NCBI GenBank assembly: GCA_015068345.1
Contig: SVKS01000001.1
Location: forward strand, 3,712 to 67,711
Source: Oscillospiraceae bacterium
GTDB lineage: Bacteria; Bacillota; Clostridia; Oscillospirales; QAMX01
Direction of reading: 5' to 3'
Length of the DNA: 64,000 bases
The number at the start of each line of letters is the position of its first letter. Within the stretch, counting starts at the first letter, position 1. Positions 1 to 64,000 of the stretch are shown in pieces. The translations under genes and the position numbers were made by a program. The notes below the pieces were generated by a model. It ran no database searches, was not told where the DNA came from, and was given only the letters and a program-made list of their open reading frames with translations.

Positions 1-579
1 TTCGGGAAAGGCGCTTTCCAAAAGCAACAGTCCCTGGTGCCAACTGGTGGGTTGAGGGACTCCGGTTTCAACGGCGGCAAAAGCGTCAAAAAAGTCGGCT
101 TCATAAATATATGGAGAAAGGGCGGAAAGAGAACCGAGAATGGAGTCTGCTAACGTATGAAGATCCGAAATGGAACTGCGGATGGTTTCCGGATCGGAGG
201 AACCCTGCCCGGCGGCGGAAGCAAGGAAATACGCATAGCTACCGGTCCGGTTGAGAAAATCGGAGGTGTGGGAGGAATCGATGGAAGATACAGGCAGTTC
301 TGCCAAAGCGGCTTCTGCTGTTTCTGCCTTATTCCAAATGTCACCCGAAAGCAGAGCAAGAAGCTCCGGGGAGGTACAGACCGCGGCCTTTTCCAGAGAG
401 GATTCGATGGACTCCAGGGACGATATCAAAGTCCAAAAGGATCTGCGGTATTCGCTCTGTTGTCTCTCCCGGAGAAGGACCAGCTCCCGATCCTTCCGGA
501 GGCAAAAGATCGACAATACCAAAACGGCGGCCAGAGAAAAAGAAATAGCTCGTACCAAAGTTCGGACGTGTATTTTCAT
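1..579 (-). CDS. YpeB-like membrane-anchored sporulation/germination protein, N-terminal part only (gene runs off the window start)
   Basis: Absent from the ORF track because the frame is open to position 1. My translation starts at the ATG at 579-577, with AAGGAG at 592-587 and a 7-nt spacer. It reads MKIHVRTLVRAISFSLAAVLVLSIFCLRKDRELVLL...IWNKAETAEAALAELPVS...FLNRTGSYAYFLA. There is one N-terminal TM helix followed by a region I recall as resembling the Bacillus YpeB N-terminus. The family call is from memory only. Confidence 0.4.
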   Translation of the reverse strand, partial: MKIHVRTLVRAISFSLAAVLVLSIFCLRKDRELVLLRERQQSEYRRSFWTLISSLESIESSLEKAAVCTSPELLALLSGDIWNKAETAEAALAELPVSSIDSSHTSDFLNRTGSYAYFLASAAGQGSSDPETIRSSISDLHTLADSILGSLSALSPYIYEADFFDAFAAVETGVPQPTSWHQGLLLLESAFPE

Positions 580-603
580 GACAAGGCTCCTTGTAAATGA
601 AAT

Positions 604-619
604 TGTTTCACGTGAAACA
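604..619. other. parS centromere-like ParB/Spo0J binding site (perfect palindrome)
   Basis: Exact TGTTTCACGTGAAACA, matching the Firmicute parS consensus TGTTNCACGTGAAACA. It sits inside a 24-bp perfect palindrome (600-623) in a divergent intergenic region, so it is not in a terminator position. Confidence 0.8.
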
Positions 620-673
620 ATTTTAGTATTGCCGTAAATTGAGGAAGATACACCTGTCGTGAGAATAATTTGC

Positions 674-702
674 TTGCAATTATAGCGTATATGGTGTAAA
701 AT
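674..702 (+). promoter_or_regulatory. sigma-A-type promoter of the gltX-glnS-thuA unit
   Basis: TTGCAA (674-679), 17-nt spacer, TAAAAT (697-702) preceded by TG. This places the TSS near 709, downstream of the first ATGs of the ORF-track gltX call. Confidence 0.5.
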
Positions 703-733
703 GATGGATAGAACTGAAAAAGGAATGAGAAGA

Positions 734-2389
734 ATGAATTATCAAGCTTTAGCTGAACTACTCTACCCCAACGTACAACACGATTGTGATTACTACGAAG
801 CTAAATACCCCGAACGGAATTTACCGGAGGGGGCAAAAGTGCTTCGTTTTGCACCATCCCCCACGGGTTATCTGCACCTGGGCGGGGTTTACCAGGTCAT
901 GTGCGATGAACGCCTGGCTCACCTTTCGGGTGGTGTTTTCATGCTCCGTATTGAGGATACCGACAGCAAGCGGGAACTGGCCGATGGTATCCGCGTCATC
1001 ACCGATGGCATTTCTAAATTTGGTATCCAAATCGATGAAGGCATGACTCCTGATGGAGAAAAGGGTGCCTACGGGCCCTACCGTCAGAGCCAGAGAGCCG
1101 AAATCTACCACACCTTTGCGAAAAAGCTGGTGGCCGAAGGTAAGGCTTATCCCTGCTTCTGCAACGAGGAACGCCTGGGCGCCATGCGTGCCGAGCAGGA
1201 ATCCAAGAAGGTCAATCCGGGCTACTATGGTGAATACGCCGCCTGCCGTAATCTGAGCCTGGAGGAAGTAAAAGCCCATCTGGACAATGGGGACAAGTTT
1301 GTCCTGCGTTTCCGGGCCTGCCCCACCGGCGAACGGCCTGAATTCACCGACTGCGTCAGAGGTCGCATTGACGTGCCCGAAAACGACGTGGATATGGTTC
1401 TGATCAAGTCGGATGGCATCCCGGTTTATCACTTTGCCCACGTGGTGGACGATCACCTGATGCGCACCACCCACGTGGTCCGTGGGGAAGAATGGTTGGC
1501 AACCCTGCCCCTGCACGTACAGCTCTTCGATGCCATGGGCTGGAAGCGTCCTGAATACATCCACACCGCCACCATCATGAAGATCGACAACGGCGGCAAG
1601 CGCAAGCTTTCGAAACGCAAGGACCCGGAAGCAGCTGTGGAATACTTCTTCACCGAAGGCTATCCCAGAGAAGCTCTCATCGATTATCTCCTGATGCTCC
1701 TGAACTCTAACTATGAAGAATGGCGCGCCGCCAACCCCGATGCTTCCTACGAAGCATTCCCCTATTCGGTGGAAAAGATGAGCAACAGCGGCTGTCTCTT
1801 TGATTTCAACAAGCTTTACGACATTTCCAAAAACGTCATTTCCCGTATGGATGCCAAAACTGCCTACGCCTCCAGCACTCTCTGGAGCGCCAATTATGAT
1901 GCTGAATGGCATTCTCTTTTCACCGCCGACCCCGAAAAGGCCATTGCCATTCTTTCCATTGGCCGCGGCGGCGAAAAACCCAGAAAGGACATCGGCCTTT
2001 GGAAGGAACTGCCCACCTATGCCGGTTTCTTCTTCGAAGAGCGTTTTGACCCCGATTACTCTCCCCTGCTCGGTTACGACAAGGCGGACGTAGAGAAGGT
2101 GCTGGCGGAGTATTCCGCCCTCTATCAGCCTGAGGATGATCAGACCACCTGGTTTGGCCGCATCAAGGAATTGGCGGTCAGCCTGGGATATGCCCCTGAT
2201 ACCAAAACCTGGAAGAAAAACAAGGAAAGCTACAAGGGACACGCCGGTGACATTAGCATGTTCCTGCGGGTAGCGGTGACTGGTCGTACCAACTCCCCGG
2301 ATCTTTGCGAAGTGATGCGGATCCTGGGCAAGGAAAAGGTTGCCGAAAGACTGGAAAAAGCAGCTTCCTACATCAAAGAAAAGGAATAA
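734..2389 (+). CDS. gltX: glutamate--tRNA ligase (GluRS)
   Basis: Class I aaRS motifs: FAPSPTGYLHLGG (HIGH region), RIEDTD, KLSKRK (KMSKS). The C-terminus FLRVAVTGRTNSPDL...LGKEKV is typical of GluRS. I moved the start to ATG 734 (AAGGAA RBS, 7-nt spacer, downstream of the predicted TSS). The ORF track starts at 701. Confidence 0.93.
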   Translation: MNYQALAELLYPNVQHDCDYYEAKYPERNLPEGAKVLRFAPSPTGYLHLGGVYQVMCDERLAHLSGGVFMLRIEDTDSKRELADGIRVITDGISKFGIQIDEGMTPDGEKGAYGPYRQSQRAEIYHTFAKKLVAEGKAYPCFCNEERLGAMRAEQESKKVNPGYYGEYAACRNLSLEEVKAHLDNGDKFVLRFRACPTGERPEFTDCVRGRIDVPENDVDMVLIKSDGIPVYHFAHVVDDHLMRTTHVVRGEEWLATLPLHVQLFDAMGWKRPEYIHTATIMKIDNGGKRKLSKRKDPEAAVEYFFTEGYPREALIDYLLMLLNSNYEEWRAANPDASYEAFPYSVEKMSNSGCLFDFNKLYDISKNVISRMDAKTAYASSTLWSANYDAEWHSLFTADPEKAIAILSIGRGGEKPRKDIGLWKELPTYAGFFFEERFDPDYSPLLGYDKADVEKVLAEYSALYQPEDDQTTWFGRIKELAVSLGYAPDTKTWKKNKESYKGHAGDISMFLRVAVTGRTNSPDLCEVMRILGKEKVAERLEKAASYIKEKE

Positions 2390-2395
2390 GATACC

Positions 2396-4051
2396 ATGGA
2401 AGAAAACAGCAGTAACTTCATTTTTGATATTATCGATGCCGACCTGGCCGAAGGCCGGGAGGACCACGTTCAGACCCGGTTCCCGCCGGAACCCAACGGC
2501 AGACTGCACATTGGTTCTGCCAAAGCCATTTACATCAACTACACCACCGCCCGTAAATACGGCGGTAAGTTCAACCTGCGTTTCGACGATACCAACCCCT
2601 CCAAGGAAAACGAGGACTATTGCCGCTCTATCTATGAAGACATTCTCTGGCTTACCGGGGAAGAACCCAGCGGTGGCGTTTACTACGGCTCCGACTACTT
2701 TGATAAGTGCTTTGAATACGCTGTAAAGCTGATCAAGGACGGTAAGGCTTACGTTTGTGACCTGACCGCCGATGAAATGCGGGAATACCGTGGCACCCTG
2801 ACCACCCCGGGTAAGGAAAGCCCCTACCGTAACCGTAGTGTGGAAGAAAATCTGGATCTCTTCTACCGTATGCGGGACGGCGAATTCCCGGATGGTGCCA
2901 AGACCCTGCGTGCCAAAATCGACATGGCAAGCCCCAACATGAACATGCGTGACCCGGCCATCTACCGGATCCTGCACATGAGCCACCATCGCCAGGGGGA
3001 CAAATGGTGCGTTTACCCTCTCTACGACTTTGCCCACCCCATTCAGGATGCCACCGAAGGTATCACCCACTCCCTGTGTTCCATCGAATTCTCCGATCAC
3101 CGTGTGCTGTATGATTGGGTGGTGGACAACATCGGGTTTGAGCATAAGCCCCATCAGTATGAATTTGCCCGCCTGAACGTGACCTACACTGTCATGAGCA
3201 AGCGTTACCTCAGAAGCTTGGTGGAAGAAAACATTGTGGACGGATGGGATGACCCCCGCCTGCCCACCCTGTCGGGTCTGCGCCGTCGTGGCTATACCCC
3301 CTCCGCCCTGTTCGATTTTATCCGCCGTTCGGGTATCTCTAAGACCTTGTCCACCGCCGACGTGGGTCTTTTGGAACATTGCATCCGGGAAGAGCTCAAC
3401 AAGACCGCCCTGCGCCGGGTAGCCGTGCTGAAGCCCCTGAAGGTGATTCTGACCAACTATCCTGAGGACAAGGTAGAATACTTTGCCCTGCCCAACAATC
3501 CGGAAGATCCCGAAGCCGGTACCCGCGATCTTCCCTTCACCCGGGAACTTTACATCGATCAGGACGACTTCGCCATGGTGCCGCCTCCCAAGTTCCATCG
3601 CCTGTCTCCGGGCAAGGAGGTTCGCCTGATGGGTGCTTACATTATCAAGTGCGAAGAAGCCATCACCGATGAAAACGGCAACGTGGTGGAACTCCACTGC
3701 ACCGCCGACCTGGAAACCGGATCGGGTAACCCTGTGGACGGCCGCAAGGTTCGCGGCGTTTCCCATTGGCTTTCTGCCAAGTACGCGGTGGACGCCAAGG
3801 CAAACCTCTATAATCACCTCCTGACCCTGGAAATCACCAGTGACCTTCCGGAGGACAAAACCTACAACGATTACTTCAACCCCGAATCGCTGGAAGTGGT
3901 GGAAGGCATGAAGCTGGAACCCTCCCTGGCAGAATTCAAGCCCGGTGAAAAGTATCAGTTCGTGCGGGTGGGTTACTTCACCGGCGATATTCGTCATCCC
4001 GGTGTTTATAACCGCATTGTCGGTTTGAAGGGCTCCTATAAAGTAAAATAA
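2396..4051 (+). CDS. glnS: glutamine--tRNA ligase (GlnRS)
   Basis: RFPPEPNGRLHIGSAKA (HIGH), LRFDDTNP, VMSKR (KMSKS), and a C-terminal beta-barrel anticodon-binding region (QFVRVGYF). It lies 6 nt after the gltX stop. Confidence 0.93.
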   Translation: MEENSSNFIFDIIDADLAEGREDHVQTRFPPEPNGRLHIGSAKAIYINYTTARKYGGKFNLRFDDTNPSKENEDYCRSIYEDILWLTGEEPSGGVYYGSDYFDKCFEYAVKLIKDGKAYVCDLTADEMREYRGTLTTPGKESPYRNRSVEENLDLFYRMRDGEFPDGAKTLRAKIDMASPNMNMRDPAIYRILHMSHHRQGDKWCVYPLYDFAHPIQDATEGITHSLCSIEFSDHRVLYDWVVDNIGFEHKPHQYEFARLNVTYTVMSKRYLRSLVEENIVDGWDDPRLPTLSGLRRRGYTPSALFDFIRRSGISKTLSTADVGLLEHCIREELNKTALRRVAVLKPLKVILTNYPEDKVEYFALPNNPEDPEAGTRDLPFTRELYIDQDDFAMVPPPKFHRLSPGKEVRLMGAYIIKCEEAITDENGNVVELHCTADLETGSGNPVDGRKVRGVSHWLSAKYAVDAKANLYNHLLTLEITSDLPEDKTYNDYFNPESLEVVEGMKLEPSLAEFKPGEKYQFVRVGYFTGDIRHPGVYNRIVGLKGSYKVK

Positions 4052-4068
4052 CATAAAGGAGAAGACTG

Positions 4069-4791
4069 ATGAAGAAAGCTTTGATTTTCCAGGGCGGCTG
4101 GGACGGACACGAACCCAAGCTGGTTTCCAAGCGTTTTGCCGCTATCCTGGAACGCAACGGCTATCAGGTAGACATCTACGATCACCAGGATTGCCTGGCC
4201 GATCTGGAAGAACTGAAAAAGCTGGACCTGATTATCCCCTGCTGGACTATGGGCGAAATCAAACCGGAGTACTCCAAAAACGTGGCCAAAGCGGTAGCTT
4301 CGGGCGTAGGTTTGGCAGGCTGCCACGGCGGTATGTGTGATGCCTTCCGCCAGGATACCGAATGGCAGTTCATGACCGGCGGTCAATGGGTCAGCCACCC
4401 CGGCGGCGACGGCGTACGCTACACCGTCAATATTGCCCATGGCAGCAGTCCTATCACCCAGGGCTTGGAAGATTTCGTGGTGGAAAGCGAACAGTACTAC
4501 GTGCATATCGACCCCGCTATTGAGGTGTTGGCTACCACCCGTTTCCCCGTGGTGAACTACTACCACGCCTCCAACAAGGCTTGTGACGTGCCGGTGGCAT
4601 GGACCAAGTTCTGGGGCGTAGGCCGTGTGTTCTACAATTCCCTGGGGCACCACGATGACGTGTTTGACAAGTCCCCCAATGCCCAGATCCTGATGGAACG
4701 GGGCATGCTGTGGGCGGGTGAAGGCAAACAGTACGCCATCGACCATAACCTCTCCATTGAGCGTTACGAAAACAACGCCAAGATGTACTAA
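4069..4791 (+). CDS. ThuA-like (trehalose-utilisation / class I glutamine-amidotransferase-like) domain protein
   Basis: MKKALIFQGGWDGHEPK...CWTMGE...GCHGG...YNSLGH pattern, as I recall for ThuA-domain proteins. GGAGAAG RBS. Confidence 0.6.
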   Translation: MKKALIFQGGWDGHEPKLVSKRFAAILERNGYQVDIYDHQDCLADLEELKKLDLIIPCWTMGEIKPEYSKNVAKAVASGVGLAGCHGGMCDAFRQDTEWQFMTGGQWVSHPGGDGVRYTVNIAHGSSPITQGLEDFVVESEQYYVHIDPAIEVLATTRFPVVNYYHASNKACDVPVAWTKFWGVGRVFYNSLGHHDDVFDKSPNAQILMERGMLWAGEGKQYAIDHNLSIERYENNAKMY

Positions 4792-4800
4792 GTCCATAAG

Positions 4801-4841
4801 AAAACCCCCGAATGTTTCACGTGAAACATTCGGGGGTTTTT
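4801..4841. terminator. bidirectional rho-independent terminator between convergent thuA-like and GH42 genes
   Basis: AAAA-CCCCCGAATGTTTCAC|GTGAAACATTCGGGGG-TTTTT. This is a 32-bp perfect palindrome (4805-4836) flanked by an A-tract and a T-tract. Confidence 0.75.
4813..4828. other. parS centromere-like site embedded in the terminator stem
   Basis: Second exact copy of TGTTTCACGTGAAACA, forming the core of the terminator palindrome. Confidence 0.75.
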
Positions 4842-4850
4842 GTTTGTCTG

Positions 4851-6890
4851 TTAGATCAGGAAGGCTGTGCCATAAGCGGGAATGGTAAGAGAAGTGATTT
4901 TCTCGCCGCATTCCAGGCATTCCATTTCTCTGGGAAGAGAAACAGAGACTTCATTGGTGTTGAAGTTCTGGAAGATGTGGCAGAGGGAACCATCCTCCAA
5001 CGTGCGGTTAGAGAGGAAGACTCCCTTGGGAAGCGTGACGTCCAGCGTTTTCAGGGAAAGATCTTCAATGATGTTTCTGTAAAGATCATCATAGAAGGAC
5101 TGCTCGAAACAGGCGGCTATGTAGTAGACCTTGCCCTTGCCGAAGGACTGTACGGTAAAGGCGGGGAGCCCGGCGATAAAGTCATCGTCGTAGGTAGCCA
5201 GAGCGGTGGCACCGTTCAGGTGAGCTACTTCGGTGTAATCCTCAATGGCGTAGCTGGCCTTCATGCCACGGGTAGTTTCGCAGGGAAGAATGGTGGCGCT
5301 GTTGGCATCCTGGGGGTAAAGGGTGTCAATTTCTTCCACGTCCACCCCCATCACCTGATTCATGCCATCCCCGGGGAAGCCGCCCAGGAAGCAAAGGTCG
5401 GTGTCGTTAACCACACCGCTCCAGTAGGTGGTGACCAGGGTGCCGCCGTTTTCCACAAAGGCACGGAGCTTTTCGGCAACTCCCGCCCGATACATGTAGA
5501 GCATGGGGGCAGCAATCAGCTGATAGGGAGTAAAGTCGGATTCCTCGTCGATGACGTCCACGTTGACACCTTCCCGGAAAAGAGGACCATAATGATGGAG
5601 AGCTTCCTTCATGTAACCCTTGTCCTTCTGAATCAGACCCTGTAAGTCGTCCAAAGCCCAGCGGTTTTCGGTATCCCAAATGACCGCGGCTTTGGCTTCA
5701 AAAGGAGAACCAACCAGGCGGGAAAGACCCTTCATGCGTTTGCCCAGAGCAGCTACATCCCTAAATTCACGGGTTTGGTTGGAACCAAGATGCCCCACCA
5801 CGGCACCGTGGAATTTCTCGCTGCCGCCGCGGCCCTTGCGCCATTGGAAATATTGGATGCTGTCACTGCCTCGAGCCACTGCCTGCAGGGAGGAAAGCTC
5901 GTGCATACCGGGACGTTTCATTTTTGCGTATTCCTTCCAGTTGACGGCGGTGGTAACCGATTCCATCAGCATAAAGGGTTGGGAGGGTTTGATGCTTCGC
6001 ATCAGGTCGTGGGCCATGGCGATGGAACAAGCCAGCTCCTGATCGTCTCCTTCATGCCATGCGGGGTAGTTGTCCCAGGAAATGACGTCGCAGACGTTCT
6101 TGAATTTGAAATAGTTCAGCCCGGGGTAGAAGCCCATCAGGTTGGCGGTTACCGGCAGGGAAGGATTGGCTTCTTTCAGGGGCTTGATCTCTGCTTCCAT
6201 GAAATCCACCGTCATGTCGGTGGTAAACCGCTTCCAATCCAGATTCATTCCGTGCAGGCTGTGTTCGCCGTTGTCCATGGGAGGATTGATCTGATCCCAG
6301 GAGGTAAAGTTCTTGCTCCAGAAATAGCTCCACCAGGCGTGATTGAGATTTTCCAGAGTGCCGTATTTTTTCTTCAGCCAATTGCGGAAGTTCTCTTTGC
6401 ACAGGTCGCAATAACAGGCACCGCCGTATTCATTGGAAACGTGCCACAAAATCACAGCGGGGTGGTGGGAATAGCGGGTGGCCAGGGCGGTGTTCATTTG
6501 GCGAACCTTTTCCCGGTAGATGGGGGAGCTATAGCAATGATTGTGCCGGGCGGAAAAGAGAATGCGTCGATTATCCGAATTGACTCGCAAAACTTCGGGA
6601 TATTTTTCGGCCATCCAGGCGGGACGGGCCGCCGAGGGGGTGGCCAGGATGGTATAGACTCCGTGGGCATAGAGCCGGTCAATGACCTGATCCAGCCATT
6701 CAAAGTTGTATTTTCCCTCTTCGGGTTCCAGGGTAGCCCAGGCAAAAATGCCGATGGACATGGCATTGCAGCCGGCTTCTCTCATCAGCTCCGCATCCCG
6801 TTCCAGAATCTCGGGATAAAGAAGCCATTGATCGGGGTTATAGTCGCCGCCGTGGATCAGATCGGCGACCTTGGTGACCATTTTTTTCAT
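4851..6890 (-). CDS. beta-galactosidase, glycoside hydrolase family 42
   Basis: N-terminus HGGDYNPDQW...AGCNAMSIGIFAWATLEPEEGKYNFEWLD, then WHVSNEYGG (acid/base Glu region) and a trimerisation/C-terminal domain. The start is set at ATG 6890 (GGAGGA RBS, 6-nt spacer). The longer ORF-track start (7118) would overlap the cupin gene. Confidence 0.88.
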   Translation of the reverse strand: MKKMVTKVADLIHGGDYNPDQWLLYPEILERDAELMREAGCNAMSIGIFAWATLEPEEGKYNFEWLDQVIDRLYAHGVYTILATPSAARPAWMAEKYPEVLRVNSDNRRILFSARHNHCYSSPIYREKVRQMNTALATRYSHHPAVILWHVSNEYGGACYCDLCKENFRNWLKKKYGTLENLNHAWWSYFWSKNFTSWDQINPPMDNGEHSLHGMNLDWKRFTTDMTVDFMEAEIKPLKEANPSLPVTANLMGFYPGLNYFKFKNVCDVISWDNYPAWHEGDDQELACSIAMAHDLMRSIKPSQPFMLMESVTTAVNWKEYAKMKRPGMHELSSLQAVARGSDSIQYFQWRKGRGGSEKFHGAVVGHLGSNQTREFRDVAALGKRMKGLSRLVGSPFEAKAAVIWDTENRWALDDLQGLIQKDKGYMKEALHHYGPLFREGVNVDVIDEESDFTPYQLIAAPMLYMYRAGVAEKLRAFVENGGTLVTTYWSGVVNDTDLCFLGGFPGDGMNQVMGVDVEEIDTLYPQDANSATILPCETTRGMKASYAIEDYTEVAHLNGATALATYDDDFIAGLPAFTVQSFGKGKVYYIAACFEQSFYDDLYRNIIEDLSLKTLDVTLPKGVFLSNRTLEDGSLCHIFQNFNTNEVSVSLPREMECLECGEKITSLTIPAYGTAFLI

Positions 6891-6915
6891 GTTGTTCCTC
6901 CGTGTTTTCATAATG

Positions 6916-6946
6916 AAAAAGCGAAGCCCGTGGGGTTTCGCTTTTG
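6916..6946 (-). terminator. rho-independent terminator after the cupin gene
   Basis: Minus strand: GCGAA-A-CCC CAC GGG-C-TTCGC followed by TTTTT. One A.C mismatch in the stem. Confidence 0.6.
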
Positions 6947-6955
6947 TTTTTGAAT

Positions 6956-7309
6956 TTACTTGAAAAGGATCAGCGCCATCAAGCGCAGGGTTTCCTTCCC
7001 AACGTTGCGGATGGAATGGGAAGAACCACTGGGGGTATAGCAAACGTCGCCCTCTTCTACGTCCACGTCGGTACCGTTGTCGGTGAAGACGCCCTTGCCG
7101 GAAAGCACGTAGAAACATTCCATTTCGCCGGTGTGTTCGTGTTCTCCAATGGAAGCACCCACCGGCAGGGTGATTTCGGCAAACAGACGGCCCTTGCCGT
7201 AGTATTCGTCGGAATCGGGGTTGAGCAGGTTGGTGATGGTGACGGTGCCGTGGCCGCCGCGCATGTTGGTGTTCACCTTAACCCAGGCTTCGCTTTTCTT
7301 TCTAACCAT
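6956..7309 (-). CDS. cupin domain protein
   Basis: GEHEHTGEMECFYVLSGKG...GDVCYTPSGSSHSIRN, i.e. the two-motif cupin signature G-x5-H-x-H...G-x5-P-x-G-x2-H. Confidence 0.8.
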   Translation of the reverse strand: MVRKKSEAWVKVNTNMRGGHGTVTITNLLNPDSDEYYGKGRLFAEITLPVGASIGEHEHTGEMECFYVLSGKGVFTDNGTDVDVEEGDVCYTPSGSSHSIRNVGKETLRLMALILFK

Positions 7310-7321
7310 AGTGACCTCCTG

Positions 7322-8200
7322 TTATTTTTCCTCCAACGCACGCATTTCGGGAGGAACAGATTCTTTTTGAGGAAGGGCGTCCTTCAGAAGCTTGACTTCG
7401 CTCTTGTGGAAGACCTTGGGAGACTCCGGATTTTTAACAAGAGTAACCTTCAGCTGTCCGGTCAGGAGGGTAACCTCGGAAACGGTACCACGACCAGCGG
7501 GAGTGTCAACCAGGGCGCCTACCCGGGGGGTGGTTTTTAGAAGCTGTTCGTAGGCTTCATGTTCGTATTTCAGGCAACACATCAGCCGTCCGCAGGTTCC
7601 GGAATTTTTGACAGGATTCAGTGAAAGGTACTGTTCTTTGGCCATTTTGATGGAAACAGGCTGAAATTCGTCCAAAAAAGTTGAACAACAGAAGGGGCGG
7701 CCGCAAACACCAAGACCACCCAGCATCTTGGCTTCGTCCCGGACGCCGATCTGCCGAAGTTCGATGCGGGTACGGAAAACAGAGGCCAACTCTTTTACCA
7801 GTTCCCGGAAGTCCACACGGCCATCGGAGGTGAAATAAAAGAGAATTTTGCTTTCGTCGAAGGTATATTCCACGTCCACCAGCTTCATGTCCAGCTTGTG
7901 GGCGGCAATCTTTTCCTCACAAATATGGAAGGCGCTTTTTTCTTTCTTTTTGTTTTCTTCCACCTTAGCCAGGTCTTCCGGGGTGGCAATGCGGATGACC
8001 TTCTTCAGGGGAGGTACAATTTTTTCTTCGGGAATTTCCTTGTTGGGAATCACCGTCAGGCCCATTTCGATGCCACGGCTGGTTTCCACAACAACGTATT
8101 CACCGGCATTTACTTGTAATTCATCCGGAGAAAAATAATAGATTTTTCCTACGGTTTTGAATCTGACACCAATAATTTCGATCAAGATAGTATACTCCAT
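7322..8200 (-). CDS. ricT: PSP1-domain regulatory protein RicT/YaaT
   Basis: IIGVRFKTVGKIYYFSP...VVVETSRG, a Cys-rich CGRPFCC...GTCGRLMCCLKYE, and conserved synteny after holB. The start is uncertain: ATG 8200 or TTG 8227. Confidence 0.85.
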   Translation of the reverse strand: MEYTILIEIIGVRFKTVGKIYYFSPDELQVNAGEYVVVETSRGIEMGLTVIPNKEIPEEKIVPPLKKVIRIATPEDLAKVEENKKKEKSAFHICEEKIAAHKLDMKLVDVEYTFDESKILFYFTSDGRVDFRELVKELASVFRTRIELRQIGVRDEAKMLGGLGVCGRPFCCSTFLDEFQPVSIKMAKEQYLSLNPVKNSGTCGRLMCCLKYEHEAYEQLLKTTPRVGALVDTPAGRGTVSEVTLLTGQLKVTLVKNPESPKVFHKSEVKLLKDALPQKESVPPEMRALEEK

Positions 8201-8238
8201 TGCCGCTTTATGGCATGCGGCTGCCAAACTTTCAAAAA

Positions 8239-9192
8239 TTAAACCAATATCGATGCAAAAGAGGTGGTTAACCCGGCAAAAAAGGCGGAGGCCGATAGGT
8301 TGGCATTTCGATATCCGGCCACGTGATTCAAAGCTTCCAGCAGAGAATACACCTTTTCCTTGCCAAACTCGGGAACGGTCTCTTCACCGGCATACCCGAG
8401 ACCTGCCGCACTTTTAGCCGAAAGGCACAAAAAGTCCCGCAGGGCACCGATAAAAGCATCCAGGTCGGTATTTGTGTCGCCGGCCAGGGTTTCGCCCAAA
8501 CGATACAAGGCGAATTCATCCTTTCTGGCGGCGGTTTTCAGATAATTCAAGGCCGCCTTACGCATGGCGTTGCCCTTGGTAATCAATTCCAGGGCTCGTC
8601 CGGCGTACCCGCCTGAGAGACGGATGATATCCTCCCGATCCAGAGGATCCATGTCAGGCGCAGTCTTTTTTAGAAAAGCGTCCATCAGGTCATGAGTCAG
8701 GGCTTCGGCGGTGTAGAGGGTGGAACGGGAAAGTACCGTGGGCAAAAGATGGCTTCTCGACCGGCACAGGATGATAAACCGGGCGGTGGCAGGGGGCTCC
8801 TCCAGAAGCTTCAGGAGGGCGTTTTGTCCTTCGGTATTCAGTTCCTCGGCATCTTCAAAAAGGTAGACCTTTTCCTTGGCCACGTGGGGGCGAATATAGG
8901 CATCGGTGCGGAGGCGTTTGATCTGTTCCACCGAAATGACCTTTTTGCGGTCCTTTTCGGGAATGATCACGTCGGGGTGCATTCCCTTTTCAATCAGGCG
9001 GCAGGTGTTGCAGTCGCCACAGGGAGGTGTACTGCTTTCGCAAAGGAAGGTGGTTGCAAGATAACGAGCCAGGGTTCTCTTGCCGCTTCCAGCGGGACCT
9101 TCGATGACGATGACACGCATGCCATTTCCCGACAAGGCGGCGGCTTTCGCCGCCGCCTTTAATCGTTCGTTACCAAATACGAGGAGACTCAA
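8239..9192 (-). CDS. holB: DNA polymerase III delta-prime subunit
   Basis: GPAGSGKRTLA Walker A-like, Zn module CGDCNTC, LLKLLEEPP. There is a 4-nt start/stop overlap with darA. Confidence 0.88.
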   Translation of the reverse strand: MSLLVFGNERLKAAAKAAALSGNGMRVIVIEGPAGSGKRTLARYLATTFLCESSTPPCGDCNTCRLIEKGMHPDVIIPEKDRKKVISVEQIKRLRTDAYIRPHVAKEKVYLFEDAEELNTEGQNALLKLLEEPPATARFIILCRSRSHLLPTVLSRSTLYTAEALTHDLMDAFLKKTAPDMDPLDREDIIRLSGGYAGRALELITKGNAMRKAALNYLKTAARKDEFALYRLGETLAGDTNTDLDAFIGALRDFLCLSAKSAAGLGYAGEETVPEFGKEKVYSLLEALNHVAGYRNANLSASAFFAGLTTSFASILV

Positions 9193-9512
9193 GCCTTTTC
9201 CATTCTCTCAATGTTGAGAACAAAGCAGGTGGCGCCGCCGACCATAACTTCCACAGGCATGGAGGAATAGACACCGCCGCTACCCATTTCGGTGGTGGGC
9301 AGGAGCTGACTGCGGCTGCGGGAATGCTTGCTGATGATACCAAGAACGGTATCAACCTTTTCGTCGTTAACACCCACAAGGATGGTGGTGTTTCCGGCTT
9401 TCAGGAAGCCACCGGTGGTGGCAAGCTTGGTCACCTGGAAACCTTCCTTGGTCAGGTTGTGAATGACGGTGGGGGCATCATCGTGATTGATAATCGAAAG
9501 GATCATCTTCAT
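9189..9512 (-). CDS. darA: PII-like cyclic-di-AMP receptor DarA (YaaQ)
   Basis: MKMILSIINHDDAPTVIHNLTKEGFQVTKLATTGGFLKAGNTTILVGV matches my memory of YaaQ/DarA. The darA-holB-ricT order matches Bacillus. Confidence 0.8.
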   Translation of the reverse strand: MKMILSIINHDDAPTVIHNLTKEGFQVTKLATTGGFLKAGNTTILVGVNDEKVDTVLGIISKHSRSRSQLLPTTEMGSGGVYSSMPVEVMVGGATCFVLNIERMEKA

Positions 9513-9573
9513 GAGGGAAACACTTCCTTTTTAAAAAATTTATATAAATTATTATATAATAATAATCTATATG

Positions 9574-10683
9574 CTAAATATAGCGCTTGTGGAGCATAAC
9601 TCCGGCAATGACAGGACTCATTTCAAATTTTGCCACGTCTCCGGGAGAGCATTCCACGTTGGTGACGTCTGCCACGGTGTGAAGGGTTCCAACCCGGCCC
9701 AAAACCCGACATCGGGCCCCGTTGATTTCAACGTAACGATAGGGGGAGCGGAGCAGACGCTTCAGTTCGTGCAACATGTAGCGAATGGTGGTGGCAGGGG
9801 TATAAATATCGTGGTCCTTTTCCAAACAGAAACCATCAGAATAACCCAGGGGAATCACGGCGATACGCATCCGGTGGGGAGCCTTATAGGCCGAACCGTA
9901 ACCGATGGTGGTACCGGCTTCAATCCAACGGGTTTCGATCAGGGAGCATTCCCCATAACCGGTTTTCCGAAGGCCAAAGTTGCCCTTCACCGGGATTCTG
10001 CCGGTGTAAGCCGAACCGATGCGAACCGCATCCAGATGGGAAAAGGGAAATTTGAAGAGGGCGGGAGAGTTTGCGGCATGAAGGAGTCCGGGATCAAACC
10101 CGGCTTCTTTTACGGCATTAACTACCTTCATGAAGGCATCCAGTTGGCGGCGAACACTCTTTTCTCCAATTTTACCCACGTGGAAGGCATTGCAACAATG
10201 GGTATACATGCCGGTGACGTGCAGATTTTTCATATACCGGAATACCGAAATCACCTTGTTGATCTCGGTGGGCTGGAAGCCGTAACGACCCATGCCGGTA
10301 TCGATTTCGATATGGACCGTTAAGACGGTGCCGTTCTGTTCTGCCAGATTGTTTGCGGCGACGGCCGCTTCATAGGAACCAATGGTGGCAATGCCGCCAC
10401 AGTCGATGATGGTTTCCAACTCCGAGGGGATGGCGGTGGAACGGAGAAGCAGGATGTTTTCTTCTGAAAATCCGGCATCCCGCAGTTTGACCAGGTCACC
10501 CGGTTCGGTAACAGCCAGAAAATGGATTCCCTGCTCCCGCATCAAACGGGCCACCTCAATCAGCCCAAAGCCGTAGGCGTTGCCCTTCAGGACACCGATA
10601 ACAATGGCATTTTCTGCCTTGGCACGGATGATTTTCAAATTGTTGGATACTGCCTCCCGTTCCACGACGAAAGCCTTTGTCAT
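9574..10683 (-). CDS. alr: alanine racemase
   Basis: N-terminal PLP-lysine motif VLKGNAYGFG, C-terminal beta-domain, 369 aa. Confidence 0.88.
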   Translation of the reverse strand: MTKAFVVEREAVSNNLKIIRAKAENAIVIGVLKGNAYGFGLIEVARLMREQGIHFLAVTEPGDLVKLRDAGFSEENILLLRSTAIPSELETIIDCGGIATIGSYEAAVAANNLAEQNGTVLTVHIEIDTGMGRYGFQPTEINKVISVFRYMKNLHVTGMYTHCCNAFHVGKIGEKSVRRQLDAFMKVVNAVKEAGFDPGLLHAANSPALFKFPFSHLDAVRIGSAYTGRIPVKGNFGLRKTGYGECSLIETRWIEAGTTIGYGSAYKAPHRMRIAVIPLGYSDGFCLEKDHDIYTPATTIRYMLHELKRLLRSPYRYVEINGARCRVLGRVGTLHTVADVTNVECSPGDVAKFEMSPVIAGVMLHKRYI

Positions 10684-10707
10684 GGGAATCCCTCCTTTTT
10701 TGTATTG

Positions 10708-11784
10708 TCAGCGGCCCATCCGCTTCAGGTAACGAAGCTTGCGGTAGGCCTTTTGTGCCAAATCCATACCCTTGGCAATCAGGGGCTTATATTCCAAATT
10801 AAACTCGCCAACGAATTCACAGAAGTCGCCGTTGAAACCCTTCTTGAACCGATAGAGTCCGTAGAGCGGGTTGTCCTCCGAAATATCACCCGATACGCCC
10901 CGGAAGTCGTAGATACGGCAACCGGTTTCCAGAGACCAACGAATCATTTCCCATTGCAGGAGATAGTTGGGCATCAGGTTGCGTTTCTCGTTGGAGCTGG
11001 CACCGTAGAGGTACCAAACCTTGTCTCCGTACTGGATGGCTACTGTGCCGGCGATACGGGTTCCTTCGGTGTCGTAGGCCATGTAAAGACGAGCGTTTTC
11101 CCCCAGGATTTCCAGCAGATGCTTGAAGTATTCCCGACCGCGAACGATGAAACGGTCCCGTTCGCCGGTGGTTTCCATGAGCTTTGCGAAGGCATCCAGT
11201 TCCTCGGGGGGGATTTCGATATTCCCGGGGAAATACTTTACGGTAACACCCTTACGGGTGGCAAGACGCAGGTTGTAGCGGGTTTTGGATTCCAGATTCT
11301 GCAGGAGTTCTTCTTCGGTCTTTCCGCCAACCTGAAGGCGGAAAACGTAACGGGGCTGGATCCCTTCGAAGTTCTTGCTGTCCGCAGGAAGACGGAAACC
11401 GAAGGATTCCATAATTTCGATGAATTCGGTATCTTCCGAAAGCACGTCGGGGTCGATCTTAAAGACGTAAGAGCCGTGTTTCTTGCCGGCTTCCCGGGCG
11501 CCATCGAAGAGATCTTTCAGAATTTCTCTGTTATGCACGTCGCAAACCGGACCCCGGGGGGCATACATAATGGAAAGTCCCATGGGAAGCTTGCGGAAAA
11601 GAAGCAGGAGACTGCCGCGGATGTTACCGTCGTCATCCAGGGAAAGGACGGCTCCGTTTTGCCAATTGTTTTTCACTTTGGTCCACAGCCAGGACTGGGC
11701 GAAATGCCCCTTGACATGGCCCTTGTTAAATTCTTCCATAGCCGAAACCAGGGTCGTGTCGGCGGCGGTGATGATCCTGTACAT
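10708..11784 (-). CDS. FemAB-family peptidoglycan interpeptide-bridge aminoacyltransferase (FemX-like)
   Basis: Family pattern HFAQSWLW...MYAPRGPV...KTRYNLRLA...WYLYGASS...MPNYLLQWEMIRW...YDFRG. The start is set at ATG 11784 (AAGGAGA RBS). Confidence 0.8.
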   Translation of the reverse strand: MYRIITAADTTLVSAMEEFNKGHVKGHFAQSWLWTKVKNNWQNGAVLSLDDDGNIRGSLLLLFRKLPMGLSIMYAPRGPVCDVHNREILKDLFDGAREAGKKHGSYVFKIDPDVLSEDTEFIEIMESFGFRLPADSKNFEGIQPRYVFRLQVGGKTEEELLQNLESKTRYNLRLATRKGVTVKYFPGNIEIPPEELDAFAKLMETTGERDRFIVRGREYFKHLLEILGENARLYMAYDTEGTRIAGTVAIQYGDKVWYLYGASSNEKRNLMPNYLLQWEMIRWSLETGCRIYDFRGVSGDISEDNPLYGLYRFKKGFNGDFCEFVGEFNLEYKPLIAKGMDLAQKAYRKLRYLKRMGR

Positions 11785-11877
11785 GAAACGTCTCCTTATA
11801 TAAGCCCAAAGGCGGTGATGTCCTATTGTTTGGCGGAATCTTCCAATCAAAAATGAATGGACCTTTTCGATATGGTT

Positions 11878-11906
11878 ATTATAACAAAAAAATAGCCTTC
11901 TGTAAA
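11878..11906 (-). promoter_or_regulatory. sigma-A-type promoter for the femX-like/alr unit
   Basis: Minus strand: TTTACA (11906-11901), 17 nt, TGtTATAAT (-10 at 11883-11878). Confidence 0.55.
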
Positions 11907-11948
11907 GGCTTTCTTGTCCGAAAATATATCATGACTCAGAAATGCCAC

Positions 11949-11977
11949 TTGCATTCCGGAGGTAAATTCGGTATAAT
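11949..11977 (+). promoter_or_regulatory. sigma-A-type promoter for glyA
   Basis: TTGCAT (11949-54), 17 nt, TATAAT (11972-77). Confidence 0.6.
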
Positions 11978-12043
11978 AAACGAAAGCACGTTTTTGGCCG
12001 AATCCTGAAAAGGAAAACGGATATTCTGTATGGAGGACGAAAT

Positions 12044-13294
12044 ATGACTTATATGGATTATAGCCTGGATACCGTCCGGGCATACGATCCGGATGTGGCG
12101 ACGGCATTGCATGCCGAACTGACCCGGGAACGCCGCAATCTGGAACTGATTGCATCGGAAAACGTAGTGTCTCCGGCGGTTTTGGCGGCGGTAGGCAGCG
12201 TATTGACCAATAAATATGCCGAGGGCTACCCGGATAAGCGCTATTACGGCGGTTGTGAAGAGGTAGACGTGGTGGAAAATTTGGCAAGAGAGCGGGCCAA
12301 GAAGCTCTTCGGGGCCGATCATGCCAACGTCCAACCCCACTCGGGGGCCAGTGCCAATCTGGCGGTGTTTTTTGCCCTGCTTCAGCCGGGGGATACCGTT
12401 CTTTCCATGAGTCTGGCCAATGGCGGACACCTCTCCCACGGCAGCCCGGTGAATATTTCGGGTAAGTATTTTCATATCGTGTCCTACGACGTGGACCCTG
12501 AAAGCCATCGCATCGATTATGATAAGCTGCTGGAAACTGCCCGGGAAGTGAAACCTAAAATGATTCTGGCGGGGGCCAGTGCCTATCCCCGTATCATTGA
12601 TTTCGAAAGATTTGCCGCTGTGGCAAAGGAAGTGGGAGCCTATTTCTTTGTGGATATGGCCCACATTGCCGGACTTGTGGCGGCGGGACTCCATCCCTCC
12701 CCGGTTCCCTATGCCGACGTGGTCACCACCACCACCCATAAGACCCTCCGGGGGCCCAGAGGCGGTATGATCCTGTGCAAGGAGGAATTTGCCAAGGCCA
12801 TTGACAAGGCGGTCTTCCCCGGCACCCAGGGCGGTCCCCTGATGCATGTGATCGCCGGCAAAGCGGTCTGTTTCAAGGAAGCGCTGTCCCGGGAATTCAA
12901 GGATTACCAGACCCAAATCGTGAAAAATGCCAAGGCACTGTCCCTGGCCCTTCTGGATAAAGGCTTCGATCTGGTTTCCGGCGGTACCGATAACCACCTG
13001 ATGCTGGTGGATCTGCGTAATTACGGTATCACCGGCAAGGAAATGCAGAACCGTTTGGACAACGTCTATATCACCGTCAACAAAAATGCCATTCCCAATG
13101 ATCCCCAGAGTCCTTTTGTAACCTCCGGCGTGCGTATCGGTACCCCTGCGGTTACCTCCAGAGGTTTGGTGGAAAAGGATATGGCCAAGCTTGCCGAATT
13201 GGTTGCTCTGGCTGCCGGTGATAAGTACGAAGAAAATATCGGCTACATCCGTGCTGAGGTGGAAAGAATTACCCAAGAATATCCTCTTTACTAA
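12044..13294 (+). CDS. glyA: serine hydroxymethyltransferase
   Basis: LIASEN, KYAEGYPxKRYYGG, [14 protein letters not shown] (PLP lysine), 416 aa. Confidence 0.95.
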
Positions 13295-13312
13295 ACGAAC
13301 GAAAGGGAGCGT

Positions 13313-14227
13313 ATGCAGATGAAAGAAGTAACGATCCTGCCCCGTGCGTTATCCCTTTTGCTGAAGGAAACCAATGGAGATGCTATCCGCTTGTATCTCT
13401 ACTATCTTTCCAAGGGGGAAACGGAAGCAGAAGGTGCCATGCACAGTTTGAACCTTACCCGGGAAGGATATGCAGCGGCTTATGCCGAGTTGATGTCCCT
13501 GGAGCTCCTGCCAAAGGAAAAACGAGTGCTGGATGAAGCCCCCGCCAGCTATACCAGGGAAGAGATTGCCAGAATTACCCGGGAAGATCCTGAATTCCAC
13601 GAATTGGTGCTCTTTTCCGAACGCCGATTGGGGCATATGGCCAGTGTCAGCGAAGTGCAGACCCTGTTGAATATTTATCATTGGCAGGGATTACCCTGTA
13701 GTGTGATCATGCTTTTGGTGGGGTACTGTGCCGATCAGGCGGTGAAGCAGAATCGTCGGCTAACCATGGGCTCCATTCGCAGTACCGCCAATAAGTGGAT
13801 CAATCAGAACATTGATACACCGGATAAGGCAGACCAATATCTTCGTGTCCTGGAAAATCAGTCCCATTATCTGGAACAGGTAACACGAATGCTACACATC
13901 ACAGCGGTGACCCCATCGGTGGATGCATACATACGGGAGTGGGCGGATAAAAAAATGGATATTGCCCTGGTGGAGCGGGCGGCGGATATTTCCGCTATGC
14001 GGTTTGGCTCTATCAATATCCGTTATATGAATGGGATTCTCCGAGGCTGGTTTGAAAAGGGCTATTTCACCCTGGAAGCAGTGGAGGCCAACGAAGGCAA
14101 GCGGGACCCGGCACCGGCCTTCCGGCCCAAAAGGGAGCAATCGGCAGCCCCGTCCCAAGGGGAAACCGATGCCATTCGCAAAGCCCGGGAGTTTTACGAA
14201 AAAAAGCAACGGGAGCAGCAGAAGTAA
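13313..14227 (+). CDS. DnaD-domain replication initiation/restart protein (Bacillus DnaB-like helicase-loader partner)
   Basis: Two DnaD/DnaB_2-type C-terminal repeats (...LLNIYHWQGLP...ANKWINQNI... and ...AADISAMRF...YMNGILRGWFEKG). It directly precedes a dnaI-like gene, as in the B. subtilis dnaB-dnaI pair. The start may be the second ATG (13319). Confidence 0.65.
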   Translation: MQMKEVTILPRALSLLLKETNGDAIRLYLYYLSKGETEAEGAMHSLNLTREGYAAAYAELMSLELLPKEKRVLDEAPASYTREEIARITREDPEFHELVLFSERRLGHMASVSEVQTLLNIYHWQGLPCSVIMLLVGYCADQAVKQNRRLTMGSIRSTANKWINQNIDTPDKADQYLRVLENQSHYLEQVTRMLHITAVTPSVDAYIREWADKKMDIALVERAADISAMRFGSINIRYMNGILRGWFEKGYFTLEAVEANEGKRDPAPAFRPKREQSAAPSQGETDAIRKAREFYEKKQREQQK

Positions 14228-14248
14228 AAGCAACAGGAGGCGACAGTT

Positions 14249-15220
14249 ATGGCACATCATCCCGAAATTATACGGGAGGCCCGAGAACAGTACCGGGAAG
14301 CGGTTCGGGTCTTTAACGAAAAAGAAGAAGCGAAAAAGAAAAGCCTCCTGGAACAGTCTCCCAGATTACAGGAGACAGCGGCAGAACTGGATCGTCTTTC
14401 TCTTCGTATGGCTCATGCGGCACTGATGGGATTACCGACGGAAATTCCCAAGATTCGGCAGCAAGCGGAGGAAATCCATCAGAAACAGGGGGACATTCTG
14501 GAGGAAATGGGGGAAATCCGGGATGCCCTGCGCCCTCACTATATGTGTCCCCTTTGTGAAGATTCCGGCAGTACCGGCAAGGGGAACTGCAGCTGTCTGA
14601 TGTCGGTTTACACGGAACGCATGTTGAAACGTTATCAAATGTACCTGGGGAATGCGGAACTGGGAAATCTGCAGATGGACCTTTTTTCCACCGCATTTGG
14701 TGCGAACGGCGTGTCTCCCCGCATACTGATTGATTACGCAGCAGATATTTGTAGGCGCTATGCCGAGGAGTTTTGCGAAGGACAAGCCGGTGGTTTGTTT
14801 ATCTATGGTGCTTGTGGTGTTGGCAAAAGCTTTTTGGCAGCGGGAACGGTCAGAAGAATCATCGAGCGGGGGTATTACGTCCATTGCATATCGGCAACGG
14901 AGCTCTTTTCTATTTATGAACGCTCTCGTTTTGGACGGTGTGAAGCGTCGGAAAAAGCCATGCTGGATGCCTGCTTTGAAGCGGATCTTCTTTTCCTGGA
15001 TGATTTGGGAAGCGAAGTGGCCTCTGCACACAATGCACCCTTCCTGGCCCGCCTGCTGAACGAGCGCATCAACCGGCAAAAGGGGACGATCCTGGTGGCC
15101 CAATGTATGGATGCGGACGAGCTTGCCAGACGTTATTCCGCTCAAATCCGATCCCGGGTGAAGGGGTCCTTTACCGAAATGATGATATTGGGAAACGATC
15201 TTCGAAATACAGCAAAATAA
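14249..15220 (+). CDS. dnaI: helicase loader DnaI/DnaC-family AAA+ ATPase
   Basis: N-terminal Zn motif CPLCEDSGSTGKGNCSC, Walker A GACGVGKS, Walker B LLFLDDLG. AGGAGG RBS. Confidence 0.8.
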   Translation: MAHHPEIIREAREQYREAVRVFNEKEEAKKKSLLEQSPRLQETAAELDRLSLRMAHAALMGLPTEIPKIRQQAEEIHQKQGDILEEMGEIRDALRPHYMCPLCEDSGSTGKGNCSCLMSVYTERMLKRYQMYLGNAELGNLQMDLFSTAFGANGVSPRILIDYAADICRRYAEEFCEGQAGGLFIYGACGVGKSFLAAGTVRRIIERGYYVHCISATELFSIYERSRFGRCEASEKAMLDACFEADLLFLDDLGSEVASAHNAPFLARLLNERINRQKGTILVAQCMDADELARRYSAQIRSRVKGSFTEMMILGNDLRNTAK

Positions 15221-15229
15221 GAAAGCAAG

Positions 15230-15262
15230 ATCCACAGATGAGTCCTCAGCTGTGGATTTTTT
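15230..15262 (+). terminator. rho-independent terminator after dnaI
   Basis: ATCCACAG...CTGTGGAT stem with an inner TGAG/CTCA pairing, followed by TTTTTT. Confidence 0.75.
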
Positions 15263-15288
15263 GTTTGCAAAGAGCAGAATATATATGG

Positions 15289-15317
15289 TTGAATTTTGGG
15301 ACTTAATATATTATACT
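15289..15317 (+). promoter_or_regulatory. sigma-A-type promoter for the LytTR regulator operon
   Basis: TTGAAT (15289-94), 17 nt, TATACT (15312-17). Confidence 0.45.
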
Positions 15318-15355
15318 GTAAGAAAACCGGATACCAATGCGAAAGGGAGGGATGA

Positions 15356-16057
15356 TTGGTGAAATACAAAATTGCCGTTTGTGATGACAATGCAGCGGAC
15401 CGAAACTATATTTTGGATATGATAAATCGCTGGGCAAAAGTCGGCGAACGGGAGATCGTCCCGGATAGCTTTCCCTCTGCCGAAAGCTTTCTGTTTCATT
15501 ATGCGGAAAAGAGTGACTACGAGATTCTTCTTTTGGATATTGAAATGGGGGATATGGACGGCGTTACCCTGGCAAAGAAGATCCGGGAGAATAACGATAC
15601 TCTGCAGATCATTTTTGTCACCGGCTACTCTGACTACATCGCCGAGGGCTACGAGGTGGCTGCCCTCCATTACCTGATGAAGCCGGTGAAGGAGGAAAAG
15701 CTTTTTTCTGTGTTGGACCGGGCTGTAGAAAAGCTTGCGAGAAACGAAAAGGTTTTGCATTTTGAAGTGGGCGGTGATATGGTACGGGTACCAATCCACA
15801 AGCTCCGCTATGCGGAGGTATTCGGCAACTACGTGACAATCCATGCCGAAGGGGAAATCACGGTAAAAATGACCCTGGGAGATCTGGAAAAACAGCTTGA
15901 CGAACGGTTTTATCGGGTAGGACGCTCCGCCATTGTAAATCTGACCCAGGTCAGTCGGGTCACCAGAACCGAAATCAAACTCATGGATGGTACCGCCCTT
16001 CCCCTTCCGCGGGGGGCTTATAATAGTATCAATCGGGCCATCATCAATATGGAGTGA
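15356..16057 (+). CDS. LytTR/AlgR-family two-component response regulator
   Basis: Receiver domain (CDD...LLLDIEMGDMDG...FVTGY...HYLMKP) plus a C-terminal LytTR DNA-binding domain (...VPIHKLRYAEVFGNYVTIH...RSAIVNL). The start is TTG 15356 or GTG 15359, after AAGGGAGGG. Confidence 0.88.
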   Translation: MVKYKIAVCDDNAADRNYILDMINRWAKVGEREIVPDSFPSAESFLFHYAEKSDYEILLLDIEMGDMDGVTLAKKIRENNDTLQIIFVTGYSDYIAEGYEVAALHYLMKPVKEEKLFSVLDRAVEKLARNEKVLHFEVGGDMVRVPIHKLRYAEVFGNYVTIHAEGEITVKMTLGDLEKQLDERFYRVGRSAIVNLTQVSRVTRTEIKLMDGTALPLPRGAYNSINRAIINME

Positions 16058-16061
16058 TAAA

Positions 16062-16745
16062 ATGGGCTTTTTTTCCAAACGAATTGACAAAAAGATTGCC
16101 GACTACCAACGGGAACTGATCGAGACCCACTACCGGGAGGTGGACAATATGTACCGCCAGATCCGGGGATGGCGGCACGATTACCGAAACCATATCCAAA
16201 TCATGAAAGCCTACGCCGCCGCCGAAAATTGGGAGGCCATCAAACATCATCTGGATCTTTTGGATCAGGACCTGACCACCGTGGATACGGTGATCAAAAC
16301 CGGAAACCCCATGACCGATGCCATTCTCAATTCCAAGATATCCCTGGCAAAGGAACGGGGTATTGAGGTGGTGGCGGACGCCCATGTTCCCTTGAGACTG
16401 AAAACCTCCGAAATGGACTTATGTTGTATTATCGGGAACCTTTTTGATAACGCCATCGAAGCCAGCCTGAAGTTGCCGGAGGGGCAGCGGGTTATCCGGG
16501 TGTATATTGATATGCGAAATACCCAACTCTATATCTCCTTCACCAACTTTACAGCTGGAAAGAAGCTCCAAAAGGAAGGGAATATCTTTCGCAGTACCAA
16601 GGGGGAGGGGCACGGGTTTGGGCTTGTGCGCATCGACGCCATTGTGGAGCGGTTGGAGGGATACATCAGCCGCAACAGCGAAGATGGAGCCTTTACCACC
16701 GAAATATTGCTTCCCCAGGTGTGGGGATTGCAATTCATCCCCTAA
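16062..16745 (+). CDS. cytoplasmic (TM-less) GHKL histidine kinase, AgrC/LytS-type catalytic core
   Basis: H-box WRHDYRNHIQ, N-box IIGNLFDNAIEA, G-box GEGHGFGL. It is 227 aa, and the N-terminus MGFFSKRIDKKIADYQRELIETHYRE has no hydrophobic segment. The start is 4 nt after the RR stop. Confidence 0.8.
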   Translation: MGFFSKRIDKKIADYQRELIETHYREVDNMYRQIRGWRHDYRNHIQIMKAYAAAENWEAIKHHLDLLDQDLTTVDTVIKTGNPMTDAILNSKISLAKERGIEVVADAHVPLRLKTSEMDLCCIIGNLFDNAIEASLKLPEGQRVIRVYIDMRNTQLYISFTNFTAGKKLQKEGNIFRSTKGEGHGFGLVRIDAIVERLEGYISRNSEDGAFTTEILLPQVWGLQFIP

Positions 16746-16756
16746 AAACAACGATT

Positions 16757-16787
16757 CGTCCCCGAGTTTCACCGGGGACGATTTTTT
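16757..16787 (+). terminator. rho-independent terminator after the kinase gene
   Basis: CGTCCCCG-N8-CGGGGACG followed by ATTTTTT. Confidence 0.7.
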
Positions 16788-16823
16788 GTGATAGGATAGA
16801 CGCAGAAAGGAAGGTGATCCTTC

Positions 16824-18659
16824 GTGGCAAGGAAAAAAGAAACGTCAGCCATGCCAAAATACAACGTGGCGCAAAATGTGGGGTTTATGGTGAAGCTGGC
16901 ATGGACCACCGGGGAAAAGAAAATTCTTGCCCTGGGTCTACTTTCGGCGTTACTTGCTGTGGGGCTTAATCTGATCCAGCTGTATCTTTCTCCTACCATT
17001 CTCTCGGTGGTGGAGCGACGGGCGTCGGCTATGGAGCTGGTTTGGACCATTTTGGGGTTTGTCCTGGCTCTCATGCTGGTATCGGCCATTTCGGCTTACG
17101 TGGATACCAATGCGCTGTTTGGCAGGGTCAGCCTTCGCTCGGAGATTACAAGCAATTTGAATCTCAAGGCGGCGACGACCGCTTACCCGAATGTGGACAA
17201 CGAGCGGTTCATGAAGCTTTTGACCAAAGCGCAGATGTGTGTTGGGTCCAACAGCGCAGCCACCGAAGCCGTGTGGCTTACCTTGACAGGTTTGTCCACC
17301 AACCTGATCGGATTTGGTATTTACGTAAGTCTTTTGAGTACTGTGCAACCACTTTTGATTTTGGTCATATTGGTAACGACAATAGGCGGCTATTTTGTCA
17401 GCAATTATGCCAATGGGTACGGGTATCGTCACCGGGAAGAGGAAGCGGAGTATGAAATGCAAATGCTGTACCTGGACTACCGGGCAAAGGAAACGGCTAC
17501 TGCCAAGGATATCCGCATTTTTGGTCTGCAACCCTGGATCAACGATCTTTATGGCAAGGCGGCAGGGGCTTACAGGGCATTTCAGGATAAATACCAAGGG
17601 GTTCTTCTTTGGGCGAAGTTGGTTGATCTTGTGCTTGCCTTTTTGCGCAATGGGGTGGCATACGCTTATCTGATCGGTATGGTCCTTCGGGGTGGCATTG
17701 ATATTTCATCATTTTTGTTGCTTTTCAATGCAGTCGGCGGCTTTTCGGCGTGGGTAACCGGTATTTTAGAAGGATTTACCACCCTTCATAAGCAATCCCT
17801 GGACATTGCCGTTGTCCGGGAATGCCTGGATTTTCCGGAACCGTTTTTGTTTGAAAAAGGGGAAACGATCAAGGCAGAACCAGGGCGAAGCTATGAGATT
17901 CGCATGGAAAACCTGTCCTTTCGCTATCCCGGTGCCGAGGAGGATACCCTCACCAATATTGACCTTACCCTGCATCCCGGGGAAAAGCTGGCGGTGGTGG
18001 GCTTGAATGGGGCAGGGAAGACGACCCTTATCAAGCTTCTATGTGGGTTTCTGGATCCCACCGAGGGGCGGGTTCTTCTGGATGGGAAGGATATCCGGGA
18101 ATATAACCGACGGGATTATTACGCCATGTTTTCGGCGGTGTTCCAGAATTTTTCCCTCCTTGCCGGTAGTGTTGCCGCCAACGTGGCCCAGGATATGGAA
18201 ACGATTGATATGGACCGGGTGAAGGAATGCGTGGAAAAAGCCGGTCTTAGAGAAACGATAGAGGCCCTAAAGGATGGTTACGAAACCAATCTGAACCGGG
18301 AGGTGTTTGAGGACGCCATTCTTCTTTCGGGTGGCGAAATGCAACGGCTGATGCTGGCGCGGGCGCTTTATAAGGAAACTCCCTTCGTCCTTCTGGATGA
18401 ACCCACCGCCGCTCTGGATCCCATTGCGGAATCGGAGATTTATCACAAATACCGCGAAATGACCGGCGGGAAATCCTCGGTCTACATCTCCCATCGGTTG
18501 GCAAGTACCCGCTTTTGCGACCGGATCATTCTGATTGCTGACGGCAGAATTGCCGAGGAGGGAACCCACGAAGAACTCATGAAGCTTGGTGGCAGATATG
18601 CCGAGTTTTATGAGGTGCAAAGTCAATACTATCAGGAGGAAGCCAAAGATGAAAAATAA
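16824..18659 (+). CDS. ABC exporter, fused permease/ATP-binding subunit (type I exporter)
   Basis: N-terminal 6-TM domain. NBD has GLNGAGKTT (Walker A), LSGGEMQR (signature) and VLLDEPTAALD (Walker B). The start is GTG 16824 (GGAAGG RBS) or ATG 16851. Confidence 0.88.
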   Translation: MARKKETSAMPKYNVAQNVGFMVKLAWTTGEKKILALGLLSALLAVGLNLIQLYLSPTILSVVERRASAMELVWTILGFVLALMLVSAISAYVDTNALFGRVSLRSEITSNLNLKAATTAYPNVDNERFMKLLTKAQMCVGSNSAATEAVWLTLTGLSTNLIGFGIYVSLLSTVQPLLILVILVTTIGGYFVSNYANGYGYRHREEEAEYEMQMLYLDYRAKETATAKDIRIFGLQPWINDLYGKAAGAYRAFQDKYQGVLLWAKLVDLVLAFLRNGVAYAYLIGMVLRGGIDISSFLLLFNAVGGFSAWVTGILEGFTTLHKQSLDIAVVRECLDFPEPFLFEKGETIKAEPGRSYEIRMENLSFRYPGAEEDTLTNIDLTLHPGEKLAVVGLNGAGKTTLIKLLCGFLDPTEGRVLLDGKDIREYNRRDYYAMFSAVFQNFSLLAGSVAANVAQDMETIDMDRVKECVEKAGLRETIEALKDGYETNLNREVFEDAILLSGGEMQRLMLARALYKETPFVLLDEPTAALDPIAESEIYHKYREMTGGKSSVYISHRLASTRFCDRIILIADGRIAEEGTHEELMKLGGRYAEFYEVQSQYYQEEAKDEK

Positions 18660-20520
18660 AAAACAAGCTTCCTGGAAAACGGTTTTTCGCATGAATCACC
18701 GGGCTTTGACCGTTTTTTATAGGCGCTATCCCGGGGCTGTCATATCCCGGTTTTGTAGTGTGATTTGGAATTCGCTTACCCCTTACGTCGGAATCTACCT
18801 GTCGGCGCTGGTGATTGAAGAGCTTGCGGGAGAGAGGAATGCGGCGCGTTTACAAATGCTTGTACTGGTCAATCTCCTTGCCGCGGCGGTCGTCGCTCTG
18901 GGAAGTGCGTTTTTTGAAAAATGGAAGGGAACTCAGAATGCGGGAATCATGCTGAAAATGGAACACATTTGCGCCGAAAAACTTTTTGGCATGGACTATG
19001 TGGACGTGGACTCCACCCAAACGGCAGAATATCTTTCGGCCATCCGTCAAAATTATAGTGTCGGGTGGGGGCTATACCGGGTAATTTTGGGTTATGAGGA
19101 ATTGTGTTCCGCATTGTTTACCCTGCTTGGCGGTATCTCTTTGACCATCACGCTGTTTACCAGCCGGGTACCCGAAACGGCGGGGACATATACCCTGCTG
19201 AATCATCCCATATTTGTGGTAATTATCATCGGCGTTATGCTTGCGATTACCTACCTGGCACCGGTTCTTGCGAATAAGGGGGAAAGATATTGGGCCATAA
19301 GTGCCGGGAATTTGCAATTGGCCAATCGATTGTTTGGCTTCTACGGATTTCGCGGCTATCAGCGGGAGATTGCCACCGATATGAGAATCTACCGACAGGA
19401 CCGGATCTGTGCCCTCTGTTTCCGGGAAAACAAGGCCAAAACGTTTGGCTCCAAAAGCCTGATGGCCAAGTATGGCAGAGGCCCCATGGGGCTCTATAAG
19501 GCAGGATCGGCGGCTGTTTCCATGATTTTTACAGGGGTTGTGTATGGTTTTGTCTGCCTAAAAGCCCTGGGCGGTGCATTTGGGCTTGGAGCAGTTACGC
19601 AGTATGTGGCATCTATCACAAAGGTTTCGGTGGGAGTAGCCAATATGGTTTCAGCATGGGGGAGTATGCAAAATAATACGGCGTTTTTGGAACCGGTTTT
19701 TGCTTTCCTAGATATTCCAAACAAAATGTACCAGGGTAGCCTTACGGTGGAAAAGCGCAGGGACAGGAAGTACCACGTGGAATTTCGCAATGTATCTTTC
19801 CGCTATCCCGGAAGCGATACCTACGCCCTCCGTAACGTCAATATGAAGTTTGAAATTGGCAAGCGCCTGGCGGTGGTTGGTATGAATGGGTCGGGGAAAA
19901 CCACCTTCATCAAGCTGCTTTGCCGCCTTTATGATCCCACCGAAGGGGAAATTCTCCTGAATGGGATCGATATCCGAAAATACAATTACCGGGAATATAT
20001 GGACATCTTCTCGGTGGTGTTTCAGGATTTTCGACTCTTGGGACTGAAGCTTGGGGAAAACGTGGCCTCCCGGGTGGATTACGACAGGGAGCGGGTTTTG
20101 GATTGCCTGGAAAAAGCAGGTTTTTCCGAACGGCTTGCTGAGCTTACGGATGGTATCGATACCTATCTGTATAAAGATTTTGCGGCGGATGGTGTGGACC
20201 TGTCGGGCGGTGAAGCCCAAAAGGTGGCCATTGCCCGGGCTCTTTATAAGGATGCCCCCTTCATCATCCTGGACGAACCCACTGCCGCCCTGGACCCCAT
20301 TGCAGAGGCTGAAATATACAGTAAGTTTGACGAGATCGCCGGGGATAAGACCGCAATCTATATCTCCCACCGACTCTCCTCTTGTAAATTCTGTGACGAA
20401 ATCGTAGTATTCCACGAAGGTGAAGTGATCCAACAGGGAACCCACGCCGCCCTCCTGGATGACACAAATGGGAAGTATTATGAGCTCTGGAACGCCCAGG
20501 CTCAATATTACACCGATTGA
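18649..20520 (+). CDS. ABC exporter, fused permease/ATP-binding subunit (partner of the preceding gene)
   Basis: GMNGSGKTT, LSGGEAQK, IILDEPTAALD. ATG 18649 follows AGGAGGA and overlaps the upstream stop by 11 nt. The ORF-track start at 18586 is rejected. Confidence 0.88.
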   Translation: MKNKKQASWKTVFRMNHRALTVFYRRYPGAVISRFCSVIWNSLTPYVGIYLSALVIEELAGERNAARLQMLVLVNLLAAAVVALGSAFFEKWKGTQNAGIMLKMEHICAEKLFGMDYVDVDSTQTAEYLSAIRQNYSVGWGLYRVILGYEELCSALFTLLGGISLTITLFTSRVPETAGTYTLLNHPIFVVIIIGVMLAITYLAPVLANKGERYWAISAGNLQLANRLFGFYGFRGYQREIATDMRIYRQDRICALCFRENKAKTFGSKSLMAKYGRGPMGLYKAGSAAVSMIFTGVVYGFVCLKALGGAFGLGAVTQYVASITKVSVGVANMVSAWGSMQNNTAFLEPVFAFLDIPNKMYQGSLTVEKRRDRKYHVEFRNVSFRYPGSDTYALRNVNMKFEIGKRLAVVGMNGSGKTTFIKLLCRLYDPTEGEILLNGIDIRKYNYREYMDIFSVVFQDFRLLGLKLGENVASRVDYDRERVLDCLEKAGFSERLAELTDGIDTYLYKDFAADGVDLSGGEAQKVAIARALYKDAPFIILDEPTAALDPIAEAEIYSKFDEIAGDKTAIYISHRLSSCKFCDEIVVFHEGEVIQQGTHAALLDDTNGKYYELWNAQAQYYTD

Positions 20521-20536
20521 TTTTCCACCAAAAAAC

Positions 20537-20572
20537 AAGCTCCCTGTCAACTCGACAGGGAGCTTACTTTTT
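20537..20572. terminator. bidirectional rho-independent terminator
   Basis: AAGCTCCCTGTC-AACTC-GACAGGGAGCTT (12-bp stem) with an A-run upstream and a T-run downstream, between convergent genes. Confidence 0.8.
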
Positions 20573-20588
20573 GGTTGTAGGAACGGGA

Positions 20589-22079
20589 TTACAGATTCTT
20601 TCTCTTCACCCAAACCACAACGCTGCCAGCCAGCATGATGGCGGGAATGGCGATCAGAACGCCGAGAATGATCTGACGATCGGATTCCAGGGTGACAAGG
20701 GAGGATTCCGCAAAGAGCTTGTACTTGAATTGGGAAAGATCGTTGCCACCAAAGAAATCGCTCAGAACGATGGACATGAAGGTCCAGTTGGTGTAGGAGG
20801 AGCTGTTGAAGTAAACGTCACTGAGAGCATCCCCGGAGGAGAGCACCAGGAGCTTACCACTGGTGGTGTCGCCTTCCACTTCCACGGTGGGAGTTCTGGT
20901 GAGCAGGGTTGCAATGCCGAATGCACCGACTTCATCACCGGCTTCCTGGGTAACGTCCTGTACGCTGGTGGCCAGGTTAACCGGCTTGGTGAAGGAGGTA
21001 TCCATGGAGGTGAGCAGATCGGTACGGCTCCATGCGTTGGCACCGGCCATGTCGGTGTAGGTCATCTTCACACTGTTGGGGAAGATGAGCATGGTGTTCA
21101 TGCCGGACATGCTGGAAAGCACTTCGGAGGGAAGGGTTGCAGCCTTGATAGCTTCGGGATGGGCGGTGATACCGTTGGTGGTATCGTAGATGGCCTGATC
21201 GGTTACCGTAACGCCGAATTCCTTCAGGAAGTAGTTCAGGTTGGCGGTATCCTTGCTTTCGGTACCCAAGGAAACCATCATCTTACCAAGATCCTGGTTC
21301 AGGTAGGCATCGATAATGGCCAATTCGTCGGAGGAGTAGTCCTTTTCGGGCGCATTGATCACGATCAAGTCGGTATCCTCCGGCAGGGGTTCGGTGGCCA
21401 GGTTCACGTAGGAGACGTTGAAGTTGTTGGATTCCAGGAAGGCAACCAGCTTGCTGCCCTCGGTGCCGTCCTTGCCATTGTTTTCGCCCTTGCCATCCAG
21501 AAGAACGGCGTTGCGCTTACTGCCGGTGTCGCAGTAGTAAATGGCGGAAGCCAGAGCGTGTTCCAGATTCAAACCGACGGGAAGCTCTTCGCTGTAGCTG
21601 TCGGCGGCACGGAAATAGATGTAATCATAGTAAGTAAGCAGACGGTAAGCGGCGTCGCTCTTCACCAGGATGGAGTATTCGGTGATTTCACCGAGCTGGA
21701 AGCCCTGGGTGAAGGAGGGGTTGCGTTCAATGTCGATGTAATCTACCGAAATTTTGCCGCCCGAAAGCGTGGGGTAGCGGTCCAGGATAGAGGCGATGCT
21801 GGGACCGTAGATACCAAGCAGAAGGTTGGTGTCCACTACGTCGGCCCTGGGAGCCAACATGTAGATTTCGATGTTGTTTTCGACGTTTTTGAGCATTTCC
21901 ACGGTAGCATCGGAAATGTCATAACGACGGTCGGAGGTCATGTCGGCCTTCAGGTTGAACCGATCGGTCAGGGCGCTGGCCAGAATGTTCAAAAGGATTA
22001 CGGCGACGATGACCACGGCAGTGAAGGCCATGGCGGAGGCACCGTATTTGAATTTCTTGCTGAGTGTAAATTTTTTCAT
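20589..22079 (-). CDS. GldG-like auxiliary component of an ABC-2 transporter
   Basis: N-terminal and C-terminal TM anchors (AFTAVVIVAVILLNIL... / ...LGVLIAIPAIMLAGSVVVWV) flank a large extracytoplasmic domain. It lies downstream of an ABC-2 permease and ATPase. Family call by architecture and memory. Confidence 0.6.
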   Translation of the reverse strand: MKKFTLSKKFKYGASAMAFTAVVIVAVILLNILASALTDRFNLKADMTSDRRYDISDATVEMLKNVENNIEIYMLAPRADVVDTNLLLGIYGPSIASILDRYPTLSGGKISVDYIDIERNPSFTQGFQLGEITEYSILVKSDAAYRLLTYYDYIYFRAADSYSEELPVGLNLEHALASAIYYCDTGSKRNAVLLDGKGENNGKDGTEGSKLVAFLESNNFNVSYVNLATEPLPEDTDLIVINAPEKDYSSDELAIIDAYLNQDLGKMMVSLGTESKDTANLNYFLKEFGVTVTDQAIYDTTNGITAHPEAIKAATLPSEVLSSMSGMNTMLIFPNSVKMTYTDMAGANAWSRTDLLTSMDTSFTKPVNLATSVQDVTQEAGDEVGAFGIATLLTRTPTVEVEGDTTSGKLLVLSSGDALSDVYFNSSSYTNWTFMSIVLSDFFGGNDLSQFKYKLFAESSLVTLESDRQIILGVLIAIPAIMLAGSVVVWVKRKNL

Positions 22080-22094
22080 GTTCTACCTCCCCAA

Positions 22095-22802
22095 TCAGCT
22101 GTAACGCTTCTTTTCAAGCACGCGCGATGCCAGGAAGAGGAAGAGCGCGGCGGCGCTGATGTAATAAACGAAGTCACCCAGGCTGAACTGACCAACTGCG
22201 AAGCCCTGGAAGCGCATAAAGGGGGACAGATTGTTGGCAAGAGTTTCGATGAAGGGAGTAGCGGTCAGGGAAGCCAGGTCATCCAGATAAATCAGGGCGA
22301 TAAAAACACCCCAGTTGGCAATGATGGAGACCAAAAGGTTTTCAGTCAGGGAAGAAATGAACAGAGCGATGGACAGGAAGGCGGAGGAGGCGGCAATCAG
22401 AGCAATGTAGTTGCCAAACAGAGTCCAACCCTGCAGTTCACCAAACATCATGATGATAACCGGAATGGCAAAGCTCATGACAATGGTGATCAGAATGGCC
22501 ATCATACCCGCTAAAAACTTGCCCAACACAATGGAAATACAGCTGACAGGAGCAGTCAGGAGCAATTGATCGGTCTGCTGACGATACTCTTCGGTCATCA
22601 GACGCATGGTCAGGATGGGGATGGGCAGGAACAGCCAGTAGATGATGTTGCCCATAACCACCGAGATATCGGCGGTCTGAACCGAGTAGATGTTAAAAAT
22701 GTAGAAGAGAACGTAGATCAAAAGCAACAGAGTGCCGCTGAATACGTATCCCACGGGCGTTTTATAAAGCGCCTTAAAGTCTCTCTTAAAAATAGCAATC
22801 AA
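22095..22802 (-). CDS. ABC-2 type transporter permease
   Basis: 235 aa, about 6 hydrophobic helices, located between the ATPase and the GldG-like gene. Confidence 0.75.
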   Translation of the reverse strand: MIAIFKRDFKALYKTPVGYVFSGTLLLLIYVLFYIFNIYSVQTADISVVMGNIIYWLFLPIPILTMRLMTEEYRQQTDQLLLTAPVSCISIVLGKFLAGMMAILITIVMSFAIPVIIMMFGELQGWTLFGNYIALIAASSAFLSIALFISSLTENLLVSIIANWGVFIALIYLDDLASLTATPFIETLANNLSPFMRFQGFAVGQFSLGDFVYYISAAALFLFLASRVLEKKRYS

Positions 22803-22805
22803 GGC

Positions 22806-23891
22806 TTATTCCCCCTTCTTATTTTTCCGGGAGCTTACGCGATCCTGGGCTTTGGCTTCATCCGAAAGGGTGATGGACTTGTTGACGTCCTCTGCCATGG
22901 CCTTTTTGCGGCTCCTGCGGGCACGGGTGGCACGACCTTCGTCTTCCACCACGCGCTTGCCGGTGAGCTTGATGAAGATATCTTCCAGGGTGGCACCCAC
23001 CGGAGTGAGCTGCAGAACCGGAAGACCGGCCTTTTCCAGAGCCAGGAATACGTCTTTTCGTACGTCCTGATTCTCTTCCGAAACGATCAGGAAGTCGTTG
23101 GAGCCGATTTCCTTGCTGCCCTGGGGGGTAACGCTCTTCATGCCGGGGAGCTTACGCAGAATGCCCAAAACGATTTCGGGGTTGCCTGCCACGCGAACGT
23201 TGTAGCGGTGTTCGCTTTCAACGGTGCGGGAAAGGTTATCGGGGGTATCGCTGGCAATCAGCTGGCCCTTGTTGATAACCAATACACGGCCGCAAATCTG
23301 CTGAATTTCCGACAGAATATGGCTGGACAGAATGACGGTCCGCTTTTTGCCCAGGTCCTTGATCACGTTACGGATTTCGATGATCTGGATGGGGTCCAGA
23401 CCAACGGTGGGTTCGTCCAGAATCAGGACTTCGGGGTCGCCAACGAGTGCCTGAGCCAGGCCGACACGCTGCTTGTAACCCTTGGACAGGTTGCGGGTCA
23501 TGCGGTTGTAGACGTTGTCCAGACCGACGATCTCGCAGATGTTGCCGATGTGGCGGGCGCGTTCCTTGGGGGTGCCGCGGCAACCCTTCAGGTCGTAAAT
23601 GAAGTCAAGGTATTCCTTTACGGTCATGTCCATGTAAAGGGGCGGGTGTTCGGGCAGATAGCCAAGCTTTTTCTTGGCAAGGATCGGATCCTCCAAAATA
23701 TCGGTCCCGGCGATCTTCACGCTGCCGGAGGTGGCAGAAAGATACCCGGTAATGATGTTCATGGTGGTGGACTTGCCTGCACCGTTGGGCCCGAGGAAGC
23801 CAACGACCTCCCCTTCGTCAATGAAAAAGCTGATGTCGTTGACAGCTTTTTTGTCCCCGTAGTGCTTGACAAGATTGGTTACTTCAATCAT
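22806..23891 (-). CDS. ABC transporter ATP-binding protein with a basic C-terminal extension
   Basis: GPNGAGKST, LSKGYKQR, LILDEPTVGLD, SSH. It has a C-terminal Lys/Arg-rich tail of about 60 aa. Confidence 0.88.
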   Translation of the reverse strand: MIEVTNLVKHYGDKKAVNDISFFIDEGEVVGFLGPNGAGKSTTMNIITGYLSATSGSVKIAGTDILEDPILAKKKLGYLPEHPPLYMDMTVKEYLDFIYDLKGCRGTPKERARHIGNICEIVGLDNVYNRMTRNLSKGYKQRVGLAQALVGDPEVLILDEPTVGLDPIQIIEIRNVIKDLGKKRTVILSSHILSEIQQICGRVLVINKGQLIASDTPDNLSRTVESEHRYNVRVAGNPEIVLGILRKLPGMKSVTPQGSKEIGSNDFLIVSEENQDVRKDVFLALEKAGLPVLQLTPVGATLEDIFIKLTGKRVVEDEGRATRARRSRKKAMAEDVNKSITLSDEAKAQDRVSSRKNKKGE

Positions 23892-23909
23892 TTGTACTAA
23901 GCCTCCATC

Positions 23910-23940
23910 TCTAAATGAAAAACGGAAAACTCCGTTTTAT
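23910..23940 (-). promoter_or_regulatory. terminator-like hairpin in the 5' leader of the ABC-2 operon
   Basis: Minus strand: AAAACGGA-GTTT-TCCGTTTT followed by TCATTT, ending about 10 nt before the GGAGG RBS. Confidence 0.35.
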
Positions 23941-24021
23941 GACCACAAAAGCGGTACTGATACGCTGTGACAAGCCATCACCGCAAAAAAACGACACTTA
24001 GCACATCATAGCGTAAAATAA

Positions 24022-24050
24022 ATTATATCACAGCTTTTGCCTTGTTACAA
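24022..24050 (-). promoter_or_regulatory. sigma-A-type promoter of the ABC-2/GldG operon
   Basis: Minus strand: TTGTAA (24050-45), 17 nt, TGaTATAAT (-10 at 24027-22). Confidence 0.6.
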
Positions 24051-24166
24051 TACATAAATCTTATTATTTACTCAAAGAATTAACGACTGATTTTCCTCGA
24101 TTCCGCAAAGCGGGTTTGCGGAGAATATGATGGCCGGGCTACAAAGGAAAAAAGAAAAAAACACTC

Positions 24167-24194
24167 TTGCAAGAATTGAAAAAGGGTGTATAAT
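24167..24194 (+). promoter_or_regulatory. sigma-A-type promoter for dgoD
   Basis: TTGCAA (24167-72), 16 nt, TATAAT (24189-94). Confidence 0.55.
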
Positions 24195-24270
24195 AAGTAT
24201 CAGATACAAGTGGCCATTCCGGGGGACCACGCCGGGACAAGCCACACAAAGAAAAGGAAGGATTTCAACT

Positions 24271-25389
24271 ATGAAGATTACAAAGATTGAAACCATTCAT
24301 GTTAAGCCCCGTTGGCTCTTCCTGAAGATTCACACCGATGAAGGTATCGTCGGGCTTGGTGAACCGGTTGTGGAAGGCCGCGCCCGCACCGTGGAAACCT
24401 GCGTCAAGGAAATCGCTGAGCGTTACCTGATCGGCCAGGATCCCCTCCGCATCACCCACCATTGGCAGGCCATCTACCTGGGCCAGTTCTACCAGGGTGG
24501 TCCGGTCCTCACCAGCGCCATCGCCGGTATCGACCAGGCTCTGTGGGATATCAAGGGTAAGTACTACGGCGTTCCCGTATACGAACTCCTGGGCGGCCGC
24601 ACCCGCGATAAGATCCGCGTTTACGGCCACTTCGGCGGCAGCAACTACGAAGAAATCTGCGCTTCTGCCACCGCTTCCAAGGAAAAGGGCTTCACCGCTT
24701 TCAAGACCGGCGTCGGCGGTCCTGTGAAATTCCTGGATACCAAGAAGAAGGTTGACGAATTCGCTGCCCGTATCGCCCAGACCCGTGAAATTATCGGGCC
24801 GGAATGTGACCTGGGTATCGACTTCCACGGCGAAGTTTCCCCGGCCATGTCCATGCTTCTGATCAAGGCCATCGAAGAATATCAGCCCCTCTTCATCGAA
24901 GAACCGGTTCTCCCCGGCAACATCGACGAGCTGGCTCGCGTGGCCCGTTCCACCTACATCCCCATCGCCACCGGTGAACGCCTCTTCACCAAGTGGCAGT
25001 TCCGTGAAGTTCTCGAAAAGCAGGCCGCTGTGGTTCTCCAGCCCGACCTGTCCCACGCCGGTGGTATTTCCGAATGCCGCATCATCGCCGGTATGGCCGA
25101 AGCTTCCTACGCCACCATCGCTCCTCACTGCCCCCTGGGCCCCATCGCTCTGGCTGCTTGCTTCCAGATCGACGCCGCCATCCCCAACTTCCTGTGCCAG
25201 GAAACCGTCACCCTGGGCGAAGGCTACCTCAAGGAACCCTTCAAGGTTGAAAACGGCTTTGTTCCCGTTCCCACCAAGCCCGGTCTCGGTATTGAACTGG
25301 ACGAGGATGCCATCGCCGAAAAGACCTTTGCCGGCGACTGGGAAACCCCCCGCTTCTGGTACGAAGACGGTTCGGTTGCCGTTTGGTAA
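24271..25389 (+). CDS. dgoD: D-galactonate dehydratase (enolase superfamily)
   Basis: Collinear with E. coli DgoD as I remember it. Matching segments are MKITKI...RW(L/M)FLKI.TDEG.VG.GEPV.EGRARTVE, SAIAGIDQALWDIKGK, PLFIEEPVL, LQPDLSHAGGI.EC, APHCPLGPIALAAC and KPGLG.E.DE. Start at ATG 24271 (AAGGAAGG RBS). Confidence 0.9.
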   Translation: MKITKIETIHVKPRWLFLKIHTDEGIVGLGEPVVEGRARTVETCVKEIAERYLIGQDPLRITHHWQAIYLGQFYQGGPVLTSAIAGIDQALWDIKGKYYGVPVYELLGGRTRDKIRVYGHFGGSNYEEICASATASKEKGFTAFKTGVGGPVKFLDTKKKVDEFAARIAQTREIIGPECDLGIDFHGEVSPAMSMLLIKAIEEYQPLFIEEPVLPGNIDELARVARSTYIPIATGERLFTKWQFREVLEKQAAVVLQPDLSHAGGISECRIIAGMAEASYATIAPHCPLGPIALAACFQIDAAIPNFLCQETVTLGEGYLKEPFKVENGFVPVPTKPGLGIELDEDAIAEKTFAGDWETPRFWYEDGSVAVW

Positions 25390-25417
25390 TCTCACCGGAG
25401 TCAATTCCAAAAATAAC

Positions 25418-25450
25418 ATGTCGGAAGGCAAAAGCCTTCCGACATTTTTT
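25418..25450 (+). terminator. rho-independent terminator after dgoD
   Basis: ATGTCGGAAGGC-AAAA-GCCTTCCGACAT followed by TTTTT. Confidence 0.8.
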
Positions 25451-25524
25451 GTGGCAAAAAACAGGTAGCCAAGCGGAGGAGGATGTGGTATAATGAAGAA
25501 AATAAAAAATACACGGAGGAGCTT

Positions 25525-26700
25525 ATGCAAAACTTTACCTTCTATTCCCCCACCTACTTCGTTTTCGGCAAGGATACCGAAAATCAAACCGGCGAATACG
25601 TCAAGCGTTTCGGCGGCACCAAGGTCCTGATCCATTACGGCGGCGGCAGCGTTATCCGTTCGGGACTTCTCGATCGGGTCAAGGCTTCCCTGGAAAAGGA
25701 AGGCATTGCCTACACCCTTTTGGGTGGCGTTCAGCCCAACCCCAGAAGCGGTTTGGTCTACCAGGGCATCGATCTTTGCCGGTCGGAGGGCGTGGACTTC
25801 ATTCTGGCGGTGGGCGGCGGCAGCACCATCGACTCCGCTAAGGCCATTGCCGCCGGCACTCTCTATGACGGGGACTTCTGGGACTTTTACAGCGGAACCC
25901 CCATTGAAAAGGCTCTTCCGGTGGCCACCATCCTGACCATTTCGGCCGCCGGCAGCGAAGGCAGTGCCGACTCGGTTATCACCAAGGAGGAGGGCATGTT
26001 CAAGCGGGGGGCCAGCGCCGAAGCCTTCCGTCCCAAATTCAGCATTCTTAACCCCGCCCTGACCCAAACTTTGCCCGCCTACCAGACCGCCTGCGGCATC
26101 ACCGATATCATGGCCCACCTGTATGAAAGATATCTCACCAACACCAAGGACGTGGAAGTTACCGACCGCCTGCTGGAAGCTCTGCTTCTTACTATGGTAC
26201 ACGAAGGGCCCAAGGCGGTTGCCGACCCGAATAACTACGAAGCCCGCGCCAATATCATGTGGGCCGGTATGATCGGCCATAACAACGCCTGCGGCGTTGG
26301 CCGGAGCCAGGACTGGAACAGCCACAACATCGAGCACGAGCTTTCCGCTCTCTACGACTGTGCCCACGGTGCAGGTCTTGCGGTGACCATGCCGGCGGTA
26401 TTTACCTACGTCATGAATCACGACGTCATGCGCTTTGCTCAGATCGCCACCCGGGTTTGGGGATGCCAAATGGATTTTGCTCATCCCGAAGAAACTGCCA
26501 AGGCGGGCATCGAAGCCCTTCGGAATTTCCTCATCTCCATTGGCATGCCCAAGAACTTTGCCGAACTGGGTGCCAAGGAAGAGGATATTGATAAGCTTGT
26601 GGAGGTCCTTTGCTACGGTGACGGCCGCACCGGTACCATTGACGGATTCGTCACCCTCAACGCCGACGATTGCCGCAAGATTTATCAGCTGATGGTGTAA
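25525..26700 (+). CDS. iron-containing (group III) alcohol dehydrogenase, YqhD/butanol-dehydrogenase-like
   Basis: GGGS.ID.AK motif (AVGGGSTIDSAKAIA) and metal His cluster (HNIEHELSALYDCAHGAG). Start at ATG 25525 after GGAGGAG. Confidence 0.85.
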   Translation: MQNFTFYSPTYFVFGKDTENQTGEYVKRFGGTKVLIHYGGGSVIRSGLLDRVKASLEKEGIAYTLLGGVQPNPRSGLVYQGIDLCRSEGVDFILAVGGGSTIDSAKAIAAGTLYDGDFWDFYSGTPIEKALPVATILTISAAGSEGSADSVITKEEGMFKRGASAEAFRPKFSILNPALTQTLPAYQTACGITDIMAHLYERYLTNTKDVEVTDRLLEALLLTMVHEGPKAVADPNNYEARANIMWAGMIGHNNACGVGRSQDWNSHNIEHELSALYDCAHGAGLAVTMPAVFTYVMNHDVMRFAQIATRVWGCQMDFAHPEETAKAGIEALRNFLISIGMPKNFAELGAKEEDIDKLVEVLCYGDGRTGTIDGFVTLNADDCRKIYQLMV

Positions 26701-26717
26701 GAACCAAAGGGGAGACC

Positions 26718-27506
26718 ATGGGAAACTATAAACTCTATCGGGTGGACCAGGCGAAAAAACGCCTGGTCATTGCCACTGATATTCATCACTGCCACATGGT
26801 GTGGCATGATACGGTATCCGACGACCGCATGAGCCGGCTTTGTGAGGTACTGAACCGGGAATATGAAAAGGCGCCTTATGACGGGGTTTTAGCCCTGGGG
26901 GACTATTCTCTGGACCATTGGGCCTGGAATGAGGGGGGCTCCTTTCTGTGGAATCCGCCGGTAAGTCATACCGACCTGTTCGTCAAGAAATACCTGCCCC
27001 AAATGCCGACGGCCTGGTATATGATTCCGGGCAACCATGAGCAGTACGGCCCGGAAACCTGGGAGAGGATCACCGGGCGCCCCCGGGAGTATGCGGTTTC
27101 CTATGGGAACTACCTGTTCCTGATGTTGGATACCTTTGGGGGAGATCTGGACCCCGACCACAACCATGACGGGTGCTACACCGGTCTGAACGTGGCGTTT
27201 ATCCGGGAGGCTATGGAGGAGCATCCGGATAAGCGGGTGATTCTCTGTGCCCACGATTTGATCATCAACCGGGAAAGCGAAGAGGCCAGGGAGCTGATTG
27301 CCGAAAATCCCCGGATCCTTTGTGCCTTCACCGGCCACACCCACCGGGATAATACCCTTCTTCTGCCGTCCTCCTGGCGAAATCTGCCGGTTTTCTATTC
27401 GGGGGATTTCTCCTACAACGGAGGACGCGGCGGCCAGCGAAACTGGGGATACCGGATCCTGGATCTATCGGGGGATGGCATTTCCACCGAATACGTAAGG
27501 GTGTGA
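26718..27506 (+). CDS. calcineurin-like metallophosphoesterase
   Basis: Motifs DIHH, GDY, GNHE, CAHD, GHTH in canonical order. Confidence 0.8.
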   Translation: MGNYKLYRVDQAKKRLVIATDIHHCHMVWHDTVSDDRMSRLCEVLNREYEKAPYDGVLALGDYSLDHWAWNEGGSFLWNPPVSHTDLFVKKYLPQMPTAWYMIPGNHEQYGPETWERITGRPREYAVSYGNYLFLMLDTFGGDLDPDHNHDGCYTGLNVAFIREAMEEHPDKRVILCAHDLIINRESEEARELIAENPRILCAFTGHTHRDNTLLLPSSWRNLPVFYSGDFSYNGGRGGQRNWGYRILDLSGDGISTEYVRV

Positions 27507-27519
27507 GGGAGAGAGCAAT

Positions 27520-28140
27520 ATGAGCCAATTTACCTATGAATACGCCGATCGAAGCGAAAAACTGGAAACCTACGAGTGGGACAACGTCTGGTGGGAACAC
27601 GCCAGAACCACCGGGGTTCCCCGGGTACTCTACATTGGGGACTCCATTTCCTGTGGCACCCGGCCCCAGGCCAATCGCCTTGCGGAAGGAAAGCTGTTTT
27701 TTGACGGGTTTGGAACCTCCAAGGCGGTGGACAATCCCTTCTTTGGGGAGTCCCTGAAGCTGTTTGCCGCCCAGGAAGGGGAGCGAAGTGTGATCCTGTT
27801 CAACAACGGACTCCACGGGTTCCACCTTTCGGATGAGGGGGAATATGCCGCCTGCTATGAAGAAATGGTGGTATTTCTGCGGAAGGAGTTTCCGGAAACT
27901 CCGATTTTTCTGCTTCTTTCTACCCATGTGAAGGATCCTATCCGGGATCAGCGTGTGATAGCCCGGAACAAGGCGGTAACCGCTATTGGAGAGAAATACG
28001 CTCTGCCGGTGGTGGATCTTTATTCTCTCACCAAAGAGAATGCCCATCTGTTGGCCCCCGATGGGGTCCATTGGATCGAGGAAGGCTACATTAAGATTGC
28101 CCGTGAACTGCTTGACCGGGTGAAGGAAGCCATCCGGTAA
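27520..28140 (+). CDS. SGNH/GDSL-family hydrolase
   Basis: Block I VLYIGDSIS, block III FNNGLHG, block V DGVHW. Confidence 0.75.
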   Translation: MSQFTYEYADRSEKLETYEWDNVWWEHARTTGVPRVLYIGDSISCGTRPQANRLAEGKLFFDGFGTSKAVDNPFFGESLKLFAAQEGERSVILFNNGLHGFHLSDEGEYAACYEEMVVFLRKEFPETPIFLLLSTHVKDPIRDQRVIARNKAVTAIGEKYALPVVDLYSLTKENAHLLAPDGVHWIEEGYIKIARELLDRVKEAIR

Positions 28141-28155
28141 AAAACCGAATCAAAC

Positions 28156-28189
28156 AAAAAGGAACACCTGATTGAGGTGTTCCTTTTTT
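28156..28189. terminator. bidirectional rho-independent terminator
   Basis: AAGGAACACC-TGATTGA-GGTGTTCCTT with flanking A-run and T-run, between convergent genes. Confidence 0.8.
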
Positions 28190-28207
28190 GCAGATAAAGG
28201 GAAGGGT

Positions 28208-29302
28208 TTATCCGGGATAGCTATGATGAAGGTACTTGGCGTCCCAAATTGCTTCTTTTCCGGGAAGAGGCTTCCGATAGAAAAGATCGTCTGCGATCTC
28301 CTGAATGGTGTCTCGCAGCTCCAGATGATCCAGAAACTTCTTCGGAATGGCTTCCAATCCAAGACGGGCGCCCAGAATATTTCCGGTGACCGCCCCGGTG
28401 GAATCACTGTCGCCCCCATGGTTGACGGCGGCAATTATAGCGGCTTCAAAATCGGTTTCGTACCGGAGGGCGCAATAGATGGCAATGGCAAGGGTTTCCT
28501 CCGCAACCCAGCCTTCCCCTAGCATGTGGATGCCATCCAACGAATCCATGAAAGGTAACGAGGCGTAGGAAATGGATAAATCCACCAGCTTCATGAGTGC
28601 CTGCATGGCAATGGTATTGGGGAAGAAGGACAGAATGGCCGTTTTGGCATCCTCCACAGCTTCCAGTACGGTGGTGTCATGATGAACCAACCGATGGATG
28701 ATCTGCGCCAGCATGGCGGCGGGCAGGTAACCAAGCTCGTGTCCATGGGTCAAGGCGGCGGCTTCGCCTCCAAGCCAGGTGATTTCTTCCGGGGGAGTAA
28801 CGTCGTCATCAAAGTACAGGCCAATGGGTGCTACCCGCATGACGCCGCCGCAACCCTTGCTTTCGTTCAGGGGAACATCCATGGACCCCAAAACAGGGTT
28901 GAAAAGGGCAGATATGCAGGTGTTTCCCGGTGCACGGGGGTGATTCAGGGCGGGGATATTGTTCAACCAGGCGGCTGTCTGAGGAAGGACCCCAAAATCC
29001 TCGAAGGTTTGGGTTTTCAGCCAATCCCGGTAGCAGATACCAATATATTGGGGATAGACATTAAGGTTTGTCAGCGATTCCCCATTGGCGGCGGCCAAAA
29101 GGAGTCCGTTTGCAGTAAACAGGGTCATTTGGGTGTCGTCCGAAATCAAAGCGCCCCCATTTTCGATGGCATATTCGGTGATGCCCTTCTTCCCGTAGTG
29201 AGAGAAAATTTCCTCTTCGAGCCAAAACTCAACCGGATAGCCCAAAGCGTCCCCAACGGCACCACCGATCAGGCATCCCCGGTAACGATTGATGTCTTTC
29301 AT
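28208..29302 (-). CDS. ADP-ribosylglycohydrolase (ARH/DraG) family protein
   Basis: N-terminal GCLIGGAVGDALGYPVEF, SDDTQMT, and C-terminal GGDSDSTGA.TG metal-binding motifs. Start at ATG 29302 (GAGGAA RBS). Confidence 0.85.
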   Translation of the reverse strand: MKDINRYRGCLIGGAVGDALGYPVEFWLEEEIFSHYGKKGITEYAIENGGALISDDTQMTLFTANGLLLAAANGESLTNLNVYPQYIGICYRDWLKTQTFEDFGVLPQTAAWLNNIPALNHPRAPGNTCISALFNPVLGSMDVPLNESKGCGGVMRVAPIGLYFDDDVTPPEEITWLGGEAAALTHGHELGYLPAAMLAQIIHRLVHHDTTVLEAVEDAKTAILSFFPNTIAMQALMKLVDLSISYASLPFMDSLDGIHMLGEGWVAEETLAIAIYCALRYETDFEAAIIAAVNHGGDSDSTGAVTGNILGARLGLEAIPKKFLDHLELRDTIQEIADDLFYRKPLPGKEAIWDAKYLHHSYPG

Positions 29303-29318
29303 AGATTCCTCGTTTGTG

Positions 29319-30107
29319 TCAGTTGGTGTAGGAATAGACCTCACCGCATTCGATGTAGGAAACCTGGATTGCGGGAAGCTCTTCCTTGAGTAGCTCCGCC
29401 ACAAGTTTCATGCCGTCCCGCTCCGAACCAATGTGGCCAAGTACCATCAGGGTTTTGTTGAAGCCCATCTGGCTGGCATCTCTGGCGTATTCACCGAGCT
29501 GCCACTCGCAGGCTTCCCCGGTCAGAAGGATCTCGCAATCCTCCGAGCGCAGTTCGTCAAATACGCCGCCGGGGGTACCGCACATCAGCGAAAGCTTTGT
29601 GGCGGGAAGGTCACGGCTGCCGCTGATTTTGATATGGCGAATACCAAGCCGATTCTCCAGGTGTGCTGCTAATTCGACGGCAGTCATGGGGGTATGGAGG
29701 GTGATTTTCACCAGATCCCGGAAATCAGGAAACTCCATATCGGCGTCCAGATCCATGGCTTTTGCAACCCCGGCACAGATCAGGTCAGGGGTGGCGTTGT
29801 GGGGGAAATCGTGGTAGCGATAGAGGGTGATGCCGGTTTCTTTCAGCAGGGTTTCCTTGGCGGTGGTAACCGGGTCATTTTCCAGGTGCCGGTCAAAATG
29901 GTCGTAAAAGGTGGGCTCGTGAACAACGAGCAGGTTGCAACCCAGCTTGTGGGCTTCCCGGATAACCTCCGGGGTGGCGAACATACTCACTGCCACGTGG
30001 GTGACTTCGGTGTTAGGGTCACCGGCTTTCAGGGTATCCACCGTGTTTTCACCGGGGGTCCGGGCCGCCTTGGCGAAGAGGTGGTTCATAATTTCGTATG
30101 CTTTCAT
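29319..30107 (-). CDS. Nif3-like dinuclear metal centre protein (GTP cyclohydrolase 1 type 2 homologue)
   Basis: LLVVHEPTFY..., ...GHIGSER... and an overall length of 262 aa are consistent with the Nif3/YqfO family. Confidence 0.7.
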   Translation of the reverse strand: MKAYEIMNHLFAKAARTPGENTVDTLKAGDPNTEVTHVAVSMFATPEVIREAHKLGCNLLVVHEPTFYDHFDRHLENDPVTTAKETLLKETGITLYRYHDFPHNATPDLICAGVAKAMDLDADMEFPDFRDLVKITLHTPMTAVELAAHLENRLGIRHIKISGSRDLPATKLSLMCGTPGGVFDELRSEDCEILLTGEACEWQLGEYARDASQMGFNKTLMVLGHIGSERDGMKLVAELLKEELPAIQVSYIECGEVYSYTN

Positions 30108-30123
30108 GTGTCTCCTTTTTGCG

Positions 30124-31683
30124 TTACCAGGTAAATGTGATGGGCTCTCCGTTCAGGAGGTACTTGGTTGGGGTAACCGATTCCATCCAATCCAGGGGAA
30201 TCAATTCGTCTGCCTGTCGGGAACCGGCCAGAAAGCCTTCCCGCAGGTCGGCAAGCTCGCTTTCCTTCAAAATACCTGGCTTGCAGGAAACGAACAGGCA
30301 GGAACCGCTTCGGGACAAAATCTTCAACCATTGAGCGTTCTTTTCCCAGGGAATCTGTCCGGTGATGCCCACGCAGTCAGCGTCCGCCCCGAAGAAGGCG
30401 TTGTTTTGCACCAGCCGGAAGGCCAGTGTATTGACCCCCATTTTCCGGGTACGGTCCCATTCCTTGCCGCTGGTGTCGTCTCCGGTGCGGTTAAAGTGAT
30501 GAATCCCGGCGCAAAGGTGACCAATGGCGTTACAACCAATGATGATGGTGTCCCCGGCGGCATCCCGGATGGTTTGGTAAAAGTCCTTGATGATCTGGGC
30601 GGTGGTGCGGGTGCGGTCGAAAAAGCCCCAATTCCCCTCCGCCGGGAAATCACCGAACTCAAAGCCCCACCTGCCGAAGATATCAAAGGTGGAATAGTCG
30701 TGTTTAATCAGGGTGTAACCCCACCCCACCAGGCGGCGGGTGGTTTCGGCCACGTACTCCAATACTCCGGGGTGGGAGGGATCCAGAACGAATTCGGAAC
30801 GCTGGGTGTACCACTCCTCCGGGAAGGTGTGGATGCGCCGCGCTCCTTCAAACCCGTTGATCAGGTAGCGTACCCAAATGCCGGGACGGACCCCAATCTC
30901 CCGCATTTCCTTCGCCAGGCGCTTCATATCGGGGAAGTTGGGCTTAGTCTGATCCCAGGGGGCATCCACGTTGTTTATCTGCCATCCGTCGTCAATGACC
31001 ATATAAGGGATGTTTTCGGCATCCCGGCACATTTCCTTGACAAAACGGCTGTCGGCCAGGATTTCTTCATGGGAGCTGACGCCGTAAGCGTAGTACCAGT
31101 TGTTGGAGCCGTAGACCACGTGATCGGCCAGCAGGGGAGTGGGAGACATCACCTGGCAGAAATCCTTCAGGGCGGAAAAGGCACTGCAGGCGGGGTATTC
31201 CTTCATATATACCGTGGCACAATCCAGGACCCGGTCCCCAAGCAGGGTGGGTTGGCACCCGTTACGAAGGTCCAGGATCAGGGTAACCCCATCCCCATCG
31301 CACTTCCACAGGGCCAGGGCGTTGGGCAGAACACCCACTCCGAAGCATTCGGTCAGTCGGTGGGAGGTGTCGGGGTCCCGATCGGATCCGTTGGAAATGG
31401 CCATGTACCAGGGCATTCCCCGGGTGGAATCCATGGGAAGCCACTGGAGGTCACCGTAGCCCCGCTCCCAGGCATCCCCCAAAACCTTCACGTCGGGACG
31501 CATGGGAATATTCCAACGCAGGGTAAGGAAAGAAACACCGGATTTTTCGCTTTTTAACCGGACGGTAAGTCCATCGGTTAACTCATAGGAGACATAACCG
31601 CCATCAAAGTTCAGATTCCCCGTCAGGCGGAGGTCCCCATCCGCCAGGGTCAGGGTGGTAATATCGGGATATCGAAGCTTCAT
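30124..31683 (-). CDS. glycoside hydrolase, clan GH-D (GH36/GH27-like alpha-galactosidase family)
   Basis: VIDDGWQ, LIKHDY (KxD nucleophile-type motif), NRTGDD. AAAGGAGG RBS. Confidence 0.6.
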   Translation of the reverse strand: MKLRYPDITTLTLADGDLRLTGNLNFDGGYVSYELTDGLTVRLKSEKSGVSFLTLRWNIPMRPDVKVLGDAWERGYGDLQWLPMDSTRGMPWYMAISNGSDRDPDTSHRLTECFGVGVLPNALALWKCDGDGVTLILDLRNGCQPTLLGDRVLDCATVYMKEYPACSAFSALKDFCQVMSPTPLLADHVVYGSNNWYYAYGVSSHEEILADSRFVKEMCRDAENIPYMVIDDGWQINNVDAPWDQTKPNFPDMKRLAKEMREIGVRPGIWVRYLINGFEGARRIHTFPEEWYTQRSEFVLDPSHPGVLEYVAETTRRLVGWGYTLIKHDYSTFDIFGRWGFEFGDFPAEGNWGFFDRTRTTAQIIKDFYQTIRDAAGDTIIIGCNAIGHLCAGIHHFNRTGDDTSGKEWDRTRKMGVNTLAFRLVQNNAFFGADADCVGITGQIPWEKNAQWLKILSRSGSCLFVSCKPGILKESELADLREGFLAGSRQADELIPLDWMESVTPTKYLLNGEPITFTW

Positions 31684-31718
31684 AAATATCCTCCTTTTGC
31701 AAAAAGTGGTTTTCTTCT

Positions 31719-31747
31719 ATTGTACCTCCAAGGGGGATGTATGTCAA
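31719..31747 (-). promoter_or_regulatory. sigma-A-type promoter of the GH-D-like/Nif3/ARH operon
   Basis: Minus strand: TTGACA (31747-42), 17 nt, TACAAT (31724-19). Confidence 0.6.
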
Positions 31748-31756
31748 AGGTTTTTG

Positions 31757-31791
31757 AAAAGAAAAAAGCACCTGCATTTCTGTAAGTGCTT
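31757..31791 (-). terminator. probable rho-independent terminator after the nucleotidyltransferase gene
   Basis: Minus strand: AAGCAC-N14-GTGCTT followed by TTTTCTTTTC. Confidence 0.45.
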
Positions 31792-31887
31792 TATGAAATC
31801 AGAGGCCAATTCTGATACGAAATGCACACCACACGGACGTTTCGTTTAAAGGTGTGGGGAATCGTTAAAAAGTGCACACGGAGATTT

Positions 31888-32553
31888 TTATAAGGATTTT
31901 AATGTATCCTGGCACCAGGTGAAAAGGAGCTCAAAGCTTTCTGAAAAATCATGTGAAATGCCGTTATTCAGTTCCATGGCGCGTTCTAAGATAGCATGAT
32001 TTTTACCGTCTAACAACGGCAGCAATTCAGCTTTCGTCGCAATATATTCACTGTGCTTTAGATAATATAGATTCTGGAGAATAAAAAACACGCTTTTATA
32101 AGTACCGGGCAATTTTGTAATGCTTTTGCTAGGCTCAGCATGAATATATCTGTGGCAAATCTCGTGGTACAGATTATTGAGGCTCAATTTAATGAAATTA
32201 CGGATATCATATTCCGTATACGCAGGAACAAGCTCACGCAATACGCCGTAATAATCTTTTGTGCCATTCACCAGATGCCATATTTCGAGAGGATTCCAGT
32301 TTGCAAGGTCTGCCTTACTGCATATAAAACCACACGATTTTTCAGATTGTTCCAAAGACTGAATTATAGTACGGTAATGATCCATATCGGATATATTAAG
32401 TTCGTCAATAACAACCATAACATCGATATCGCTGTTATCTGTTGCTTCCCCACGCAGATAGCTGCCTTGCAGCCCGACATATAAGAGTCTGGAGCCATAT
32501 TGATACTGAAGAAAATCAATTAATTTTGAAATATAGTTTTCAATGTTGATCAT
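31888..32553 (-). CDS. nucleotidyltransferase-domain protein with a helical C-terminal domain (AadA/KNTase-like architecture)
   Basis: Pol-beta NTase signature GLQGSYLRGEATDNSDIDVMVVID (G-S...D-x-D), followed by a helical domain of about 140 aa. Composition is AT-rich. Start at ATG 32553 (AGGAGA RBS). An aminoglycoside/lincosamide-modifying function is only a possibility. Confidence 0.7.
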   Translation of the reverse strand: MINIENYISKLIDFLQYQYGSRLLYVGLQGSYLRGEATDNSDIDVMVVIDELNISDMDHYRTIIQSLEQSEKSCGFICSKADLANWNPLEIWHLVNGTKDYYGVLRELVPAYTEYDIRNFIKLSLNNLYHEICHRYIHAEPSKSITKLPGTYKSVFFILQNLYYLKHSEYIATKAELLPLLDGKNHAILERAMELNNGISHDFSESFELLFTWCQDTLKSL

Positions 32554-32577
32554 AAAAAAATTTCTCCTGCTTTGTAT

Positions 32578-32632
32578 ATAAAAAACTGAACACCAATCAT
32601 GATACACAATGTATCAAAACTGGTGTCCAGTT
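32578..32632 (-). terminator. compound hairpin + T-run immediately after tRNA-Gln
   Basis: Minus strand: AACTGGACACCA...TGGTGTTCAGTT (12-bp stem, one G.U) encloses GATACA-TTG-TGTATC and is followed by TTTTTTAT. The RBS of the NTase gene begins about 10 nt later. Confidence 0.55.
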
Positions 32633-32633
32633 A

Positions 32634-32707
32634 TGGCTGCCGAAGAAGGATTTGAACCCTCACAAACAGATCCAGAGTCTGTCGTGCTACCCTTACACAA
32701 TTCGGCA
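32634..32707 (-). tRNA. tRNA-Gln (anticodon CUG)
   Basis: Hand-folded cloverleaf, 74 nt with an encoded CCA. Acceptor stem UGCCGAA/UUCGGCA (U1:A72), discriminator G73, D-arm GUGU-AAGGGUA-GCAC. Anticodon arm ACAGA-CUCUGGA-UCUGU (anticodon CUG). T-arm GAGGG-UUCAAAU-CCUUC. Confidence 0.85.
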
Positions 32708-32737
32708 ATATCGTCTCTTCTCAAAGACAACATCAAT

Positions 32738-32765
32738 ATTATACCACGAAAATTTCATTTGTCAA
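32738..32765 (-). promoter_or_regulatory. near-consensus sigma-A promoter for tRNA-Gln
   Basis: Minus strand: TTGACA (32765-60), 16 nt, TGgTATAAT (-10 at 32743-38). Confidence 0.7.
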
Positions 32766-32806
32766 TAGGGAAGTTTCAAAAAAACGGGAAAATTTCGCCG
32801 GAAAAA

Positions 32807-32821
32807 TGTGACTTCATCACA
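32807..32821. promoter_or_regulatory. inverted repeat TGTGA-N5-TCACA upstream of trxA (candidate Crp/Fnr-like operator)
   Basis: TGTGACTTCATCACA. Its centre (32814) lies about 41 nt upstream of the TSS predicted from TATACT (32843-48). No good -35 hexamer is present. Confidence 0.3.
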
Positions 32822-32880
32822 GAAAGAAATCGTAAGATCGGGTATACTATACTCACAAACCAAGAAAGGAAGTTACAACG

Positions 32881-33189
32881 ATGTCAGTTTTGAAGGTAAA
32901 TAAAGAAAATTTTGAAGAAGTAAAGGCCGGTGAAAAGAAGGTTCTCCTGGACTTCTACGCCGATTGGTGCGGCCCCTGCCGTATGGTAGGCCCCATCGTG
33001 GAACAGATCGCCGAAGAACACCCCGAATACGTGGTGGGCAAGGTCAACGTGGACGACGAACCCGAACTGGCCGCCGCATTCGGCGTCACCAGCATCCCCA
33101 TGCTGGCGGTGCTGGAAAAGGGTGAAGTGGTCAACCAGGCTGTGGGAGCCCGTCCCAAGGCCCAGATCCTTGCCATGCTGGAAGGCTGA
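32881..33189 (+). CDS. trxA: thioredoxin
   Basis: WCGPC active site, 102 aa, canonical length. Confidence 0.93.
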   Translation: MSVLKVNKENFEEVKAGEKKVLLDFYADWCGPCRMVGPIVEQIAEEHPEYVVGKVNVDDEPELAAAFGVTSIPMLAVLEKGEVVNQAVGARPKAQILAMLEG

Positions 33190-33202
33190 GAAAGAGAATG
33201 CC

Positions 33203-33228
33203 GAAAGCGCCCTCCGGGGCGCTTTCTT
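33203..33228 (+). terminator. GC-rich hairpin after trxA (weak or partial terminator)
   Basis: GAAAGCGCCC-TCCG-GGGCGCTTTC followed only by TT. Confidence 0.4.
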
Positions 33229-33245
33229 GATAGAAGGAGATCGTC

Positions 33246-33908
33246 GTGCAATACGCAATTTCGTTTTTGGAGGGAATTATCACCTTTATTTCCCCCTGCC
33301 TTCTTCCCATGCTGCCGGTCTACGTGTCCTACTTTGCCGGGGGCAAGGAGAGAGAACGGGGCAAAATCATCAAAAACGTCCTGGGTTTCATCCTGGGGTT
33401 TACCCTTGTTTTCGTGTCCATGGGTGCCCTGGCAGGAACTTTGGGTAGCTTCCTGAACCGCTACCGGACGATTGTGGACCTGGTTACCGGTCTGGTGGTG
33501 GTGTTTTTTGGGCTTCACTTCCTGGGAGTTTTTCGTGTGAACCTGTTCCGGGGATCAAACCGCCGGATGAAGGGGGAAAATCTGGGATTTTTCTCCGCTC
33601 TGCTTTTTGGTGTGGTCTTCTCCCTGGGATGGACGCCCTGTGTGGGAGCCTTCCTGGGGTCGGCCTTGATGTTGGCTTCCAAGCAGGGGCACGTGCTGGA
33701 GGGCACAATGATGCTCCTCTGCTACTCCCTGGGGCTTGGTATCCCTTTCTTTGTCAGCGCGATTTTGATTGACAAGCTCAAGGGAGCCTTTTCCTTTATC
33801 AAATCGCATTATCGGGTGATCAACCTGGTGTGCGGATTGCTTTTGATTCTGGTGGGCGCTTTGATGGCCACCGGGTTGTTTGGTAAATTCTTGACGCTAT
33901 TGGCCTGA
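33246..33908 (+). CDS. ccdA: cytochrome c-type biogenesis / thiol-disulfide electron-transfer membrane protein CcdA (DsbD family)
   Basis: 6 TM helices with conserved Cys in TM1 (FISPCLLPMLP) and TM4 (GWTPCVGAFLG). Confidence 0.85.
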   Translation: MQYAISFLEGIITFISPCLLPMLPVYVSYFAGGKERERGKIIKNVLGFILGFTLVFVSMGALAGTLGSFLNRYRTIVDLVTGLVVVFFGLHFLGVFRVNLFRGSNRRMKGENLGFFSALLFGVVFSLGWTPCVGAFLGSALMLASKQGHVLEGTMMLLCYSLGLGIPFFVSAILIDKLKGAFSFIKSHYRVINLVCGLLLILVGALMATGLFGKFLTLLA

Positions 33909-33915
33909 GGGAGGA

Positions 33916-34470
33916 ATGGAAGTGAAAGACAATAAAAAAGCCATGCTCTGGGCACTGCTTCTGGTTGCCCTGATTGCAGGCGCTGTCCTGCTTTACGGTT
34001 GGATGAGTGAACGTTACGACGGGGATACCATAGCAGAAAATGAAGCCGGGGATACTCAACTGGCCCCCGATTTTACCGTGTACGACGGAGAGGGCAACCC
34101 GGTGAAGCTGTCGGATTATCGGGGGAAGCCGGTGGTGATCAACTTCTGGGCTACCTGGTGTTATTATTGTAAGGAAGAGATGCCGGACTTTGACGAGGCA
34201 GCCAAAGCCTATCCCGACGTGCAATTTTTGATGGTGAACGCCACCGACGGCATCCGGGAAACGGTGGAAAAAGCCAAGGCTTACGTGGCGGAGGAGGGAT
34301 TTACCTTCCCGGTGGTATATGATACCGACTGGGATGCGGTATCGTCCTACTATGTGACCGGATTTCCCACTACCTATTTTATAGGGGCAGATGGCACGGT
34401 GGTCACCGGTGCCGGGGGTATGATTGACCGGGCGACCCTGGAACAGGGGATTGGCATGATTTTGGAATAA
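33916..34470 (+). CDS. membrane-anchored TlpA/ResA/StoA-like thiol-disulfide oxidoreductase
   Basis: N-terminal TM anchor and a thioredoxin fold with NFWATWCYYCKEEMP (CxxC = CYYC). Confidence 0.8.
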   Translation: MEVKDNKKAMLWALLLVALIAGAVLLYGWMSERYDGDTIAENEAGDTQLAPDFTVYDGEGNPVKLSDYRGKPVVINFWATWCYYCKEEMPDFDEAAKAYPDVQFLMVNATDGIRETVEKAKAYVAEEGFTFPVVYDTDWDAVSSYYVTGFPTTYFIGADGTVVTGAGGMIDRATLEQGIGMILE

Positions 34471-34481
34471 AGGAAACAAAA

Positions 34482-34507
34482 AACCGATTGCAATGCAATC
34501 GGTTTTT
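34482..34507 (+). terminator. rho-independent terminator
   Basis: AACCGATTGCA-A-TGCAATCGGTT followed by TTT. Confidence 0.7.
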
Positions 34508-34564
34508 CTGTATAATACGGGGTGGTAAAACTTGCCGCTCCGGCGGCGGAAAATGAGGCAGACT

Positions 34565-35728
34565 ATGGCATCACTCCTGTTGGCGGTTATCTATCTGGCT
34601 TTTATCAGCACCGGACTCCCGGACTCTCTTCTAGGCTCGGCCTGGCCCCTGATGGTGGGTGGGTTTGAGGTACCCCTTTCCTATGCGGGAGCCATCTCCA
34701 CCATTATTTTTTCGGGAAGCATTGTGGCAAGCCTCTCCTCCGACCGCCTGCTCCGTCGGTTTGGGGTGGGGATGGTGACTGCCGGCAGTACCCTCCTGAC
34801 GGTGGTTGGCATGGTGGGTTTCAGTTTGGCCCCTTCCTTCCCGGTGCTTTGTCTGGCGGCGGTCCCCTACGGTCTCGGATCGGGAGCCATTGATGCAGCG
34901 CTGAATAATTACGTAGCTCTTCATTATGCCGCCCGGCACATGAACTGGCTCCATTGCTGTTGGGGTGTTGGGGCAAGCCTGGGTCCCTACGTTATGGGGG
35001 CTGCGGTGAGTGCCAACCAGGGGTGGCGCATGGGTTACGGGTGGAATGCTGTGATCCAGGCGGTTTTGACGTTAATCCTTTTCCTTTCCCTGCCTCTTTG
35101 GAAAAAGAATGGGGATCGGGGAATGACGAAAAAGGAATCCGAGCCCTCCATTGGTCTGGTGGGGGCCGTGAAGCTTCCGGGAGTCAAGGCTATGATGCTG
35201 GCGTTTGTGGGCTATTGCGGCTTTGAATCTACAGTGAACCTTTGGACCAGCAGTTATCTGGTGGAATTTAAGCATATCGATGCGGATGCGGCGGCCAGCC
35301 TGGCTTCCCTCTTCTTTATGGGGATCACCATTGGCCGGTTTGTGTCCGGTTTTGTGGCCGATCGGGTTGGGGACCGGAATATGATTCGTCTTGGCGCCGG
35401 GATCATCTTCCTGGGTGCGGCGTTGATTGCGCTTCCCATTGCCAGCGAAGGAATTGCCCTGGTGGGCTTTCTGCTCATTGGGATCGGAGCGGCACCTATC
35501 TATCCCTCCCTGGTGCATGCCATTCCCCATCATTTTGGCACCGCCCATTCCCGGGCGGTGACGGCGGCGCAAATGGCCGGTGCCAGCACAGCCAACACCC
35601 TCATGCCGCCTCTGTTTGGGGTGATTGCCCAGTATGTGGATATTGGCTTCTTCCCGCTTTTCATGGGGGCCTTCATTGCATTGATGCTATGGATGTATGA
35701 AAGCGTTTCCCGAAAAAACAAGGTATAA
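34565..35728 (+). CDS. MFS transporter
   Basis: 12 predicted hydrophobic helices. Start is probably ATG 34565 (GAGG RBS); the ORF track starts at TTG 34532. Confidence 0.75.
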   Translation: MASLLLAVIYLAFISTGLPDSLLGSAWPLMVGGFEVPLSYAGAISTIIFSGSIVASLSSDRLLRRFGVGMVTAGSTLLTVVGMVGFSLAPSFPVLCLAAVPYGLGSGAIDAALNNYVALHYAARHMNWLHCCWGVGASLGPYVMGAAVSANQGWRMGYGWNAVIQAVLTLILFLSLPLWKKNGDRGMTKKESEPSIGLVGAVKLPGVKAMMLAFVGYCGFESTVNLWTSSYLVEFKHIDADAAASLASLFFMGITIGRFVSGFVADRVGDRNMIRLGAGIIFLGAALIALPIASEGIALVGFLLIGIGAAPIYPSLVHAIPHHFGTAHSRAVTAAQMAGASTANTLMPPLFGVIAQYVDIGFFPLFMGAFIALMLWMYESVSRKNKV

Positions 35729-35734
35729 AACAAG

Positions 35735-35773
35735 GACGCGAATGGGGTGTTTCCCATTCGCGTCTTCTTTTTT
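35735..35773. terminator. bidirectional rho-independent terminator
   Basis: GACGCGAATGGG-GTGTTT-CCCATTCGCGTC followed by TTCTTTTTT, between convergent genes. Confidence 0.8.
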
Positions 35774-38360
35774 ATTGACCAAACAGATTGCCAATGATCT
35801 CGCCAAGCCCACCGCCGCCGTTGTTATCGGTCCCGGTGTTGGGATCGGAGGGGAGGTTGGGATCCTCCGGCAGAATCGGCTCGGGTTCAGGTTCTGGCTC
35901 GGGTTCAGCGGCATGGGTAGTGCAGAATTTATCGTGTTCCTTGGTGATACCGTTGACGTAGTAGAACAGACCCTTGTGGCCTTTGGCTTCGTAGGTGGAT
36001 TTGGCCCAGGGAAGCATATCCATGTATTCTTCGGGGATTTCCACCTTGATGGCGTAATGCTTTTGATCCTTGGTCTCGATGCTTCCGGCCAGAGAGTCCC
36101 TCTCAATATTCGGAGCACTGACCGACTTGGTTTCCAGACAGTAGGGGGTTGCCAGCATGTTGGTTTCCTTGCAAAGCACGATCTCCTCGTGGCAGGTGCA
36201 CCTTTCCTTGGGCTGATCGCCGGGATAGAAGGACCCGCTTGCCACCCGGGTACCCCGGGCATCCTTGCTGCAGAACTCGTTGGGAGCCAAGCCGCAGTCC
36301 AGACAATAGCTGGCAGAAACCAACTTTTCCGGAACGTCAAATTTGGCTTCGGGAAGGCCCTTGTGCAGCTCATCCATGACCTTTTTCCACAAATTCAAAG
36401 CCGGGTTGCCGTCGGCTCCCTTGATTTCCTTTGGATAATCGTAGCCATACCAAACACCGCCTACGTAATAGGGGGTGTAACCAATGAACAGACGGTCCAT
36501 GTCGGAGTTGGTGGTACCAGTCTTACCGGCAGTATCAATGCCCTTGATCTTTGCCTTGGTGGAAGTACCCTGGGTAACCGCACTCTTGAGCATGTAGGTC
36601 ATGTAATAGTTGGCCTTTTCGGAAAGAACATCGGTGGAATCATGGACGTTGTCGATGATGACGTTGCCCTCACCGTCGGTAATCATGGTGTAGCAACGGG
36701 GGGAATTGTGAACCCCGTCGTTGGTGAAGGTGGTGTAGGCACTGGTGAGCTCCAGGAGGGACACACCGTTATAAAAACCGCCCAGGGCCAGCGAACCGTA
36801 GTTCAGGTCGCCGTCTTCGGTTTTGCCCTCCAAGGAGGAAATACCAAATTTGCTTTCCAGGTAGGAATAGCTGGTGGTCAAACCCAACTGTTTTACAAGC
36901 TCTACGGCGGTGGTATTAATGGAAAGCTCCACGGCTTTTCTCATGGTGACCCGACCGTAGAAGCCGCTGTAGTAGTTTTTCGGGTAGGTCTTCAGGGGGC
37001 CCTTGAAGGTGTTGGGATCCTCCACCAGGGTGCCGTTTTTGTCGGTGTAGAGGGAGGGGTAGTCGTCTGCTACGGTGAAGGGGGTAATGAGCCCTTCCTC
37101 CAGGGCAGGACCATAGGAGGTCAGGGGCTTGATGGAGGAACCCACCGACCGGAGGGATTTTGCCCGGTTGAGAACACGGGCACCCTGTTTGGTGCCCCGG
37201 CCACCCACAACACCCAGGATATCGCCATCGGGGGAGTAGGTGATCATGGCGCTTTGGGGCTGGGTAATACCCTTCAGTCGCTGGAAGTTATCGCTGTTGG
37301 TATAAACCGATTCCATGACTTCCTGTACGTGGGGATCCATGGTGGTGTAAATCTGCAAACCGCCGGAATAGAGCAGACGGGTTGCTACTTCCTTACTATA
37401 GCCCAGCTGGGACTGCAGATCCTTGATGACGGTGTCTACCACCAGGTCCACAAAATAAGAGGGAACCTCTTCGGTTTCATCTTCTTCGGTTTCGGTATCC
37501 CGGTAGAAGGCAAGTTCCTCGTTTTTGGCGTTTTCGTACTCGCCATCGGTGATCAGACCCAACTCGTGCATTTTCCAAAGGATATCCTTCTGGCGGTCCA
37601 GGTTATGTTCGGGATAAACAAAGGGATCGTAGTAGGAGGGGAGATTGGTAATGCCTGCGATGGAGGCGCATTCTGCCAGGGACAGGTCCTTCACGTCTTT
37701 TCCGAAGTAAACGTGGGCGGCAGTCTGGACCCCATAGCACCCTTGGGACAGGTTGATGGTGTTCAGGTAGAGCTCCAGAATGTCTTCCTTGCTCATGTTT
37801 TCTTCCAATTCCAGAGCACGCAGAATTTCCTGGATTTTACGCTGGACGGTGACGTCGTCGTCGCCGGTCATATTTTTAATAAGCTGTTGGGTGATGGTGG
37901 AACCGCCGTAGCTGGAGGAGAAGCCGGTCAAAAGTTTGATGCCGGCACCCATGGTACGCTTCCAGTCCACACCCTTGTGGGTCCAGAATCGCTCATCTTC
38001 AATGGCGGTAATGGCCTTTTTCAGGTAATCCGGGATGTCTTCATAATCCACCCATTCCCGGTTTTGCTCCCCATGGAGGGTGTAAAGGATTTGATTGTTT
38101 CCCTCCGAATCGGTTGCGAAAATCTGGGTGGAGTAGTTCAGCTCGGTGGAGGTAATGGTCATGTCCATGTCGGTATCAATATATTTATTGATGTAAATCC
38201 CCGCTGCCATCAGGCAGATGGAGCCGGTGATAACCATAACCAAAACAACAGCCAGGATAGCCTTGAAAATGGTGCCAAATATGTTGTTTTTCAAACGATC
38301 CCGCTTCTTAGGCTTGGCACGGGATACGCATTTTCTTAAAAAGGACTTAAGATCTGCCAA
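35772..38360 (-). CDS. class A penicillin-binding protein (PBP1A-type glycosyltransferase/transpeptidase) with a long C-terminal extension
   Basis: GT51 motifs EDERFWTHKGVD and GGSTITQQL. Transpeptidase motifs SVGSSIKP (SxxK) and KTGTT. The tail of about 200 aa has 9 Cys and an (EP)n repeat. Confidence 0.9.
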   Translation of the reverse strand: MADLKSFLRKCVSRAKPKKRDRLKNNIFGTIFKAILAVVLVMVITGSICLMAAGIYINKYIDTDMDMTITSTELNYSTQIFATDSEGNNQILYTLHGEQNREWVDYEDIPDYLKKAITAIEDERFWTHKGVDWKRTMGAGIKLLTGFSSSYGGSTITQQLIKNMTGDDDVTVQRKIQEILRALELEENMSKEDILELYLNTINLSQGCYGVQTAAHVYFGKDVKDLSLAECASIAGITNLPSYYDPFVYPEHNLDRQKDILWKMHELGLITDGEYENAKNEELAFYRDTETEEDETEEVPSYFVDLVVDTVIKDLQSQLGYSKEVATRLLYSGGLQIYTTMDPHVQEVMESVYTNSDNFQRLKGITQPQSAMITYSPDGDILGVVGGRGTKQGARVLNRAKSLRSVGSSIKPLTSYGPALEEGLITPFTVADDYPSLYTDKNGTLVEDPNTFKGPLKTYPKNYYSGFYGRVTMRKAVELSINTTAVELVKQLGLTTSYSYLESKFGISSLEGKTEDGDLNYGSLALGGFYNGVSLLELTSAYTTFTNDGVHNSPRCYTMITDGEGNVIIDNVHDSTDVLSEKANYYMTYMLKSAVTQGTSTKAKIKGIDTAGKTGTTNSDMDRLFIGYTPYYVGGVWYGYDYPKEIKGADGNPALNLWKKVMDELHKGLPEAKFDVPEKLVSASYCLDCGLAPNEFCSKDARGTRVASGSFYPGDQPKERCTCHEEIVLCKETNMLATPYCLETKSVSAPNIERDSLAGSIETKDQKHYAIKVEIPEEYMDMLPWAKSTYEAKGHKGLFYYVNGITKEHDKFCTTHAAEPEPEPEPEPILPEDPNLPSDPNTGTDNNGGGGLGEIIGNLFGQ

Positions 38361-38372
38361 ATTTCTACCTCC

Positions 38373-38696
38373 TTATTTCCTCTCGCGGTTTGCAATTTTG
38401 GAGAGCAGAATCATGTCGTCGGGTTGGACTGTATCGGTGGCGGCCTTGTTTTGGGTTTGGTAGCCGCATTTGTCGCATCGGTGCAGGATCATCCACCCCT
38501 TGTTACCCTTGTAATCCACGCCGATGGGGCGCAATACCCCACCGCAGTCGGACGCCCGGTCTCCCGGGGTGACGTCCACGTGCTTGGAGGAAAGGCAAAA
38601 GGGACAATGGTTGCGGTAACTGCCGTTGGTGACGGGAAGCACCTCCCGGCCGCAAACTTCGCAAATGAATCCGGTATTTTCGCTTTTTCTTGACAT
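38373..38696 (-). CDS. RNHCP-domain zinc-ribbon protein (function unknown)
   Basis: CEVCG...YRNHCPFC...CGG...CDKCG. I recognise the RNHCP motif as a domain of unknown function. Confidence 0.7.
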   Translation of the reverse strand: MSRKSENTGFICEVCGREVLPVTNGSYRNHCPFCLSSKHVDVTPGDRASDCGGVLRPIGVDYKGNKGWMILHRCDKCGYQTQNKAATDTVQPDDMILLSKIANRERK

Positions 38697-38746
38697 AGTG
38701 TAACCTCAACCCAGAAACGGTATGCCTAAAACTTCCATAGAAAGTT

Positions 38747-39430
38747 TTATTTTGATTGTGTGTAATCCCGGGGGCCGAACAACCCGGAGCCGATGCGAAC
38801 CATGGTGGCACCCGCCAGAATGGCTTCCTTGTAGTCGGCGGTCATGCCCATGGAAAGAATATCCAGGGAATATGCGTCCCGAAGGGCATCAAAGAGAGCC
38901 CGAGCAGCCCGGAAGTAGGGGGTAGGATCTTCCCCGACGGGAGCGACGGTCATGAGACCCCGGACTTTGACGTGGGGGAAGGCTTTCAAATAGCGGAGAA
39001 ATTCCTCCACCCTTTCGGGGGGAATACCGCTTTTGGTCTCCTCGGTGCCTGAATGTACCTCCACCAAAACTTCCTGTACCAGCCCTTTTCGGGCGGCTAC
39101 TCTCTCAATGGCTTCGGCGGCACTTTCGGTACACAGGGAATGGATCAGGTCGGCTTTGCCCACCAGATACTTGGCTTTGTTGGATTGCAGGGTGCCGATA
39201 AAGTGGAGGGAAGCTCCGGCATAGGCGTTTTCCTCGTACTTGCGGCAAAGCTCATCTGCCTTGTTTTCCCCTACAAGGGTGACCCCTGCTTCTATGACGG
39301 ACTGAATCTCTTCTTTGTTCCGTGTTTTTGTGGCGGCAAGCAATTCCACCGGATGTCCAGCCTCTTTGACAAGGTTGGCGATCTCCGAAAGGTAACGTGC
39401 CGTGTTTTCCTGAATGGTTGTATGGCTCAT
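38747..39430 (-). CDS. yggS: YggS-family pyridoxal-phosphate homeostasis protein
   Basis: AATKTR (PLP Lys), HFIGTLQSNKAKY, MGMTADY, 227 aa. Confidence 0.88.
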   Translation of the reverse strand: MSHTTIQENTARYLSEIANLVKEAGHPVELLAATKTRNKEEIQSVIEAGVTLVGENKADELCRKYEENAYAGASLHFIGTLQSNKAKYLVGKADLIHSLCTESAAEAIERVAARKGLVQEVLVEVHSGTEETKSGIPPERVEEFLRYLKAFPHVKVRGLMTVAPVGEDPTPYFRAARALFDALRDAYSLDILSMGMTADYKEAILAGATMVRIGSGLFGPRDYTQSK

Positions 39431-40239
39431 ACTGGATTTCCTTTGGGTTCGAAGGGAACCAAAATGGGGGTTCGGTGTTCGTAAATGGTGTAGGAATCAA
39501 AACCGGCCCGACGCAGGATTCCCTCTGCCAGATCGAAGCTGTGCATCAGATCGCCGGTGTTGTGGGCGTCGGAACCCACGGTAACCAGGGTGCCGCCCAA
39601 CTCCCGGTAGCGGCGGATGACCCCTTCCATCAGGTGGGGATATCCCTTCCGCAGGGTGGCGGTGTTGAGCTCCAGGGATTTCCCCCGGGAAATGACGATG
39701 CGTAAAACCTCGTCCAGTTCTTCCGGAAAATCTTCCAGCTCCAGAATCTCACCGCAGGAAACATAGAAATACCGCAGAGGATAATCAATGTGTCCAAGGG
39801 TATCATATTCTGCCTCGCCAGCAAAGGAGACAAGCTCCGACATATAACGTCGAAGGACGGCTTCGCAATCGGCCCGGTCGGGGTATTCGTGATAGATCAT
39901 GCTGAAATTCCCTGAAAGGCGATGGAGCGACCCGATGACATACTCGTAATCCTGCATGGAAAGGATTCGCTGGGAAATGGCGGGGAAAGCGGTGGCCTGA
40001 CCGAATTCAATGGAAAGGGGCAGACGGATCCCCTCAGGAAGATGCTTCCTGGCTTCCAGCATGGTCTTCCCCATAAAATTGGTGTAGGGGTTGCCTTCCT
40101 TGTCGAAATTGGTGTCGGCGTGCTCGGTGAGATACAGGTGGGTCATCCCCCGGGAAATGGCGGCTTCAGCCATTTCCCAAAGGGTGGATTTGCCATCGTG
40201 GGAACAGGTAGAGTGGGTGTGGGTATCAACGGTAATCAT
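39427..40239 (-). CDS. PHP-family histidinol-phosphatase-like hydrolase
   Basis: DTHTHSTCSHDG, YLTEHAD, GSDAH motifs of the PHP domain. Confidence 0.75.
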   Translation of the reverse strand: MITVDTHTHSTCSHDGKSTLWEMAEAAISRGMTHLYLTEHADTNFDKEGNPYTNFMGKTMLEARKHLPEGIRLPLSIEFGQATAFPAISQRILSMQDYEYVIGSLHRLSGNFSMIYHEYPDRADCEAVLRRYMSELVSFAGEAEYDTLGHIDYPLRYFYVSCGEILELEDFPEELDEVLRIVISRGKSLELNTATLRKGYPHLMEGVIRRYRELGGTLVTVGSDAHNTGDLMHSFDLAEGILRRAGFDSYTIYEHRTPILVPFEPKGNPV

Positions 40240-41528
40240 TTGCGGATGTAGGCGATCATACCGGCGTAGTCGGAAATATCAAATTCTTCGGAGGTGTGGT
40301 TTGCCATGTCTTTCACGGTGATGCGGCCGGCTTCTACTTCGTTGCCGCCAAGAATGATAACATAGGGGATGTTTTCCTTGTTGGCATAGTCCAGGGATTT
40401 TTTCATCTTGCGTTTTACGGTTTCCAGGGTGACCCGCAGGCCCTCCCGGCGAAGTCCCATGGCCAGGGCTACGCTGGCGTTTTCGGTGCCCATGGGAACG
40501 ATGAAGAGCTCGGTTTCGGTGCCCTTGTTGGCCTGACCACGCTCGATCAGGACGGCGTAGATCACGTCCAGACCGAAGGTCATGCCAACGGCGGGGATGT
40601 CACGGCCGCCGGAAAGCTTACCAATAATGTTGTCGTAACGGCCGCCGGCACCGATGCTGGAGGTAACGCCACCCTCGGTCATGAATACTTCCCAAACGCA
40701 GCCGGTGTAAATATCCAGGCCACGGGCCAGGTGGGGGGCGTAAACGATGGAATTGGTAATACCCGCGGCATCCAGCATACCGTAAAGCTCCTTCAGGTCG
40801 GCAATACCGGCATTGAGCAGGTCGTTGCCTTCCCCGGCTTCGGCACAAAGCTGGTCAAAGGGCATGGCAAACAGGTCGAAAAGGCGTTCCAGGCGTTCGG
40901 GAGCAATACCGGTTTCGGAGAGCTCGTCGGCAACCCCCTTGCGGCCGATCTTCTTGAGCTTGTCCACCGAGGTGATGACGGCGGCGGTAAGCTCTTCGGG
41001 AATACCTGCAAGCAGGATGATACCCGAAAGCAGCTTGCGACTGGAAAGCTCAATGCGGATAGGGAGTTCCAGACGCTGGAAAACTTCCACCGTCATGGTC
41101 AGGAATTCCACTTCGGCGGTAAGGCTGTCAGCACCTGCCATGTCCACGTCACACTGGGTGAATTCCCGGTTGCGGCCCGACTTGACGGGGCCGTTGCGGA
41201 ACACGTGACCGATTTCGTAGCGCTTGAAGGGCATGGTCAGCTGGGGATTCATGGCCACCAGCTTGCAAAGAGGAACTGTCAGGTCATAACGCAGGGCCAG
41301 GTCACGGCCACCCTGGTCGGTGAGGGAGTAGACCTCCTTCAAAATCTCGGCGCCCCCGGCATATTTGCTGGCCAAAAGGTCCAGGTAGTTGATGATGGGG
41401 GTCTCCACCGGGGAAAAACCGTACTTTTCAAAGCATTCGGTGAGGATTTTGGTAATATCGCGTCTGACGCGCTGGCGCTCCGGCAGATAGTCGAAGGCGC
41501 CCTTGATGTTTCTGGCAAGATCGGACAT
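40236..41528 (-). CDS. hisS: histidine--tRNA ligase
   Basis: Class II motifs: LRYDLTVP, FKRYEIGHVFRN...REFTQCD, and GAGGRYDN (motif 3). A C-terminal anticodon-binding domain is also present, so this is HisS rather than HisZ. Confidence 0.88.
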   Translation of the reverse strand: MSDLARNIKGAFDYLPERQRVRRDITKILTECFEKYGFSPVETPIINYLDLLASKYAGGAEILKEVYSLTDQGGRDLALRYDLTVPLCKLVAMNPQLTMPFKRYEIGHVFRNGPVKSGRNREFTQCDVDMAGADSLTAEVEFLTMTVEVFQRLELPIRIELSSRKLLSGIILLAGIPEELTAAVITSVDKLKKIGRKGVADELSETGIAPERLERLFDLFAMPFDQLCAEAGEGNDLLNAGIADLKELYGMLDAAGITNSIVYAPHLARGLDIYTGCVWEVFMTEGGVTSSIGAGGRYDNIIGKLSGGRDIPAVGMTFGLDVIYAVLIERGQANKGTETELFIVPMGTENASVALAMGLRREGLRVTLETVKRKMKKSLDYANKENIPYVIILGGNEVEAGRITVKDMANHTSEEFDISDYAGMIAYIRK

Positions 41529-41540
41529 ATAATTACTTCC

Positions 41541-42974
41541 TTACTTTCTGATGATTTTGGGTCCGTTGGGGGTATCCTCTACGGTAATGTTCATGGCAGC
41601 GAGCATGTCGCGGATTTCATCGGCACGCTTGAAGTTCTTGGCCTTACGGGCTTCCACACGTTCGGCAACCAGGGCCAGAATTTCCGCATCGGCCTCGTTT
41701 ACTTCGGCGGGAGCGGCACTTTCTTCCTGCTTCTTTGCGGCATATTCATCAGCCATTTCCAAAAGGGACAGGGACAGGACCTTGTCGAATTCGCCGATCA
41801 GGGTGCGCTTGGTGAAATCGTTGGTCTTGGCCTTGAGTACGTCGTAAAGGGCGGTGATGGCCAGGGAGGTATTGATGTCGTTTTCCAAAGCTTCCTTGAA
41901 GGAGGCACGCAGTTTTGCGGCGGCTTCTTCATCCAGGGGCATTTCGTCCTTGGAAAGGGCGGCGATACGGCCCAGGAGCTTTTCGTAGGTGACGGTGGTG
42001 TTGTCCAGGGCTTCGTAGGAGAAAACCAGGGCTTTCCGGTAATGGGACTGCAGGCAGAAGAGACGGTAAACCATGGGGTCGTAGCCCTTGGATTCCAGAA
42101 GGGATACCGTCAGGAATTCCCCCTTGGACTTGCTCATTTTGCCGCCGGAGGTATTCAGGTGAAGCACGTGGAACCAGTTGCTGCACCATTTGTGACCCAG
42201 GTAGGCTTCGCTCTGGGCGATTTCGTTGGTGTGGTGGGGGAAGGCGTTGTCGATACCGCCGCAATGGATATCCAGGTATTCACCAAGGTACTTGGTGCTG
42301 ATGGCGGAGCATTCAATGTGCCAGCCGGGATAACCAACACCCCAGGGGGAATCCCATTTCAGCTCCTGGTCTTCGAATTTGGACTTGGTGAACCACAGAA
42401 CGAAGTCGATCTTGTTGCGCTTGTTGGAGTCTTCCTCCACCCCTTCCCGGACGCCGGTTTCCAGATCTTCGGCGTCATGCTTGTTGAATACGTAGTATTC
42501 CGAAAGCTTGGAGGTATCGAAGTAGATGTTGCCGCCGGCTTCGTAGGCATAGCCCTTTTCCAGAAGCTTGGAGACCATTTCGATGAATTCGGGGATGCAG
42601 GAGGTGGCGGGGACTACCTTGCCGGGAATGCGGATGTTGAGCTTTTTACAATCGTCGAAGAAGGCGTTGGTGTAGAACTGAGCGATCTCCATGACGGTTT
42701 TCTTTTCCCGCTTGGCACCCTTCAGCATCTTATCCTCGCCGGTATCGGCGTCGCTGGAAAGGTGACCCACGTCGGTGATGTTCATGCAACGATCCACTTC
42801 GTAGCCAACATATTCTAAAGATTTTTCCAGAACGTCTTCCATGATGTAGCTGCGCAGGTTGCCGATGTGGGCAAAATGGTATACGGTAGGCCCGCAGGTG
42901 TACATCTTTACCTTGCCGGGCTCATGGGTGACAAATTCGTCGCGGGTACGGGTCAGAGTGTTGTAAAGTTTCAT
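41541..42974 (-). CDS. cysS: cysteine--tRNA ligase
   Basis: [16 protein letters not shown] (HIGH), WHIECS, KMSKS. Confidence 0.95.
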
Positions 42975-43684
42975 ACTTCTTCCTCTTTTCTATGTGCGAG
43001 GGCTTCCTCCAGACGGAGAAGGCGTTCCTCCAATTTGGCAAATTCCTGGGCAACAGGGTCAGGGATATGGATCTGGTCCAGTTCGTCGGTTTCTTCCGTC
43101 AAGGGCTTTCCGGCGACACGGACCACCTGGGCCGGCACACCCACGGCGGTGGCATCGGCTGGGATTTCGGTTAAAACCACCGCACCGGCGGCGATTTTGG
43201 CATTGTCCCCCACCCGGAAGGGGCCGAGGACCTTGGCACCACTGCCGATCATCACGTTGTTGCCGATGGTGGGATGTCGTTTTCCCACGTGTTTCCCGGT
43301 ACCGCCCAGGGTGACACCCTGGTAGATGGTGCAGTCGTCGCCGATTTCGGCGGTCTCGCCGATCACCACCGACATACCGTGGTCGATCAGGAGTCCCCGG
43401 CCAATGGTGGCACCGGGGTGGATCTCAATACCGGTGATAAAGCGGGAAAGCTGGGAAAGGCAACGGGCGGAAAAATATTTTTCCTGCAAAAACAGGGCGT
43501 GAGCACCCCGATGGAGCATTACGGCGTGGAGCCCCGGGTACAGAAGCAACACCTGGGCGTAGGACACGGCGGCGGGGTCCCGCTCCATGATCTTCTTGAC
43601 GTCGTAGTCAATGGCAGAAATGTTTTTTTGAATGGTTTGAAGGGCCTTTTTGCCCTTTTTCTGAAGCTTTTGATAGGGAGTCAT
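42971..43684 (-). CDS. cysE: serine O-acetyltransferase
   Basis: N-terminal SATase helical domain plus hexapeptide repeats (GIEIHPGATIG...IGETAEIGDDCTIYQGVTLGG). Confidence 0.9.
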   Translation of the reverse strand: MTPYQKLQKKGKKALQTIQKNISAIDYDVKKIMERDPAAVSYAQVLLLYPGLHAVMLHRGAHALFLQEKYFSARCLSQLSRFITGIEIHPGATIGRGLLIDHGMSVVIGETAEIGDDCTIYQGVTLGGTGKHVGKRHPTIGNNVMIGSGAKVLGPFRVGDNAKIAAGAVVLTEIPADATAVGVPAQVVRVAGKPLTEETDELDQIHIPDPVAQEFAKLEERLLRLEEALAHRKEEEV

Positions 43685-43688
43685 GGGA

Positions 43689-44942
43689 TCATTCCTCCTC
43701 CATCAGGATCTTACGGATCATATCCAGGGCACTGCCTGCCGCATCGTTACGGATACGCTCCCGACTGCGGCGCAGATTACCGAATTCAAACTTTTTGGTA
43801 ACGGTATGGGTCTCGTCGGCTACGGCGATGTATACCAGACCCACCGGCTTTTCTTCACTGCCGCCGCCGGGGCCGGCAATGCCGGTGATACCCAGGCCAA
43901 TATGGGTGCCCATTAAACGGCGGACACTTTCGGCCATTTGCGTGGCGACTTCATGGCTGACGGCACCCTTTTCCTCGATCAGGGCGGGGTCAATACCCAA
44001 AACGCCGCTTTTGACCGAGTTGGCGTAGCTGCAAACGCCCCCCAGATATACGTCGGAGGAGCCGGGCAGGTCGGTGATCAGCTTGGAAACCAGTCCGCCG
44101 GTACAGCTTTCGGCAAAGGCCATGGTTTTGCCTTTTTTACGGCACAGGTTGGAAACGAATTCCGCAATCCCTCCGGCAGATTCCTCGTAGGCGTTGTCCC
44201 CCAGAATTTCCAAAACCTCCTGTACCATAGGTTCACAAAGGGCCATGCCGCTTTCGCGGTCGGGGGTTTTGGCGGTTACCCGCAGGAGAACGCTACCGCT
44301 TTTTGCATAGGGGGCGAGGGTGGGGTTTTCGGCATGGATCATCTTGTCCCGCAGGATATCCTCCACGGCGCTTTCCCCAAGTCCGTAGACCCGGATGTAA
44401 CGGGAGGTCAGGACTCCGTCGGAATAGCGCATCAGATAGGGAACCACGTAGGTGTCGGTCATGGGATAACACTCATCCGGGGGACCGGGGAGCATGACAA
44501 CGGTATTTTTGCCACTTTCGAAGGCACAGGCAGGGGCAGTTCCCCATAAGTTACGGAAAATGGTGGCACCCTCCGGCAGATCGGCCTGTTTTTCGTTGTT
44601 GGGGGTCATCACCCGGTGTCGTTTTTCAAAGAAGACCCGGATGTGTTCCAGACTTTCCTCGTCCCGTACCAGCTTTTTGCCAAATACCTTGGCAATGGTT
44701 TCTTTCGTCAGGTCGTCGTAGGTGGGACCCAGGCCGCCGGTGGTGATGATGATGTCGGCCCGGGATGCGGCCCGTTCCAGCACTTCGGTAAGGCGAGCGG
44801 GATTGTCGCCCACGGTGGTTTGGTAAAAGGCATGAATGCCGATCTTTGCCAGGGCTCGGGCGATATAAGCTCCGTCGGTGTTGGTGATTTCCCCGAGCAA
44901 AAGCTCGGTACCGACGGCGATAATTTCACAGGATTTGGCCAT
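43689..44942 (-). CDS. cinA: competence/damage-inducible protein CinA (MoCF-binding domain + NMN deamidase PncC domain)
   Basis: EIIAVGTELLLGEITNTD...ITTGGLGPTYDDLT. The C-terminal domain has AESCTGG. Start at ATG 44942 (GGAGGG RBS). Confidence 0.88.
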   Translation of the reverse strand: MAKSCEIIAVGTELLLGEITNTDGAYIARALAKIGIHAFYQTTVGDNPARLTEVLERAASRADIIITTGGLGPTYDDLTKETIAKVFGKKLVRDEESLEHIRVFFEKRHRVMTPNNEKQADLPEGATIFRNLWGTAPACAFESGKNTVVMLPGPPDECYPMTDTYVVPYLMRYSDGVLTSRYIRVYGLGESAVEDILRDKMIHAENPTLAPYAKSGSVLLRVTAKTPDRESGMALCEPMVQEVLEILGDNAYEESAGGIAEFVSNLCRKKGKTMAFAESCTGGLVSKLITDLPGSSDVYLGGVCSYANSVKSGVLGIDPALIEEKGAVSHEVATQMAESVRRLMGTHIGLGITGIAGPGGGSEEKPVGLVYIAVADETHTVTKKFEFGNLRRSRERIRNDAAGSALDMIRKILMEEE

Positions 44943-44956
44943 GATAGCCCTCCTTT

Positions 44957-46135
44957 TTAGTCGTATAAGGGTTCGTATTCGGTAGCTCCCGCAAGGCAAG
45001 CCTCAATCAGGGCATCCTTGTTCAGATGGGCTTCGGCTTCCTCCAGATCCGCCATGCGGGGACGGAGCCGGGGATGCTTGGGTGTGAATACGGTACAACA
45101 ATCCTCGTAAGGGAGAATGGAGGTTTCATAGGTGTCGATTTTACGGGAAATCTGCACGATTTCTTCCTTATCCATGCCGATCAGGGGACGGAGCACCGGC
45201 AGGGTAGCCAGGGCTTCGGTGACACCGAGGGCACCCAGGGTCTGGCTTGCTACCTGGCCCAGGCTTTCACCGGTGATGATGGCGTGGGAATCGTACTTTT
45301 CCGAAAGGCGGCAGGCGCATTCCATCATCATGCGCCGCATAATCAGGGTGAAAAGGTCTTCGGGACAGTTGTCACGAATGGCCAGCTGGGCTTCGGTGAA
45401 AGGAACCACAAAGACACGCATCCGACCGGTGTAGCGGGTCAACTTGCCTGCCAGGGTCAGAACCTTTTCCCGGGCCCGCTGGGAGGTATAGGGAGGGCTT
45501 TCAAAGTGGACGGCGATCATTTCAAGACCCCGCTTGCCCATCATCCAGGCAGCCACAGGACTGTCGATACCCCCCGAAAGGAGCAGGGTACCCCGTCCGG
45601 CAGAACCCACCGGCATACCGCCGGCACCGGGAACCTTTTCTCCGTGAACGTAGGCGGCAAAGTCCCTCACCTCCACAGTGACGGTCATTTCGGGGTTGTG
45701 TACGTCCACCTCCAGGTGGGGATACTTCGAAAGAATGTCTCCTCCCAGGGTGCGCATGATTTCGGGGGAATTCATGGGGAAGCGCTTGTCGGAACGCTTG
45801 GCATCCACCTTGAAGCTCTGGGCAAAGGAGAGAGAATTCCCCAGGAAAGCCAGGGCGGTTTCCCGGATGGAAGCGTAATTCTTTTCGCATTCGGCGGCCA
45901 GGGACAGGGAAACAATGCCGAAAATATCCTTGCAGGCTTCAAATGCCCGGTCGATGGCATCCTCTTCCCCGGCGGTACATCGGATGTAGATGGTGGATTG
46001 GGCACTGCGCAGGTTGAAATTGCCAAAGGCGGAGATACGGCGGCGAATGTTGGACATAAGCTTTTCTTCAAAGCTGCGGCGGTTGAGTCCCTTCAGGGCG
46101 ATTTCGCCCAGTTTCAATAATATGATTCGTTCCAT
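44957..46135 (-). CDS. thiI: tRNA 4-thiouridine synthase ThiI
   Basis: N-terminal ferredoxin-like/THUMP region (LKLGEIALKG) and PP-loop SGGIDSPVA. Confidence 0.9.
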   Translation of the reverse strand: MERIILLKLGEIALKGLNRRSFEEKLMSNIRRRISAFGNFNLRSAQSTIYIRCTAGEEDAIDRAFEACKDIFGIVSLSLAAECEKNYASIRETALAFLGNSLSFAQSFKVDAKRSDKRFPMNSPEIMRTLGGDILSKYPHLEVDVHNPEMTVTVEVRDFAAYVHGEKVPGAGGMPVGSAGRGTLLLSGGIDSPVAAWMMGKRGLEMIAVHFESPPYTSQRAREKVLTLAGKLTRYTGRMRVFVVPFTEAQLAIRDNCPEDLFTLIMRRMMMECACRLSEKYDSHAIITGESLGQVASQTLGALGVTEALATLPVLRPLIGMDKEEIVQISRKIDTYETSILPYEDCCTVFTPKHPRLRPRMADLEEAEAHLNKDALIEACLAGATEYEPLYD

Positions 46136-47259
46136 TATTCAATCCTCAAAAGCGTCGGCAAAACGGCCTTCAGAGCCTCTGCCAAGGCGCAGATTTCTTC
46201 TTTTGTGTTTTCGTGGGACAGGCTGATGCGCAGGTAGGCGTCGGCGTGACGATGATCAATTCCCACCGCCGAGAGTACGTGGCTGATTTTTCCCTTGGCG
46301 CAGGCGGCGCCGGAGGAAACGCAGATTCCGTAGGTTTCCAGGGCGTGGAGACAAACCTCGCTTTTGTATCCCGGCAGGGACAGGGCGATCAGGTAGGGGG
46401 ATTGGTTGGCAAAGGGTAGAATCTCCACCTCCGGAATGGCCGACAGAAGGTCAATGCCATATTCATGTAACTCCTGCACGTGAGCCAGCCGGGTGGTGAA
46501 TTCCCGTTTCCCTTCTTCGCAGGCGGCACCAAAAGCCGCCAGAGCGGGCATGGCTTCGGTGCCGGAACGAATCCCCTTTTCCTGGCCGCCGCCAAGGATC
46601 ATGGGACGAATCCGGACCTCCTTTTTGTGCCAAAGAGCGCCGGCTCCCTTGATGCCATGAATTTTGTGGGCGCTGACGGTGGCAAGATCTACCCCCATGC
46701 GGGCGGGGATGAATTCGGTTTTCAAAAAACCCTGTACCGCATCGGTGTGGAAAAGGACTTTGCTCTTCTTACGCTTCAGCATGGCGGCTACTTCCCGGAT
46801 AGGCTGGATGGAGCCGGTTTCGTTGTTTACCAGCATCAGGGAGACCAACCCGGTTTCAGGGCGAAGATGGGAAGCGATTTCCTCCGGAGTGACGATCCCC
46901 TGGCTGTTTGGCATGGCGTAAGAAACGGCCACTCCGGCTGCTTCCAGGGCCTTGGTGGGAGCAAGAATGGCATCATGCTCCATGGCGCTGACGATGATGT
47001 GCCGGGCCCGGGCGGCAAGGGCGGTGTGAAGCACCAGATTATCTCCTTCGGTACCACCGGAGGTGAAGAGTATTTCGTCGGAGGAAGCTCCCAGTGCATC
47101 GGCCACCTGACGGCGGGCGGTGCGCAGCAGCTTTTCGGCTTCCAACCCTCCCATATGCAGGGAGGAGGGATTATAATAAACCTGTTCCATCGCCTCGTTT
47201 GCGGCCCGGATGGCAGCGGCGGAGGGACGGGTGGTTGCGGCATTGTCCAGATAAATCAA
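46135..47259 (-). CDS. class V cysteine desulfurase (NifS/NifZ/IscS-type, ThiI partner)
   Basis: YLDNAATT, SAHKIHG (PLP Lys), active-site SSGAAC. I trimmed the start to TTG 47259 (GAGG RBS) because a good promoter lies at 47330-47358, inside the longer ORF. The start is uncertain. The stop overlaps the thiI ATG by 1 nt (TAATG). Confidence 0.85.
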   Translation of the reverse strand: MIYLDNAATTRPSAAAIRAANEAMEQVYYNPSSLHMGGLEAEKLLRTARRQVADALGASSDEILFTSGGTEGDNLVLHTALAARARHIIVSAMEHDAILAPTKALEAAGVAVSYAMPNSQGIVTPEEIASHLRPETGLVSLMLVNNETGSIQPIREVAAMLKRKKSKVLFHTDAVQGFLKTEFIPARMGVDLATVSAHKIHGIKGAGALWHKKEVRIRPMILGGGQEKGIRSGTEAMPALAAFGAACEEGKREFTTRLAHVQELHEYGIDLLSAIPEVEILPFANQSPYLIALSLPGYKSEVCLHALETYGICVSSGAACAKGKISHVLSAVGIDHRHADAYLRISLSHENTKEEICALAEALKAVLPTLLRIE

Positions 47260-47329
47260 AAATGAGACCTCACAGTCAATCAATTCGAATGGCAGGGTAT
47301 ACGAAACGCCAAAATACCATTCATAATCT

Positions 47330-47358
47330 ATTATACCATTCTGAGCCCCCTTTGTAAA
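47330..47358 (-). promoter_or_regulatory. sigma-A-type promoter heading the long minus-strand operon
   Basis: Minus strand: TTTACA (47358-53), 17 nt, TGgTATAAT (-10 at 47335-30). Confidence 0.6.
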
Positions 47359-47409
47359 GAAATTTGCACTGCAAAAAGGGGAAAAATCCCTCTTTGACCG
47401 GCCGTTTGC

Positions 47410-47438
47410 TTGACAAGTTGAACGAAGGATATTATAAT
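47410..47438 (+). promoter_or_regulatory. consensus sigma-A promoter for the M23 peptidase gene
   Basis: TTGACA (47410-15), 17 nt, TATAAT (47433-38). Confidence 0.7.
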
Positions 47439-47493
47439 AGGGTCGGTTTGCCGACATGATGAAATCATGGGGCATGGAAGGAACGCGTATTAC

Positions 47494-48924
47494 ATGAAAA
47501 GAAAACAGCTATACCACCTGGCGTGGGATGAAATAGAAGAGAACCGGGAAGCGGAACGCCAATACCAGGATAACCTGAAACGGCGGGGAAAATCCCGTCT
47601 TTGGGGAACGACCCTTCTGATGGCGGCCTCTGTTTTACTGTTTCTTGGCCTTGGTATGAAGCCGGCTGTGGCTCTCACGGTGGAGGGGGAAAGGATTGCC
47701 TGTGCAAAGGATTGGGAAAGTTATTCCTCCACCCTGGAGGAATTGAAGGTTGAAGCGGAAGAAGACCTGGATACCGAACTTTTGACCGAGGAACCCAACC
47801 TTTCGTTGGCCATCGTCCCCGATTTTGCCATTGATGATGCCGGGGAACTCCAGGACGAGATTCTGGCGTGCAGTCCGGTCACCTATGAGCGCCGCTATGC
47901 GTTTTGGCTTGGAGAAAGGCTTCTGGGAACCATTGCCCAGGATGAGGTGGAGGAAGCGCGGGCTAAGGTGGAGGAATACCGGGCTGTTGTGGCGAAGGAA
48001 TATGAATGGGCATCTGACGTGACGGTTACCGGGACTCTCCGGGAAGAACTGCGCCTTTCCACAGAGGAAGAGTTCATCACCCCGGAAGAGCTGTATACCG
48101 CCTTGAATGAGACGGATGGGGTTGCGAAGAGGTACAAGCTGAAGGTGGGGGAAGACTATCAGGACGTAATGGAGCGTTTCTCTCTGGACGAGGCAACTCT
48201 CATAAGCTACAACCCGGAAAAACCCCTTTCGGATTACAAAAGAGGAGATGAAATTGTTGTTTCTGCCCCGGATCGGGTGTTTGACGTGTCCTATTCCTTC
48301 CGGACTACCTACACCGAAACCATTCCCTTTGACATAACCTACAAAAATACCCGTACCCTCCTGGTGGGGGAAGAGGGGGTCCGGACCGAAGGGACCTCGG
48401 GGCTTTCGGAGGTGACGGCGATCATGACTGTTGAAAACGGAAAGGTAACCGAAAAAGAGGTGCTTTCCGAAACGGTTATCCGGGAACCGGTGGCGGCGGT
48501 TCATCTGAAAGGTGTCCGCAAGGATACCGGAAAGATGTTTTACCATCCGGTGGATAATGCCCGGATCTCCAGCGAGTTTGGGTACCGAACTCTGTTTGGT
48601 GGCAGGGACTACCACACCGGTGTGGATTTTGTGGTACCCGAAGGGACCTACGTCTATGCCGCCGCGGATGGCGTGGTCAAATCCTCCGGCATCATCGGCA
48701 ACGGCGCCTACGGCAGGGTGGTGGTGATTGACCATCAGAACGGATTTGTCACCTACTACGCCCACAACAGTAAGCTTCTGGTGAAGGTGGGCGATCGGGT
48801 AGTGAAGGGGGAAGCCATTGCCCTTTCGGGCAATACCGGCCGATCCACCGGTCCCCATTGCCATTTTGAGGTTCGGAAAAACGGGGTGCAGGTCAATCCC
48901 TTCCTGTATATGGCCCGTCCGTAA
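47494..48924 (+). CDS. membrane-anchored M23-family metalloendopeptidase with LysM-like and G5 domains
   Basis: C-terminal M23 motifs YHTGVDF...HNS...GNTGRSTGPHCHFEV. G5-like TETIPFDITYKNTRTLLVGEEGVRTEGTSG. N-terminal TM helix. The start is ATG 47494 or 47467. Confidence 0.85.
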   Translation: MKRKQLYHLAWDEIEENREAERQYQDNLKRRGKSRLWGTTLLMAASVLLFLGLGMKPAVALTVEGERIACAKDWESYSSTLEELKVEAEEDLDTELLTEEPNLSLAIVPDFAIDDAGELQDEILACSPVTYERRYAFWLGERLLGTIAQDEVEEARAKVEEYRAVVAKEYEWASDVTVTGTLREELRLSTEEEFITPEELYTALNETDGVAKRYKLKVGEDYQDVMERFSLDEATLISYNPEKPLSDYKRGDEIVVSAPDRVFDVSYSFRTTYTETIPFDITYKNTRTLLVGEEGVRTEGTSGLSEVTAIMTVENGKVTEKEVLSETVIREPVAAVHLKGVRKDTGKMFYHPVDNARISSEFGYRTLFGGRDYHTGVDFVVPEGTYVYAAADGVVKSSGIIGNGAYGRVVVIDHQNGFVTYYAHNSKLLVKVGDRVVKGEAIALSGNTGRSTGPHCHFEVRKNGVQVNPFLYMARP

Positions 48925-48949
48925 AGTGAAAAATATTTGTACATCCTAC

Positions 48950-48983
48950 TTGACAGGGTGAAAGCAATGTGCTATGCTATAAA
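48950..48983 (+). promoter_or_regulatory. sigma-A-type promoter of the leader/ABC exporter unit
   Basis: TTGACA (48950-55), 17 nt, TATGCT (48973-78). An overlapping extended -10 TGcTATAAA lies at 48975-83. Confidence 0.55.
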
Positions 48984-49026
48984 TCGTGGTCGAAAGGCCA
49001 ATATTCAATGAAAGGAGGCGGAGTTT

Positions 49027-49101
49027 GTGCGCAATATCGTTTTAAATGCAAGTTACAGTGGAAATAGCGGCAATCTCTGCCTTGAAAATATACTGCATTA
49101 A
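49027..49101 (+). CDS. candidate regulatory leader peptide (24 codons)
   Basis: AAAGGAGG (49011-18), 8 nt, then GTG. Encodes MRNIVLNASYSGNSGNLCLENILH and a TAA stop. It is below the ORF-track size cut-off. An alternative 19-codon ORF starts at ATG 49008 (MKGGGVCAQYRFKCKLQWK) with a weaker RBS. Confidence 0.45.
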   Translation: MRNIVLNASYSGNSGNLCLENILH

Positions 49102-49164
49102 TTGCCAGTATTGCGGGGCAGGAGGCGTAGTGCGTCTGTCCCGGAGCAGAAAATGGGTCATTTT

Positions 49165-49195
49165 CCCCCGGCAGTCGCTTGCCGGGGGTTTTTTT
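49165..49195 (+). terminator. intrinsic terminator (attenuator) inside the ABC exporter leader
   Basis: CCCCCGGCA-GTCGCT-TGCCGGGGG (9-bp perfect stem, 8 G:C pairs) followed by TTTTTTT, 68 nt upstream of the ABC start codon. Confidence 0.75.
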
Positions 49196-49263
49196 GTACC
49201 AAGTCCCTGCCCGTCTGTATTTCTCGTTTGAAAAATTTATTTCATAGAAAGGAGAGGATTCAT

Positions 49264-51099
49264 ATGAACTCCTCCAAGGGAAGCCTGCGAAGAATCTGGT
49301 TTTTCATGAAGGGAAAACGACTCCATTATGTGGGTGCCATTCTCCTGGTGATCACCAACGTGGCTCTGCAGTACGTGGGACCGCTGATCTCTTCCTGGAC
49401 CATCGACCGTATCATCACCGGGGGTGACATGGAAGTTCCCGGCATGGTGGTAAATCTGGTCAATTCCATGGGCGGCAAGGAATTTATTGCCGCAAACCTG
49501 TGGTTCTGCGCCCTGATTCTGGCGCTGATCACCGGTCTTCGGGGTGTTTGCAGCTTTTTCCAGGCCAAACTCCTGAACACCGCGTCGGAATACACCGTGC
49601 GGCGTATCAAGGACTCCCTCTATTCCCACATTCAGGACCTGCCCTTTGACTATCACGTCAAGGCCGAAACCGGCGACATGGTCCAGCGTTGCACCACCGA
49701 CGTGGAAACGGTTCGCCGCTTTATTTCGGGCCAGCTGGTGGAGCTCTGCCGGGGCATCTTTATGCTTCTAGTGGCGGTAGTGATCCTGGGTCGGGTCAGC
49801 CTGGTGCTTACCCTCCTGTCTCTGGTCCTGATGCCCTTTGCCATTTTCTTCTCCTGGGCCTTCCACAAAAATGCCGCCAAGCAGTTTAAGGTGGTGGACG
49901 AAGCCGACGGCGCCATGACCACCGTCCTGCAGGAAAACCTCACCGGTGTCCGGGTGGTGCGTGCCTTTGGCCGCCAGGAATTTGAACGGCAAAAGTTTTC
50001 CGATGCCATCGATAAACTCTTTGAAGCCTGCAAAAAGCTCAACAATATGTTTGCCTTCTTCTGGAGCTTTTCCGATTTCACCGCTGTGGCACAGCAGGCA
50101 GTTACCCTGATGGGTGCCATGTACTTCGTCATTGAAAAGGATATGTCCTACGGTAACTTCCTTCTTTTCAACTCCTACATCGGTATGCTGATCTGGCCTC
50201 TGCGTCAGCTGGGCCGCGTGCTTTCCGATGCAGCGAAAATGTCCATTGCCATGGGACGTGTGGATGAAATTCTCTTTGAAACCAGCGAATATAAGGATGA
50301 AACTCCCCAAAACACCAAAAAGCCTCCTATCCGGGCGGATATCGTGTTTGACGGAGTGTCCTTCTCCTACGATTCGCTTCCGGTACTCAAAAACGTCAGC
50401 TTCACTGCCAAAGCCGGGGAAACCGTGGCCATTCTTGGGCCTACCGGATCGGGCAAATCCACCCTGGTCCAGCTCCTCCAGCGTCTTTACGACTGCAAAG
50501 AGGGAAAAATTACCATCGGTGGTGTGGATATCAAGAATATCGACCGGCATTATCTGCGAAGCCGGGTTGGTATCGTACTTCAGGAGCCCTTCCTGTATTC
50601 CCGCAGTATCGAGGAAAACATCGGTATCACCTGCACCACTCCCGAACCGGAGCGAGTCCGGGAAATGGCGGCGGTGGCTTCGGTTCACGACGTGATCGAA
50701 AGCTTTGAAGAGGGCTATGAAACTCTGGTGGGTGAACGGGGCGTTACCCTTTCGGGCGGTCAGAAACAGCGAGTTGCCATTGCCCGTACCCTGATGAAGG
50801 ACAACGATATACTGATTTTCGACGACTCCCTTTCGGCGGTGGATACCGAAACCGACGCCAAGATCCGGGAAGAACTCAACACCCGTTGCGAAGGCATCAC
50901 CACCTTCATCATTTCCCATCGCATCAGTACTCTGTCCGGGGCTGATAAGATCATTGTTCTGGAGGATGGCAGAATTTCTGCCTGTGGTACCCACCAGGAA
51001 CTGATCGAAATCGAAGGTATGTATAAGCGCATTTACGAAATCCAAAGCATGGTGGAAACCGTGGAACGAGAGGAGGGAACACTCAATGCCCAGAATTAA
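49264..51099 (+). CDS. heterodimeric ABC exporter subunit 1 (TMD-NBD; degenerate-site NBD)
   Basis: 6-TM domain. GPTGSGKST, LSGGQKQR, and Walker B ILIFDDS (Asp in place of the catalytic Glu). Start at ATG 49264 (AAAGGAGAGG RBS). Confidence 0.88.
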   Translation: MNSSKGSLRRIWFFMKGKRLHYVGAILLVITNVALQYVGPLISSWTIDRIITGGDMEVPGMVVNLVNSMGGKEFIAANLWFCALILALITGLRGVCSFFQAKLLNTASEYTVRRIKDSLYSHIQDLPFDYHVKAETGDMVQRCTTDVETVRRFISGQLVELCRGIFMLLVAVVILGRVSLVLTLLSLVLMPFAIFFSWAFHKNAAKQFKVVDEADGAMTTVLQENLTGVRVVRAFGRQEFERQKFSDAIDKLFEACKKLNNMFAFFWSFSDFTAVAQQAVTLMGAMYFVIEKDMSYGNFLLFNSYIGMLIWPLRQLGRVLSDAAKMSIAMGRVDEILFETSEYKDETPQNTKKPPIRADIVFDGVSFSYDSLPVLKNVSFTAKAGETVAILGPTGSGKSTLVQLLQRLYDCKEGKITIGGVDIKNIDRHYLRSRVGIVLQEPFLYSRSIEENIGITCTTPEPERVREMAAVASVHDVIESFEEGYETLVGERGVTLSGGQKQRVAIARTLMKDNDILIFDDSLSAVDTETDAKIREELNTRCEGITTFIISHRISTLSGADKIIVLEDGRISACGTHQELIEIEGMYKRIYEIQSMVETVEREEGTLNAQN

Positions 51100-52942
51100 C
51101 GAAGAAGAATTTGTGGATAAAAAAGTAGACTTTCGTATGTGGGGAAAGATCATCCGCTACGCAAAGCCCTTCTACAAGTATATTTTCTGTGTGTTTTTCT
51201 TTATGAGTGCCTCCTCCCTGTGTGACGTACTCAATCCCCTGATCATGTCCCACCTGATCGACCATAACCTGATTCCTCAGACCTGGGACGGAGCTCCCCT
51301 TTACATGGCTCTTTACGTGGCGGTGGTCCTCTTCCAGATTGTTACCACCTATGGATTCATCCGTTCCGCCAATGCGGTGGAATTGGGGCTCACCACAAGA
51401 CTTCGCCGGCTGGCGTTTGAAAAGCTGCAGACCCTGTCCTTCTCCTATTATGATAAGACCCCTGTGGGTTACATCATGTCCCGCCTCACCAGCGATGCCC
51501 AGCGCCTGTCGGATACCATCGCCTGGTCCTGCGTGGATATTTTCTGGAGCGTGGTCTTTATGATCACGGCGGCCATCATCATGCTCTTTACCAACTGGAA
51601 GCTGGCACTGATGCTGATCGCCACTACCCCCTTTATTGCGGTCATCAGCTACTTTTTCCAGAAGGTGATTCTGAAAAACTACCGTCTGGTCCGCAGTGCC
51701 AACTCCAAAATCACCGGCGCCTTCAACGAGGGTATCATGGGTGCAAAAACCACCAAGACCCTGGTGCAAGAGGAAGCCAACAACAAGGAATTCTACGGAC
51801 TTACCGAAAATATGCAGACCCACAGCGTCAAGGCGGCGGTCTTCTCTGCCATCTACTGGCCCATTATCATGACCATCGGCAGTATTGGTACCGGCTTGAT
51901 TCTCTGGCAGGGCGGCGCAAATGTGCTTGCCGGGGTGATCACCCTTGGTGAATTCAGCTTCTTCATGACCCTGGGCGGTTACTTCTTCGAACCCATCAAC
52001 AACCTGGCCCGTATTTTTGCCGAAGTGCAATCGGCCCAGGCGGCGGTGGAACGTGTCATTACCCTGATGGATACCCCGTCGGATATCCAGGATACTCCCG
52101 AAGTGGTGGAAAAGTTTGGGGACGAATTCGTTGGAAAAACCGAAAACTGGCCGGCCCTTCGCGGGGATGTGGAATTCAAAAACGTCACCTTCAAGTACAA
52201 GGATGGGCAGACGGTCCTTCGCAACTTCTCTTTGAAAATCAAGCAGGGAGAGCGCATTGCTTTGGTTGGCGAAACCGGCAGCGGTAAGTCCACCATTGTA
52301 AACCTGATCTGCCGCTTCTACGAACCCACCGAGGGTACCATCGAAATCGACGGTGTGGACTATCGGGAGCGCAGTCAGCTTTGGCTCCATTCCAATCTTG
52401 GCTACGTGCTCCAGTCGCCCCAGCTTTTCTCCGGCACCATCCGGGAAAATATCCGCTATGGTCGTTTGGATGCCACCGATGAAGAGGTGGAAGAGGTCGC
52501 CAAAATGGTGGATGCCGCAAGCTTTATCAATCGCCTGGAAAAGGGTTATGAAACCGAAGTGGGTGAAGGCGGCGGCCGTCTGAGTACCGGGGAAAAACAG
52601 CTCATTTCTTTTGCCCGGGCCATTCTGGCAAATCCGGCCATCTTTGTGTTGGACGAAGCTACCTCCTCCATCGATACCGAAACCGAGGCCATGATTCAGC
52701 GGGCTATCGAACGGGTGCTGGATGGACGCACCAGCTTCATTATTGCCCACCGTCTTTCCACCATTCGCTCCTGCGACCGGATCCTGGTCATTGACAAGGG
52801 TGAGGTGGTGGAAGCCGGCAGCCATCGCCAGTTAATGGCTCTTGGCGGACGCTACTATAACCTTTACACCACCCAGTTCAAGAACGAACGGGAAGCCGAA
52901 TCCCTCAGCCTTTTGGGCGTGAAACGGGAAGCGGAAGAATAA
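51086..52942 (+). CDS. heterodimeric ABC exporter subunit 2 (TMD-NBD; consensus-site NBD)
   Basis: GETGSGKST, deviant signature LSTGEKQ, canonical Walker B FVLDEATSSID. It overlaps subunit 1 by 14 nt. Confidence 0.88.
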   Translation: MPRINEEEFVDKKVDFRMWGKIIRYAKPFYKYIFCVFFFMSASSLCDVLNPLIMSHLIDHNLIPQTWDGAPLYMALYVAVVLFQIVTTYGFIRSANAVELGLTTRLRRLAFEKLQTLSFSYYDKTPVGYIMSRLTSDAQRLSDTIAWSCVDIFWSVVFMITAAIIMLFTNWKLALMLIATTPFIAVISYFFQKVILKNYRLVRSANSKITGAFNEGIMGAKTTKTLVQEEANNKEFYGLTENMQTHSVKAAVFSAIYWPIIMTIGSIGTGLILWQGGANVLAGVITLGEFSFFMTLGGYFFEPINNLARIFAEVQSAQAAVERVITLMDTPSDIQDTPEVVEKFGDEFVGKTENWPALRGDVEFKNVTFKYKDGQTVLRNFSLKIKQGERIALVGETGSGKSTIVNLICRFYEPTEGTIEIDGVDYRERSQLWLHSNLGYVLQSPQLFSGTIRENIRYGRLDATDEEVEEVAKMVDAASFINRLEKGYETEVGEGGGRLSTGEKQLISFARAILANPAIFVLDEATSSIDTETEAMIQRAIERVLDGRTSFIIAHRLSTIRSCDRILVIDKGEVVEAGSHRQLMALGGRYYNLYTTQFKNEREAESLSLLGVKREAEE

Positions 52943-52967
52943 TTTTCCAACGTTAAAGACGCAATAC

Positions 52968-53019
52968 GGCCCCATTTGTCGGTCAGAATACGGAAAAGAC
53001 TGGCAAATGGGGCCTTTTT
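52968..53019 (+). terminator. rho-independent terminator after the ABC exporter pair
   Basis: GGCCCCATTTG...CAAATGGGGCC (11-bp stem, long partly paired loop) followed by TTTTT. Confidence 0.7.
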
Positions 53020-53107
53020 ACCAGAAAGCGCCGGAATACGGAAGAGAAATACACAGAATATTTGAAAATAAAAAACGAAATTCGTATGAATTTTTGTCCG
53101 AAAGGTC

Positions 53108-53136
53108 TCGACAAAAGCCCTCGTTTTTGTTAATAT
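53108..53136 (+). promoter_or_regulatory. sigma-A-type promoter for the vanW-to-DUF1624 unit
   Basis: TCGACA (53108-13), 17 nt, TGtTAATAT (-10 at 53131-36). Confidence 0.45.
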
Positions 53137-53255
53137 AAAGGTAGTGCCGAAATCTTCCCCATAAGGCGGGAGATCCGGCAGAATGAATCGGAAGATAACG
53201 ATAGATTCGATCATCATACATCCAAGATATACCCAGGTTTTTTAGGAGAAAGAAA

Positions 53256-55241
53256 ATGGCAAACAGAACTTCATCCAGTCGAAATGAAAATCGCCCGATG
53301 TCCAGCGCAGCCCGAGCAAGGGAGCGGATCCGTCGCCGCAAGGAGCAGGAAAGACGCAGAAAAATGCAAATTCTGGCCTGTACCCTGGCGGGGCTGGTCC
53401 TTTTGGGCGTGGTGGCCATTGTGGCCCTTTCTGCCTACTTCAAGGCAGATGATTATGACGATAAGGTTTATCCCAATATCTATGCTGCCGGAGTGGAGCT
53501 TTCGGGTATGACGGAAGAGGAAGCCCGGATTGCCATCGAGGAAGCAGCGGCAAAATATTACCAGGAAAATAAAATCGACCTGACCTACGGTAACGACGTG
53601 CTCCCCATTTACGGCAGTGATGTAGGGATGAAGGTAGATGCTATCTCTGCTGCCCGGGAAGCCGTGAATTATGGCAAGGACCTGGAAGGCAAAGATCAGC
53701 GCAAGCTTCTGAAGGGGAAAGCCGGCCGGATCGATATTCCCACGGTGGGTTCCTATGATGATGCCCTCCTGCTTGCCAAGGTGGAAGAGTTTGCTACCAT
53801 GGTGGAGGATAAGATATCGGTTAACAGCTACGAACTGACCGAGCTTTCAGTGAAGATTGACCTCTCCAATAACGGCTACGTATTGGATATCGCAACCATC
53901 CATAATGATCTTGGGGAAAAATTGTTGGCAGGGGACTTTACCGAATATCTGGCAACTCCTGTGCAGATGACGCCCCAGAACCTGAAGATTGAAGAAATTT
54001 ACCAGAGCGTCTTTGTGGAACCCAAGGATGCCTATATGGAATACGTTCCCGCCGAGTGGGGAACCGAAGAGACCCTGGAAGGCTTTGATATGGCAAACTA
54101 TAGCGGTAAGCTCAAATACCGGATTCAGCCCGAAACCGTGGGTATTTCCTTTGACCTGGAGGCCGCCAAGGCCGAACTGGCATCTGCGGGAGACAAAAAG
54201 GTGTTTGAGTTCCTGCTTATCAAGACCAATCCCCAGGTGACCACCGAATCTCTGCAAAATTCGATTTACAAGAATGTACTCAGCTCGGTTACCACCAAAC
54301 TCACCAGCGAAAAGAACCGTACTGCAAACGTCAAACTTGCCAGTCAGTCGGTGAATGGTCTTGAACTGATGCCGGGAGAGGTTTTCTCCTTCAATCAGGC
54401 GGTTGGCCAGCGCACCGAAGCCAGGGGCTTCAAAAAAGCCGGTACCTTTGTGAAGGGCGAAGTGGTGGATGAAATCGGCGGCGGCATCTGCCAGGTTTCC
54501 AGCACCATCTATATGGCGACCCTGCTCACCAACCTGGAGCAGGTGGAACGCGCGCCCCATCGCTTTGCTGTAACCTACACACCCCTTGGCCAGGATGCCA
54601 CCGTTTACTGGGGGTCCTTGGATTATCGCTTCAAAAACGACACAGACTATCCCATCAAGATTCTTGCGGAAGTCAGCGGCAGCAGTCTGACGGTGAAGGT
54701 GCTTGGCACCAAAACCGACTCCTACAAGTATAAGCTTTCCACCACCACCAACTCCACCAAGGAGTTCAAGGAAGAAACCAAGTATATCGCCCTGGGCGGC
54801 GAGGAAGCCCTGGAATACGAACTGGAAAAGCTGGGTGAAAAGAAGGTCACAGGGGGTAAGAAGGGCTATACCTGTTCCACCTATCTGATCACCTATGACG
54901 AAAACGGGACCGAAGTATCCCGCAAGAAAGTGAACGATTCCAGCTACAAGACCCAGGATAAGGTTACCTACATTGCCTGTTACCTGAATGAAAAGGGTGA
55001 ACCCATTTTGGATGAAAAGGGCGAACCTATGGATCCCAATGCGCCGGTGACTTCGGAACCCACTACGACGACTCCGAACACACCCTCAACCGAACCTACT
55101 ACAAAGCCCGAACCTCCCACCAGCGAACCCGAAACCACGACGACTCCCGAACCTCCCACCAGTGAAACCGAAACCTCTCCCTCCACCGAAGAACCCGACG
55201 TGGGAGAAGGCGCAGGGCAGGCGGATCCGGGCTCGCGGTAA
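53256..55241 (+). CDS. VanW-family protein with N-terminal TM anchor, G5 domain and Pro/Thr/Glu-rich tail
   Basis: VanW core PGEVFSFNQAVGQRTEARGFKKAG...GGGICQVSSTIY...PLGQDATV. A G5-like segment follows. The C-terminus is TSEPTTTTPNTPSTEPTTKPEPPTSEPETTTTPEPPTSETETSPSTEEP. Confidence 0.85.
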   Translation: MANRTSSSRNENRPMSSAARARERIRRRKEQERRRKMQILACTLAGLVLLGVVAIVALSAYFKADDYDDKVYPNIYAAGVELSGMTEEEARIAIEEAAAKYYQENKIDLTYGNDVLPIYGSDVGMKVDAISAAREAVNYGKDLEGKDQRKLLKGKAGRIDIPTVGSYDDALLLAKVEEFATMVEDKISVNSYELTELSVKIDLSNNGYVLDIATIHNDLGEKLLAGDFTEYLATPVQMTPQNLKIEEIYQSVFVEPKDAYMEYVPAEWGTEETLEGFDMANYSGKLKYRIQPETVGISFDLEAAKAELASAGDKKVFEFLLIKTNPQVTTESLQNSIYKNVLSSVTTKLTSEKNRTANVKLASQSVNGLELMPGEVFSFNQAVGQRTEARGFKKAGTFVKGEVVDEIGGGICQVSSTIYMATLLTNLEQVERAPHRFAVTYTPLGQDATVYWGSLDYRFKNDTDYPIKILAEVSGSSLTVKVLGTKTDSYKYKLSTTTNSTKEFKEETKYIALGGEEALEYELEKLGEKKVTGGKKGYTCSTYLITYDENGTEVSRKKVNDSSYKTQDKVTYIACYLNEKGEPILDEKGEPMDPNAPVTSEPTTTTPNTPSTEPTTKPEPPTSEPETTTTPEPPTSETETSPSTEEPDVGEGAGQADPGSR

Positions 55242-55270
55242 GCACTCTCTCTATTTCAGAAAGGAAAAAT

Positions 55271-56119
55271 ATGACGGAAAATCGTCCCATGAGTCCTCTT
55301 GGACATATCAAAGCGCGGGCACGCTTTCTATCATTGCGTTATTTATGGCGGCTGTTAGCAGCCGCTTTAGCGCTTTTTGCCGTACAAATGGGGATCTCTA
55401 TGGTGCTTTCTGCCCTGGACCTTCTCCTGGTTGGAAACCGTACCCAGGTGAGCCTTTTTGGTATGGAAATTTCCCTCAGCTTTGAAATTGCCTATCTTTT
55501 GGCCCAGATACTTTTGGCACCTCTGGAGCTTGGAGTTGCCTGGTATTTCCTGCGGGGTTCCCGGGGAGAACCCGGTCCCTTCCTTGGAATTTTCTCTTGG
55601 TATGCCCGTCGGGACCGACTGAAGGTTGCCGGTAAGTTCGCTCTTTGGCAGCTGGGCTTCGACGTTGTTACCTTCCCCATTGGTGTACTGCCTGTGTACT
55701 ACATGAACCAGGAATTGGATCGTCTTTTGGTGGAAGCCGGCAAGGCCGGTCTGTTTGTGGAAAGCATCCCGGTGGATACCCGAGGGATTTCCATGGCGCT
55801 GATTCTCCTGGCCATCTGCGGATTGGTTTCCCTTCCCTTTGCCGCTTTGCCCTATATACTTTGCGACGTGGGACACAGGGGATTTTTCAAATGCTTAAAG
55901 TATTCTGTCAAGTTGATGCTTTCGATCCTTCCGCAGTATTTTCTGCTTTTGGTAAGTTTTATTCCCTGGGTGCTGGCAGGATCCTGCCTGTTATTTGTTT
56001 ATGTTTTTCTGGTGGTCTATTATCGCATGGCCACGGTATGCTTCATGGATTATACCCGGTCCAATATGACTCGGGAACCCTATTACAAGGATTTTTCGCA
56101 TCGGGAGGATGAACAATGA
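55271..56119 (+). CDS. integral membrane protein of unknown function (DUF975-like)
   Basis: About 6 hydrophobic helices and no catalytic motif that I recognise. Its stop overlaps the polA start (ATGA). Confidence 0.5.
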   Translation: MTENRPMSPLGHIKARARFLSLRYLWRLLAAALALFAVQMGISMVLSALDLLLVGNRTQVSLFGMEISLSFEIAYLLAQILLAPLELGVAWYFLRGSRGEPGPFLGIFSWYARRDRLKVAGKFALWQLGFDVVTFPIGVLPVYYMNQELDRLLVEAGKAGLFVESIPVDTRGISMALILLAICGLVSLPFAALPYILCDVGHRGFFKCLKYSVKLMLSILPQYFLLLVSFIPWVLAGSCLLFVYVFLVVYYRMATVCFMDYTRSNMTREPYYKDFSHREDEQ

Positions 56120-58632
56120 AATTTCTGTTGATCGATGGCAACAGCATGCTCAGCCGTGCTTTCTACGGTATTCGCCTGCTGACTGCTCCCGATGGCAGTT
56201 TTACCAATGCGGTACTTGGCTTTTTTAACACCTATATCAAGGTGGCCGCCGAGGAAAAACCCGACGGAGTTTGCGTTTGCTTCGACGTGCATGCTCCCAC
56301 CTTCCGCAAGGAGATGTTTGACGCCTACAAGGCAGGGCGCTCTCCCACCCCACCCGAACTGATTGCCCAGATTCCCCTGATGAAGGAACTTTTGGACCTG
56401 GTTGGCATTGCCAGGCTGGAGCTTGCAGGTTACGAAGCCGACGATTTACTTGGTACCCTGTCCCAAACCATGGAGGAAACCGGACACGAAGCGGTGATCC
56501 TCACCGGTGACCGGGACTCTCTGCAGCTGGCGGGGGATCACACCAAGGTGAAAATCGCTACCACCAAGGCGGGGCAACCCGTTACCGTAGATTACGACCC
56601 CTTGAAGATCCTGCTGGAATTTGGAGTCATGCCCAAGGAACTCATCGATGTAAAGGCGTTGATGGGAGACCGGTCGGATAATATTCCCGGTGTGGCGGGA
56701 ATCGGTGAAAAGACCGCATTGTCGCTGATTGCCCAAAATCATAGTGTGGATGCCCTTTATGAAAACCTGGAAGGGTTGACGTTGACAAAGTCGGTCCGGA
56801 CAAAGCTGGAAGCCGGACGGGAAAGTGCGATTCTCAGCCGCAAGCTTGCCGAAATCAATCGGAGAGTGCCGGTGGATTTCAAACCGGAGGATGCCATTTT
56901 GTCCGGGGAACCAAAGCCCGAAGCCTTTGACCGATTCAGCGCCCTTGGACTTTTTTCCCTTCTGGATCGGCTGGGGATTCAAAAGGACGAAAACACAACC
57001 GTGCCTGCGCTGGAATACCCCGAAAGCGAACCCTTCCCGGCGGACTTTATGCCCGGGGAAAAGACCGCATTTACCCTGACTCCCGATGGGTTTACAGTAT
57101 TTGACGGTACCAATCTGTACGCCAAGCTTGCCAATGAAGATGGTTATCACGATCTGCTTGCGACTTACTTCGGCAGTGCTGGGGAAAAAATTACCCACGA
57201 CCTGAAAAGCGCCCATTCTCTCCTGTTATGGGAGGGGCTGGAGGCGGTGGGCCCCTTCTTCGATACCCTCACCGGGGCGGCGGTACTTTCTCTGCCCCAG
57301 GATTTGAAGAGTCTTGCCCGTCGTTATTATGGAGAAGAACCGGAATCCGGCAAGGAAGCCGTGGTAGCCTACGCCCTGGAGGCAGAGCTCCGTCCTCAAC
57401 TGGAGGATTTCCGGGAGCTTTATTATGACATGGAAATCCCCCTGTCCCGGGTGATTGCTGGGATGGAGTTCTATGGCTTTTCCCTGGATACCGAGACTTT
57501 GGCGGATTATGGCAGTGCTCTGGCGTTGCTGGCTGCCGACAACGAAGAGCGTATTTATGCCATTGCCGGGGAAAAATTTAACATTCATTCTCCTAAGCAA
57601 CTGGGGGAAATTCTGTTTGAAAAGATGGGTCTGCCGGTGATTAAGAAGACCAAATCGGGTTATTCCACCGATGCGGACGTTTTGAAAAAGCTGGCCCCCA
57701 GAAGCGAGATCATCAACCTGATTCTGGAATATCGAAGCCTGACCAAGCTGAAAGCGACCTATGCCGACGGACTTGCACGGGGCATTTCGGAGCGGGACGG
57801 AAGGGTCCATTCCACCTTCTTCCAGACCGGTGCCATTACCGGCCGCATTTCCTCATCTGAACCCAATCTGCAGAATATCCCGGTGCGGACTCCCCTTGGG
57901 CGGGAACTTCGGAAAATGTTTGTGGCGCCTCCGGGCTATGTGCTGGTGGATGCCGACTACTCTCAAATTGAGCTTCGTCTGTTGGCCCATATTGCCGGGG
58001 ACGAGAATATGATAGAGGCTTTTGAAGAGGGACAGGATATTCATACCTTAACTGCCTCCCAGGTATTTGGGGTTCCTCCCTTTGCCGTGACCCCCGAAAT
58101 GCGATCCAGCGCCAAGGCAGTCAACTTTGGTATCATCTACGGTATCTCGGATTTTGCCCTGGCGGAGGACATTGGGGTTTCCCGGAAGGAAGCCAAGGAG
58201 TATATCGAACGCTACCTGGAAAGCTATCCTGGGGTGAAGCAGTATATGAAGGACGTGGTGGAAAAGGCCAGGGAAACCGGATTTGTGGAAACCTTGTTTG
58301 GCCGCCGCCGCTATATCCCCGATATCAAGGCCAAGAATTTCAATCTCCGCTCGGCAGCGGAACGTATTGCTCTGAATGCTCCCATCCAAGGGACCGCGGC
58401 CGACGTGATCAAGCTTGCCATGATCAAGATTCATAACCGACTCAAAAACGATAGCCCCCGCTCCCGCCTGATTCTGCAAATTCACGACGAACTGATCGTG
58501 GAAACACCGGAGGAGGAAGTGGAACTGGTCAAACGCCTGGTGAAGGAAGAGATGGAGTCGGTAGTAAGCTACCGGGTGACCCTGGAAGCCGATGCCGGCG
58601 TGGGGAAAACCTGGTACGAAGCGAAGCAATAA
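56116..58632 (+). CDS. polA: DNA polymerase I
   Basis: 5'-nuclease domain (LLIDGNS...GDRSDNIPGV.GIGEKTA). Pol A motifs DYSQIELRLLAH, RSSAKAVNFGIIYG, QIHDEL. Confidence 0.95.
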   Translation: MKFLLIDGNSMLSRAFYGIRLLTAPDGSFTNAVLGFFNTYIKVAAEEKPDGVCVCFDVHAPTFRKEMFDAYKAGRSPTPPELIAQIPLMKELLDLVGIARLELAGYEADDLLGTLSQTMEETGHEAVILTGDRDSLQLAGDHTKVKIATTKAGQPVTVDYDPLKILLEFGVMPKELIDVKALMGDRSDNIPGVAGIGEKTALSLIAQNHSVDALYENLEGLTLTKSVRTKLEAGRESAILSRKLAEINRRVPVDFKPEDAILSGEPKPEAFDRFSALGLFSLLDRLGIQKDENTTVPALEYPESEPFPADFMPGEKTAFTLTPDGFTVFDGTNLYAKLANEDGYHDLLATYFGSAGEKITHDLKSAHSLLLWEGLEAVGPFFDTLTGAAVLSLPQDLKSLARRYYGEEPESGKEAVVAYALEAELRPQLEDFRELYYDMEIPLSRVIAGMEFYGFSLDTETLADYGSALALLAADNEERIYAIAGEKFNIHSPKQLGEILFEKMGLPVIKKTKSGYSTDADVLKKLAPRSEIINLILEYRSLTKLKATYADGLARGISERDGRVHSTFFQTGAITGRISSSEPNLQNIPVRTPLGRELRKMFVAPPGYVLVDADYSQIELRLLAHIAGDENMIEAFEEGQDIHTLTASQVFGVPPFAVTPEMRSSAKAVNFGIIYGISDFALAEDIGVSRKEAKEYIERYLESYPGVKQYMKDVVEKARETGFVETLFGRRRYIPDIKAKNFNLRSAAERIALNAPIQGTAADVIKLAMIKIHNRLKNDSPRSRLILQIHDELIVETPEEEVELVKRLVKEEMESVVSYRVTLEADAGVGKTWYEAKQ

Positions 58633-58647
58633 GAAAGGAGAAACGCC

Positions 58648-59085
58648 ATGCAGCCCTATATTCTTTTTGTATGTGACCGCAATACCTGCCGCAGTGCCAT
58701 GGCAGAAGCCTTTTTCAACCATTATGCCGCCCAAAACGGTCTGACCCTGCGGGCAAAGTCCTGTGGCATCCATGCCATCGAAGGGGAGGAGGCTGACTGG
58801 GGCGCCATAGAAGCCATGGAAGCCTACGGCATTTCCCTGGAGGAGCATCGCACCACCGAAATATCCTATGATCTCCTGAAATATGCCTTGATGATCATCA
58901 CCATGACCAAGTATCAGGCTCAGTATTTGACCGAGCTGTTGGAAAAGAGCCCCGAGCTGAAGAAGAGGATCTCTGCTTTGGATCCGGAGATTCCCGATCC
59001 CTACGGCGGGGATGATTCGGATTACCGCCGGGTTGCAGGTATGCTGGATGATATTCTGGTCCGCCTTGCAGAAGCAAAGGAGTAA
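58648..59085 (+). CDS. low-molecular-weight protein phosphatase (LMW-PTP / YwlE-like arginine phosphatase)
   Basis: P-loop ILFVCDRNTCRSAMAE (C-x5-R-S) and a C-terminal DPYGG with the general-acid Asp. Confidence 0.85.
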   Translation: MQPYILFVCDRNTCRSAMAEAFFNHYAAQNGLTLRAKSCGIHAIEGEEADWGAIEAMEAYGISLEEHRTTEISYDLLKYALMIITMTKYQAQYLTELLEKSPELKKRISALDPEIPDPYGGDDSDYRRVAGMLDDILVRLAEAKE

Positions 59086-59089
59086 GCCC

Positions 59090-59548
59090 ATGGAACAGAT
59101 TGAAATCCGTCCGATGGCCGCCGATATGGCCCAGGCCGCTTCCGATTTGGAAGGACTCTGCTTCCATACCCCCACCTCTCCCACCATGATGTGGGAGGAA
59201 CTGACCAAGCCGGAGGGAATCTACTTTGGGGCCTTTGACGGGCAGACTTTGGTGGGCTACGTGGGTATGCAGTCGGTTTTGGACGAGGGATACATTATGA
59301 ATCTTTGCGTTCATCCCGACTACCGTCGCCAAGGCATTGCCCGACAGCTGATGGATGCTCTGCTGAAGGGGGCGGAGAATGCCCAGTTGGCTTTTGTTAC
59401 CCTGGAAGTGAGGGAAAGCAATGTTCCCGCCATTTCGCTTTACAAAAGCTTGTCCTTTGAGGAAGTGGGTCTTCGGAAGAATTACTATCAAAATCCCACC
59501 GAACACGCCCTGCTTCTGACCCGATTTTATAAGAAGGTGAATCTATGA
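59090..59548 (+). CDS. rimI: ribosomal-protein-alanine N-acetyltransferase (GNAT)
   Basis: GNAT motif A VHPDYRRQGIARQLM. Positioned immediately upstream of tsaD, overlapping by ATGA. Confidence 0.8.
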   Translation: MEQIEIRPMAADMAQAASDLEGLCFHTPTSPTMMWEELTKPEGIYFGAFDGQTLVGYVGMQSVLDEGYIMNLCVHPDYRRQGIARQLMDALLKGAENAQLAFVTLEVRESNVPAISLYKSLSFEEVGLRKNYYQNPTEHALLLTRFYKKVNL

Positions 59549-60594
59549 TTCTTTTGGGAATCGAATCCTCCTGCGACGAAACCTCCATCGCCGTGGTGGA
59601 GGACGGACGACGGGTCCTTTCGGTGGAAACCCTGTCGCAAATCGAAATTCATAAGGTGTACGGGGGAGTGGTTCCCGAAATTGCCTCCCGCAAGCACCTG
59701 GAAACCATAGCGGGTCTGGCAGAAGAAGCCATCCGGAATGCAGGTATTACAAAAAAGGACCTGACTGCCATTGCCTGCACCAACCGTCCGGGACTGATCG
59801 GCGCGCTACTCACCGGTCTTTCCTTTGCCAAGGGTGCAGCCTATGCGTTGGGCATCCCCCTTGTCACGGTGAACCACATTGCCGGACACATTGCGGCGGC
59901 CTACCTGGCCTTTCCGGAGCTCAAGCCCCCCTTCACGGCTCTTTCGGTTTCGGGCGGCAATACTTTCTTCATCCGTGTGGCTGACTATTGCGACATGACG
60001 GTTCTGGGTTCCACCCGGGACGATGCCGCAGGGGAAGCCTTTGACAAGGTGGCCCGGGTTTTGGGCATTCCCTATCCTGGTGGTAAGGAGATTGACCGGC
60101 TTGCGAAGCTTGGCCGGGAACAGTATGGCGTGGAAGAGTGTATGCGTCGCTTCCCCCTGCCCCGCCCGGTGTTTGAGGATGCCCCCTACGATACCTCCTT
60201 CTCGGGGCTCAAAACCGCAGTCATCAATAAGATACATACCGCCGAGCAAAAAGGCGAAGAAATTGAACGGGAAGTGCTGGCGGCCTCCTTCTGTGAAGCG
60301 GTGGCCGATATGCTGGTGTCCCGGTTCGAATATGCCGTTAAGGCCGAAAAAAGCAAGATCTTCGTGGTGGGGGGCGGTGTTGCCGCCAATTCCCGTCTGC
60401 GGGAACGGCTGGAAGAATCGGCCCAAAAGTACGGGGTCACCCTTTACGTTCCGCCCCTGGCGGTGTGTGGGGACAACGCAGCCATGATCGCCTCCCAGGG
60501 GTATTACGACCTCCTTGCGGGAAAAACCGTGGGGCTGGACGAAAATGCCTACGCCAATCTGGAATATTTGTCCGAAAGGAATGGAAAAATATGA
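59545..60594 (+). CDS. tsaD: tRNA N6-adenosine threonylcarbamoyltransferase
   Basis: ILGIESSCDETS, VNHIAGHI, GGGVAAN motifs. Confidence 0.93.
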   Translation: MILLGIESSCDETSIAVVEDGRRVLSVETLSQIEIHKVYGGVVPEIASRKHLETIAGLAEEAIRNAGITKKDLTAIACTNRPGLIGALLTGLSFAKGAAYALGIPLVTVNHIAGHIAAAYLAFPELKPPFTALSVSGGNTFFIRVADYCDMTVLGSTRDDAAGEAFDKVARVLGIPYPGGKEIDRLAKLGREQYGVEECMRRFPLPRPVFEDAPYDTSFSGLKTAVINKIHTAEQKGEEIEREVLAASFCEAVADMLVSRFEYAVKAEKSKIFVVGGGVAANSRLRERLEESAQKYGVTLYVPPLAVCGDNAAMIASQGYYDLLAGKTVGLDENAYANLEYLSERNGKI

Positions 60595-61688
60595 AACTTG
60601 GAATTATTGGACTTCCCAACGTGGGGAAAAGTACTCTCTTTAACGCATTGACAAAAGCCGGTGCCGACGTGGCAAACTACCCCTTCTGCACCATTGACCC
60701 TAATATCGGGGTGGTACCGGTACCTGACAAGCGCCTGGATGAGCTGTCCCGGCTTTACCAGCCCGATAAGACGACCCCTGCTGTGATCGAGTTCTGCGAC
60801 ATTGCCGGTTTGGTGCGTGGCGCCAGCAAGGGTGAAGGTCTGGGCAACAAATTCCTGGCCAACATCCGGGAAGTGGATGCTGTGGTACACGTGGTGCGTT
60901 GCTTTGAGGACGAAAACGTCATCCACGTGGATGGTAGTGTGGATGCTGCCCGGGATATTGAAACCATCAATCTGGAGCTGATTCTTTCCGACCTGGAAGT
61001 GCTGGAACGCCGTATTGATAAATCCCGCAAGGCCGCCCGGGCCGACAAAAAGCTGGAAGCCGAGGTGGCTCTGCTGGAACGGCTGAAGGCCCACCTGGAA
61101 GAAGGGCTTTCCGCCCGTGTATTTGATGCGGAAGACGATGAAAAGGAAATCATTTCCACCATCTCCCTCCTTTCCAACAAGCCCATCATTTATGCCGCCA
61201 ACATGAGCGAAGAGGATTTTGCCGGTGGCTACAAGGAGAATCCTCTCTATGCCGCGGTTGCCGAAGTGGCGGCCAAGGAAGGGGCCAGTATCCTTCCCAT
61301 CTGCGCCAAGACCGAAGAAGAAATCGCTACCCTGGATCCCGAGGATCAGGCCATGTTCCTGGAGGAATTGGGGGTGGAAGAATCGGGCCTGGATCGTCTG
61401 ATCACCGAATCCTATGCCCTTCTTGGTCTCATTTCCTTCCTGACCTCCGGTAAGGACGAGTGCCGTGCCTGGACCATCCGCAAGGGAACCAAGGCCCCCA
61501 AGGCGGCAGGTACCATTCACTCCGACTTCGAACGGGGGTTCATCCGGGCAGAAGTCATCTCCTTCCAGGACTTCATGGATTGCGGCGAAAACATGACCAC
61601 GGCTAAAGAGCGTGGCCTGGTTCGCAGTGAAGGCAAGGAATACATCATGAAGGATGGGGACATTGTCCTTTTCCGCTTCAACGTGTAA
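60591..61688 (+). CDS. ychF: redox-regulated ribosome-binding ATPase YchF
   Basis: [36 protein letters not shown], and a C-terminal TGS-like domain ending DGDI..FRFNV. Start at ATG 60591, overlapping the tsaD stop. Confidence 0.93.
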
Positions 61689-61708
61689 GAAATACAGGGG
61701 GATTGCCT

Positions 61709-62470
61709 ATGTATAAGATTGTAAGCTTCAATCTGCGTTATGACACGCCGAACGATGGAGCCCAGCAATTCTGCCACCGCCTGCCCTTTATCCTGGATAC
61801 CATCCGGGTCGAAGCCCCCGATATCATCGGATTCCAGGAGTGCCTTCAGCATATGCGGGAGGCATTGCGGGACAATTTGAACGATTACTATATCGTGGGC
61901 GGCGGACGGGATGCCGACCGATTTGGGGAAAGCTCGGTGATTGCCTTCCGCAAGAATCGCTTTAACCTGAATGAGTGCGATACCTTCTGGCTTTCTCCCA
62001 CTATCTATACTCCGGGAAGCCGCTTCCCGGAGGACCAGAGTCCCTGCCCTCGGGTGTGTACCATGGTATCCCTGACCGACACCGGGGACGGGAAAAGTTT
62101 CCTGGTCTATAATCTCCACACCGACCATGAGGGCGTTTTGGCTCGTATCCAAAGCTCCGACCTGGTACTCAAGCGCCTAAAGGAGGATGGGGAACGTCTT
62201 GGTCTTCCCTTTCTCTTCACTGGGGACTTCAACGCCACTCCCGATGCGGAGGAAATCCAAAAGCTCACCAAGGAAGGGTTGCGGGACCTGGCAGAGGGGC
62301 TTGGGGGAACCTTCCATGACTACGGTCGCCGGGAGGAAAGTCTGAAAATCGACTATATTTTTGCATCGGCCGGGATTTCGGCGGAGTCGGTTTGCCTTTG
62401 GGATCAAACCCGGGATGGACGCTACCTTTCGGACCACTACCCTGTGGCGGCTTTGGTGAATATCCCATGA
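61709..62470 (+). CDS. endonuclease/exonuclease/phosphatase (EEP) family protein
   Basis: SFNLRYD..., GFQE, GDFN, SDHYPV motifs. Confidence 0.8.
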   Translation: MYKIVSFNLRYDTPNDGAQQFCHRLPFILDTIRVEAPDIIGFQECLQHMREALRDNLNDYYIVGGGRDADRFGESSVIAFRKNRFNLNECDTFWLSPTIYTPGSRFPEDQSPCPRVCTMVSLTDTGDGKSFLVYNLHTDHEGVLARIQSSDLVLKRLKEDGERLGLPFLFTGDFNATPDAEEIQKLTKEGLRDLAEGLGGTFHDYGRREESLKIDYIFASAGISAESVCLWDQTRDGRYLSDHYPVAALVNIP

Positions 62471-63213
62471 GTGCTGCCCCAATCTACGGAAAAGCCCGAC
62501 GGATCCCCATCATCGATGCGGTCCGGGGGATCATGATCCTTTACGTGGTGCTCTATCACCTGCTTTACGATCTGTGGATGTTTGGCCTGATCGAAAAGAT
62601 CTGGCTTACCCATCCTCTGATGGAGGCGGTACACGTGGTGTGCTACTCCACCCTGGTGGCTTTTTCGGGGATTTCGGTAAATTTCTCCCGGAACAACCTG
62701 AAGCGGGGATTGATCCTGTTCGGGGAAGCCTGGGCGATTACCCTGGTGACCTGGGTCTTGGATCAGCACATGTTTGTGCGCTTTGGCGTGCTCCATTTCC
62801 TGGGGCTGGCGGCCATTCTCTACCACTTCATCCGCATGGCGGAGCCAGCCTTGGAAAAAGCTCGCAGGGCTTGCCGTATTCCGGATGGTCTGTTTCCATT
62901 GGTGATGTTTCTCCTTTACGTTTGGACCTATGCCACGGTGCACCAGTCGGTTTATGACGTGGAGGGACTTGCCTGGCTGGGATTTCGAAATACACACTAC
63001 GCCTCCAGCGACTATTTTCCCATGGTACCCTTCTTCTTCCTCTACCTCTTTGGTGTTTGGATGGGTAAAAAGATCACGGCGGGAAAATTCCCCGACTGGT
63101 TTTACAAGATCAATATTCCTGGGATGGATGCGGTGGGCCGCAAAAGCATTTGGATCTACCTGATTCATCAGCCGGTGATCTACGGCATTGTCTGGTTGAT
63201 TGCGGCATTCTAA
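62467..63213 (+). CDS. DUF1624 (heparan-alpha-glucosaminide N-acetyltransferase-like) membrane acyltransferase-family protein
   Basis: N-terminal RRIPIIDAVRGIMILYVVLYH motif and multiple TM helices. Start at ATG 62467, overlapping the upstream stop (ATGA). Confidence 0.6.
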   Translation: MSAAPIYGKARRIPIIDAVRGIMILYVVLYHLLYDLWMFGLIEKIWLTHPLMEAVHVVCYSTLVAFSGISVNFSRNNLKRGLILFGEAWAITLVTWVLDQHMFVRFGVLHFLGLAAILYHFIRMAEPALEKARRACRIPDGLFPLVMFLLYVWTYATVHQSVYDVEGLAWLGFRNTHYASSDYFPMVPFFFLYLFGVWMGKKITAGKFPDWFYKINIPGMDAVGRKSIWIYLIHQPVIYGIVWLIAAF

Positions 63214-63222
63214 CAAGTATGT

Positions 63223-63256
63223 AAAAAGCACACTTTCGACAGAAAGTGTGCTTTTT
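63223..63256. terminator. bidirectional rho-independent terminator
   Basis: AAAAA-GCACACTTTC-GACA-GAAAGTGTGC-TTTTT, between convergent genes. Confidence 0.8.
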
Positions 63257-63271
63257 GTGTGAAATGAAGAG

Positions 63272-64000
63272 TTAGTCCTCTGTAATCTTGTTCTTTTTGA
63301 AGAAACGATTCATGTAAAGAAGCAGGAAAATACCAATGAAGGGGAATATGGCCGAAAGGATCATGCTGGTTTTCATGCCGATCTGTTCGGGGGAGAGGGA
63401 AAGGGTGGCGGCCAGGGAGGTACCCCATTCGCTTGCCGAAACGGTGTCCACAATGGCCCCCATCAACTGGGGGGCCACCGAAGCCCCGGTGTCGCCCCCG
63501 GCGGCCATCAGAGCGTAGGCAACCACTCCGGGATTGGGAATCTTTTCTTCCATGTAGATCAGGGTGCCGGGCCACAGCATGGAGGTGCTGATGCCGGTGA
63601 CGACGCAGGCGATCATGGCGACGATGGCGTTTGAAGCAAGGCCCGCAACCAGATAGCAGGCGGTGGCGGCAAGCATGCCAAGGAACAGGATCTTGTAGAT
63701 GTTGCGCCCATATTTGGCGTAAATCGTGCGGGTAAAGGCCAGAAGAATGGCAAACAGAGCCAGCCCCAAAAGGTCACCGGCGGCCTTGGGGATGTGCAGA
63801 GCACTTTCAATAAAGCTACTGATCCAGTTGGTCATGCCGTTTTCGGCGGCACTGCCAAAGAAAATGCATCCAAAGCACAGGGCAATTCCGATGTTACGCA
63901 TCTTAACGCCCTTAGGGGAGGAGGCCGAGTGGGTCAGATTCATTTCGGGGAAGGGGGAGGTGAAGAAGAGAATGCTGGTGACAATGGGCAAAGCGGCCCA
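63272..64000 (-). CDS. MFS transporter, C-terminal half (5' end beyond the window)
   Basis: About 6 hydrophobic helices, and the frame is open to the window edge. The M at 63991 in the ORF track is an internal TTG. Confidence 0.6.
   Translation of the reverse strand, partial: WAALPIVTSILFFTSPFPEMNLTHSASSPKGVKMRNIGIALCFGCIFFGSAAENGMTNWISSFIESALHIPKAAGDLLGLALFAILLAFTRTIYAKYGRNIYKILFLGMLAATACYLVAGLASNAIVAMIACVVTGISTSMLWPGTLIYMEEKIPNPGVVAYALMAAGGDTGASVAPQLMGAIVDTVSASEWGTSLAATLSLSPEQIGMKTSMILSAIFPFIGIFLLLYMNRFFKKNKITED

Follow-up and report, generated by a model that had tools for sequence, protein, structure and literature searches.

Organization of the locus

A block of four genes was found in the window, which here denotes the whole stretch of 64,000 nucleotides that was analysed. 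The genes encode a LytTR response regulator, a histidine kinase and two ABC half-transporters (ABC1 and ABC2), and strong hairpins lie at both ends of the block. Regulator, kinase, exporter pair and bounding terminators were all found where a preliminary description of this DNA had placed them. The features are as follows (positions in the window, strand, method).

15229..15262, +, hairpin with T-run at the left boundary (RNA fold -17.5 kcal/mol, z -4.05)
15289..15317, +, candidate sigma-70 promoter TTGAAT-17-TATACT of the regulator-kinase bicistron (consensus scan, 9/12 matches)
15356 (TTG) or 15359 (GTG) to 16057, +, LytTR-family response regulator, 232-233 aa (Pfam)
16062..16745, +, AgrC-type (HPK10-like) histidine kinase without transmembrane (TM) segment, 227 aa (Pfam, fold, hydropathy)
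16733..16742, +, direct repeat 1, ATTCATCCCC, distal LytTR-type box within the 3' end of the kinase ORF (motif search)
16754..16763, +, direct repeat 2, ATTCGTCCCC, proximal LytTR-type box and also 5' arm of the internal hairpin (motif search, fold)
16756..16787, +, internal hairpin, TCGTCCCCG-loop-CGGGGACGA, with T6 (RNA fold -21.7 kcal/mol, z -4.5)
16789..16797, +, extended -10, TGATAGGAT, of the predicted exporter promoter (conservation of TGnTAnnnT)
16824..18659, +, ABC1 half-transporter, TMD-NBD, 611 aa from GTG (Pfam ABC_tran)
18649..20520, +, ABC2 half-transporter, TMD-NBD, 623 aa (translation, Pfam)
20537..20572, +, 12-bp hairpin with T-run at the right boundary (RNA fold -23.3 kcal/mol, z -6.2)

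Beyond the four genes, the ORF translations revealed no further ORF within the block. The left hairpin is predicted to be the terminator of an upstream DnaC/IstB-like gene and forms the left edge of the block. The right hairpin is the predicted terminator of the exporter operon, common to a convergent gene that ends at 20589. The block had been described previously as a single terminator-bounded module. Its bounding hairpins are indeed present, but the internal hairpin and promoter (16756-16797) had been overlooked. As the third hairpin with a T-run is as strong as the bounding ones and lies inside the block, there are two transcription units and not one: a regulator-kinase unit and an exporter unit that is predicted to depend on the regulator.

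The regulator and a kinase without sensor

Pfam identified a receiver (Response_reg, E 1e-16) and a LytTR domain (E 3.5e-15) in the regulator, which is named 'response regulator transcription factor' in its NCBI record (MBE6998574.1). The acidic pocket (D10, D11), the phospho-acceptor Asp (D61), the Thr (T89) and the Lys (K109) of a receiver can all be read from the translation. Upstream of the regulator RBS no conserved motif was found across 74 loci, and the promoter at 15289-15317 is predicted to be locus-specific and to lie outside the conserved cassette.

The kinase gene starts 4 nt past the regulator stop. Its product was matched by HATPase_c_5 (E 2.3e-19) and, below threshold, by a SPOB_a-like DHp domain (Pfam). 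It contains an H box with H39 (WRHDYRNH), an N box (GNLFDNAIEA) and a G box (GEGHGFGL). All catalytic motifs are intact, H39, N126, N130 and G185/G187 being invariant in 23 relatives. No TM segment was detected in the protein, for which the maximal Kyte-Doolittle mean over 19 residues is 1.1. This upholds the earlier claim of a kinase that has neither sensor nor TM segment. In the AF2 model (pLDDT 72) a long helix (residues 2-53) that carries H39 is followed by a second helix (57-74) and by the catalytic ATP-binding (CA) domain. The His is preceded by just 38 residues, all of them helical, as judged from hydropathy and the model. Among solved structures the kinase comes closest to 6E52, the kinase module of AgrC (sequence E 6e-8, fold E 8e-12). 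As read from its sequence, the kinase is a bare AgrC-type DHp plus catalytic core, and it may be the smallest natural AgrC-type kinase.

The last 7 residues of the kinase result from read-through into direct repeat 1, most homologues being 220 aa long. The N-terminal tip (residues 1-15) is variable and is therefore not a conserved docking peptide. The pre-His helix that follows (residues 16-37) is almost invariant on every face. A conserved CC pair in the N-box helix (Cys121-Cys122) is typical of the close TM-less relatives; in distant relatives mostly a single C is found.

The exporter pair

ABC1 is preceded by the RBS GAAAGGAAGGTG at 16806-16817, and its lysine-rich N-terminus is kept among homologues, which supports the GTG start. 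It shows six hydrophobic peaks and residues 54-600 are spanned by the NCBIfam MsbA model, below the cut-off of this model. ABC2 overlaps ABC1 by 11 nt. Consensus Walker A, LSGGE, (L/I)LDEPT (LLDEPT / ILDEPT) and ISHR motifs were read from both translations. The TMDs have diverged too far to be recognized by Pfam ABC_membrane at E 0.01. Among PDB sequences, ABCB1/ABCB4 and MsbA match the exporters best. Tandem TMD-NBD genes with Walker A/B, signature and H-loop motifs assign the pair to the type IV (ABCB-like) heterodimeric exporters.

A predicted regulator-dependent promoter in front of the exporters

A search for LytTR direct repeats upstream of 15289 and of 16824 had been proposed. Upstream of 16824 a repeat pair was found (consensus ATTCRTCMCC, starts at 16733 and 16754, period 21 bp); upstream of the regulator gene there was none. 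The motif has 5 matches in the window against 1.0 expected, and two of the five are 21 bp apart. In 71/80 related genome loci a single such pair is found, with the same 21-bp period and invariably directly downstream of the kinase gene; no pair was found upstream of the regulator.

The internal hairpin, located between repeat 2 and the -10, is the predicted intrinsic terminator of the regulator-kinase transcript. It was present in 71/72 loci as 66 distinct sequences, and in loci L061 and L088 it has been rebuilt from unrelated sequence. The TGnTAnnnT motif was found in 64/72 loci at a fixed distance of 24-26 nt past the end of repeat 2. No match to a -35 was found in the exporter promoter. Promoters activated by LytTR proteins are marked by a pair of direct repeats of about 9-12 bp, repeated with a period near 21 bp, upstream of a weak or absent -35. 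The exporter promoter shows these features, and the predicted regulator-to-exporter wiring is well supported at the sequence level. The two boxes, the embedded terminator and the extended -10 could serve in Clostridia as an off-the-shelf inducible part that seems to be tightly insulated.

Conservation of the four-gene unit

Kinase relatives are held by at least 479 species. In the Lachnospiraceae, Oscillospiraceae and their relatives, the order regulator-kinase-ABC1-ABC2 was observed in essentially every related locus with enough flank (80 genome loci), so that the adjacency of kinase and exporters, on which the preliminary description had built, is strongly conserved. The flanks are not conserved, and no fifth gene family recurs, none of them exceeding 10 of about 78 loci. 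At times ORFs are inserted between regulator and kinase, and these encode soluble, mutually unrelated proteins. One homologue alone is found on at least 1000 contigs. No published description of the four-gene unit was found. It is annotated under generic names only, in dominant gut and rumen Clostridia and with thousands of metagenomic variants. Its probable role is to control inducible export, be it for detoxification or for secretion, in bacteria of which hardly any regulatory circuit has been described.

Median pairwise identities are 85.5% (kinase), 72% (regulator) and 53-54% (exporters), and the identity at four-fold sites is about 0.32-0.36 in all four genes, which means saturation. Consequently, the constancy of the kinase reflects selection rather than recent transfer. 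The more distant relatives that carry TM domains are longer (326-464 aa), and the short kinase might be regarded as a decaying, truncated membrane kinase next to exporters that are expressed independently. Decay had also been named beforehand as one of the findings that would overturn the proposal. However, the kinase is the most constrained of the four proteins while synonymous sites are saturated, its catalytic motifs are intact, more than 8000 protein clusters match it (nearly all 220-227 aa among the matches listed), and a conserved regulator-type promoter stands in front of the exporters. Decay is thereby ruled out.

At 38-47% identity, kinase relatives have 1 or 5-7 TM helices. A relative with 6-7 TM helices (L098) lies in the same four-gene order with the same design of repeats, hairpin and -10. 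Some single-TM relatives stand in front of genes other than ABC genes (a K+ channel, for instance, in L095 and L096), so that linkage to ABC exporters is not a property of the kinase family at large.

At least 4 exporter subgroups can be distinguished, with a TMD identity of 0.38-0.44; the best-conserved exporter region is the NBD of ABC2 (median identity 0.76). Median identities within and between exporter subgroups are nearly the same for the regulator (0.728 vs 0.720) and for the kinase (0.859 vs 0.850). Pairwise distances of kinase and exporters are hardly correlated (Spearman 0.08-0.19), in a test that is weakened by the selection of the loci on kinase similarity.

What does the kinase sense?

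The regulator-kinase bicistron would be transcribed from any local promoter upstream and end at the predicted terminator (16756-16787). By analogy with known two-component systems the kinase would phosphorylate D61 of the regulator, which in turn, as in known LytTR systems, would bind both repeats and recruit RNA polymerase. With the terminator stopping upstream read-through, exporter expression would depend strictly on phosphorylation of the regulator. The exporter pair begins about 20 nt past the predicted transcription start.

The least certain step is the input. The kinase lacks a sensor as well as a conserved partner gene, and it is near-invariant whereas the membrane domains of the exporters diverge; therefore it probably does not recognize the exported substrate. 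It may instead monitor, on the cytoplasmic side, what state the exporter is in or how active it is, as a soluble counterpart of transporter-dependent (Bce-type) sensing, by which pump synthesis would be matched to demand. Tentatively, and at somewhat less than an even chance, we favour such a self-contained Clostridia export module of four genes and two transcription units, with a kinase that senses exporter state. Several points speak against exporter sensing: kinase and exporters do not co-vary, although the choice of the sample by kinase similarity weakens this point; the variable N-terminal tip offers no conserved docking peptide; some single-TM relatives are not linked to ABC genes; and a DHp-CA core with nothing attached might just be active constitutively.

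The latter leads to a possible but rather doubtful explanation, in which the kinase is autonomous: either it is constitutively active or its DHp-CA core is tuned by a general cytoplasmic variable, such as the ATP/ADP ratio, acetyl phosphate via the regulator, or redox acting on Cys121-Cys122. Exporter levels would then follow the state of the cell and not the demand for transport. The protein consists of DHp and CA only, with a free N-terminal helix. In AgrC, activity is controlled by the twist of helix alpha-1 that the sensor domain imposes (PMC6755735), so that a free helix has no imposed input. That the same kinase occurs with every exporter subgroup and that the CC pair marks the close TM-less relatives also fit an autonomous kinase. 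Unregulated input would, however, make the two-component layer redundant, yet this layer is maintained in hundreds of species with a kinase identity of about 85% and saturated synonymous sites. Nor would a general sensor of cell state account for the strict linkage to exporters.

It is quite unlikely that the signal is delivered by an unlinked membrane sensor or accessory protein, the ancestral TM domain now being a separate gene. The fusion of the same core to 1 to 7 TM helices in relatives would agree with such a split receptor, and so would the pre-His helix 16-37, since near-invariance is expected of a partner-binding surface. Yet no neighbouring gene recurs, the products of the ORFs that at times intervene between regulator and kinase are soluble and mutually unrelated, and an unlinked partner, to which nothing points, would need to have been kept in Lachnospiraceae and Oscillospiraceae alike.

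Peptide quorum sensing of the Agr/Com/Blp kind, with exporters that secrete a signalling peptide sensed after re-entry or by the kinase, is suggested by the AgrC/AgrA-type families of kinase and regulator and by the label 'AgrC' that JGI gave to one homologue. It is nevertheless very improbable. A peptide precursor, AgrB/AgrD, a C39 peptidase domain or a conserved small ORF is not found: as had been claimed before, Pfam revealed no such peptide, AgrB/AgrD or C39 gene in the block (with no Peptidase_C39 match in either exporter), and none recurs in the flanks. The kinase lacks any extracellular or membrane portion to which a peptide might bind, and as there are no repeats at the regulator operon there is no autoinduction loop.

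Returning to exporter sensing, a more specific form of it is speculative and rather unlikely: the soluble kinase would read the catalytic or conformational cycle of the type IV exporter from the cytoplasmic side, with a candidate contact between the unusually conserved ABC2 NBD and the near-invariant pre-His helix. One invariant kinase-regulator pair would then serve several exporter subfamilies that differ in substrate, across hundreds of gut Clostridia species. If true, transporter activity ('flux') would here be sensed in a cytoplasmic manner. Being perhaps the smallest of its type, the kinase is a handy system to study what a sensor-less core does and whether ABC exporters act as cytoplasmic co-sensors.

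Comparison with known systems

The block combines a TM-less kinase lacking a sensor, a LytTR regulator and a newly mapped, predicted promoter for an ABC exporter pair, in a very widespread but unstudied unit of gut Clostridia. Bce-type systems (BceRS-BceAB) likewise have a kinase without its own sensor domain adjoining the ABC transporter that it induces. Their transporter-dependent flux sensing of antimicrobial peptides has been demonstrated, whereas a transporter acting as sensor is only proposed here. BceS spans the membrane with two TM helices and is complexed there with the permease, but the present kinase is soluble throughout. Bce systems use a regulator of the OmpR type instead of LytTR, and BceAB consists of a separate ATPase and a 10-TM FtsX-type permease instead of two ABCB-like half-transporters.

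Two adjacent, translationally coupled TMD-NBD genes are also found in BmrCD, LmrCD, PatAB, TM287/288 and EfrCD. Most such heterodimeric ABCB-like pairs have one degenerate ATP site, whereas both sites are consensus here. Such pairs are known to be controlled through attenuation or by one-component repressors and not by a two-component system. In Bacillus subtilis, the LytTR-family two-component system NatK-NatR controls the adjacent ABC exporter NatAB; however, NatK resides in the membrane and NatAB is made up of an ATPase and a permease of the ABC-2 type, in contrast to the soluble kinase and TMD-NBD pair of this block. The HdrRM/BrsRM-type LytTR systems combine a receiver-less LytTR protein with a membrane inhibitor; the regulator of this block has a receiver, and its partner is a kinase.

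AgrC-AgrA, ComD-ComE and BlpH-BlpR share with the block the kinase subfamily (H box HDYxNH and HATPase_c_5, closest solved structure 6E52), the regulator family (receiver plus LytTR) and the promoter logic (two direct repeats, 21-bp period, no -35). The N-terminal polytopic peptide-binding sensor of AgrC/ComD-type kinases (5-7 TM helices) is absent from the present kinase. Agr/Com/Blp loci contain a peptide precursor and a processing or export function (AgrB/AgrD or an ABC transporter with a C39 peptidase), neither of which was found in this block, and they are autoinduced via boxes before the regulator operon, which the block lacks. Its target, unlike theirs, is a plain TMD-NBD exporter pair. 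The core of the repeats, CAnTTCA, may resemble the ComE-box consensus.

Organization of the block

The module is real and strongly conserved. As the preliminary description had stated, it contains four genes, with intact kinase and exporter motifs and no C39 peptidase. Its features are listed below.

Features of the four-gene block and of the region between kinase and exporters
15356 or 15359 to 16057, + strand: response regulator with Response_reg and LytTR domains
16062-16745, + strand: kinase of 227 aa, beginning 4 nt past the regulator stop codon
16733-16742, + strand: repeat 1, consensus (G/A)C(A/G)ATTC(A/G)TC(A/C)CC
16754-16763, + strand: repeat 2, 21 bp 3' of repeat 1 and forming the 5' arm of the hairpin
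16756-16787, + strand: hairpin and T-run, from RNA folding
16789-16797, + strand: extended -10, TGATAGGAT (TGnTAnnnT), 24-26 nt past repeat 2 across loci
16806-16817, + strand: ribosome binding site (RBS) of ABC1, upstream of the GTG at 16824
16824-18659, + strand: ABC1 half-transporter, starting with GTG at 16824
18649-20520, + strand: ABC2 half-transporter, overlapping ABC1 by 11 nt

Consensus Walker A, LSGGE, (L/I)LDEPT and ISHR motifs were read from the translations of both ABC1 and ABC2, and a domain search of the two did not find a C39 peptidase domain. Comparison of the exporters with PDB and NCBIfam gave generic matches (ABCB1, MsbA and similar), all below the family cut-offs, and therefore no substrate could be assigned from these databases. 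The NCBI product names are equally generic ('GHKL domain-containing protein', 'response regulator transcription factor' and 'ABC transporter ATP-binding protein').

The kinase is an AgrC-type core without a transmembrane segment

The kinase matched HATPase_c_5 (E 2.3e-19), and a match to the SPOB_a helical domain was present but under its cut-off. The closest solved structure is the AgrC kinase module 6E52 (E 6e-8 by sequence, 8e-12 by Foldseek). The AlphaFold2 model (pLDDT 72) consists of a helix from residue 2 to 53 that carries H39, the phospho-acceptor histidine, a second helix (57-74) and the alpha/beta ATP-binding domain, with no further part. The 19-residue hydropathy mean peaks at 1.1, well under the level of a transmembrane (TM) helix, which together with this core-only model bears out the absence of a hydrophobic segment reported before. 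A TM segment hidden by a mis-called start was rejected: the longer reading frame, from 15987, would run into the regulator gene and gain just 25 residues without a hydrophobic run of TM length, and homologues do not use it.

The kinase gene lacks the usual stop codon (TGG is found at that position) and translation continues across repeat 1 (16725-16745). Because the stop codon is lost and the repeat is read through, the protein is seven residues longer at its C-terminus than the common 220-aa form, the sequence added by read-through being VWGLQFIP. Similar extensions, ending in ...LQFIP(RK), occur at several other loci, so at some of them a regulator box also encodes the kinase tail. Besides, a cysteine pair, C121-C122 (window 16422-16427), in the N-box helix DLCCIIGNLFDNA is kept in close TM-less relatives, whereas one cysteine is the rule at this site in more distant ones (DLCVI...). 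The pair is, speculatively, a redox-sensitive site.

A predicted terminator and promoter separate the kinase from the exporters

The block had been described as bounded by terminators. Both bounding hairpins are indeed strong on RNA folding (-17.5 kcal/mol, z -4.1, on the left; -23.3 kcal/mol, z -6.2, on the right), but a third, internal hairpin between kinase and ABC1 was overlooked (-21.7 kcal/mol, z -4.5, followed by T6), which is equal to them in quality. Alignment of the kinase-ABC1 intergenic region across related loci revealed a fixed order of repeat 1, repeat 2, hairpin with T-run, extended -10, RBS and ABC1 start codon. LytTR regulators such as AgrA, ComE and PlnC classically bind a pair of direct repeats with a 21-bp period that precedes a promoter without a -35 element.

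The preliminary description had proposed to look for such repeats upstream of the regulator and of ABC1. Upstream of ABC1 the pair was found at 16733 and 16754. The repeat 10-mer occurs five times in the window (1.0 expected), and this is the only exact-match pair there with 21-bp spacing. It is present in 71 of the 80 genome loci, once per locus and always directly 3' of the kinase. Upstream of the regulator the search was negative, as no pair was observed in the 80 loci and no sequence 5' of the regulator RBS was conserved among 74 loci. The regulator-kinase pair thus appears to use local promoters and not to be autoregulated via the repeats. Another pair at 30484-30525 (- strand), with 21-bp spacing and one-mismatch matches, lacks the hairpin and -10 context and is probably due to chance.

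A hairpin with a minimum free energy (MFE) of -10 kcal/mol or lower was present in 71 of 72 loci, in 66 distinct sequences, and the median MFE was -18.6 kcal/mol versus -8.2 for shuffled sequence. In loci L061 and L088 it is made from unrelated sequence. This diversity indicates that the hairpin itself is selected and not the repeat alone. That it serves as a third, inverted regulator box is unlikely, since L061, L088, L012 and L025 rebuild it from other sequence while repeat 2 is kept. The internal hairpin and the conserved promoter design therefore divide the block in two. A regulator-kinase bicistron comes first and ends at the predicted terminator; the second unit, judged from its sequence elements, should be an exporter operon with a predicted promoter that depends on the phosphorylated regulator and is shielded from read-through.

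Conservation of the cassette

A word-indexed search with the kinase gave at least 8000 matching clusters, the best 120 of which all encode proteins of 220-232 aa that are at least 83% identical to it. One homologue was found on at least 1000 contigs, and at least 479 stretches in species-representative genomes encode a relative; the taxa include Lachnospiraceae, Oscillospiraceae, Ruminococcaceae, Acutalibacteraceae, Butyrivibrio, Blautia and Faecalibacterium. The adjacency of kinase and exporters noted before proved to be conserved: all of the best 80 loci with a long enough contig show the order regulator-kinase-ABC1-ABC2. Clustering of 2153 flanking open reading frames (ORFs) yielded no family in more than 10 loci that could supply a further constant member of the cassette, be it a sensor, a peptide or an inhibitor. 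In three loci soluble ORFs of about 55-214 aa lie between regulator and kinase (L029 2206-2823, L052 7331-7972, L059 2138-2311), without mutual similarity or hydrophobic segments. Loci L054 (8990-16532) and L063 (9496-16660) carry two tandem exporter pairs behind one regulator-kinase pair, with a single repeat-pair promoter detected in each. In L058 (1-1686) a homologue of the kinase, 84% identical, has no adjoining regulator; upstream of it lie the 3' end of an ABC2-like gene and a 28-codon ORF for the hydrophobic peptide MVTYADLFTFVIMLCAVATLVIYAIRKK, an arrangement that could stem from rearrangement of a cassette or from misassembly.

Among 56 complete cassettes, from loci chosen by similarity to the window kinase, the median pairwise identity was 0.855 for the kinase, 0.720 for the regulator, 0.530 for ABC1 and 0.539 for ABC2. 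Identity at four-fold degenerate sites was 0.32-0.36 in all four genes, which is saturation, so the constancy of the kinase is due to purifying selection rather than recent transfer. No close kinase homologue was found among 72,556 plasmids (all matches were below 33% identity) and no recombinase or relaxase recurs in the cassette flanks. Together with the saturated synonymous sites, these negatives rule out recent horizontal spread as the cause of the kinase conservation and led us to reject mobile-element cargo. The window, from an Oscillospiraceae/Ruminococcaceae metagenome-assembled genome, is itself chromosomal.

Along the kinase, residues 1-15 are variable, 16-46 near-invariant, and the catalytic domain mostly conserved. 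The exporters form at least four subgroups, with membrane domains only 38-44% identical and nucleotide-binding domains 66% (ABC1) and 76% (ABC2) identical. Identity of kinase and regulator was equal within and between these subgroups. Distances correlated between kinase and regulator (Spearman 0.65) and between ABC1 and ABC2 (0.85); those between kinase and exporters gave no signal (0.08-0.19), in loci picked by kinase similarity, which narrows the kinase range.

Origin of the sensor-less form

Distant relatives of the kinase were sought among representatives clustered at 50% identity. At 35-47% identity the same core follows one TM helix (proteins of 230-281 aa) or several (283-464 aa, mostly with 4-7 hydrophobic peaks), and some further TM-less forms were present. 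In a rough neighbour-joining tree the TM-less group of the window is one coherent clade beside single-TM and polytopic clades, and isolated TM-less forms lie within single-TM clades. This scatter suggests that the TM segment was lost repeatedly. P0159, a distant relative of 404 aa in locus L098 with about six TM helices by eye and seven hydrophobic peaks, has the identical four-gene order, with two repeats, hairpin and -10 between kinase and exporter; the same promoter design precedes ABC-like genes in L091 (polytopic kinase) and in L094 and L097 (TM-less). As relatives such as P0159 and that of L091 share the design, the module type predates the loss of the sensor, and the clade of the window is a sensor-less derivative of it. 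In L095 (910-1773) and L096 (2008-2646) a K+ channel-type gene (Ion_trans, TrkA_C), in place of ABC exporters, comes after a single-TM relative of the kinase (46% identical); control by the wider kinase family therefore extends to other membrane transport genes.

Signal input and comparison with known systems

The kinase would act on the regulator, the regulator on the repeats and these on the exporter promoter, a predicted path that is well supported by the anatomy and conservation of the locus. The preliminary description had proposed that the kinase takes its input from the exporters or from a cytoplasmic ligand. There is no sensor, no conserved partner gene and no variation with the substrate-facing domains of the exporters, yet the kinase is under the strongest constraint in the module, which speaks against the kinase recognising the substrate and against its having no regulated role. 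Coupling to the exporter is the reading that we tentatively prefer. It seems somewhat less likely that the kinase answers a general cytoplasmic cue or is constitutively active, and we consider it improbable that an unlinked sensor feeds it. AgrC activity is set by a sensor-imposed twist of helix alpha-1, and an arginine beside the histidine is part of the off-state latch (PMC6755735). The equivalent arginine (R38) is conserved in the window-type kinase and the N-terminus of its long helix is free, so any partner would presumably engage the near-invariant segment 16-37.

The locus resembles AgrC/AgrA in its kinase and regulator families, whereas the polytopic sensor, the peptide and processing genes and the autoinduction of the Agr, Com and Blp systems are absent. 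It resembles Bce-type modules in logic, but has neither their two-TM kinase, nor their OmpR-type regulator, nor their BceAB-type transporter. In this module a two-component system would control an ABC exporter, the AgrC-type kinase is soluble and sensor-less, and the predicted promoter embeds a terminator. No description of the cassette or of TM-less AgrC-type kinases was found in the full-text literature searched, whose coverage left out most subscription journals.

Surroundings of the block

The neighbours of the block in the window (DnaD-like, DnaC-like and the operon with a GldG-like gene) are not conserved beside the cassette elsewhere. Directly upstream (13313-15220) lie genes for a DnaB_2/DnaD-like protein and an IstB/DnaC-like AAA+ ATPase. 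In matching metagenome contigs this pair follows glyA, a femAB-like gene, alr and holB, which points to a chromosomal helicase-loader pair rather than a mobile element. On the other side a convergent three-gene ABC-2-type operon (20589-23891, - strand; ATPase, ABC2 permease and GldG/ABC_transp_aux-like protein) ends at the right bounding hairpin (20537-20565), which therefore probably terminates both strands. No Rfam family matched within the block; the sole match at the gathering threshold in the 64-kb window was a tRNA gene at 32637-32707 (- strand).

Follow-up and report, generated by a model that had tools for sequence, protein, structure and literature searches.

A candidate ribosome-mediated transcription attenuator ahead of a BmrCD-class heterodimeric ABC exporter operon

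We analysed the region between the stop codon of an M23 peptidase gene (48924) and the start of the first of two ABC transporter genes (49264) in a stretch of DNA of 64,000 nucleotides (the window). The gap measures 339 nt, as a sequence-only reading had stated, and holds a sigma-A-type promoter, a 5′ hairpin, an RBS with a GTG-initiated ORF, a further hairpin and a terminator, in that order, before the two ABC genes.

48950..48978, + strand: sigma-A-type promoter, -35 TTGACA (48950-55), 17-nt spacer, -10 TATGCT (48973-78)
48987..49000, + strand: 5′-proximal hairpin UGGUC-GAAA-GGCCA, from MFE folds, -6.4 kcal/mol
49011..49023, + strand: leader Shine-Dalgarno (SD) AAAGGAGG plus flank; SD itself 49011-18, then 8 nt to the GTG at 49027
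49027..49101, + strand: leader ORF, GTG start, 24 codons, TAA stop, encoding MRNIVLNASYSGNSGNLCLENILH
49075..49083, + strand: anti-SD (segment 0′) CUCUGCCUU, within codons 17-19 of the leader
49114..49143, + strand: hairpin 1:2, 5′ arm CGGGGCAG (49114-21), 3′ arm CUGUCCCG (49136-43), -17.8 kcal/mol
49132..49140, + strand: candidate antiterminator strand GCGUCUGUC, segment 2 plus its 5′ flank
49165..49195, + strand: intrinsic terminator, 10-bp stem CCCCCGGCAG/UUGCCGGGGG with G.U closing pair, 4-nt loop, U7
49247..49257, + strand: RBS of ABC1, GAAAGGAGAGG, 6 nt before the ATG at 49264, invariant in orthologs (alignment A1)
49264..51099, + strand: ABC1, TMD-NBD half-transporter of the BmrC/TM287 type, ABC_membrane and ABC_tran domains
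51086..52942, + strand: ABC2, TMD-NBD half-transporter of the BmrD/TM288/TmrA type, ABC_membrane and ABC_tran domains

The two exporter genes overlap by 14 nt and carry the asymmetric motifs previously claimed for them. ABC1 has Walker A GPTGSGKS, the signature LSGGQ and Walker B ILIFDD, with Asp for the catalytic Glu; ABC2 has a canonical Walker B (FVLDE) and a deviant signature, LSTGE. These motifs indicate that the ABC1-ABC2 pair has one degenerate ATP site. Among half-transporters of solved structure, BmrC/YheI comes closest to ABC1 (8e-86), and ABC2 matches TM_0288 (1e-113), TmrA (7e-106) and BmrD/YheH (3e-96). Since ABC1 is only 31% identical to the BmrC ortholog of Metabacillus indicus (locus L013), which itself has ILILDD, it is not an ortholog of BmrC.

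The TTGACA-17-TATGCT promoter proposed earlier is present, scores 10/12 in a consensus scan and has a TG-extended -10 as well; five orthologs keep TTGACA and the -10 frame unchanged (A1), and the predicted transcription start lies at about 48985. The 5′-proximal hairpin, which begins 2-3 nt from the predicted 5′ end, is likely to be an mRNA-stabilising cap hairpin and has counterparts of other sequence in L008-L011, L024 and L025. The consensus scan detected no promoter-like site between 49195 and 49264, and RNA polymerase starting near 48985 would have to pass the terminator to reach the ABC genes. This terminator (CCCCCGGCAG-TCGC-TTGCCGGGGG at 49165-49188, then T7 to 49195), likewise called from the sequence beforehand, is by far the strongest such site in 47000-54000, with 10 pairs, 8 of them GC, and a fold of -20.4 kcal/mol, and its stem is conserved as CCCCGGCA/TGCCGGGG in all close orthologs.

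The RBS, the 8-nt spacing and the GTG-started 24-codon ORF are all as read previously. The ORF has a GC content of 37%, compared with 54% in the neighbouring genes, and atypical codon usage that includes the rare codons TTA (codon 6), AGT (9 and 11) and ATA (22). Its stop lies 63 nt upstream of the terminator, and the next hairpin (49114-49143) begins 12 nt past it. The peptide sequence is unconserved even at 82% exporter identity, and no motif common to the whole family was found across the homologous leaders compared. Against the 98% ortholog (L011), the leader shows four non-synonymous and three synonymous changes, clustered in codons 6-12; segments 0, 0′ and 2 are identical. The sequence-only reading had suggested testing whether leader conservation follows codon structure. 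It does not: the orthologous alignments show conserved RNA helices, not conserved codons. ORF openness is not significant in individual loci (p 0.02-0.6), with a Fisher combination of these values of about 0.05. Because the peptide is unconserved, only the SD and start geometry point to a translated ORF, and since the purine-rich 'SD' doubles as a helix strand, its conservation could be for structure alone.

Of 16 homologous exporter loci with 31-98% identity, about 15 have the same leader architecture, the Metabacillus BmrC ortholog among them, compared with 0/7 distant ABC homologs used as controls. The layout of GGAGG, 8-10 nt, ATG (13/15) or GTG (2/15), a 22-45-codon ORF and then one or more terminators ranges from rumen Clostridia to Bacillus-type bacteria. 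Promoter, RBS with short ORF, and terminator occupy equal relative positions in orthologs of 98% and 82% protein identity (A1), and the layout recurs down to 31% identity in homologs with unalignable leaders; one homolog, L034/L035, has tandem terminators and no clear ORF. Upstream neighbours differ among loci (M23 peptidase, NUDIX, S24/HTH, sigma/anti-sigma, NrdG, hydrogenase), and the architecture travels with the exporter genes whatever the upstream neighbour. The spacer from terminator to ABC start shrinks to 31-45 nt in homologs, which is too short for a separate ABC promoter. The distance from the stop codon to the next hairpin is never below 12 nt and exceeds 30 nt in places; in many loci it is fairly constant at 12-19 nt.

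The most conserved feature of the leader, which the sequence-only reading had overlooked, is a helix between the SD and an anti-SD within the ORF. In the window, the 5′ strand of this helix is segment 0 (GAGGCGGAG, 49015-23), and the duplex between SD flank and ORF body reaches -19.3 kcal/mol (z -3.7 against dinucleotide shuffles). The anti-SD at 49075-83 has two alternative partners, the SD flank (0) or GGGGCAGGAG (segment 1); it is unchanged in the 98% ortholog, and the codons that vary there, 6-12, lie between both strands, in the loop of the 0:0′ helix (A1). Over 13 leaders the mean z for SD:anti-SD complementarity is -2.8, with 11/13 at or below the 5% tail of shuffles, compared with a mean of +0.4 for the control, in which the SD of ABC1 was set against the first codons of that gene. 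The pairs covary (GGAGGCGGAG:CUCUGCCUU, AAAGGAGCGGGAAAAA:UUUUUCCCGCCUUUU, GGAGGUCGUG:CACGACCU and GGAGGUAAC:GUUACCUC). The distal ORF zone and the segment-1 zone are complementary too, with a negative z in 9/9 loci (mean -2.0), and the CTCTGCC:GGCAG(G)AG pairing noticed in the sequence-only reading is among the conserved alternative helices.

Hairpin 1:2 shows double-sided compensatory changes in 4/8 pairs (RNAalifold consensus, six orthologs) and may act as an anti-antiterminator, possibly as a pause hairpin too; no TTNTTT NusG pause motif was found after it. The strand GCGUCUGUC (49132-40) can pair with GGCAGUCGC (49170-78, in the 5′ arm and loop of the terminator), interrupted by a single U.U mismatch. 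This 2:3 duplex is weak in the window (-15.0 kcal/mol, z -0.4), where several CUGCC/GGCAG pairings are competing alternatives; in L011 all 9 bp are matched (GGCAGACGC, -21.4 kcal/mol, z -3.0), and the corresponding pairings are GAUCUGCC:GGCAGGUC (L009) and CCUGCC:GGCAGG (L008, L010). In class A loci the complement of the terminator 5′ arm is segment 2; in class B loci (L026, L029, L032), which have no hairpin 1:2, it is the anti-SD directly. Parity would not differ between the classes, since occupation of the SD would lead to read-through in both. Upstream complementarity of the terminator 5′ arm has a mean z of -1.4 and is strong in L011, L024, L030 and L033. The G- and C-rich segments had been placed correctly for GTCCCGGAGCAG (49138-49) but not for GCGGGGCAGGAGG, which lies at 49113-49125 and not at 49121-33. 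The CGGGG:CCCCG (1:3) pairing put forward with them is not the conserved antiterminator, which instead joins the 3′ arm of the middle hairpin to the loop and 5′ arm of the terminator.

The elements, their conservation and their complementarities are direct observations, and we consider it probable that together they constitute a ribosome-mediated transcription attenuator of a BmrCD-class heterodimeric ABC exporter operon. The leader would comprise a chain of alternately complementary segments: 0 (49015-23), 0′ (49075-83), 1 and 2 (hairpin 49114-43), and 3 and 4 (the terminator arms). With no ribosome loaded, 0:0′, 1:2 and 3:4 would all form and transcription would terminate. Brisk translation over 0′ to the stop would have the same outcome, as the ribosome would end 12 nt short of 1:2 and leave the hairpin intact. 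If translation inhibitors or any other strong slowing, as is plausible, kept a ribosome at the SD, at the start or within the first ~11 codons, it would block segment 0 and leave 0′ free to pair with the emerging segment 1; segment 2 would then be free for 3, and the terminator hairpin would nucleate too late to prevent read-through into ABC1-ABC2. The pump would thus be switched on when ribosomes slow. The leaders share no conserved arrest motif in the peptide, and we therefore expect a sensor that responds broadly to slowed translation rather than a drug-specific nascent-chain sensor.

The sequence-only reading had proposed folding the leader in search of mutually exclusive structures. Alternative pairings do compete in growing-chain folds, but equilibrium folding always favours the terminator (probability at least 0.998 at every simulated ribosome position), so antitermination would have to be purely kinetic; for this reason the general mechanism is well supported, but the relay is inferred. 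In the growing chain, 0':1 appears once segment 1 has emerged. Masking the SD makes 0':1 roughly isoenergetic with 1:2 and raises the mean probability of upstream pairing of the terminator 5′ arm from 0.44 to 0.81 (P-site codons 1-3), a predicted rise seen likewise in L008 and L010. In Firmicutes, RNA polymerase often runs ahead of the ribosomes, and the relay may therefore depend on a pause for its timing.

A classical attenuator of the trp/BmrB style would work differently: a ribosome stalled late in the leader or at its stop, for example through nascent-peptide- or drug-dependent arrest, would block 1:2 and free segment 2, and the SD:anti-SD helix would merely limit the leader to one round of translation. 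Textbook 1:2 / 2:3 / 3:4 pairings with repeated arms in L024, L030, L033 and L013 favour it, as do the 12-19 nt spacing, which sets the terminating ribosome against the hairpin base, the clade-local peptide motifs ([TE]RP[VI] in constant frame; R-x-R in L026 and L029) and the published bmrB model, in which translation is slowed within the structured region (PMC4191407). Against it, hairpin 1:2 stays intact when late codons are masked in the model, the family shares no peptide motif, and the complementarity of the anti-SD to segment 1, or to the class B terminator arm, is left unexplained. Ribosome cover 3′ of a stop codon extends ~10 nt by footprint and toeprint geometry, and with stops at least 12 nt from the hairpin base in all loci, segment 1 is never covered. 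The hairpin is thus beyond what a terminating ribosome could melt; this speaks for early-stall logic and makes the alternative unlikely.

We regard as improbable a translation-independent RNA switch (either a riboswitch or an attenuator responding to a protein, an sRNA or a tRNA), in which GGAGG would be a helix strand and the ORF incidental. Conservation of helices and not of the peptide, ORF lengths that are not individually significant, the tandem terminators of L034/L035, which lack an obvious ORF, and the PatAB leader, an attenuator for which no leader peptide has been described (PMC4319486), all count in favour of such a switch. However, there is no conserved ligand-pocket-like core, loops and lengths varying freely, and an Rfam search of the leader gave no match even at E up to 10, terminator look-alikes aside. 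Moreover, ATG or GTG follows GGAGG in every unalignable leader at 8-10 nt, the optimal Firmicute geometry, and the ORF always spans the anti-SD and ends before the next hairpin. That the leader is a stand-alone small-protein gene with its own terminator, the ABC genes being expressed unregulated through constitutive leak-through, seems hardly credible. Promoter, RBS, ORF and strong terminator formally make a complete gene, and gene callers annotated the small ORF in L036 and L037, but its peptide is unconserved, with four non-synonymous to three synonymous changes against L011, its codon usage is atypical, the ABC genes lack a separate promoter, and conserved alternative pairings would serve no role in a plain gene.

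The attenuator type is already known; the present instance is previously undescribed. The E. coli trp operon leader is the classical case of 1:2 / 2:3 / 3:4 attenuation and, like the window, has interlocking alternative hairpins; as predicted for the window, it needs leader translation and terminates without a ribosome (superattenuation). Unlike trp, the window's sensing codons are enriched for no amino acid and its SD would itself be a switching strand. The ORF-internal segment lies one step further from the terminator than in trp, which gives the opposite parity: a stall on it would favour termination and a stall before it read-through. This predicted logic, which follows from the SD:anti-SD helix, equals that of vmlR and lmo0919-type ARE-ABCF attenuators (Takada et al. 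2022, PMC9226507), where the uORF initiation region lies in an anti-antiterminator helix, a start-held ribosome lets the antiterminator form, and a middle hairpin sits between antiterminator and terminator; in vmlR, this helix is broken when a ribosome stalls at the start of the uORF (PMC9226507). The vmlR uORF has 3 codons, however, compared with 22-45 running through the anti-SD strand in the window's family, and the target is a soluble ribosome-protection ABCF rather than a membrane exporter.

The S. pneumoniae patAB leader (Baylay & Piddock 2015, PMC4319486) likewise places a terminator, antiterminator and anti-antiterminator before a heterodimeric ABC multidrug exporter, and mutations in its terminator stem cause overexpression; it spans 67 nt, and its inducers are fluoroquinolones and DNA damage, not translation inhibitors (PMC4319486). 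In B. subtilis bmrB-bmrCD (Reilman et al. 2014, PMC4191407), as in the window, a leader ORF and an intrinsic terminator lie between promoter and heterodimeric exporter, whose first subunit has Asp for the Walker-B Glu and whose second has a deviant signature; lincomycin, chloramphenicol and erythromycin induce it through this leader (PMC4191407). The bmrB terminator, antiterminator and anti-antiterminator lie inside a 162-nt, 53-codon ORF (PMC4191407), whereas the window's ORF ends well before its terminator. The window, from an uncultured rumen/gut Clostridia (Ruminococcaceae-like) MAG lineage, has no second small ORF like bmrX, part of the bmrX/Rae1 layer in B. subtilis (PMC10351889). The leader peptides are unrelated on comparison, as the sequence-only reading had held, and its central claim of a BmrB/BmrCD-like attenuator gains computational support from the conservation of the leader architecture, from the BmrC/YheI match, from the conserved CTCTGCC:GGCAG(G)AG helix and from L013, whose leader shares the window's design of SD:anti-SD closure followed by a short ORF and interlocking hairpins.

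The two overlapping half-transporter genes ABC1 and ABC2 are preceded by a leader with a short ORF and a terminator, and we consider it likely that this conserved, unannotated leader, with its putative leader peptide, is a ribosome-mediated transcription attenuator. The following elements are present.

End at 48924: M23/G5 peptidase gene, leaving a 339-nt gap to the ABC1 start at 49264
48950-55 and 48973-78: sigma-A-type promoter, TTGACA and TATGCT with a 17-nt spacer and a TG extended -10 (10/12 in a consensus scan)
48987-49000: 5′ hairpin, 2-3 nt from the predicted 5′ end, conserved in position and variable in sequence among orthologs
49011-18: leader RBS AAAGGAGG, 8 nt before the GTG at 49027
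49027-49101: leader ORF of 24 codons, from GTG at 49027 to TAA at 49099-49101
49165-49195: intrinsic terminator CCCCCGGCAG-UCGC-UUGCCGGGGG plus U7 (-20.4 kcal/mol)
49264-51099: ABC1, with ABC_membrane and ABC_tran domains, ILIFDD with LSGGQ
51086-52942: ABC2, with ABC_membrane and ABC_tran domains, FVLDE with LSTGE

The order is promoter, leader, intrinsic terminator and regulated genes, with no separate promoter after the terminator, which is the strongest terminator-like site within 47000-54000. Promoter, RBS and GTG-started ORF, terminator and overlapping ABC genes (14 nt of overlap) are all found as a sequence-only reading had described them. Its sole slip concerned GCGGGGCAGGAGG, placed at 49121-33 and actually located at 49113-25. 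The asymmetric ATP sites that it had claimed for the exporter are also borne out, as the motifs of ABC1 and ABC2 together give one degenerate and one consensus site. The 5′ hairpin probably stabilizes the 5′ end of the leader transcript. The leader ORF has a GC content of 37%, compared with 54% in neighbouring genes, and uses rare codons. It also shares its reading frame with ABC1, the frame being open over 49102-49263 with the TAA as sole separator. We rejected this as a meaningful feature, since it is not conserved among orthologs, and read it as coincidence because the ortholog offsets (-229, -232, -214 and -248) are not divisible by 3.

On 17 metagenomic contigs, ABC1 is encoded with exactly the same protein sequence, and the leaders there are identical too. 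Strain-level SNPs were uninformative, the leaders of contigs L001-L006 being the same as that of the window. Orthologs were found in species-level genomes (L011 at 98% identity; L008, L009 and L010 at 82%) and in a metagenome (L020, 82%), all from rumen or gut Clostridia/Ruminococcaceae MAGs. A protein search with the corresponding contigs gave homologs at 57% (L024) and 54% (L025) identity, and others at 42-46% (L026, L029, L030/31, L032, L033, L034/35, L036 and L037), among them the cultured organism Abyssisolibacter fermentans (L036). Homologs from Lachnospiraceae (L012) and Metabacillus indicus (L013) share 31% identity. Relatives above 80% identity were absent from the list of the homolog search, and a metagenome scan with a TMD alignment gave 3 loci only, 1 of them useful.

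Promoter, 5′ hairpin, RBS and short ORF, middle hairpin and ABC1 RBS align across five close orthologs, as does the terminator stem CCCCGGCA/UGCCGGGG (alignment A1); this close-clade sample comprises 5 distinct leaders, which is not enough for formal covariation statistics of the long-range helices. The leaders of distant homologs are not alignable. At about 15/16 distinct loci, GGAGG is followed after 8-10 nt by ATG (13) or GTG (2). The leader ORFs of the homologs span 22-45 codons. Downstream of them, 30-140 nt before the exporter start, lies a single terminator or a pair of interlocking hairpins. The spacer from terminator to start measures 31-68 nt in homologs, and a second promoter is excluded because this spacer can be as short as 31-45 nt. 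The neighbour upstream of the leader is not the same at each locus and frequently lies on the other strand; as it differs between loci, we conclude that the leader belongs to the exporter operon. No such leader was found at any of 7 distant ABC homologs (Proteobacteria, Bacteroidetes and others). ORF length alone was only weakly significant, and a test of ORF openness against shuffles was likewise weak.

Leader peptides are unrelated between clades (MRNIVLNASYSGNSGNLCLENILH in the window, MKNQNRGKREIGENRRAAKRISLCFSRLFKG in L008 and MKFFGTDQNTVRLGAFRLCRFAE in L009; MKKFIARQFDRKNRFYAAPPCLTAI in L013, the bmrC ortholog), and we found no family-wide peptide motif among the leaders. The lack of similarity to BmrB stated in the sequence-only reading stands, in that no alignment is obtained between the window peptide and its counterpart at the Metabacillus bmrC ortholog and peptides differ per clade. 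Compared with the 98% ortholog, the window has 4 non-synonymous and 3 synonymous changes in the ORF, 6/7 of them in codons 6-12, and no differences occur in the SD flank, in the distal ORF segment or in the 3′ arm of the middle hairpin. Since helices are kept while peptides vary, conservation follows RNA helices and SD/start geometry, not the codon structure that the same reading had proposed to look for in aligned orthologous leaders.

We designate the segments as the SD flank (0), an anti-SD in the leader ORF (0′), the arms of the middle hairpin (1 and 2) and the arms of the terminator (3 and 4). In the MFE folds of every leader, its own SD flank pairs with a segment inside the leader ORF; in the window, GAGGCGGAG (49015-23) pairs with CUCUGCCUU (49075-83; z -3.7). 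Against dinucleotide shuffles of the ORF body, SD:anti-SD complementarity had a mean z of -2.8, with p <= 0.05 at 11/13 loci, and its sequences covary between clades. A control comparing the exporter's own SD with its own first codons gave a mean z of +0.4. Complementarity also links the distal ORF zone that holds the anti-SD to the zone of the following hairpin's 5′ arm (mean z -2.0, negative in 9/9), and the middle hairpin shows compensatory changes at 4/8 pairs.

The 3′ arm of the middle hairpin is in turn complementary to the terminator 5′ arm and loop. Complementarity to the terminator 5′ arm has a mean z of -1.4 over all loci with the middle hairpin (class A) and without it (class B: L026, L029 and L032), and is strong in L011, L024, L030 and L033. 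The 2:3 pairing of the window (GCGUCUGUC at 49132-40 with GGCAGUCGC at 49170-78, one U.U mismatch) is weak (-15 kcal/mol, z -0.4). In L011, a loop base change creates a perfect 9-bp 2:3 helix and a C.A mismatch weakens the terminator. The pairing is GAUCUGCC:GGCAGGUC in L009 and CCUGCC:GGCAGG in L008 and L010; hairpins occur in tandem, with repeated arms, in L024, L030, L033 and L013, and in class B the terminator arm finds its best partner in the anti-SD itself. Competing pairings are offered by the many CUGCC/GGCAG repeats. The 1:3 pairing CGGGG:CCCCG suggested by the sequence-only reading is possible in the window, but we rejected it, as segment 1 of the 82% clade carries GAAGGCA and not GGGGCAG. 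From the pairings found, we conclude that the leader is a chain of alternately complementary segments 0, 0′, 1, 2, 3 and 4.

The chain has variants. In L025, L030, L033, L036 and L013, a U-run also follows the middle hairpin, making it a second intrinsic terminator in tandem with the other; a single 2:3 antiterminator interlocks the two. The 43% homolog L034/L035 has, at 890-1050, a tandem pair of terminator-like hairpins whose arms are repeated (CCATAGG...CCTATGG plus T7), and no clear SD with an ORF was found there; this leader may be a translation-independent variant.

The terminator had a probability of >= 0.998 at equilibrium for every masked ribosome position. Because it dominates in this way, thermodynamics alone cannot demonstrate a switch, and antitermination must be kinetic. 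In growing-chain folds, 0′:1 forms once segment 1 emerges, and with the SD masked 0′:1 is about isoenergetic with 1:2; masking the SD also raised upstream pairing of the terminator 5′ arm from 0.44 to 0.81. In masked-footprint folding, which is modelling only, the window, L008 and L010 are all predicted to switch when the P-site is at codons 1-3. The paired probability of the terminator 5′ arm in truncated transcripts of 13 loci discriminated poorly, since baselines were already high. By eye, no NusG TTNTTT pause motif was found after hairpin 1:2, and no pause signal was found.

Given attenuation, the sub-model that we prefer, at slightly short of even confidence, is an early-stall relay. Its OFF state would comprise 0:0′, 1:2 and 3:4, and its ON state 0′:1 and 2:3, or 0′:3 instead in the short class (class B). 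In every locus the stop codon lies >= 12 nt upstream of the next hairpin, so a terminating ribosome cannot melt that hairpin. The OFF chain would be broken only by a ribosome on the SD, the start or early codons with 0′ left free, which in the window corresponds to P-site codons 1 to about 11. Without a ribosome, or with one running to the stop, transcription would terminate; read-through would result from a ribosome that stalls early after initiation. Conserved pairing of the SD with a strand in its own ORF would add to what is understood of attenuator design and offers a testable logic (early stall ON, no or finished ribosome OFF), and such a self-sequestered SD, if confirmed, would mark a distinct attenuator variant.

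The window exporter resembles BmrCD in being a heterodimeric type-IV ABC transporter with a BmrC-type Walker B Asp, a BmrD-type deviant signature and one degenerate ATP site. However, ABC1 is not a BmrC ortholog: its match to the solved B. subtilis BmrC chain (PDB) has E = 8e-86, and its identity to BmrC is 31%. For the L013 protein, a genuine BmrC/YheI ortholog, the match to that chain reaches E = 6e-274. The nearest matches of ABC2 are TM288, TmrA and BmrD, and no NCBIfam model reaches its cut-off for the exporter or gives it a specific function. The bmrB leader ORF precedes a BmrCD-type pump, with induction by lincomycin, chloramphenicol and erythromycin, and terminator, antiterminator and anti-antiterminator are encoded inside it (PMC4191407). 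Unlike bmrB, the window ORF ends at 49101 and the terminator begins at 49165, outside the ORF, and a bmrX-like second ORF (PMC10351889) is absent. The window element would be similar to bmrB-bmrCD in its working and is not a member by descent. The leader of the Metabacillus bmrC ortholog has the design of the window (fold z -7.3), so the design spans the exporter family; its presence upstream of a true bmrC ortholog suggests a broader family of which the B. subtilis paradigm is one example. In L013 we also observed, at 2860-2940, a second small ORF with an SD in front of it (MNVWVSKAEKRVKKGDPESG), downstream of the tandem terminators and upstream of bmrC, at the position of the Rae1-cleaved bmrX ORF in B. 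subtilis and with no window counterpart.

The anti-antiterminator of vmlR is broken by a ribosome located at the start of the uORF (PMC9226507). As in vmlR and lmo0919, the uORF initiation region in the window and most homologs is a helix strand (SD:anti-SD), but those systems have a minimal uORF of ~3 codons before an ARE-ABCF gene, whereas the window has 24 codons and regulated genes with transmembrane domains. The inferred early-stall logic would combine the bmrB paradigm with that of vmlR. PatAB has an attenuator without a described peptide (PMC4319486). At gathering scores, the sole Rfam match in the whole window was a tRNA (32637-32707, (-) strand); at a permissive E-value on 48800-49400, the best matches scored 14-23 bits versus gathering scores of 36-100, all driven by the terminator hairpin. 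A full-text literature search found no description of the leader family. Leader-peptide attenuation is already known as a kind; the present probable instance, missed by both gene callers and Rfam, is new.

A bolder and rather doubtful proposal is that these leaders represent a widespread new class of 'self-closing leader ORF' attenuators, from Bacilli to rumen/gut Clostridia, in which a relay of 4 or 6 segments begins with the SD as its first strand and has single or interlocking tandem terminators. Such leaders would sense initiated ribosomes held upstream of the anti-SD, as a sequence-independent broad-spectrum sensor of initiation/early-elongation arrest for BmrCD-class exporters, and the B. 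subtilis bmrB model would then need revisiting. If the switch works as proposed, translation stress would turn on BmrCD-class exporters in uncultured rumen/gut Clostridia, which would matter for predictions of inducible efflux and antibiotic tolerance in the microbiomes of gut and rumen. Recurrence at about 15/16 loci sampled also helps annotation of the element as a recurrent 5′ regulatory element.

Several leader peptides share local features. In the AT-rich leaders L030, L033, L036 and L037, the anti-SD CGACC(U/A) is always read as Arg-Pro in the same frame, within [TE]-R-P-[VI], and a synonymous CCA in L036 breaks one SD:anti-SD pair; a peptide-level constraint (a slow Pro codon?) may act here on top of the RNA constraint. 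Many leaders, in the window, L030, L037, L036, L013, L026 and others, open with M-[RKL]-x-[IMF]-[VAI]-[LFI] (MRNIVL, MRTIVF, MISMVL, MLNMAI, MKKFIA), and L026 and L029 have R-x-R in common (IRVRD, IRTRD). Such starts and R-x-R are reminiscent of macrolide-arrest leader motifs.

Around the exporter of the window (44957-48924 and 53256-55241), the G5-M23 peptidase is the upstream neighbour and a VanW/PG_binding_4 protein the downstream one; minus-strand genes for ThiI and a class-V aminotransferase (NifS/IscS-like) also belong to the neighbourhood. Local gene order is kept in the near-identical contigs L001-L003 and not in distant homologs, and for this reason we see no evident functional link between neighbours and exporter. 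In L009 (3001-4830), a stop near codon 338 breaks ABC1, which points to either an error in the MAG or a pseudogene, and in L032 a DUF559 gene (3287-3649) is inserted between the two ABC genes.
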